A stretch of DNA of 6,463 bases, taken from IMG/VR virus record IMGVR_UViG_2740892046_000005. One strand, given 5' to 3'. The position numbers were made by a program, and so were the translations under genes. The DNA comes from a virus (taxonomy: Duplodnaviria > Heunggongvirae > Uroviricota > Caudoviricetes). Of the stretch, positions 1 through 6,463 are shown one piece after another. The notes beneath the pieces were generated by a model. The model was not told the DNA's origin. It did not search any database and was given only the letters and a program-made list of their open reading frames with translations. Numbering within the stretch: position 1 is the first letter of the stretch; each line of letters starts with the position of its first letter.

Positions 1-197
1 TGAAGACTGGGTGATGAGTCATGTTCGCTGCTTCCAGTGGTTGGGTGGCGTTCCTGAACTTGTTGTTCCGGACATGATCAGACATGAGATAAATGAAGGG
101 GGATCCGTGAGATAAATAACGAATTGGAGTGGGTTAACATGGGTTCTGGTGAACAGAACTGAAATTCTTTTCCGCTATACGATAGATAAGTCGGGCA

Positions 198-227
198 TTG
201 AAATCATCCTTCCTGGCAACTTAGAAT
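198..227 (+). promoter_or_regulatory. Candidate sigma70 promoter: TTGAAA (198-203), 18-bp spacer, TAGAAT (222-227)
   Basis: Both hexamers are 5/6 matches to consensus with acceptable spacing, in an AT-rich (~43% GC) stretch about 45 bp upstream of the 271 ATG. Motif match only; no experimental support. Confidence 0.3.
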
Positions 228-270
228 CGAGTTTGCTGAAACATGACCCGTAACAAAAAGGATGATTCCA

Positions 271-432
271 ATGACTACTCAAAACAATAAGCATGACAGC
301 CTGGATTACTCAGAAAAGCCCAAAAGCAAGCACATTGTGACGTTCGAGCGCGATTCCGGTAGAAAAGGAGAATCGTCTTCCTCTGCCAATAAAACCACTA
401 TGCCGGCAGCTCCTGCTCCAGGGAAAAAATAA
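271..432 (+). CDS. Hypothetical small hydrophilic protein (53 aa), convergent with the membrane protein gene
   Basis: ATG at 271 preceded by AAGGA at 9-nt spacing; TAA stop at 430-432; translation MTTQNNKHDSLDYSEKPKSKHIVTFERDSGRKGESSSSANKTTMPAAPAPGKK. Below the length cutoff of the supplied ORF track. Short, low-complexity and with no recognised homology, so it may be spurious. Confidence 0.3.
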   Translation: MTTQNNKHDSLDYSEKPKSKHIVTFERDSGRKGESSSSANKTTMPAAPAPGKK

Positions 433-435
433 ACA

Positions 436-1068
436 TCATTCATCGTTCGTTGCACGAACGCGCCTGATCTCCACTCTGGCAATCTGATCTGCTGGAATAT
501 AGGTTGCCAGAGCTCCCCAGTACTTATCAACCACGCCTTTATACTCTTCCCATTCGTTACTTCCTGAAGGGCTGCTGTGCGTGACGTAAAGAACCATATC
601 GCCTTTATTTCCCAGGGTAAACGGACCGTTAGGCCACTCTTCAAAGTTCCCTGGCAGCCGTGACATCATACCGGAACCATCGCGAAGAATCACTCTGACC
701 TCGGTGACGCTGAAGCCTGTTTGATCAAACATTGCCTGCCATGCTGAGCTGGTATTGTCAGACCATGAAATATCATTATTCCACAGTAATCTGTACATCC
801 ATTTGCGACCGTACCTGCGCCACCACGCACCGCATGTAACGGCACACAGAAGTGCTGGGGGGGTTGCCAGCCAGGCATTCAGACCTGCCCACATAACAGC
901 CTGGTAAGCCATCATTGCTGTCAGGCCAAAAATCAGCGAAGAAAAAGTCACCTCAATGGGTTTGTGGTGATCCTTCAGCCCCACATTCGCAATAAAATAC
1001 CCAATATAGCCACTGGTCAGGGTCACCAGTGTTGCCCATGGCAGATTTAATAACGAAACGTCAAACAT
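436..1068 (-). CDS. Hypothetical membrane protein, 211 aa: three predicted N-terminal transmembrane helices plus a ~110-aa soluble C-terminal domain
   Basis: Track ORF 436..1146 begins at a TTG; the internal ATG at 1068 has a GGGAGA Shine-Dalgarno 5 nt upstream, so MFDVSLLNLPWATLV... is the preferred start. Hydrophobic segments LPWATLVTLTSGYIGYFIANVGL, IEVTFSSLIFGLTAMMAYQAVMWAGL and LATPPALLCAVTCGAWW. GC is lower (~48%) than the early operon (~55-57%). No family recognised. Confidence 0.75.
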   Translation of the reverse strand: MFDVSLLNLPWATLVTLTSGYIGYFIANVGLKDHHKPIEVTFSSLIFGLTAMMAYQAVMWAGLNAWLATPPALLCAVTCGAWWRRYGRKWMYRLLWNNDISWSDNTSSAWQAMFDQTGFSVTEVRVILRDGSGMMSRLPGNFEEWPNGPFTLGNKGDMVLYVTHSSPSGSNEWEEYKGVVDKYWGALATYIPADQIARVEIRRVRATNDE

Positions 1069-1082
1069 ATTTTCTCCCTGCA

Positions 1083-1137
1083 TCCTGAATATTACATAGA
1101 GAGCATAAAAAAAGCACGGTAAAGGGTCTACCGTGCT
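1083..1137 (-). promoter_or_regulatory. Candidate activator-dependent (Mu Pm-like) promoter: 9-bp dyad centred near 1125, T-tract, -10-like TAATAT (1094..1089), no clear -35
   Basis: On the minus strand the -10-like hexamer starts about 31 nt downstream of the dyad centre and about 20 nt upstream of the 1068 ATG. This matches my recollection of the Mu middle promoter, where Mor binds a dyad centred near -43.5 and there is no -35 hexamer. Inference only. Confidence 0.3.
1106..1137 (-). terminator. Rho-independent terminator downstream of mor (stem AGCACGGTA / TACCGTGCT, 7-nt loop, then TTTTTTAT)
   Basis: Perfect 9-bp inverted repeat at 1113-1121 and 1129-1137. On the minus strand it is followed directly by six T residues then AT. 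It lies 45 nt after the mor stop codon. Confidence 0.6.
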
Positions 1138-1182
1138 CTTATACAATAAGGAGATTTTTGAAAGGACTTTAACAAGCAGGAA

Positions 1183-1581
1183 TTATCTGGATTTGTTAAC
1201 GTCTTTCGTCTCCTCTGGCAGATCTTCATCAAACAACCTGCCCTGCATCCGATCCAGTTCTTCTTTTCTGACCCGCTTAACCACGCTGTAGACCCACTGA
1301 AGCGAAACACCAAACTTGCGGGCCAGTTCGTGGTGGTTGCGTCCGTTAAACTCCCTGAAGATTTCCCGGTCGCGCTGACTGACCTTCCATACCATGCCCA
1401 TCGGGAAATAAACGTTTTGCCCGCCCCAGACCTGCATCATTCGGTTCGCGACGGCCTGACCAATCTGGTCGGCAATTGCGGGCTCAATATCAATAATCTC
1501 GCGAACGGTCTCAGAGGTATGCTGTGCCAGCTCCACCAGGAGTTCCGGCCCTTTACTTCGAAACTGATTCAGGTCGCTCAT
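1183..1581 (-). CDS. mor: Mor/C-family transcriptional activator (Mu middle operon regulator-like), 132 aa
   Basis: ATG at 1581 with GGGAG 7 nt upstream. C-terminal region GGQNVYFP...EFNGRNHHELARKFGVSLQWVYSVVKRVR matches the Mu Mor pattern as I remember it (GGGQVYIP...DFNGRNVSELTTRYGVTFNTVYKAIRRMR). Sits directly after the gemA-like gene as in Mu. Confidence 0.85.
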   Translation of the reverse strand: MSDLNQFRSKGPELLVELAQHTSETVREIIDIEPAIADQIGQAVANRMMQVWGGQNVYFPMGMVWKVSQRDREIFREFNGRNHHELARKFGVSLQWVYSVVKRVRKEELDRMQGRLFDEDLPEETKDVNKSR

Positions 1582-2005
1582 GTTTGACTCCCGCAGCTCT
1601 GCGCTGCCACTTCTTCAGTTTCTCAATAACACTGCTTGCCTGTTCAGTACTGAGCCAGCGCAGGGCGCTGATGCCCGTTTCCCGCTTGATCCACCGCGCT
1701 AATGCATTTTCTGAACGGTCACGAACAATGCCGGCAGCAGCCATTTCAAGCCATAGCGCACGGATTTTCCTGGACTGCGGATGGTTATCCAGCGGTAAAC
1801 CGGAGCTGGCTTTTCCGGCAGGCTTAACGCGAAAGCCTTTCCTTTTCATGGATTCCAGCACGCAGTTTAGTTGTGTGGTATCCATTCCTTTGGTTGAGGC
1901 TTTACCGGTCAGCCCCTGTAACATCTGGCGGTAGGTGTCTTCATCCATACCCAGTTCATTACGGGCAATATGAATGAGCTGGATAAGACGTTGTTTAGTC
2001 ATCAT
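1553..2005 (-). CDS. gemA: GemA/gp16-like protein (DUF1018 family), 150 aa
   Basis: Preferred start is the ATGATG at 2005..2000 with AGGAG 5 nt upstream; the track's upstream ATG at 2044 lacks a Shine-Dalgarno. N-terminal LIQLIHIARNELGMDEDTYRQMLQGLTGK matches the conserved GemA N-terminal signature as I recall it. Overlaps the mor start by 29 nt. Confidence 0.75.
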   Translation of the reverse strand: MMTKQRLIQLIHIARNELGMDEDTYRQMLQGLTGKASTKGMDTTQLNCVLESMKRKGFRVKPAGKASSGLPLDNHPQSRKIRALWLEMAAAGIVRDRSENALARWIKRETGISALRWLSTEQASSVIEKLKKWQRRAAGVKHERPESVSK

Positions 2006-2210
2006 CGTTGCTCCTTTTACCTGCGCCACCGATATAATCGACATATAAAGGAAGCGCCACAGGCCAGCACAGGAACATCACCGACCAGCTAATCCAGTAG
2101 CCAGCACCACTGTAACGTGAATAAAACCCTGAACGGCGGTGCAGTTCAGCAGTACACCAACCGACAAAACAATACCAGAACAGGGCACATACAACAGATT
2201 CAGCCGTCAT
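1995..2210 (-). CDS. Hypothetical small membrane protein, 71 aa, two predicted transmembrane helices
   Basis: ATG at 2210 with a G-rich stretch upstream; translation MTAESVVCALFWYCFVGWCTAELHRRSGFYSRYSGAGYWISWSVMFLCWPVALPLYVDYIGGAGKRSNDDD. Its TAA stop overlaps the gemA ATGATG start and its own start overlaps the upstream 76-aa ORF stop. The track's 123-aa version starts at a TTG inside the upstream gene. Confidence 0.4.
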   Translation of the reverse strand: MTAESVVCALFWYCFVGWCTAELHRRSGFYSRYSGAGYWISWSVMFLCWPVALPLYVDYIGGAGKRSNDDD

Positions 2211-2430
2211 TCTGAATATCCCCCCAACTGATATGAATATTACGGGCAGCAATGACAGGGTCGTTATTCCACCATGCACCTGACATGTATTTTTCAACCT
2301 GTTCGCGTCCGGCAATAACACCAATTGTGATCCCCGGCCTGACGTTCTTAAAAAAGGCGCGGGCAAAAAGGTATCTGGCAGATATTCGGCAGGCTTTTAA
2401 TTTCCGGCTTTTACCTGATAGCGTAATCAT
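2200..2430 (-). CDS. Hypothetical basic protein, 76 aa
   Basis: ATG at 2430 overlaps the upstream stop as ATGA; GGAGG lies 4 nt upstream. No recognised homology. Confidence 0.5.
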   Translation of the reverse strand: MITLSGKSRKLKACRISARYLFARAFFKNVRPGITIGVIAGREQVEKYMSGAWWNNDPVIAARNIHISWGDIQNDG

Positions 2431-3110
2431 CTGGCCTCCAGTTTCTGTTGTTCCTGCCCACTGACCGGGCGGTGCAGTCTGACGTTCTGCCCTTCAAGAA
2501 ACCCCGCATAGCGCGAGGCGTCGCCATTGCGGCTTCTTCCCGGTTTACGCGCCCTGGTGGTTTGCGTCTGCGGGTATTTATGTTCCAGCCACTGCTGCAT
2601 CAGTTCACGTTCGTCATCGGTCAGGGCGAAGGACTGTATTTCACTGATAACGGCCAGCACCCAGCCTTCAGCAAACTGGTCACCACGGCTGGTACGGGTG
2701 GCAGTTTTTATTCTTTTGTTCTGTGCGCTGATATATTGCTGACGCGCCTTTTTCAGCTGGCGGGCCAGCACTTCCCAGGTGTACGCAGCCAGTGCAGCCC
2801 GTTCCCGGTTGCCGTAGAACCCCACACCCGGATATGTGCCGGGGTGAATGATGGAGTTAACACCAAATGCCTCGCGGATGATGTTCATCAGGCCCAGCAT
2901 GTAGCGCGGTGGACGGAGGCTGCCTGTCGGCCAGTAGTGACTGATGGTTTCATCAATATCACTCATGGCGATGTCGGAATGTGTGATGCCGTGAACATCC
3001 ATCAGTTTACGGGCACGGCGCAGTGCCAGAGCGGCCTCGTGAGGGTTGCCGGATGCGGCCAGCGCCAGCAACTTTTTCAGTTTCTCAATGTGTTTATCCT
3101 GGTCTGTCAT
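2427..3110 (-). CDS. DUF2786-like phage protein, 227 aa
   Basis: ATG at 3110 overlaps the MazG-like stop as ATGA; GGAG upstream. N-terminal IEKLKKLLALAASGNPHEAALALRRARKLMDVHGI resembles the DUF2786 signature recalled from phage and plasmid proteins. Function unknown. Confidence 0.75.
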   Translation of the reverse strand: MTDQDKHIEKLKKLLALAASGNPHEAALALRRARKLMDVHGITHSDIAMSDIDETISHYWPTGSLRPPRYMLGLMNIIREAFGVNSIIHPGTYPGVGFYGNRERAALAAYTWEVLARQLKKARQQYISAQNKRIKTATRTSRGDQFAEGWVLAVISEIQSFALTDDERELMQQWLEHKYPQTQTTRARKPGRSRNGDASRYAGFLEGQNVRLHRPVSGQEQQKLEAR

Positions 3111-3412
3111 TGTTCAGTATCTCCGGTGTACATGACGCCCAGCCGTGCGGCAAGGCGTTCCAGTTTTTTCTGTTTGTGGAAGTCAATCAGCCGGTCCATT
3201 CCCTGAAGGCGCAGCTGCTCTGTCATGATTTCCACGTCTGCCAGCTCTGCCGCGAGGTCACTTTCGCTGCCCTGTCCGTTCAGGTTGCGGGCGGCACTGG
3301 CCGCCAGTTCAGCGGCCTCTTCTGTCAGTTTCAGGGCCTGTGCGTCCGGCCCGAAACGCTGCAGGGCCAGACGGTAGAGGGCGGTGCGGGTGAGTTCGGT
3401 GTTCCGTGTCAT
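3107..3412 (-). CDS. MazG-like all-alpha nucleoside triphosphate pyrophosphohydrolase, 101 aa (putative)
   Basis: ATG at 3412. Contains the paired acidic motifs EEAAE and ELAD separated by about 19 residues, as in the MazG/HisE family EExxE...ExxD signature, and is the size of small phage MazG-like proteins. Motif-level call only. Confidence 0.7.
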   Translation of the reverse strand: MTRNTELTRTALYRLALQRFGPDAQALKLTEEAAELAASAARNLNGQGSESDLAAELADVEIMTEQLRLQGMDRLIDFHKQKKLERLAARLGVMYTGDTEQ

Positions 3413-3421
3413 GCCGCGCCC

Positions 3422-3694
3422 TCAGTGTTTCCGGTCGACGGTGATGTGCAGGCCGCCTTCTGCAGTGGTTTCCATCCGGTACGGCACCTCATGCTCTGCC
3501 GTGTGGGTGAGTGTGTTCATCAGTACCTGCAGGGCAGCCTCCTTTCCGTTGGTCGCCACAATGGCCTGTGTGGCCATGCTGATTAGCGCCGTCAGGACGT
3601 GCTTCACATCGGTGAGGTCGCGGCATTCACACTCGTTGACATAGTGTTCAACAAGGGTTCGGGTGCGCTGTCGTGCTTCCTGTGGGGTAATCAT
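3422..3694 (-). CDS. Hypothetical protein, 90 aa
   Basis: ATG at 3694 overlaps the zinc-ribbon gene stop as ATGA; GGAGG 7 nt upstream. No recognised homology. Confidence 0.65.
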   Translation of the reverse strand: MITPQEARQRTRTLVEHYVNECECRDLTDVKHVLTALISMATQAIVATNGKEAALQVLMNTLTHTAEHEVPYRMETTAEGGLHITVDRKH

Positions 3695-3885
3695 TGCGCG
3701 TCCTCCCTGTCAGGGCGGGAGAATTCCATGACGGGCACGTCCGCCGAAAAATGCTGGCTGCAGTACGGGCAGACCAGGGTGACACGTACTGCAGGTATGT
3801 GATACTTACCGGACATCACGGCGATGGCGCTGTGAAAACGCAGGGCTGTTATATCCCTCTCGCACTGAATACATTTAAATATCAT
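3691..3885 (-). CDS. Small zinc-ribbon protein (CxxC...CxxC), 64 aa
   Basis: ATG at 3885 with GAGGAG 9 nt upstream. Cys pairs at residues 5/8 (CIQC) and 39/42 (CPYC). First gene after the only sizeable intergenic gap in the operon. Confidence 0.65.
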   Translation of the reverse strand: MIFKCIQCERDITALRFHSAIAVMSGKYHIPAVRVTLVCPYCSQHFSADVPVMEFSRPDREDAQ

Positions 3886-3905
3886 AATTTAATTCTCCTC
3901 TGTTT

Positions 3906-3938
3906 CCGGCGTGCAGAAGCCCACGGCGCTGACGCCGG
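3906..3938. other. GC-rich inverted repeat (CCGGCGT ... ACGCCGG, 19-nt spacer) beside a ~45-bp AT-rich tract (3939-3982), between gam and the zinc-ribbon gene
   Basis: 7-bp arms seen directly. No U-tract follows on either strand, so it is not a classical terminator. Possible internal regulatory or RNA-processing element. Confidence 0.25.
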
Positions 3939-3982
3939 AATAAAAAAGAAAATGTTTTTATTAAATAATTAACGTGGTGTGT

Positions 3983-4513
3983 TTACTGCACATCCTGCTC
4001 AAAAGGAATTATTGAAAAATCCTCAATGTCGCTTTTAATGGAAATACCGGGAATATTTTTCACGGCCTCTTTTTCATTCAGAATGGCATCTTTATTTATT
4101 TCCTCCTTTACACGAATAAAGCGCTCAAGCCCCAGACGTCTCAGCAGTTCAATGACATTATCCGCCCCGCGAATGCTGACTGACGGCGGACGGTTTCGCC
4201 ACTGCACCTCGCCGGTGGTGAGGTTAGCGAACTTCACCTTCCCGTTGCCGGTCAGTTCATCACGGTGCGCCTCACACCATGTCTGGATACCGGACTGCAG
4301 TTCGGCCATGCGTTTTTTCAGGCTCTCGGTGAGCGGGGCATAACGTGCAGTGATGTCGCCAATGGTGTCATTCATTTCTGTTTCAGCCCTGACCAGTTCA
4401 CGTTGCGCGTCACCAAGCAGTCTGATTCCCTCAATGACCTCTTCGCGTGTCCCCGGCACCCAGAGTGCTGCTGCGGCTTTGATACGTTTTGCCCCTTTTG
4501 TACTTTTTGCCAT
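3983..4513 (-). CDS. gam: Gam-like host-nuclease inhibitor / DNA end-binding protein (Mu Gam family), 176 aa
   Basis: ATG at 4513 with AGGAGG 9 nt upstream. Extended similarity to Mu Gam as I recall it, for example ETEMND, WCEA(H/N)RDELT, GKVK(F/T)ANL, PPSVSIRG, LGL(E/Q)RFIR, EINK(D/E)AIL and the C-terminal IEDFSIIPFEQ. Confidence 0.9.
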   Translation of the reverse strand: MAKSTKGAKRIKAAAALWVPGTREEVIEGIRLLGDAQRELVRAETEMNDTIGDITARYAPLTESLKKRMAELQSGIQTWCEAHRDELTGNGKVKFANLTTGEVQWRNRPPSVSIRGADNVIELLRRLGLERFIRVKEEINKDAILNEKEAVKNIPGISIKSDIEDFSIIPFEQDVQ

Positions 4514-4540
4514 ATTTTATGACTCCTCCTGTTGTGCTGA

Positions 4541-4810
4541 TTACCACAAAGATTCCGGCCACACGACGCGACAGCCGTGCAGTTCGAAAACGCCCTGACG
4601 GAAATATCCCCTGTGGTCATGTCCGGTATACAGATAACAGGCCTTTCCCTGCTCAAGCATGCGCATGCAATGCGCACTCCGGGAAACGCGGATGACAGGT
4701 TTGTTACCCCTGATGGTGATGCTTTGTACATCCGTGTTCGTCGCCTTAAGCGCCATAATGGCTGACTGCACTTTGCTGATTTGCTGGTTGATACCTGTGG
4801 TGGATTTCAT
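4541..4810 (-). CDS. Hypothetical Cys/His-containing protein, 89 aa, immediately downstream of B (position of kil in Mu)
   Basis: ATG at 4810 lies 2 nt after the B-like TAA stop, suggesting translational coupling, with a weak GGGG Shine-Dalgarno. No recognised homology; the kil analogy is by position only. Confidence 0.55.
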   Translation of the reverse strand: MKSTTGINQQISKVQSAIMALKATNTDVQSITIRGNKPVIRVSRSAHCMRMLEQGKACYLYTGHDHRGYFRQGVFELHGCRVVWPESLW

Positions 4811-4812
4811 TA

Positions 4813-5979
4813 TTAAACCCCTTTGACAACGTCAGCGTTGACCTGTGGAACCCCGATTTCAGCGGCCAGATTCATGGCGGCTATCACCAGGTTACTGACG
4901 GCCAGCGGATACAGCAGGCTGACCATATTTTTACGATGACTTCCCGGATTGCTCAGGCGGGCACGTATGGCATCCACTGCGCTGGCGTCCATAATGTCCG
5001 TCAGTTGTTTACCGGCCCGTTGCAGTTTGAACGTCAGAAATTCTTCAAGGTTATTGTCCAGAGGCAGAAGTTCGACCACCTCACAACGCTGAACGACTTC
5101 ACGGACTTCCATATTGCGTTCAGACAGTTTTGTCGCCAGTTCCGGCTGGCCAATCAGCACGATGGACAGCAGTTTTTTGAAACCGGACTCCAGCTCAAAA
5201 AAGCGTTTGAGGTGTTTCAGTGTCGGAATGGGCAGACTGTGGGCCTCCTCAATCACCAAAACGTGGCTGAACCCCGCCTGGCTGCTGTCTTTCAGGACGC
5301 GATGCAACTGGCGAAAGCGGGCGTCCTGACTGCGTCTGATGCTTTCCAGTGGTGCGATGGTACTGATAATGGCTTCGGCAATCGCTGCTGCCTTCAGGGT
5401 TTTCCCTTTCACATCGTTGTCTTCCATAGCGATGATGTATGGCTCGATAACAATTACCGGCGCATTCTCGCGGTTGATACGTTCAGTCAGGTCGCGGCGC
5501 AGCGTGGATTTACCCGCACCGGACTCACCGATGACGGCCATAAACCCACCATGACGGGCTGTCTGGTACAACGCCTCACGCACGTAGCGAATGTCCGGGG
5601 TGGTGAACACATCATCAGAACCCTGCATGGCTTCATCGGCGAACGGGTCACGGAAAAGACCAAACGCTTTTTTGGTTGCTGGAAATAACACCTGTTTTTT
5701 GAGTAACATATTCTCTTCCTCACTGAGGCTCGTTTTATCTGTGGTACCCGCTGTACGGGGCGTGGCTGCGCCCTGTACAGCATCAAAACTCTTCGTTGTA
5801 TCAATCCCCTGACTTTCCAGCCAGGACGCAAGACGCCGGCGCACTTCTCCGGGGCTGGTGCGGGGCCACGCGTTATGATTCACAATCTGGGCCAGCGTGG
5901 CCTCAGAAACATCGACAGCTCTCGCCACCACCGCCTGTGGGATACGGGCCTCTTTCAGTTGCTGCTTCAGTACCAGCAT
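4813..5979 (-). CDS. B: Mu B-like DNA transposition ATPase (AAA+ with N-terminal HTH), 388 aa
   Basis: Preferred start is the ATG at 5979 with GAGGAGG 5 nt upstream. Walker A GESGAGKST and Walker B-like HVLVIEEAH; N-terminal HTH-like IPQAVVARAVDVSEATLAQIV. Lies directly downstream of the transposase-like gene as in Mu and Tni-type elements. Confidence 0.85.
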   Translation of the reverse strand: MLVLKQQLKEARIPQAVVARAVDVSEATLAQIVNHNAWPRTSPGEVRRRLASWLESQGIDTTKSFDAVQGAATPRTAGTTDKTSLSEEENMLLKKQVLFPATKKAFGLFRDPFADEAMQGSDDVFTTPDIRYVREALYQTARHGGFMAVIGESGAGKSTLRRDLTERINRENAPVIVIEPYIIAMEDNDVKGKTLKAAAIAEAIISTIAPLESIRRSQDARFRQLHRVLKDSSQAGFSHVLVIEEAHSLPIPTLKHLKRFFELESGFKKLLSIVLIGQPELATKLSERNMEVREVVQRCEVVELLPLDNNLEEFLTFKLQRAGKQLTDIMDASAVDAIRARLSNPGSHRKNMVSLLYPLAVSNLVIAAMNLAAEIGVPQVNADVVKGV

Positions 5980-5989
5980 GTTTTCCTCC

Positions 5990-6463
5990 TCAGTTGCCGT
6001 TAACAATGCTGATAACACTGCTGCGTGCCGGCGTGGTCAGCGTGGCCATGACTTCATCCAGTGCAGCTTCCGGTACGCCGTCCGGGTACTGTGCCGTTAA
6101 CTGGCGGTAATGTTCCGGCGTCCAGGTAAGGCCGTCGGCGCTGAACTTATCGCGCAGGGCTTTCGCGGCCTCCACATGAGTCATGGGACGTTGTTCAGTG
6201 CGCGGCCCGCGTACGTCAGAGGCCTGACCACGCTTCGGCATATAGGCCGGAAGTGTGGTGTCGTCGATATGTTTATACGGGTCAAGCCGCCCGCCGAACG
6301 GCAGCGCCTTCGCCTTGCGTGCGGCAGCTGCATCTGCGGCGTTGTCTGTACCGGTGACCAGCGCTTCGGTTTCTTTTGCCGCCATCTGCGCCGGGGTTTC
6401 CGGCAGGGCTTTGTAACTTTCGCCAAATACCGCCGCGCCTTCAGCAAAGCCAAACTCGTTCTT
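5990..6463 (-). CDS. C-terminal portion of a transposase A-like protein (5' end beyond the window)
   Basis: The frame is open from the window edge to the TGA at 5992..5990, and that stop sits inside the Shine-Dalgarno of the B-like gene. Assignment rests on synteny (A then B) in a Mu-like context, not on recognised motifs. Confidence 0.55.
   Translation of the reverse strand, partial: KNEFGFAEGAAVFGESYKALPETPAQMAAKETEALVTGTDNAADAAAARKAKALPFGGRLDPYKHIDDTTLPAYMPKRGQASDVRGPRTEQRPMTHVEAAKALRDKFSADGLTWTPEHYRQLTAQYPDGVPEAALDEVMATLTTPARSSVISIVNGN

Follow-up and report, generated by a model that had tools for sequence, protein, structure and literature searches.

The window, the whole stretch of 6,463 nucleotides analysed here, carries one end of a transposable Mu-like prophage of E. 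coli together with a short piece of flanking host DNA. Two convergent genes lie at this end, one encoding a membrane protein and the other a small hydrophilic protein. The features to which we refer are the following.

1..74, plus strand: fragment of istA of the IS21-like element ISEc12, flanking host DNA (100% identical to istA as annotated in 1480 E. coli genomes)
75..117: terminus of the transposable Mu-like prophage, starting with TG, with direct TGAGATAAAT repeats at 85-94 and 108-117
115..1222: optional accessory segment, containing the small gene, the membrane gene, a terminator and the last 13 codons of mor
142..170, plus strand: terminator-like hairpin facing inward from the prophage end, a 7-pair stem followed by a T-rich tail (consensus scan)
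198..227, plus strand: sigma-70-type promoter of the small gene, TTGAAA, 18 nt, TAGAAT (10/12 consensus matches)
271..432, plus strand: small partner gene, 53 aa (PHROG 15726 at 1.2e-41; RefSeq WP_001571575.1)
436..1068, minus strand: membrane-protein gene, ATG at 1068..1066, stop at 438..436, 210 aa plus stop
1078..1074, minus strand: Shine-Dalgarno sequence GGGAG of the membrane gene, 5 nt upstream of the ATG (from sequence)
1110..1140, minus strand: intrinsic terminator between mor and the membrane gene, a 14-pair stem followed by a run of seven T
1183..1581, minus strand: mor, last gene of the outward-pointing early operon (RefSeq 'Mor transcription activator family protein')

The membrane-protein gene is present in RefSeq with identical coordinates (WP_001571573.1). 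The initial annotation, which described an ORF of 211 aa, was correct about the ORF but had counted the stop codon, and the protein has 210 aa. It matched PHROG 12870, a family of unknown function, over its full length (1.9e-133). Searches for relatives returned 69 by word index and 501 clusters (50% identity, E<=1e-3), and nearly all relatives are about 200-215 aa long. Compared with an 89%-identical E. coli allele, the gene shows 71 substitutions, distributed 12/11/48 over the three codon positions. A Shine-Dalgarno sequence of its own had been ascribed to the gene, and GGGAG is indeed found there, while its relatives carry GGAG-like sequences at an equal distance from the ATG. On these data, and on the structure model described below, the ORF is a real gene and not a chance ORF.

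To determine the extent of the prophage, we compared the window with other genomes. Phage homology begins at 74/75 in 114 of 114 full-length matches, and the genes flanking the prophage vary between genomes, including cheA, gudD, zraS and yfiB. This copy is inserted into istA of ISEc12, and the prophage ends at base 75 of the window; the TGAGATAAAT repeats at 85-94 and 108-117 are probably transposase-binding sites. It had been remarked that a C-like activator, expected after mor in Mu, is missing here. The absence is real, but none is to be expected at this place, because the prophage stops at base 75 and the early operon is inverted relative to Mu, with the late genes on the far side of the repressor. 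BcepMu has such an inverted early-arm layout. The KS10 paper likewise documents transposable phages with an inverted early arm, and a Pfam Mor domain is present at the equivalent place in relatives.

The segment that carries the two genes is optional. In blastn comparisons with the cassette-less prophages L035 and L037, only positions 75-114 (82% identity) and 1223-1700 of the window aligned, and prophages without the cassette have mor as their last gene, with about 140 bp left to the end. Of 5426 complete E. coli genomes, 642 contain the mor/gemA region and 132 the membrane gene; among these near-identical prophages mor/gemA is about 96% identical, and about 80% of the sister prophages are without the membrane gene. 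The GC content of the optional segment (115-1222) is 46.2%, versus 54.3% for 1223-6463, with 49.8% in the membrane gene itself and 36.8% (1069-1182) and 42.9% (75-435) in its flanks. The GC deficit of 5-10% given in the initial annotation thus corresponds to about 4.5 points for the gene alone and about 8 points for the insert, and the comparison of related Mu-like prophages that it had suggested, together with the mapped boundaries and the base composition, bears out its view of a separately acquired moron. At different insertion sites, a frameshifted membrane gene was found beside a small gene that is intact; the phage that carries it still transposes. Since about 80% of the sister prophages are without the gene and the frameshifted allele still transposes, a core lysis or structural role is unlikely. 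Separate holin and transglycosylase genes lie elsewhere in the prophage.

The membrane gene had previously been taken singly. Our comparison revealed that it is instead half of a conserved two-gene convergent cassette: a convergent small ORF with its own Shine-Dalgarno sequence and ATG accompanies it in 30 of the 33 distinct loci, even where the membrane protein is only about 27% identical. The convergent pairing of the membrane gene with a proline-tailed small ORF is new. In the window, the stop codons of the two genes are 3 nt apart. At locus L063, the membrane gene is intact and no small ORF was detectable. The contexts of the pair include the ends of Mu-like prophages; HK97-like head-tail genes, an RcGTA-like tail module and a P2-like prophage, in which it follows gpD; and, outside phages, a 16.6-kb plasmid, a Bradyrhizobium locus by gibberellin/terpene-type genes and a chromosomal housekeeping region. 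The distribution of the membrane-protein family is overwhelmingly in mobile elements. In every case the membrane gene points the same way as the lytic operon upstream of it, which is the early operon in Mu-like prophages and a head or tail operon elsewhere.

The small gene, for which an alternative ATG exists at 262, encodes a hydrophilic protein that contains the motif LDYSEKPK and whose basic tail, PAAPAPGKK, is rich in proline. Its family, PHROG 15726, is of unknown function, and its composition suggests that the protein is probably disordered. Across loci, the small proteins have 34-65 aa, of which 17% are Pro and 15% hydrophobic, and an N-terminal motif, [LV][DE]YSENPK, is conserved away from the gene junction. 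Their last 12 residues contain PxP or PxxP in 27 of 29 cases and PxxPx[K/R] in 16 of 29, and K or R occurs within the last four residues in 27/29. A recognisable Shine-Dalgarno sequence precedes the ATG in 14 of the 16 loci examined (the exceptions are L005 and L029). Relative to an E. coli allele, the small gene shows 19 substitutions, with 5/1/13 by codon position, and both genes of the cassette are under purifying selection. The small proteins diverge faster, with 25-44% identity where the membrane protein retains 50-69%.

An AlphaFold2 model of the membrane protein (mean pLDDT 82.4) contains helices at residues 11-28, 37-60 and 65-97 with mean Kyte-Doolittle values of 1.09, 1.34 and 0.92, respectively, in agreement with the three N-terminal transmembrane helices described before. 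Helix 1 has a conserved polar/small-residue face, helix 3 is Ala/Gly-rich and loop 1 contains a His-His pair. Across 92 homologues, the K+R counts are 0.23 at the N-terminus, 1.97 in loop 1, 0.49 in loop 2 and 4.22 after helix 3; by the positive-inside rule, the protein is therefore predicted to be N-out/C-in with a cytoplasmic C-domain. This domain (residues 98-210) is hydrophilic, with a mean Kyte-Doolittle value of -0.55, and contains 10 G, 11 S and 5 of the 12 W of the protein (5.7% W overall), as expected of the soluble Trp/Gly/Ser-rich domain of about 110 aa that had been recognised. The structure prediction and fold search proposed for it gave Sm/LSm as the best folds, and approximately residues 108-205 are modelled as an Sm/LSm-like beta-barrel. 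In a mosaic E. coli allele, identity is 83% in the N-part, 50% in the C-domain and 31% in the small protein. This pattern looks like co-variation of the barrel and its partner, but it is not independent evidence because the two regions are physically adjacent.

Pfam and NCBIfam scans returned no match for the membrane protein and nothing useful for the small protein, and neither protein matched any known or candidate defence-system family in PADLOC-DB v2 (E<=1). A profile search of all PDB sequences (E<=10) returned only RRP4 and ATP synthase subunit c, both at chance level; SpoIISA, for which a crystal structure with SpoIISB exists, was not among the matches. The initial annotation could name no family, and this holds for sequence families, whereas the fold can be named after all. 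The window protein did not match Pfam DUF6338 (PF19865) even at E<=1. Of 92 diverse relatives, 14 match it (E<=0.01), most of them below the gathering threshold of 26.5 bits; individual relatives reached 28.5 (P0050), 25.9, 25.4 and 23.9 bits over positions 54-143 of the 205-position model. The membrane protein may be placed as a divergent sister branch at the edge of this family. DUF6338 is functionally uncharacterised, and membership would explain nothing. As for holins, the window protein has no Pfam or PHROG holin match; one of the 92 relatives matches Phage_holin_9 (5.6e-4), and a Foldseek search of BFVD found the helical part weakly similar to LydA-type holins (E 0.02-0.4, helices only). 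A likeness confined to membrane helices is unspecific.

The transcription signals of the two genes are asymmetric. The membrane gene follows the early terminator, as had been noted: the 14-pair hairpin at 1140..1110 lies beyond the stop of mor (1183). A hairpin with a T-run occurs at the equivalent place in 13 of 17 aligned Enterobacterales loci with differing stem sequences; L008, L064 and L066 are exceptions, and L021 has no clear hairpin. A scan for sigma-70 promoters upstream of the membrane gene called none, and a conserved TATTCT after the mor-side terminator could be a weak -10 element. A Mor-dependent promoter was also looked for; the hairpin sequence ahead of the membrane gene is not repeated before the late genes of the 25-kb locus L001. 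Ahead of the small ORF, a cATTGAAAcCATCCTTC-N8-ACTAGAATC block is conserved in E. coli, Klebsiella, Salmonella, Citrobacter, Serratia and Symbiopectobacterium. Between the small gene and the membrane gene, the scan of the window called no terminator, and the inward-facing hairpin at 142..170 could serve to block host transcription entering the cassette.

We propose, with a probability of roughly 40%, that the cassette is a SpoIISA/SpoIISB-like pair, in which a membrane-perturbing effector is restrained by a small disordered partner. Sm-fold domains typically form rings of six or seven members. If the membrane protein is the effector, an Sm-like ring would gather 18-21 helices, by which the membrane might be perturbed or opened. 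The small protein would be the antagonist, its motifs and tail (PxxPx[K/R] in about half of the loci) docking on the aromatic-rich barrel. Its transcript should extend antisense into the membrane gene, and the antagonist would dominate in the lysogen because the small gene has a strong conserved promoter and no intergenic terminator was detected. Strong same-sense transcription from the upstream phage operon, or loss of a labile partner, would then favour the effector. The benefit would be that competing phages are excluded or abortively killed, or that addiction to the element results.

Several observations favour this toxin-antitoxin reading. First, the pairing is near-universal in unrelated contexts, with purifying selection on both genes. 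Second, the barrel is predicted to be cytoplasmic, where the small protein is made, and the small proteins are Pro-rich and hydrophilic with a basic tail. Third, the promoters are asymmetric, with a 10/12 promoter for the small gene and none called for the membrane gene, which also lies behind a terminator. Fourth, the cassette is optional cargo, and a frameshifted membrane gene occurs with an intact small gene. Fifth, SpoIISA and SpoIISB themselves provide a precedent (PMC3057836). Against it stand the lack of a PADLOC match and of similarity to SpoIISA, a fold that is Sm-like and not GAF, and the membrane gene of L063 without a detectable small ORF. In addition, protein-protein toxin-antitoxin pairs are seldom arranged convergently, and the membrane gene, which shares the orientation of the lytic operon and for which no promoter was detected in the Mu-like setting, may act in lytic growth rather than in lysogens. 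It is a more doubtful, though conceivable, extension that the pair is the first case of a widespread two-gene module, not described before, of phages and other mobile elements, a new membrane toxin-antitoxin, abortive-infection or exclusion class, in which a ring-forming membrane effector with an Sm/SH3-like barrel would be checked by a convergent microprotein through Y-x-x-P motifs and a proline-rich basic tail that dock on the barrel, their ratio being set by overlapping convergent transcription.

Another explanation, which we consider rather unlikely, is superinfection exclusion without toxicity, or envelope modification, in which the membrane protein would block DNA entry by other phages or alter a host membrane machine, and the small protein would be an adaptor or regulator. 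HK97 gp15, P22 SieA and T4 Imm are phage exclusion proteins that offer parallels. The predicted inner-membrane protein with a cytoplasmic domain would suit such a role, and so would its position as optional moron-like cargo at a prophage end and within the structural modules of other temperate phages, which are classic places for exclusion genes (PMC3594210, PMC10883804); the transposable phage Fc02 also carries exclusion genes (PMC9936078). However, searches of Pfam, PHROG, PADLOC and NCBIfam found no homology to any named exclusion protein, no lysogen-active promoter was found for the membrane gene, and the explanation does not account for the near-universal convergent partner; the pair is also found on a plasmid and among chromosomal housekeeping genes.

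The constant co-orientation with the lytic operon, the lack of an identified promoter for the membrane gene in the window and the weak BFVD likeness to LydA-type holins would agree with a lytic-cycle helper, that is, a holin/antiholin-like or depolarising accessory that tunes lysis timing or blocks secondary infection, switched on by operon read-through and opposed by the antisense small gene. Such a helper is improbable, as most sister prophages do without the gene, the frameshifted allele still transposes, the prophage carries a holin and a transglycosylase of its own, the membrane gene lies behind a strong terminator, family members occur outside phages and the similarity, being limited to helices, is unspecific. 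Likewise improbable is a small regulated channel or transporter benefiting the host by lysogenic conversion, with an Sm-like ring under a helix bundle, as in MscS, and the proline-tailed peptide as its gate or plug. The gross layout is that of MscS (three helices, N-out/C-in, then a cytoplasmic Sm-like beta domain), the features of helix 1, helix 3 and loop 1 given above would suit a channel, and one family member sits among housekeeping genes; but hhalign of the 92 homologues against E. coli MscS gave a probability of 0.4%, the C-terminal alpha/beta vestibule domain of MscS has no counterpart, and the family is overwhelmingly one of mobile elements.

Finally, it is very improbable that the small ORF encodes no functional protein and that its conservation reflects a terminator or antisense-RNA constraint (Pro as CCN, Lys as AAA opposite a T-run) while the membrane protein acts alone: although the Lys-Lys codons of the window (AAAAAA) give a T-run directly after the membrane-gene stop and the small proteins are of low complexity and fast-evolving, a terminator or T-run artefact was rejected on account of the AAG Lys codons of alphaproteobacteria, which give no T-run, the ATG with Shine-Dalgarno sequence in 14/16 loci and the third-position bias of substitutions (5/1/13), and the conserved N-terminal motif, the conserved dedicated promoter and the detection of analogous proline-rich small proteins by a DUF6338 gene also speak against it.

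If the reading of a membrane effector with a microprotein antagonist is true, the cassette would add a new architecture to the few membrane toxin-antitoxin and exclusion systems, namely an Sm-like barrel on three helices with a proline-tailed partner and convergent genes. It would also provide a function for the some 500 sequence clusters of a family bordering on DUF6338, and explain the proline-rich microproteins seen by mass spectrometry beside a DUF6338 gene. This E. coli lineage of Mu-like prophages has a cargo site at its outward tip, and natural prophages with and without the cassette (132 vs. about 510 genomes) are ready-made controls. If no phenotype is observed, the cassette remains an ordinary moron of unknown function.

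Among known families, DUF6338 is similar in length (model 205), and relatives are collinear with it over 54-143, a stretch that covers helices 2-3 and the first part of the C-domain, with scores of 24-28.5 bits. A DUF6338 gene of P. stutzeri is accompanied by proline-rich small proteins that were detected by mass spectrometry. The difference is that the window protein has no match at E<=1 and that only the 14 relatives do, mostly below the threshold. MscS consists of three helices (N-out/C-in), an Sm-like beta domain and a C-terminal alpha/beta domain, and is a heptamer. The window protein resembles it in its helices, its topology and its Sm-like domain, and could plausibly assemble into a ring, but it lacks the C-terminal alpha/beta domain, and MscS has no small partner gene. 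Homology was rejected on the hhalign result; there was no Pfam (MS_channel) match, and MscS was absent from the PDB-sequence matches and not among the best structural matches. P1 LydA/LydB, a holin and antiholin, also combine a three-helix phage membrane protein with a second gene that might oppose it. However, the window protein has an extra 110-aa barrel domain that is not holin-like, it has no Pfam holin match, and the holin of the prophage is separate. Like morons and exclusion genes such as HK97 gp15, P22 SieA/SieB, lambda RexAB and P2 old/tin/fun, the cassette is an optional insert in near-identical prophages, with differing base composition, and encodes a membrane protein at genome ends or between structural genes; of transcription signals of its own, it has the promoter of the small gene and the terminator upstream of the membrane gene. 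The cassette is not homologous to them, and a convergent microprotein partner is not one of their features. Lastly, SpoIISA has three membrane segments and a cytoplasmic domain, around which the natively disordered SpoIISB wraps (PMC3057836). There is no sequence similarity, the C-domain in the window is Sm-like whereas that of SpoIISA is GAF-like, and the cassette genes converge whereas SpoIISA/SpoIISB form an operon. The window protein also has three membrane segments and a predicted cytoplasmic C-domain, and a small hydrophilic proline-rich ORF of 34-65 aa adjoins its gene in 30/33 loci.

The gene for the unrecognised membrane protein of the initial annotation is one member of a conserved pair of convergent genes, a cassette without a characterised relative, and this is the main new result of our analysis. 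In the window, the stop codons of its gene and of a small ORF on the opposite strand lie 3 nt apart. When every retrieved locus was scanned for a convergent small ORF, 30 of the 33 distinct loci carried an opposite-strand ORF of 34-65 aa, either directly adjoining the end of the membrane-protein gene or overlapping it slightly, and it was present even in the most distant loci (26-33% identity). All of the 16 small ORFs examined start with ATG, a recognisable Shine-Dalgarno was seen in 14 of these 16, and the 19 substitutions separating the small gene from another E. coli allele are distributed 5/1/13 by codon position. No description of the two-gene cassette was found in the literature searched. 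The features concerned are as follows.

1-74: ISEc12 istA fragment (IS21-like element), not phage DNA, 100% match
75-117: prophage terminus, beginning TG, with two direct TGAGATAAAT repeats at 85-94 and 108-117
271-432, plus strand: small ORF, 53 aa, PHROG 15726, RefSeq WP_001571575.1
1068..1066 (ATG) to 438..436 (stop), minus strand: membrane-protein ORF, 210 aa
5 nt upstream of this ATG, minus strand: Shine-Dalgarno GGGAG, read from the sequence
1140..1110: strong hairpin terminator (14 pairs and a T-run) between the mor stop (1183) and the membrane-protein gene
Annotated order from the prophage end: small ORF rightward; membrane protein, mor, gemA/gp16 and gam leftward
Further inward: ExeA-type ATPase, DDE transposase and ner leftward; repressor rightward
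Past the repressor: Dam methylase; then holin, transglycosylase and late genes rightward

The membrane-protein gene predicted at 436-1068 is real, with its product corrected slightly from 211 to 210 aa, and RefSeq places a hypothetical protein (WP_001571573.1) at identical coordinates. The protein matches PHROG 12870 end to end, it has 69 close relatives and, at cluster level, 501 more distant ones of the same length, and comparison of the gene with an E. coli allele of 89% identity shows 71 substitutions, distributed 12/11/48 over the three codon positions; thus, the ORF did not arise by chance. The Shine-Dalgarno and the lower GC content noted previously were both borne out: the gene has 49.8% GC and the optional segment as a whole 46.2%, compared with 54.3% in the remainder of the window.

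The three loci without a small ORF form a single clade, assigned to genomes of insect symbionts (one to Pantoea persica and one to Arsenophonus; the third is an IMG/VR contig). Two of the three also have a 4-aa deletion in the basic juxtamembrane motif of the membrane protein. Among four relatives examined (L022, L024, L063 and L065, which include loci assigned to Pantoea persica and Arsenophonus nilaparvatae), the small ORF is missing in three, while the L065 contig stops at the gene's stop; the residues YGRK have been lost from the basic stretch that follows helix 3 in the proteins of L022, L024 and L065, and in L063 the stop codon of the membrane gene is read through.

In complete E. coli genomes, homology began at window base 74/75 in 114 of 114 full-length matches, and the genes beyond this point varied between genomes (cheA, gudD, zraS, yfiB and others). 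This fixed start with varying flanks indicates that base 75 is the end of a transposable prophage, which in the source genome was inserted into an IS element, as bases 1-74 belong to ISEc12 istA. The two TGAGATAAAT repeats at the terminus are probably transposase-binding sites. The early operon of the prophage is inverted relative to that of Mu and faces out towards the nearest end of the genome. BcepMu has its early arm laid out in the same outward-pointing way. An inverted early arm has also been described for the transposable phage KS10 (PMC2628397). The reported absence of a C-like late activator after mor is thereby explained: the phage genome ends there, at base 75. A 123-aa ORF at 1995..2366 (minus strand), hydrophobic by eye, overlaps the start of gemA; RefSeq instead has two small genes at 1995-2430 on this strand (1995-2210 and 2200-2430).

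Of 5426 complete E. coli genomes, 642 contain the mor/gemA region of this prophage type, at ~96% identity in most, whereas even a sensitive search recovered the membrane-protein gene in only 132. Where the gene is missing, mor comes last and host DNA starts ~140 bp on. Pairwise blastn against such prophages aligned only window positions 75-114 and 1223-1700, 75-114 being the sole part of 75-1222 in common, which delimits an accessory segment at ~115-1222. In Klebsiella, Salmonella, Serratia and Citrobacter prophages, the gene likewise lies directly after Mor at the tip (55-70% identical). More distant relatives occupy the following contexts.

HK97-like prophages: between head-tail joining genes
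RcGTA-like tail module: within a module interpreted as such from the ORF sequences only
P2-like prophage: after gpD
Synechococcus phage: end of a 20-kb genome
Plasmid: 16.6 kb
Bradyrhizobium: adjoining a resolvase-type HTH gene (Pfam HTH_7, weak match)
Housekeeping context: one case among housekeeping genes

These boundaries, genome counts and phage and non-phage contexts support the earlier proposal of a separately acquired moron, an optional gene where mor is otherwise last. In one locus (L082, 3935-4666), a 243-aa member lies directly after the tail gene gpD and adjoins a P2/186-like repressor region, and its proline-tailed partner (...APPSPPPPQRK) overlaps the extended C-terminus. An E. 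coli allele, L039, is mosaic: the helical N-terminal part is 83%, the C-domain 50% and the small protein 31% identical to the window. The barrel and its partner were apparently swapped as one block, but as the two regions are physically linked, this does not prove co-evolution.

The membrane gene always has the orientation of the upstream phage operon, and the small gene is always opposed to it. In Enterobacterales, a conserved promoter (TTGAAA-18-TAGAAT), matching 10 of 12 consensus positions, precedes the small gene. Before the membrane gene, the position of the terminator but not its sequence is conserved in 13 of 17 aligned Enterobacterales loci, and no sigma-70 promoter was called between the terminator and the ATG. 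Outside phages, the upstream neighbours are divergent, so the gene must have its own promoter there. In the window, the terminator scan called none between the small gene and the membrane gene, so their transcripts should overlap at the 3' ends. Window positions 196-211 (CATTGAAATCATCCTT, the -35 and spacer of the small-gene promoter) are the inverse complement of 258-273 (AAGGATGATTCCAATG), which hold the ribosome-binding site and start codon of the same gene. For 10 Enterobacterales loci, RNAalifold predicted 14 pairs here, 4 with compensatory changes, and an unfavourable covariation term. The two sequences might act as paired operators or fold together only in read-through transcripts.

The AlphaFold2 model of the membrane protein (36 homologues, mean pLDDT 82.4) has helices at 11-28, 37-60 and 65-97, in agreement with the three N-terminal helices and soluble domain initially proposed, followed by a helix at 108-114 and a beta-rich region as far as residue 205. 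Basic residues per sequence in 92 homologues averaged 0.23 at the N-terminus, 1.97 in loop 1, 0.49 in loop 2 and 4.22 after helix 3; this concentration in loop 1 and after helix 3 predicts an N-out/C-in topology with a cytoplasmic C-domain. No family could be named at the outset, and indeed Pfam, NCBIfam and PADLOC gave no match and no PDB sequence was matched; the fold of the C-domain, however, can be read as an Sm-like small barrel, since LSm/Sm chains independently ranked first in a Foldseek search of the PDB with modest scores (probability up to 0.99, E-values only 0.08-0.3); one match in this search is an LSm domain with a bound peptide. Some relatives score at or just under the threshold of Pfam DUF6338 across helices 2-3 and the beginning of the C-domain, which suggests that the family forms a divergent branch on the margin of DUF6338, itself uncharacterised.

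The small proteins are hydrophilic, with 15% hydrophobic residues and 17% Pro. A [Y/F]-x(1-3)-P-[K/R/Q/T/P] motif occurs once or twice in 20 of 29, in Enterobacterales as LDYSENPK. The C-terminal tail is proline-rich in most and usually basic, with PxP or PxxP within the last 12 residues in 27/29 and PxxPx[K/R] in 16/29. We rejected the reading of the tail as a mere mirror of an opposite-strand terminator: alphaproteobacterial Lys is AAG and hence gives no T-run, and several tails lack a final Lys. An extra gene between mor and the membrane gene, at L039 2200-2436 (E. coli SCU-105, 78 aa) and in a Serratia marcescens locus (L008 7690-7977, 95 aa), also encodes proline-rich basic tails (...NPPPPPPKC and ...SRPPRPLSKG). 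An independent parallel, and the only mention of DUF6338 in the literature searched, reports three proline-rich small proteins (<50 aa, 44-114 spectral matches) of Pseudomonas stutzeri, whose genes are predicted to share a transcript with a DUF6338 gene (PMC10433244).

By analogy, we tentatively propose, at a probability of about 40%, that the two proteins work like the SpoIISA/SpoIISB pair. The small protein would offer its linear motifs and, in about half of the loci, a class-II-SH3-like PxxPx[K/R] tail to the Sm-like barrel. Sm-like folds typically form 6-7-membered rings and can bind short peptides. On the simplest reading, the small gene would dominate in the lysogen, and the membrane protein would be supplied by strong operon transcription or by a weak undetected promoter.

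Non-toxic superinfection exclusion is an unlikely alternative. A lytic-cycle helper of the holin/antiholin type is less credible still. Two observations argue against a core phage role: most sister prophages lack the cassette, and a frameshifted allele, found on at least 24 contigs, occurs at different chromosomal sites. In the E. coli contigs L086-L088, this allele (gene at 3001-3632) is split into 125-aa and 85-aa ORFs and the 53-aa small gene is intact; these three loci share two insertion sites, one beside a CHASE7-domain gene and the other beside flgK. A host-beneficial channel ranks just behind, as a rather improbable function. That the membrane protein acts alone beside a non-functional small ORF would be surprising.

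Among known systems, MscS has a similar layout, with its cytoplasmic Sm-like domain placed after three helices, but profile comparison of the family with E. coli MscS gave a probability of 0.4% and MscS was not among the best structural matches. In the pair taken as the model, SpoIISA, which consists of three membrane segments plus a cytoplasmic domain, lyses cells, and the natively disordered SpoIISB neutralises SpoIISA by wrapping around this domain (PMC3057836). The cassette's protein differs in having an Sm-like barrel as its cytoplasmic domain, and membership of the SpoIIS family is ruled out by sequence and by fold; the comparison concerns how the pair works, not descent.

Follow-up and report, generated by a model that had tools for sequence, protein, structure and literature searches.

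Terminator-like hairpin, box-like element and candidate promoters at the junction after mor in a BcepMu-like prophage of Escherichia coli

Does the inverted repeat that follows the mor-like gene of a transposable prophage end early transcription, serve as the operator of an activator-dependent promoter for the next gene, or do both at once? The question arises from a 6,463-nt stretch of DNA (IMG/VR record IMGVR_UViG_2740892046_000005), which is called the window throughout and to which all coordinates refer. The first-pass annotation had suggested both roles for this one hairpin. We therefore asked what the hairpin resembles, which element the Mor-like protein would recognise, and from where the gene behind the hairpin could be transcribed.

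Prophage left end and cargo module

The window represents the left end of a BcepMu-like transposable prophage of E. coli. From window position 74/75 on, it is homologous to about 114 E. coli genomes, and the host genes that flank the prophage beyond this point differ from genome to genome (random insertion sites). Overall, the prophage was found in approximately 114–122 of the 5,426 complete E. coli genomes. Positions 1–74 of the window are host flank, and their translation (24 aa) looks like a fragment of an IS21-type transposase. From base 75 on, the window matches the whole prophage of strain EC11 (NZ_CP027255; L003, 40 kb) at 100%, the copy of strain 83972 shows 98.4% identity, and a second prophage (L007) is about 87% identical over the left-end module. 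Mu-type early genes of the prophage encode GemA, Mor, Gam, an ExeA-type B protein and a transposase. The nearest phage record is PhiKM, which is classed under Bcepmuvirus.

All early genes lie on the minus strand and head for the prophage end (an ExeA-type B gene, gam, a DUF2786 gene, gemA at 1553..2002, and mor). The mor gene is the final gene of the early operon (stop codon 1185..1183) and is followed, in this order, by the hairpin, the gene of a 210-aa hydrophobic protein (ATG 1068..1066) and a convergent small ORF on the plus strand (Table 1). When window Mor, Mu Mor and Mu C were compared with the whole of L003 by tblastn, mor was the one Mor/C-family gene detected. Neither tblastn nor Pfam revealed a second Mor/C paralogue in the prophage, among which 'middle' and 'late' specificity could be split.

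For the 210-aa protein, no match was obtained in Pfam, NCBIfam or PADLOC. Homologues with 62–69% identity are found in Citrobacter, Serratia and Salmonella, and the gene is missing from PhiKM-type relatives. In other phage contexts (L115–L117) homologues of the gene are located within operons, without any hairpin. The small ORF is preceded by TTGAAA-18-TAGAAT (198..227, plus strand), which is the best sigma-70 promoter match of the window, and Citrobacter has a homologue at the corresponding place (L088, 2142..2303). A box-like element (see below), the hairpin, the 210-aa gene and the convergent small ORF form a cargo module that is present or absent among otherwise close prophages.

Table 1. 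Positions of features at the prophage left end and around the junction after mor
Feature	Position	Strand	Basis
Left end of the transposable prophage (TG..., GAGATAAAT repeated)	75..130	.	Homology start, variable host flanks
Convergent small ORF (262/271..432) with its promoter match	198..432	+	PHROG 15726
Gene of 210-aa hydrophobic protein, accessory cargo gene at prophage end	436..1068	-	PHROG 12870 (unknown function)
Shine-Dalgarno sequence GGGAG of the 210-aa gene	1074..1078	-	Sequence; GGAGG or AAGGA counterpart in all alleles
TAATAT hexamer	1089..1094	-	Present; score 4.3, about rank 98 on the sigma-70 matrix
-10-like TATGCT, right after the T-run	1102..1107	-	Sigma-70 matrix; 17 bp from TAGACC, predicted start ~1095
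T7 tract of the putative terminator	1107..1113	-	Sequence; T-run in all alleles
Stem-loop of putative intrinsic terminator, early operon	1110..1140	-	Folding, terminator scan, covariation
-35-like TAGACC, top of stem and loop	1125..1130	-	Sigma-70 matrix; T, G and A at positions 1, 3 and 4 invariant in 7 alleles despite differing stems
Mor-box-like GTTAA-AGTCCT-TTCAA (16 bp, 5-N6-5, G/C-rich spacer, one mismatch in the right half-site)	1158..1173	-	Matrix, conservation
mor-like activator gene, 132 aa	1183..1581	-	Pfam Mor, E = 1e-43; PHROG 532, late transcriptional activator

The hairpin after mor and the probable binding element of the Mor-like protein

Read on the minus strand, the hairpin has the sequence AAGAGCACGGTA-GACCCTT-TACCGTGCTTTT (1140..1110). 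The perfect 9-bp inverted repeat and the T-tract 3' of mor, both pointed out in the first-pass annotation, were confirmed from the sequence (arms 1137..1129 and 1121..1113), and the extended stem comprises 12–14 bp. Folding of the 34-nt hairpin yielded -17.4 kcal/mol (z = -6.9), and for 1182..1095 we obtained -21.5 kcal/mol (z = -5.4); in either case none of 200 shuffled sequences was as stable. A consensus scan of the window's minus strand flagged no strong terminator-like site other than the hairpin (14 pairs); terminator-like sites as a class are not enriched in the window (9 found versus 7.4 expected). A search of Rfam over 1102..1211 returned just two sub-threshold chance matches (E ~0.75).

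In a comparative approach, junctions were gathered from diverged relatives and seven distinct junction alleles were placed in a gapless alignment (A2). Compensatory double changes were found in 6 of the 14 stem pairs, and 89.8% of the cells were paired. Among 500 shuffles, 0–1 reached the observed values, and slid 3' partners gave 39–61% pairing. Each aligned allele forms a stable hairpin (-13 to -19 kcal/mol) that is followed by a T-run, and where relatives are without the cargo gene, mor is followed by an unrelated hairpin (-24.9 kcal/mol). In Mu, the hairpin AAAGCCGG-TTAAT-CCGGCTTT with a T7 run directly follows mor and, judging from the Mu sequence, is presumably the early terminator of that phage; a full-text literature search for t9.2 gave no match. 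Since the stem changes are compensatory and relatives have a hairpin at the same place, selection acts on the structure, as it would on an intrinsic terminator. The earlier reading as an intrinsic terminator is supported by the strong stem, the T7 tract, the location where the early operon ends, and the compensatory changes in the seven alleles. The hairpin behaves as an ordinary intrinsic terminator that would close the early operon after mor.

The known Mor/C element comprises 16 bp, with two 5-bp inverted repeats around a G/C-rich 6-bp spacer, and is centred at -43.5 (PMC4390567, PMC4287176, PMC2582627). Primer JM6 of PMC4390567 served to place the Mu middle promoter Pm on the sequence of Mu. 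The Mor site AGTAA-AGCCGG-TTAAT (AGTAAAGCCGGTTAAT) lies at -51..-36 of Pm, and the -10 hexamer TATCCT follows 23 nt after the second half-site. In the 40-kb prophage, TTAA-N6-TTAA was found four times versus 0.16 expected. Three TTAA-N6-TTAA copies and one CTAA variant are situated upstream of late operons, namely those for holin (promoter region L003 12190..12260), head, tail assembly and baseplate, where a hexamer follows exactly 23 nt on (GATGCT, CAAACT, CATACT or AATACT), and the dam gene has CTAA-N6-TTAA-N23-CATCAT. Common to the four late promoters and the dam promoter is yTTAA-N6-TTAAw-N23-nAnnnT. Between L007 and L003, half-sites and hexamers of these promoters are kept, and differences are found in the spacers and intervening bases. 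Box centre and -10 are 30.5 bp apart in the late promoters, in the relatives with a canonical box and in Mu Pm alike. Family knowledge and motif statistics indicate that the Mor-like protein most likely recognises the 16-bp box yTTAA-N6-TTAAw. A matrix was built from 10 canonical boxes, which score 14.8–20.7 bits on it. In the window, the top score goes to a box-like site at 4812..4827, which overlaps the end of gene B (last codons and stop) and is lost in L007; we discarded it as probably due to chance.

Candidate promoters of the 210-aa gene

A box-like element is located between mor and the hairpin (1173..1158). With 13.1–13.5 bits it is the second-best site of the window and falls just under the canonical range, and one TTAA-N6-TTMA match in the window carries no significance when taken alone. 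Its first base is 9 nt past the mor stop, and the element lies 17 nt before the extended stem and 21 nt before the perfect arm. Comparison of window-type alleles (L013, L078, L089, L090) revealed half-sites that are invariant over five spacer variants. Neither GCTT.TTAAAG nor TTCAAAAATC changes, and the spacer varies at four positions (AGTCCT, AGCCCT, AGTACT, AGCACG, AGCCCG). Beyond TTCAAAAATC, about 17 nt diverge, then the hairpin, the T-run and AT.CT are invariant, and the next ~35 nt, including TAATAT, diverge again. This pattern reads as a clear conservation footprint around the element. A perfect box is present in L004 and L064, and TTAA-N6-TCAA in L005 and L105. In L005 an inserted 78-aa gene, and not mor, precedes the box, so the box appears to travel with the hairpin and gene module.

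Other ways of supplying the element with a -10, or of reading it, were rejected. TATAAG (1143..1138) is 8 bp too near to the box, has no T at position 6 and is unconserved. Looping out the hairpin to restore the spacing between box and hexamer gave no consistent hexamer (by-hand check). On the plus strand, the box reads TTGAAA-17-AATTAT, antisense to mor, in this allele only, and the -10 part is unconserved in L078 and L089.

A fully canonical arrangement is found in L088, L091 and L107 (Citrobacter braakii, Salmonella diarizonae and one viral contig), in which a perfect box is followed after N23 by CAATAT or CAACAT. The homologous hairpin lies 3 nt after this -10 hexamer and the predicted start falls within its 5' arm, so transcripts from there could not form the terminator. 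A canonical -10 hexamer 23 nt after the box is present in L088, L091, L107, L086 and Mu. The window allele has CACGGT at N23, unlike all nine canonical hexamers, and thus no canonical -10, which renders Mor-dependence doubtful here. The strict conservation of the element at 1173..1158 without a matching -10 counts against the main explanation that we give below.

We consider it unlikely that the element at 1173..1158 is nevertheless a working Mor site. Polymerase would then be positioned at CACGGT (1135..1130) and start in the loop at ~1123, and the transcripts, without the 5' arm, would read through, which would make it a middle promoter able to evade its own terminator. Such a promoter would be in line with the strictly kept half-sites around a variable spacer, with the canonical version in L088, L091 and L107, and with the box of L005, which moves with the hairpin and gene module even when separated from mor. 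CACGGT itself stands at N22/N23 in 7 of the 7 window-type alleles and has A at position 2 and T at position 6, but it has no A/T at positions 3–5 and lies outside the nine canonical hexamers, and the region to be melted is G/C-rich. Moreover, the right half-site is TTCA, and position 2 of the equivalent hexamer is not A in L004 (CCCACT) or L005 (GCAATG or CGCAAT).

No usable -10 follows the box in this allele, and a candidate promoter for the downstream gene is embedded in the terminator. Our sigma-70 matrix is heuristic and derives from consensus frequencies. On this matrix, TAGACC-17-TATGCT scored 8.1, which corresponds to about rank 10 of the 64,320 window configurations and is the intergenic best; it matches 8 of 12 consensus positions and is thus under the 9/12 cut-off of the scan. 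TATGCT or TATTCT occurs at the same place in all 15 tabulated alleles except L088 (no such hexamer) and L086 (no hairpin). TAGACC/TGGATA-17-TATGCT/TATTCT is the best sigma-70 candidate in 9 of the 11 scored alleles (window-, L004- and L005-type), and these nine include stems that differ at several paired positions. The embedded candidate is weak in L091 (5.3) and absent from L088, that is, in alleles with a canonical Mor-type -10. This complementarity of the canonical Mor-type -10 and the embedded promoter concerns few alleles. The 17-bp spacing is partly set by the fixed length of the 3' arm and T-run, and shared ancestry or a role at the RNA level could also explain the conservation of the loop and ATTCT. 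As far as can be read from the sequence, the embedded candidate sigma-70 promoter (predicted start ~1095) is the most probable driver of the 210-aa gene in this allele.

The explanation that we favour, and hold to be more likely than not, is that an early-operon terminator and not a Mor operator follows mor, that a separate box lies upstream of it, and that the cargo gene is transcribed from a terminator-embedded promoter. A Rho-independent terminator at 1140..1107 (minus strand) would end the early (transposition/replication) operon just after mor. The activator would bind the yTTAA-N6-TTAAw box 23 nt before a weak -10 at the late and dam promoters. In the distant relatives, a Mor-type promoter would start within the 5' arm of the hairpin, and its transcripts would escape termination. 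In this allele, a weak sigma-70 promoter would have its -35 TAGACC in the loop, the 3' arm and T-run as spacer, and TATGCT as -10.

An extension of this explanation, which we regard as speculative and would not expect to be correct, turns the ~100-bp junction after mor into a three-way switch that combines the terminator with a basal sigma-70 promoter for the lysogen and a lytic Mor start inside the stem. If true, Mor-started transcripts would lack the terminator and read through into the cargo gene. The three-way layout looks canonical in the Citrobacter/Salmonella relatives and may persist in altered form here.

The 210-aa gene might also have no promoter and be expressed from partial read-through only, with the terminator as an attenuator for low distal expression and the box and hexamers as relics. 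Two observations fit: no minus-strand site of the window passes the 9/12 promoter scan, and the homologues in L115–L117 are inside operons that have no hairpin. However, a 12–14-bp stem with T7 predicts efficient termination, and with the early operon repressed in the lysogen the cargo gene would be silent. Read-through would further leave the conserved box, the loop T-G-A and TATKCT across differing stems to be explained, and we judge it improbable.

What, then, of the dyad as operator? The first-pass annotation had proposed a Mor operator in the hairpin dyad at about -43, with TAATAT (1094..1089) as -10, which would put the start at ~1082, such that the same DNA would terminate early transcripts and start Mor-dependent ones. 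Its measurements are accurate. The dyad centre (1125) is 31 bp from the first base of the hexamer (1094), compared with 30.5 bp for the dyad centred at -43.5 in Mu Pm and for the late promoters; the hexamer lacks a recognisable -35 (the best candidate, GTGCTT, matches 2 of 6 positions) and is located 20 nt before the ATG. As had also been noted, the driven gene would encode a membrane protein (the hydrophobic 210-aa product) and not a C-like activator (the prophage has one Mor/C gene). In addition, the central CGGTA-GACCCT-TTACC is G/C-rich in its spacer and has TTAC as its right half, comparable to the box of L086, and TAGTAT, which replaces TAATAT in close alleles (allele B), retains A at position 2 and T at position 6.

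But as a 5-N6-5 element the hairpin fails, with arms of 9–12 bp and a loop of 7 or 3 nt, and hairpin-centred 16-mers reach at most 0.3 bits (rank 171 or lower of 12,896), compared with 14.8 bits or more for the canonical boxes. Across the prophage, the half-site GCACGGTA shows no enrichment (36 found versus 29.5 expected) and forms no second dyad. L078, L089 and L090 retain the hairpin, lack TAATAT and have no nAnnnT 28–32 bp from the hairpin centre; in L078, TTTACC is also changed to TTCACC. The hairpin stems of L004 and L005 differ from that of the window at several paired positions, and the Mor of L005 is close to the window's (L081, of the L005 allele type, has a Mor 78% identical to window Mor). 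Finally, the Mor dyad of Mu sits 5.5 bp off the dyad of the hairpin itself. Thus, the Mor-like activator probably does not use the hairpin as its operator, the 31-bp fit is best explained by coincidence within an A/T-rich leader, and we regard the model as very unlikely. The idea of a terminator and an activator-dependent promoter overlapping after mor is sound for Mu and for the three Citrobacter/Salmonella relatives; the operator and the -10 named for this allele are unsupported. Since a terminator stem gives the same picture, a dyad at the right distance from a -10 is insufficient to call a Mor operator.

TAATAT or the overlapping TGT-AATATT might also act as an extended -10-like promoter that is constitutive and independent of Mor, with a TG 1 nt before AATATT (1096..1088) in the window allele and A/T-rich sequence upstream. 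We regard this reading, too, as very unlikely, given that the TG is gone in allele B (TTTAGTATT) and that the element scores low and is absent from L078, L089, L004 and L005.

The analysis provides a candidate recognition box for the single Mor-family activator, which predicts the late and dam promoters of the prophage. The practical gain is modest and consists in a better annotation of transcription units in BcepMu-like prophages, and the junction offers a compact natural terminator-plus-promoter for study.

Comparison with known systems

With canonical Rho-independent terminators, the hairpin shares a G/C-rich stem of 9–14 bp, a short loop, a T7 tail, the position after a stop codon at an operon end and a compensated stem. 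It differs in that the alleles also share sequence in the loop and just after the T-run, and these two parts together look like a sigma-70 promoter.

Prophage morons, known for example from lambdoid phages, are accessory genes that bring along transcription signals of their own. The cargo module is similar in being variably present, located at the extreme genome end and insulated from the neighbouring operon. Unlike in morons, the terminator is upstream of the gene and not downstream, and a convergent small gene lies on the 3' side.

The C-activated late promoters of Mu (Plys, PI, PP and Pmom) carry an imperfect 16-bp dyad centred at -43.5 and a recognisable -10, and they lack a -35 (PMC2582627). 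The holin, head, tail, baseplate and dam promoters of the prophage have the same layout, and the dam case parallels Mu Pmom. In contrast to Mu, a single Mor-like protein appears to act directly, with no Mor-to-C cascade, and the half-sites are TTAA.

The closest parallel is Mu Pm with the hairpin after mor. In both phages a Mor-family gene is the last of the early operon, a 16-bp 5-N6-5 box with a G/C-rich spacer (in the window, a box-like element) lies a few nt past its stop, a stem-loop with T7 is found in the same short intergenic region, and the next gene is preceded by a weak -10 without a -35 (PMC4390567, PMC4287176). However, the Mu box (-51..-36) overlaps the Mu hairpin (-48..-28) and the Mu start is 24 nt past the T-run, whereas the box of the window is upstream of the stem, with one degenerate half-site and no canonical -10. 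L088, L091 and L107 differ from Mu in another way, with a -10 that abuts the hairpin and a start within the stem. The downstream gene here encodes an accessory hydrophobic protein and not a C-type activator, since the phage has one Mor/C gene only. Mu and this distant BcepMu-like lineage both combine an early terminator with a Mor-type promoter behind mor, and the junction analysed here belongs with this Mu Pm/early-terminator arrangement, with some local variation.

The cargo module and its borders

By comparison with loci L001 and L025-L075, the Mor-type box, the hairpin, the 210-aa gene and the small ORF make up a module that is either present or absent (window about 1223 to 75). In PhiKM-type prophages, the 3' end of mor is followed by a different hairpin and then directly by the phage end, and the homology break with these prophages falls within the last codons of mor. 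A further breakpoint falls either on the cargo gene's start codon (H56) or at 1077 (H57).

The small ORF is preceded by the best sigma-70 match in the window (TTGAAA-18-TAGAAT). It converges with the 210-aa gene, the two stop codons lying only 3 nt apart and no terminator being present, and its transcript would be antisense to the 210-aa gene. A homologue occupies the same position in Citrobacter braakii (L088 2142..2303).

The prophage end (window 75-130) reads TGATCAGACATGAGATAAATGAAGG..., with GAGATAAAT repeated. The adjoining fragment, window 1-74, translates to 24 residues that we take to resemble an IS21-type transposase. It appears that the prophage of this genome went into an IS element, and this explains why approximately 2,200 records match the window's first bases.

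Sequences downstream of mor and further box-like sites

In some relatives (L005 3200-3436 (-), L081, L080 and L086), mor is directly followed by a 78-aa gene (MRYKTPNS...PPPPPPKC or a relative). In L086 a canonical box, N23 and CATTAT come before this gene or its relative, and there is no hairpin. At the head of its early region, the FEA3 prophage carries a second gene with a Mor-family annotation (182 aa, L007 29902-30450). The Mor of the Citrobacter prophage comprises 197 aa (L088 785-1378), with a C-terminal extension resembling a second partial domain.

Within the window, the top-scoring Mor-box-like 16-mer (ATTAAACCCCTTTGAC, 4812-4827 (+)) overlaps the B gene's final codons and stop codon; having no -10 at N23 and not being retained in the second prophage, L007, it is probably a chance match. 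Read on the + strand, the box at 1173..1158 yields a promoter-like TTGAAA-17-AATTAT (1158-1186) directed antisense into mor. In an imperfect 14-nt inverted repeat (1162-1175 / 1193-1206), the box's left half pairs with GTTAAC from the final mor codons. Neither feature is kept in the related loci L078 and L089.

Boxes at the late operons and dam

In the whole prophage of strain EC11 (L003), the motif yTTAA-N6-TTAAw-N23-nAnnnT is common to four late operons and the dam methylase gene, with equivalents in L007.

Location of the small ORF and of the late-promoter boxes
Feature	Location	Strand
Small ORF, 53-56 aa, C-terminal end PAPGKK	window 198-432 including promoter	+
Holin box	L003 12204	+
Head box	L003 19602	+
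Tail assembly box	L003 25519	+
Baseplate gpW box	L003 32149	+
dam methylase gene box	L003 about 10801	-

The mRNA from the predicted baseplate promoter would be leaderless or near-leaderless (AATACTGCCCCCATG). A fourth perfect TTAA-N6-TTAA (L003 37668-37681) falls within the invertase (recombinase family) gene, in its 5' part, and has no -10 at N23. The four late operons and dam are probable direct targets of the prophage's single Mor-like activator, and the dam box parallels the C-dependent mom of Mu.

Follow-up and report, generated by a model that had tools for sequence, protein, structure and literature searches.

Six small genes fill the gam-gemA interval of a BcepMu-like transposable prophage, in its variable early region

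Gene content and operon anatomy between gam and gemA

The window, which is the whole stretch of 6,463 nucleotides analyzed here, carries six small genes between gam and gemA. The upstream flank is gam (3983-4513, minus strand; Pfam Phage_Mu_Gam, E 1.9e-40), which encodes a host-nuclease inhibitor that is 61% identical to Mu Gam. Downstream lie gemA (1553-2005, minus strand; Pfam GemA, E 1.3e-40) and mor (1183-1581, minus strand; Pfam Mor, E 1.1e-43). The likely start of gemA is the ATG at 2005, which has AAGGAG ahead of it, and the same 450-nt gene is annotated in RefSeq. A strong intrinsic terminator, consisting of a 14-pair stem and then a T-run, was found 3′ of mor (1110-1140, minus strand). 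Judged from its sequence, it is likely the end of the early operon.

From gam toward gemA, ORF1 (3691-3885) encodes a zinc-ribbon protein of 64 aa (CxxC...CPxC), ORF2 (3422-3694) an acidic protein of 90 aa, and ORF3 (3107-3412) a predicted MazG-like all-alpha NTP pyrophosphohydrolase of 101 aa. These are followed by ORF4 (2427-3110; 227 aa, basic, DUF2786 and DUF7168), ORF5 (2200-2430; 76 aa, basic, pI 10.4) and ORF6 (1995-2210; 71 aa, aromatic-rich, with a pair of hydrophobic segments and an acidic tail). All six genes, which an earlier sequence-only reading had placed here, are present on the minus strand at these positions. The same reading described them as chained by ATGA or stop/start overlaps, each with its own Shine-Dalgarno sequence. 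As read from the sequence, ATGA overlaps join ORF1/2, ORF3/4 and ORF4/5, and 11-nt overlaps join ORF5/6 and ORF6/gemA. The chaining therefore holds at all junctions but one, ORF2/3, where there is a 9-nt gap. A purine-rich, Shine-Dalgarno-like motif was found before every one of the six starts (GAGGAG, GGGAGGA, GAGGG, GGAG, GGAGG and GGGGGGA). The start of ORF6 is an internal ATG at 2210, inside a longer TTG ORF, and RefSeq annotates it likewise in the identical prophage of strain KK19-02.

Counting ORFs of 60 aa or longer, 99.5% of the coding strand is covered. Among 1000 dinucleotide-preserving shuffles, coverage averaged 48.5% (sd 15.8%) and reached 90.7% at most. Each of the six ORFs matched a PHROG family over essentially its full length (E 5e-15 to 9e-76); the family of ORF3 is labelled nucleoside triphosphate pyrophosphohydrolase and the other five 'unknown function'. 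Against diverged homologues, dN/dS was about 0.1-0.25 for ORF1, 3, 4, 5 and 6, which is comparable to gam and gemA. These ratios indicate purifying selection on the five ORFs, with weaker support for ORF2. The reality of the genes and the anatomy of the operon are demonstrated in this analysis. A consensus scan of the coding strand detected no promoter or terminator inside the segment, and the six genes are likely part of one early operon that ends at the terminator after mor. The timing of expression of the segment, and any effect on the host, we infer.

The intergenic leader between gam and ORF1 (3886-3982, minus strand) comprises an AT-rich stretch, a U-rich tract, a GC hairpin (CCGGCGU...ACGCCGG, 3906-3938) and the Shine-Dalgarno sequence of ORF1 (GAGGAG, 3895-3900). 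The predicted fold of the leader RNA has a free energy of -29.5 kcal/mol (z = -3.4), and none of 200 shuffles was as stable. In this fold, the U-tract pairs with the Shine-Dalgarno sequence to form an outer stem. About 50 nt of the leader are nearly invariant in 11 loci of other genera, in which DUF3164, not gam, lies upstream and ORF1 is just 55% identical. One compensatory change (C-G to U-A) was found at the base of the stem, and the element is present in a single copy per locus. The hairpin was also considered as an intrinsic terminator. This was rejected because, on the coding strand, the U-run precedes the stem, and neither strand has a U-run 3′ of it. No known RNA family was detected in the window by Rfam at E up to 1.

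Predicted properties of the six proteins

Four of the six proteins are without a known or predicted function, and ORF4 is assigned to domain-of-unknown-function families only. For ORF3, structure prediction was confident, and the best structural matches were MazG/HisE. The predicted compact, all-helical fold superposes on solved MazG/HisE enzymes, such as Sulfolobus MazG (1VMG) and integron iMazG (2Q5Z). The acidic motif EExxE(12-28)ExxD is complete: E31-E32-x-x-E35, 20 residues, and then E56-x-x-D59. Among 68 family representatives, each of these five motif residues is either invariant or conserved in 90% or more. In contrast to the fold, the sequence scores are below the cut-offs, both in Pfam (PRA-PH, 14.9 versus 21.3 bits) and in NCBIfam (hisI-domain, 14.4 versus 42.7). 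Only 13 of the 68 relatives reach Pfam MazG at E <=0.01. Of the family profiles compared with the PDB, one matched MazG-like chains weakly (E 0.03-0.16) and others matched nothing. Although ORF3 is under the Pfam cut-off, the fold and the catalytic motif agree with the MazG-like assignment made at first reading. Thus, on the structural model, ORF3 is a MazG-type all-alpha NTP pyrophosphohydrolase with an intact catalytic motif.

The final six codons of ORF3 (TGDTEQ) derive from a deleted downstream gene, and its longer relatives carry no informative fused partner domains. The context of distant relatives is mostly contigs of less than 2 kb, one being another BcepMu-like prophage; the subfamily is rare in cultured phages (4 records). 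The 'pyrophosphatase' gp06 of BcepMu was compared with ORF3, and no relationship was detectable; the two are at most analogous. dNTPs are the substrates of other phage MazG enzymes. The substrate of ORF3 would tell whether the enzyme feeds replication or silences an alarm nucleotide. Atd1, a MazG-like protein of Pectobacterium phage PcCB7V, is reported to lower (p)ppGpp to the point of depletion and to shield cells against the toxicity of TIR-STING or retron-TIR (bioRxiv 10.1101/2022.06.09.495361).

ORF4 scores over the Pfam cut-offs for both DUF2786 (43.0 versus 23.9 bits) and DUF7168 (91.5 versus 25.5). DUF2786 corresponds to an N-terminal helical hairpin and DUF7168 is C-terminal, so the DUF2786 assignment of the sequence-only reading is borne out and a second domain is added to it. 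None of 33 homologues deviates at the DUF2786 hallmark residues N22, E25, A29 and L36. Carriers of the family are BcepMu-type and Mu-type transposable phages, a lambdoid-like prophage, SPI-7/PAPI-1-type ICEs and conjugative plasmids. True Mu-type prophages have the gene in their early region and SPI-7-type ICEs in their core, and on conjugative plasmids it lies amid many small hypothetical genes. Of the accessory genes, ORF4 is kept most widely, Mu-type prophages included. The ICE and plasmid proteins have both Pfam domains, the same length and 29-39% identity to ORF4, and basic central helices and a C-terminal 'LH...G' tail are conserved among them. The surroundings differ. The ICE gene follows parA-dnaB-parB in the backbone and is syntenic with dnaB, parB, a replication protein and topoisomerase III, whereas ORF4 is part of a phage early operon, with the MazG-like gene on one side and small ORFs on the other.

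The core of ORF4 shows a resemblance to type-I KH nucleic-acid-binding domains that falls short of membership on the features compared. Set against the beta-alpha-alpha-beta-beta-alpha order of KH, it has a single helix between strands one and two. No conserved GXXG loop of KH was found in the alignment, where loop 58-68 retains only P68, and the core structure had no significant Foldseek match. PDB sequence searches with ORF4 and ORF3 gave chance matches only (T4 lysozyme and IWS1). The literature on the function of DUF2786, DUF7168 and DUF3164 consists of incidental mentions. ORF4 is basic and probably binds nucleic acid. The placement of the family among early and replication genes across unrelated elements would also fit a general 'establishment' factor, a basic, KH-like nucleic-acid binder whose MazG-like neighbour may clear a nucleotide alarm. 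Such a factor might shield or process the DNA of an element as it enters or replicates, or might block a widespread host barrier. We regard this proposal as unlikely. One functional result for ORF4 would annotate the very large DUF2786/DUF7168 family common to phages, ICEs and conjugative plasmids.

ORF1 (phrog_3401, E 1.2e-40) has both CxxC knuckles conserved. C5, C8, C39, P40, C42 and Q44 are invariant in 10 homologues of 21-50% identity, and the four cysteines among them agree with the zinc-ribbon assignment made earlier. No named zinc-finger family was above its cut-off (Pfam Sgf11, 19.2 versus 26.4 bits; YnfU, 14 versus 27). ORF1 was found in at least 18 related loci, minimal Photorhabdus early regions among them, and its dN/dS is 0.04-0.20. 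Two candidate relationships were rejected, as the CPxC knuckle alone aligns: one with Mu gp13 in the profile comparison, and a Rosetta-stone link to a fusion of zinc ribbon and 'host nuclease inhibitor' in Dickeya-type loci. In the deposited record of PhiKM, an E. coli phage, an opposite-strand ORF is annotated where ORF1 lies.

ORF6 (phrog_6436, E 5.2e-15) has hydrophobic segments at residues 5-23 and 38-56, with Wimley-White octanol free energies of -5.8 and -14.2 kcal/mol. It had been called a two-helix membrane protein. The two aromatic hydrophobic segments make this plausible, and ORF6 is likely a two-segment membrane hairpin, its membrane location being a prediction from these segments. 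It is present in at least 15 loci with dN/dS 0.09-0.25. A second allele, 41% identical, occurs in E. coli prophages that are otherwise about 97% identical, e.g. PhiKM.

ORF2 (phrog_3691, E 6.9e-56) had no Pfam or NCBIfam match over cut-off. Among 47 related loci it was found in one other species only (L016, 50% identity), and this distant homologue is at synonymous saturation. Within E. coli, omega was 0.16-0.64, calculated from 3-11 substitutions. ORF5 (phrog_3681, E 2.1e-54) is limited to a few relatives (L009, L012, L013, KP12 and JCH8249). Its dN/dS, taken against homologues of 67-76% identity, is 0.13-0.25. A fragment match of ORF5 to JetC in PADLOC (E 0.025) was judged to be chance.

Relation to other transposable phages and mosaicism

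The early region of transposable phages is long and poorly conserved and encodes small uncharacterized proteins (PMC8705779). In Mu, the semi-essential early region (kil, gp6-9, gam, gp11-15, gemA and mor) is 3′ of the transposition genes, and the segment resembles it in this position and in the bracket formed by gam and gemA/mor. The Pfam matches of Gam, GemA and Mor, the RefSeq gene order of KK19-02 and the terminator after mor all place the segment in that region. Small, tightly packed, dispensable genes that vary between relatives are also shared. Unlike Mu, the host phage has a Tn552-like rve transposase, an ExeA-like B and an early operon reaching the genome end, as in BcepMu. B, GemA and Mor are 59%, 45% and 56% identical to those of BcepMu (gp01-gp08), with the same orientation and genome-end position. 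On these sequence marks, the transposable prophage is BcepMu-like, not Mu-type, and the window is its early arm. The setting had been described as Mu-like. Accessory early genes of a transposable phage are indeed present between gam and gemA, but the phage is of the BcepMu type, not that of Mu or D108.

None of the six ORFs has a counterpart among Mu gp6-15 or BcepMu gp3-7, which agrees with the sequence-only reading that named no assigned role for them in Mu biology. In BLASTP against Mu gp5-20 and BcepMu gp1-13 no homology was detected, and for Mu gp5-gp15 nothing was better than E about 0.3. Profile comparison with Mu gp11, gp12 and gp13 by hhalign was also negative. Between B and gemA, BcepMu has gp07, the gp06 pyrophosphatase, DUF3164, HU and SSB, and is without gam and all six ORFs. 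The DNA of PhiKM is 97% identical across 78% of the window and carries the cassette; it differs by an extra 71-aa membrane gene and the other ORF6 allele.

The cassette is present in 640 of 5426 complete E. coli genomes (about 12%), ST131 strains such as EC958 included, and is 95-100% conserved within the species. It occurs there in six-, seven- and eight-gene forms with two ORF6 alleles. A gene-insertion slot lies between ORF3 and ORF4, and the window carries a minority deletion form. The additional E. coli cassette genes and a terminal 210-aa protein had no Pfam matches. Mosaicism was analyzed in the 47 related prophage loci, which are from other species. In these loci the interval from B to gemA ranges from 0 to about 4 kb, and in several B is almost directly before mor. 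The six ORFs come and go independently, while the gene order is kept. In related phages, the same interval holds the DNA-metabolism genes DUF3164, HU, SSB and RdgC; in Dickeya/Symbiopectobacterium prophages, the same slot holds a protein matching a 'host nuclease inhibitor' PHROG.

This variation agrees with the variability anticipated in the sequence-only reading, and the interval is not a conserved core. It does not agree with the view of the six genes as one cassette, given the independent presence and absence, the insertion slot and the deletion form in the window. BcepMu, a cultured phage, lacks all six, and the related loci are variable; from this comparison we infer that the segment is dispensable.

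Possible roles of the segment

Since the six ORFs are present or absent independently and have no counterparts in Mu or BcepMu, the segment is best described as a mosaic accessory segment and not as a single system whose parts work together. Segments of this kind are known, and this one is ordinary among the variable early regions that transposable phages have. With moderate confidence, we favor the reading that it is the mosaic accessory early part of a BcepMu-like prophage, made up of small exchangeable genes that condition the cell and the DNA and nucleotide metabolism of the phage. The segment would be transcribed together with the regulatory genes, the transposase, B and gam, in a transcript that ends after mor, and translation would be handed from gene to gene via the overlapping stop and start codons. 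The small genes would then act on the cell and on DNA and nucleotide metabolism during replicative transposition. What ORF3 may hydrolyse would be non-canonical dNTPs or else a nucleotide with a regulatory or alarm role, (p)ppGpp for example. ORF4 would be a basic, nucleic-acid-binding member of a family expressed among the early and replication genes of mobile elements. The zinc ribbon of ORF1 may bind another protein or nucleic acid, ORF6 would form a small inner-membrane hairpin, and ORF2 and ORF5 would be lineage-restricted proteins. Against this reading, the fixed gene order and tight coupling could reflect functional interplay of neighbours. Furthermore, the high conservation within E. 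coli shows that the segment is not freely variable on short time scales.

The sequence-only reading had proposed a candidate host-takeover or anti-defence cassette. The anti-defence label is a hypothesis, not a finding; nothing found here ties the six genes to anti-defence. As a dedicated island, most or all six early proteins would each neutralize one of the immune systems of the host. Like Atd1, ORF3 would break down a nucleotide used for alarm or signalling, and ORF4, 1, 2 and 5 would bind defence proteins and block them; Gam, encoded just upstream, already protects DNA ends. The early operon position adjoining gam is consistent with this, as are the mosaic presence and absence, the insertion slot, the diverged ORF6 alleles in near-identical phages, the 'host nuclease inhibitor' match in the same slot of other prophages and the plasmid homologues of ORF4 among small hypothetical genes. 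Atd1, as a phage MazG-like pyrophosphatase, is the only specific precedent, by analogy (bioRxiv 10.1101/2022.06.09.495361). However, no similarity to a characterized anti-defence protein was found in the family libraries scanned, in which the PHROG label is 'unknown function' for five of the six; the NCBIfam scan gave nothing useful. The comparison with known defence systems in PADLOC gave no match for the six ORFs apart from the JetC fragment. MazG, DUF2786 and DUF7168 are absent from the main text of a survey preprint of 268 anti-defence proteins. In addition, the synteny of ORF4 in the ICE core is a backbone position, not a cargo position, the dN/dS values resemble those of gam and gemA and give no hint of positive selection, and phage MazG enzymes other than Atd1 have dNTPs as their substrates. 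Given the DNA-metabolism genes of the interval and the synteny of ORF4 with dnaB and parB, DNA handling and host conditioning fit at least as well as anti-defence. We consider a dedicated anti-defence island rather doubtful.

Alternatively, the proteins may be helpers of replication and transposition, analogous to arm, lig and sot mapped to the Mu early region. By cleaning up the nucleotide pool (ORF3) and by binding DNA (ORF4), they would make replicative transposition more efficient, with nothing directed at the host. Their place between B/gam and gemA and the operon that they share with the transposition genes point in this direction, and so do the HU, SSB, RdgC and DUF3164 genes of relatives, the vicinity of ORF4 to dnaB, parB and topoisomerase III in ICEs, its basic, KH-like core (a resemblance only) and its wide retention, also in Mu-type prophages. 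Nevertheless, some or all six genes are missing in many related prophages and in BcepMu, none has homology to a protein of known replication role, and ORF1, 2, 5 and 6 are without any feature indicating DNA transactions. A purely helper role is quite improbable for the segment as a whole.

That some of the small ORFs, chiefly ORF2, are non-functional frames kept by chance or by constraint on neighbouring sequence could be argued from the single distant homologue of ORF2, its omega of up to 0.64 and the opposite-strand annotation at ORF1 in PhiKM, but it is highly improbable in view of the full-length PHROG matches of all six, the ORF coverage above that of every shuffle, the dN/dS of at most 0.25 at high divergence for ORF1, 3, 4, 5 and 6, and the Shine-Dalgarno motif and coupled junction at every start.

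Phage identity and gene order

ORF calling placed every substantial gene of the window on the minus strand. Gam (3983-4513), GemA (1553-2005/2044) and Mor (1183-1581) were identified by Pfam with E-values of about 1e-40 or lower. Upstream of Gam and also on the minus strand, family-profile matches identified a B protein of the ExeA/AAA type (4813-5982) and the C-terminus of a transposase (5990-6385). Bases 74-6463 are 100% identical to a prophage of E. coli KK19-02, and Escherichia phage PhiKM, which is classified in Bcepmuvirus, showed 97% identity across 78% of the window length. The identical prophage in KK19-02 adjoins cheA.

In the RefSeq annotation of KK19-02, the genes of the prophage are, in order, a DNA-binding protein, an HTH protein, a hypothetical protein whose counterpart in a sister prophage is DUF3102, an rve-type transposase and the ExeA-family B protein. 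Next come an 89-aa protein, Gam, the six ORFs, gp16/GemA and Mor, and a 210-aa gene follows at the end of the phage. This layout is shared with BcepMu, whose early operon extends leftwards as far as the end of the genome, and differs from that of Mu. Thus, the sequence-only reading correctly recognized the early region of a transposable phage, but the arrangement that it called Mu-like is, by the RefSeq gene order, that of BcepMu.

The phage ends at about base 75, and bases 1-74 are 100% identical to an istA fragment of ISEc12 (IS21-family). Therefore, the phage sits inside an IS copy in the source genome. Beyond the terminator after mor, the extreme phage end carries the 210-aa protein (436-1068, minus strand; phrog_12870) and a small ORF on the plus strand (262-432). 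No Pfam, NCBIfam or PADLOC match was detected for the 210-aa protein. Stretch 75-1222 is missing from PhiKM and from most E. coli relatives, which possess other genes there, and the position of the terminal stretch 262-1146 is typical of a prophage-expressed moron.

The six ORFs and their predicted products

The six ORFs proposed between gam and gemA were recovered with the same positions and lengths by ORF calling, and the RefSeq annotation is identical. A PHROG family matched each of the six over its entire length. On the coding strand, 99.5% of the sequence lies in ORFs of 60 aa or more; in 1000 dinucleotide-preserving shuffles this share averaged 48.5% (sd 15.8%) and never exceeded 90.7%. 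Against diverged homologues, the dN/dS values of ORF1, 3, 4, 5 and 6 were 0.09-0.25, and those of gam and gemA fell in the same range. The ORFs had been described as chained by ATGA or stop/start overlaps. Five junctions indeed overlap, with ATGA read from the sequence at ORF1/2, ORF3/4 and ORF4/5 and 11-nt overlaps at ORF5/6 and ORF6/gemA, but ORF2 and ORF3 are separated by a 9-nt gap. As the same reading had predicted, a purine-rich Shine-Dalgarno-like motif precedes every start by 5-10 nt. In a consensus scan of the coding strand, the cassette contained neither a sigma-70-like promoter nor a convincing terminator, and a 14-pair hairpin with a T-run was found 3' of mor (1140-1110). Thus, a single early transcript that ends after mor is predicted.

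ORF1 (3691-3885; 64 aa): The predicted zinc ribbon was borne out by four cysteines that are invariant among homologues. C5, C8, C39 and C42, together with P40 and Q44, were conserved in all 10 homologues (21-50% identity). No named zinc-finger family of Pfam or NCBIfam scored above its cut-off. In profile comparisons only the CPxC knuckle aligned, both to Mu gp13, which is rich in Cys, and to a fusion protein of related prophages that contains a zinc ribbon.

ORF2 (3422-3694; 90 aa) and ORF5 (2200-2430; 76 aa): ORF2 is acidic and ORF5 has a pI of 10.4. Neither gave an informative match in Pfam, PHROG, NCBIfam or PADLOC.

ORF3 (3107-3412; 101 aa): This ORF matched phrog_2245, annotated as nucleoside triphosphate pyrophosphohydrolase (E 3.8e-34), and RefSeq gives it the same name. 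An exhaustive search yielded 1605 cluster representatives, mostly of 90-100 aa. Among 68 of these, E31 never varies and conservation reaches at least 90% at E32, E35, E56 and D59; these residues we take to be the EExxE...ExxD metal-binding motif of the MazG family. The AlphaFold2 model was confident (pLDDT 94.9). The cut-offs of the MazG-type models in Pfam and NCBIfam were not reached, and ORF3 was placed in the MazG-like superfamily on the basis of fold and motif, which agree with the MazG-like enzyme expected here.

ORF4 (2427-3110; 227 aa): DUF2786, already named from the sequence, and DUF7168 both scored over the Pfam cut-offs. The protein is strongly basic (pI 9.9, net charge +10). A good model (pLDDT 86.8, pTM 0.77) combines a helical hairpin at the N-terminus with a strand-helix-strand-strand-helix core and basic helices. 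Since Foldseek returned no match below E 0.3 and a GXXG loop was not conserved in the homologue alignment, the likeness to KH domains is treated as a lead only. In the literature searched, no function is assigned to DUF2786 or DUF7168.

ORF6 (1995-2210; 71 aa): In line with the two-helix membrane protein that had been claimed, we found two aromatic hydrophobic segments, residues 5-23 and 38-56, whose Wimley-White octanol energies are favourable; the loop between them is basic and the tail acidic. A membrane hairpin is therefore plausible. E. coli prophages that share about 97% identity elsewhere carry two alleles of the gene, only 41% identical and of the same PHROG (window 1995-2171 versus 3782-3988 of L001, the PhiKM record). 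The commonest E. coli form carries the allele that diverges from that of the window.

Mosaicism between B and gemA

The cassette was found in 640 of 5426 complete E. coli genomes, with 95-100% identity. As approximated from identity bands, about 80 genomes have the six-gene form of the window, about 520 have a seven-gene form, the ST131 strain EC958 among them, and 6 have an eight-gene form. The seven-gene form possesses an extra 71-aa single-pass membrane gene (phrog_3958) between ORF3 and ORF4 (6033-6263 of the E. coli locus L003), and the eight-gene form a further 127-aa gene (phrog_18739) in the same slot (2613-3204 of the E. coli locus L058). Judged from these sequences, the ORF3-ORF4 interval is a gene-insertion slot. 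The final six codons of ORF3 in the window (TGDTEQ; 3107-3124) belong to the 71-aa gene that is missing here, which makes the window a deletion derivative. The deletion joint shows microhomology of a few bases.

A scan with the B protein, using one genome per species, gave 48 loci in Enterobacterales, Pasteurellaceae, Neisseriales and others. Of these, 47 possess mor; between B and gemA they carry anything from no sequence to about 4 kb, and the presence of any one of the six ORFs is independent of the others. The order zinc ribbon, MazG-like, DUF2786, small membrane protein and GemA is kept. Other occupants are DUF3164, HU, SSB, RdgC, DUF5420 and a PHROG match to 'host nuclease inhibitor'. 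The six ORFs showed no resemblance to Mu gp5-15 or BcepMu gp3-7. In loci whose B, GemA and Mor are 86-97% identical to those of the window, the identity is 55% for ORF1, 75% for ORF3 and 65% for ORF4, and DUF3164 replaces Gam; thus, the middle of the region has been exchanged. In the slot after the 89-aa gene downstream of B, related prophages of other species (L007-L054) carry Gam in 11 loci and DUF3164, which is BcepMu gp05, in 22. As the two share this slot and never occur together in the 47 related prophages, it is suggested that DUF3164 may be a functional alternative to Gam. In two loci (L021 and L024), a 132-152-aa protein follows the MazG-like gene in the slot that ORF4 holds in the window. 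A CxxC...CPxC zinc ribbon is found at the N-terminus of this protein, and the C-terminal portion was assigned to phrog_1518, 'host nuclease inhibitor' (E 6.8e-18).

The exchange boundary coincides exactly with a leader element upstream of ORF1 (3886-3982, minus strand), which consists of a U-rich tract and a GC hairpin (3906-3938). About 50 nt of it are nearly invariant across genera, just upstream of the ORF1 homologue in L007-L017 and L022, despite different upstream genes (gam or DUF3164) and only 55% identity of ORF1. The stem base of the hairpin shows one compensatory change, from C-G to U-A. In the predicted structure (z = -3.4), the U-tract is paired with the ORF1 Shine-Dalgarno. The element could act in translational control, serve as a processing site or mark a recombination boundary. 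A reading of the hairpin as a terminator was rejected.

Among the accessory genes, ORF4 is retained most widely. True Mu-type prophages of Aeromonas and Shewanella carry homologues in the corresponding relative position, and another homologue lies in a lambdoid-like early region of Komagataeibacter. In the SPI-7-type ICE core a homologue directly follows parA-dnaB-parB, and in pCAR1 it is downstream of mobI. Of the 285 plasmids that carry homologues, 229 are conjugative and 213 come from Acinetobacter. In a Symbiopectobacterium prophage (L009, 9608-10270), a 220-aa protein without overall similarity to ORF4 takes its place and ends with the same C-terminal tail, LLHQPVNGQEQWKLGAK. Homologues from ICEs and plasmids retain this tail region too, so that it may represent either a motif for partner binding or a recombination joint. 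The DUF2786/DUF7168 protein could be a general establishment factor of mobile elements, an idea worth pursuing since the family is large, widespread and unannotated.

Possible roles of the early segment

Early regions of transposable phages are long and poorly conserved, and encode small uncharacterised proteins (PMC8705779). We consider it probable that the segment is a semi-essential early segment of this kind, whose genes act separately. The comparison of 47 loci agrees with the earlier view of an accessory, variable region, but does not support a cassette with a shared host-takeover or anti-defence function, because the ORFs come and go independently. The data establish that the genes are real, how they are arranged, the fold and motif of ORF3, the family to which ORF4 belongs and the mosaic distribution. 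We infer the timing, activities and host effects of the six genes: they would be expressed early, in product ratios fixed by translational coupling. ORF3 would act as a nucleotide pyrophosphohydrolase, and ORF4, a basic protein common to many mobile elements, would probably bind nucleic acid. ORF1 would supply a zinc ribbon and ORF6 a small membrane protein, with no role assigned to ORF2 and ORF5.

It is less likely that the six genes constitute an anti-defence set. Their proximity to gam, the mosaic gene presence, the ORF3-ORF4 insertion slot and the divergence of the ORF6 alleles would fit such a set. Atd1 offers a precedent, as this MazG-like phage enzyme depletes (p)ppGpp and confers protection from TIR-STING toxicity (bioRxiv 10.1101/2022.06.09.495361). 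However, searches of Pfam, PHROG, NCBIfam and PADLOC found no similarity to characterised anti-defence proteins, ORF4 holds a backbone position in ICEs, and the purifying selection is ordinary. A helper role inside the phage, to which the neighbouring DNA-metabolism genes would point, is rather improbable, as the genes are often absent from relatives. That some ORFs are not genes is hardly credible and concerns ORF2 only, which has the lowest support of the six (a single distant homologue, at synonymous saturation, and an omega of 0.16-0.64 within E. coli derived from 3-11 substitutions).

At the ORF1 locus, the deposited PhiKM record (L001, 5750-5971) calls an ORF on the opposite strand. Since family conservation and dN/dS favour the minus-strand ORF1, this call seems to be a misannotation.

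Follow-up and report, generated by a model that had tools for sequence, protein, structure and literature searches.

A gene of 101 codons in the early region of a transposable prophage of E. coli encodes, with a probability that we put at about 0.75, a single-domain member of the MazG/HisE superfamily, a metal-dependent nucleoside triphosphate (NTP) pyrophosphohydrolase. The window, the whole stretch of 6,463 nucleotides that was analyzed, represents the left arm of a BcepMu-like prophage (genus Bcepmuvirus), and 78% of its length aligns with phage PhiKM at 97% identity. The gene is not new as a kind, since a RefSeq product name and a PHROG family already exist for it, and the evidence set out below concerns its place in the superfamily, the conservation of its putative active site, and the role that it may play in the phage.

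The single domain fills the product, whose translation is MTRNTELTRTALYRLALQRFGPDAQALKLTEEAAELAASAARNLNGQGSESDLAAELADVEIMTEQLRLQGMDRLIDFHKQKKLERLAARLGVMYTGDTEQ (101 aa). The initial annotation had placed the reading frame exactly, in both extent and length, and the strand, which it left unstated, is the minus strand; this and the other features of the window are collected in Table 1. The putative ribosome-binding site overlaps the stop codon of the upstream 90-aa gene, and the ATGA overlap at the opposite end suggests that the MazG-like gene is translationally coupled to the DUF2786/DUF7168 gene that follows it. Comparison with PhiKM gave a dN/dS ratio of 0.15; against the homolog from Dickeya, synonymous sites are saturated while protein identity still stands at 65%. 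The open reading frame is a real gene under purifying selection.

Table 1. Features of the prophage arm (window positions) and, in the last line, the phage PcCB7V protein used for comparison (positions in its own record)
Feature	Position	Strand	Basis or remark
MazG-like ORF, 101 aa, WP_000197789.1	3107..3412	-	ORF listing, ATG start
EExxE motif codons, E31-E32-A-A-E35	3308..3322	-	Helix 2; predicted metal ligands
ExxD motif codons, E56-L-A-D59	3236..3247	-	Helix 3; predicted metal ligands
GAGGG, putative ribosome-binding site (Shine-Dalgarno)	3419..3423	-	6 nt 5' of the MazG-like ATG
ATGA overlap, MazG-like stop/DUF2786/DUF7168 start	3107..3110	-	Sequence
MuB-like AAA_22/ExeA transposition ATPase	4813..6018	-	Pfam AAA_22, PHROG 296 "DNA transposition protein," RefSeq
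Mu Gam-like host-nuclease inhibitor	3983..4513	-	Pfam Phage_Mu_Gam, E 1.9e-40; upstream of the MazG-like gene, codirectional
Zn-ribbon-like ORF, 64 aa	3691-3885	-	CxxC pairs C5/C8 and C39/C42; phrog_3401
DUF2786/DUF7168 protein, 227 aa	2427..3110	-	Pfam, PHROG 421; directly downstream of the MazG-like gene
GemA	1553-2044	-	Pfam GemA, 1.3e-40; with Mor, closes the early/middle block
Mor	1183-1581	-	Pfam, 1.1e-43; with GemA, closes the early/middle block
Terminator-like hairpin, strong, 14-bp stem	1140-1110	-	Just after mor
Protein of 210 aa, hydrophobic N-terminal segments	436-1068	-	phrog_12870; no Pfam or PADLOC match
ORF, 53 aa	271-432	+	phrog_15726
QQG33500.1, 86 aa, "phosphoribosyl-ATP pyrophosphatase"	MW367417.1, 102104-102364	-	Phage PcCB7V

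The genes of the early block, from the 3' end of the transposase gene through mor, all lie on the minus strand, in the order transposase 3' end, MuB-like ATPase, 89-aa ORF, gam, 64-aa Zn-ribbon-like ORF, 90-aa ORF, MazG-like gene, DUF2786/DUF7168 gene, two small ORFs, gemA, and mor. The earlier description of the MazG-like gene as embedded in the early operon is a fair one by synteny with Mu, given its position in a codirectional block between gam and gemA, with the timing of expression presumed. No promoter-like sites were found on the minus strand of the window, a search of the window against Rfam returned nothing, and, apart from the hairpin that follows mor, minus-strand hairpins are weak and no commoner than in shuffled sequence. 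PADLOC gave no defense system match for the MazG-like gene or its small neighbors. A function as a defense gene that protects the lysogen was considered and is unlikely, because the gene sits within the early lytic block and has no promoter-like site of its own. In PhiKM an extra 71-aa gene separates the MazG-like and DUF2786 genes, and the DUF2786 gene is missing beside the Dickeya homolog; no obligate partner is therefore indicated. The 64-aa Zn-ribbon-like ORF and the MazG-like ORF are called as a single fused gene in one relative (P0037), where the intervening 90-aa gene is missing. The start codon of the gene at the MuB position is uncertain, since the longest ORF runs to 401 aa from a GTG codon and RefSeq annotates 388 aa.

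One end of the prophage lies at approximately position 75 of the window (TGATCAGACATGAG...). From that position on, the window is identical to strain EC13, and before it the two are unrelated, so that the prophage occupies different sites in different strains, which is what an active transposable phage would be expected to do. The EC13 copy interrupts an ABC transporter permease gene; the 74-nt flank in the window resembles a transposase/integrase fragment and matches a "hypothetical protein" gene of PhiR12 phages with 100% identity. The 210-aa and 53-aa ORFs beyond mor, toward the prophage end, look like moron-type cargo.

The assignment to the MazG/HisE superfamily proposed in the initial annotation is supported by the PHROGs collection, in which the protein strongly matched phrog_2245, "nucleoside triphosphate pyrophosphohydrolase," with an E value of 3.8e-34 and 119 bits; the alignment places residues 1 to 100 on positions 113 to 214 of the 218 in the profile, the N-terminal half of which has no counterpart in our protein. 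Two further MazG-type PHROGs were matched weakly, and the recent RefSeq product name for WP_000197789.1 is [quoted passage not shown] In Pfam, the single protein stayed below threshold with PRA-PH (E 0.035; 14.9 bits against a cutoff of 21.3), the NCBIfam hisE equivalog model (TIGR03188) gave an E value of 0.034 and 14.4 bits against a cutoff of 42.7, and a search of the PDB with the single sequence yielded no significant match; IWS1 and EsrB, which surfaced in that search, are chance helical matches. The initial annotation had staked its proposal on a significant profile hit to a MazG-like family, and it came through narrowly, upheld by PHROG 2245 and left below threshold by Pfam and NCBIfam.

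The wider family points in the same direction. Among 73 diverse relatives, 19 matched Pfam MazG (PF03819) at an E value of ≤0.01 (best 2.2e-5), and three each matched MazG-like (PF12643) and PRA-PH (PF01503). For 73 queries at that threshold, chance would account for approximately 0.7 matches to all Pfam families together; eleven unrelated families drew one or two matches each from the same relatives, 13 in total, and the background is above its nominal level yet far below the 19 matches to MazG. The top three Pfam families for the family consensus were MazG (E 0.018), MazG-like (E 0.022), and PRA-PH, the first two below cutoff. When the family profile was compared with the PDB, the MazG protein conserved in Bacillus (BcMazG; 5ie9) was recovered at an E value of 0.007 with both motifs aligned, EExxE on TEEMGEL and ExxD on EELGD, and iMazG was recovered at 0.055. 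The N-domain of a STAS protein (3zta) and designed coiled coils appeared with E values close to those of the MazG matches and were set aside as spurious, since neither has the EExxE motif. Alignment of the family profile to single MazG-type sequences with hhalign produced no signal, single-sequence templates being too weak for this test. Since no Pfam, NCBIfam, or PDB statistic reaches a curated threshold, we regard the family as an outlying subfamily whose link to canonical MazG is transitive but consistent.

The paired acidic motifs reported previously are present, as EEAAE at residues 31 to 35 and ELAD at residues 56 to 59, and both are conserved in relatives. They are 20 residues apart, in keeping with the 12 to 28 residues, on consecutive helices, by which the pair is separated in the MazG/HisE superfamily. 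Such a pair arose in 0.39% of shuffled sequences of the same composition and is only moderately improbable in itself. The pattern EExxE-x(12-28)-ExxD also matches, by chance, the unrelated Gam protein of the same window (EEVIEGIRLLGDAQRELVRAETEMND), and the pattern alone is for that reason not diagnostic. It is evolutionary conservation, rather than the motif pair itself, that takes the motifs beyond chance. Across the 73 relatives, whose identity to the query ranges from 29 to 67%, three residues never vary (E31, D59, and Q66), and six others (E32, E35, E56, A58, K83, and R86) show conservation of at least 90%; in an independent set of 83 sequences, E31, E32, E35, D59, Q66, K83, and R86 are all invariant. 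Residue 55 counts against the assignment, being Ala in our protein and Glu in most of the family (EExxD). Five acidic and two basic residues kept constant over such divergence form the pattern of an active site.

Structure prediction, which the initial annotation had suggested as a check, lent support to the proposal. A first AlphaFold run with 25 close homologs was unstable, and a second, with 83 diverse sequences, returned a confident all-helical model (pLDDT 92.6; pTM 0.79) with helices at residues 9 to 44, 50 to 68, and 73 to 91. This model is consistent with a four-helix MazG-type domain in which helices 1 and 2 are fused at G21/P22. Both motifs fall in the middle of helices, on the adjacent antiparallel helices 2 and 3, and the register of the hairpin would set E35 opposite D59. 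The model forms a compact all-alpha domain that can be superposed on solved members of the MazG/HisE superfamily. The best Foldseek matches were DCTPP1 (probability 1.00; TM 0.52), iMazG, BcMazG, AF1178, and YpjD, with HISN2 and S-2L MazZ at lower ranks; none had an E value of <1e-3, TM scores were only 0.4 to 0.5, and root mean square deviations were high. Another list of structural matches was headed by the AF1178 pyrophosphatase and four PRA-PH/HisIE structures, with YpjD, the TM MazG-related protein, iMazG, RS21-C6, and E. coli MazG lower down.

Compared with the solved single-domain MazG proteins, namely, Sulfolobus SSO3215 (1vmg), integron iMazG (2q5z/2q73), the Bacillus-conserved MazG (5ie9), B. 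subtilis YpjD (2gta), and AF1178 (4qgp), the family shows approximately 20 to 30% identity in structural alignments and a best PDB profile E value of 0.007, and it differs from them in its 20-residue intermotif loop and in its own conserved set of Y13, G21, Q25, Q66, K83, and R86. The mammalian dCTP pyrophosphatase 1 (DCTPP1, or RS21-C6; 7mu5, 2oie, and 2a3q) is eukaryotic and 22 to 24% identical, and its substrate preference is not transferable to the phage protein.

The MazG segment was present in 621 of 5,426 complete E. coli genomes (approximately 11%, or one in nine) and the MuB-Gam segment was present in 637 of the same genomes; the closeness of these counts indicates that the MazG-like gene is a core gene of the prophage lineage and not sporadic cargo. 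The initial annotation placed no such enzyme in canonical Mu, and the searches support its absence there: tblastn returned no Mu record, whether the query was the protein or the family consensus, and the family HMM found nothing in a six-frame translation of Mu positions 1 to 11,000 (best E 0.24). The family itself is very large and mostly phage borne. A profile of close homologs recovered 10,519 sequences, each representing a cluster at 50% identity, at an E value of ≤1e-3 and 2,046 at ≤1e-10, and 45 deposited phage genomes carry members, many of them annotated as NTP pyrophosphohydrolases; carriers include Clostridium phages, Cellulophaga phi10:1, Xanthomonas jumbo phages, and Halobacterium phiH. 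The N-terminal extensions of longer relatives contain no recognizable Pfam domain.

Gene context was compared in four relatives. The gene follows gam directly in a Mu-like prophage of Dickeya, where the downstream neighbors differ; in a metagenomic phage contig, it lies between DNA methylases and a D5 primase-helicase, with a sigma factor and NrdD/NrdG nearby; a second contig carries it in an early-gene region together with RecT, a DNA methyltransferase, and RecU; and in a Clostridium prophage, it follows genes for RecT, an MBL-fold protein, a DnaB/DnaC-type loader, and an HNH protein. No conserved association with known anti-defense genes was seen in these contexts. Because replication and nucleotide metabolism modules of unrelated phages recur as the setting, without a conserved partner gene, we favor a stand-alone enzyme that acts on (d)NTPs while phage DNA is made.

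For catalysis, quaternary structure, class of substrate, and role in the phage, we infer the following. A small all-alpha, metal-dependent NTP pyrophosphohydrolase would be expressed with the early genes (transposase, MuB, and Gam through GemA) and would probably assemble as a dimer or tetramer, as single-domain MazG proteins of known structure do. One to three Mg2+ or Mn2+ ions would be bound by carboxylates, those of E31, E32, and E35 from helix 2 and those of E56 and D59 from helix 3, conserved basic residues of helix 4 (K80, K83, and R86) would hold the phosphates, and water would attack the alpha-beta bond, releasing a nucleoside monophosphate and pyrophosphate. Most probably, the (d)NTP pool would in this way be sanitized or reshaped during phage replication. 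We agree with the initial annotation, which offered alarmone, dNTP, and anti-defense roles as speculation, that the substrate cannot be read from sequence, and a function in the (d)NTP pool in preference to alarmone hydrolysis is our leading guess, with the substrate class taken solely from the gene neighborhood. In the literature searched, no assay of a member of the subfamily was found.

It is unlikely, in our estimation, that the gene is a counter-defense factor of transposable phages, one that removes (p)ppGpp or a toxic or signaling nucleotide generated by a defense system and thereby protects replicative transposition from abortive infection or nucleotide-poisoning systems. An anti-defense or host takeover enzyme resembling Atd1 or E. 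coli MazG, which would hydrolyze (p)ppGpp, dampen the stringent response, and prevent abortive infection triggered by alarmones, seems to us quite unlikely, notwithstanding an experimentally supported phage precedent: Atd1 of Pectobacterium phage PcCB7V hydrolyzes ppGpp with a Km of about 50 µM, and not rNTPs, leaves cyclic di-GMP uncleaved, and relieves the toxicity of TIR-STING and retron-TIR to cells (bioRxiv 10.1101/2022.06.09.495361). Atd1 and the MazG-like protein have the superfamily fold and motifs in common, each being a short phage-encoded single-domain protein of the MazG/HisE type with twin acidic motifs, and an early-operon position would suit a takeover function. We identified Atd1, from gene position, as probably QQG33500.1, which lies two genes from the PcCB7V nucleotidyltransferase; among the few genes around the latter, no other ORF is MazG/HisE-like. 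The EEVEE and EMSD motifs of this protein are 15 residues apart, whereas the corresponding spacing in the MazG-like protein is 20; comparison of the two gave a BLASTP E value of 0.24 and an hhalign probability of 0.6%, the latter with a single-sequence template and hence weak, and the family HMM found nothing in the whole PcCB7V genome. The likely Atd1 thus lacks detectable similarity to the MazG-like protein beyond the motifs, which speaks against the alarmone reading and means that the specificity of Atd1 is not transferable. E. coli MazG, of the mazEFG operon, is a protein of 263 aa with tandem domains, in contrast to the single 101-aa domain described here, and hhalign of the family profile against it gave a probability of 0.7%, again a weak test with a single-sequence template. 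Alarmone hydrolysis is further disfavored by the location of relatives in replication modules and by the example of the cyanophage MazG of the S-PM2 type, which was long assumed to degrade (p)ppGpp but prefers dGTP and dCTP and does not hydrolyze (p)ppGpp (PMC6850273). That enzyme and MazZ of phage S-2L (7ody) are, as we propose for the MazG-like protein, phage NTP pyrophosphohydrolases of the same superfamily, and they act on dNTPs. The structural match of MazZ to our model is weak (E 2.4; TM 0.43 to 0.46). MazZ operates in the Z-base pathway, genes of which were not seen in the window by Pfam or PHROGs annotation.

Least probable of the readings considered here is the destruction of a nucleotide made by a defense system, whether an immune second messenger or a toxic nucleotide such as a chain-terminating ddhNTP or (d)ITP. 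The house-cleaning of noncanonical NTPs by MazG-type enzymes and the early, phage-borne character of the gene are circumstantial points in its favor, set against the lack of a PADLOC match, the lack of conserved anti-defense neighbors in the contexts examined, and the failure of Atd1 to cleave cyclic di-GMP. A further circumstantial point is that MazG domains are now also predicted in defense systems (PMC13092281; bioRxiv 10.64898/2026.01.15.699771), which marks nucleotide pools as a site of conflict. It is very doubtful that the protein is a noncatalytic helical regulator or binding partner with a MazG-like fold, or a true HisE, the phosphoribosyl-ATP pyrophosphatase. A mere scaffold would not be expected to keep five acidic residues together with K83 and R86 near invariant across thousands of diverged sequences; as for HisE/PRA-PH (PF01503; 1yvw, 3c90, and HisIE 6j22), the protein scores far below the hisE equivalog cutoff (14.4 versus 42.7 bits), and histidine biosynthesis genes are absent nearby.

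Our analysis mainly confirms an existing automatic annotation, to which it adds a structural and evolutionary basis. Enzymes of this type are common in phages, and the question of why Mu-like phages keep the gene is testable, not surprising. The branch to which the gene belongs is a MazG/HisE lineage, very large and mostly phage borne, that Pfam does not capture at threshold. If the counter-defense reading were true, its more than 10,000 clusters at 50% identity would constitute a new anti-defense class. Transposable phages rely on the host replisome, and identification of the substrate would reveal how they handle nucleotide pools and whether this branch, like Atd1, acts against nucleotide-based or alarmone-dependent host defenses.
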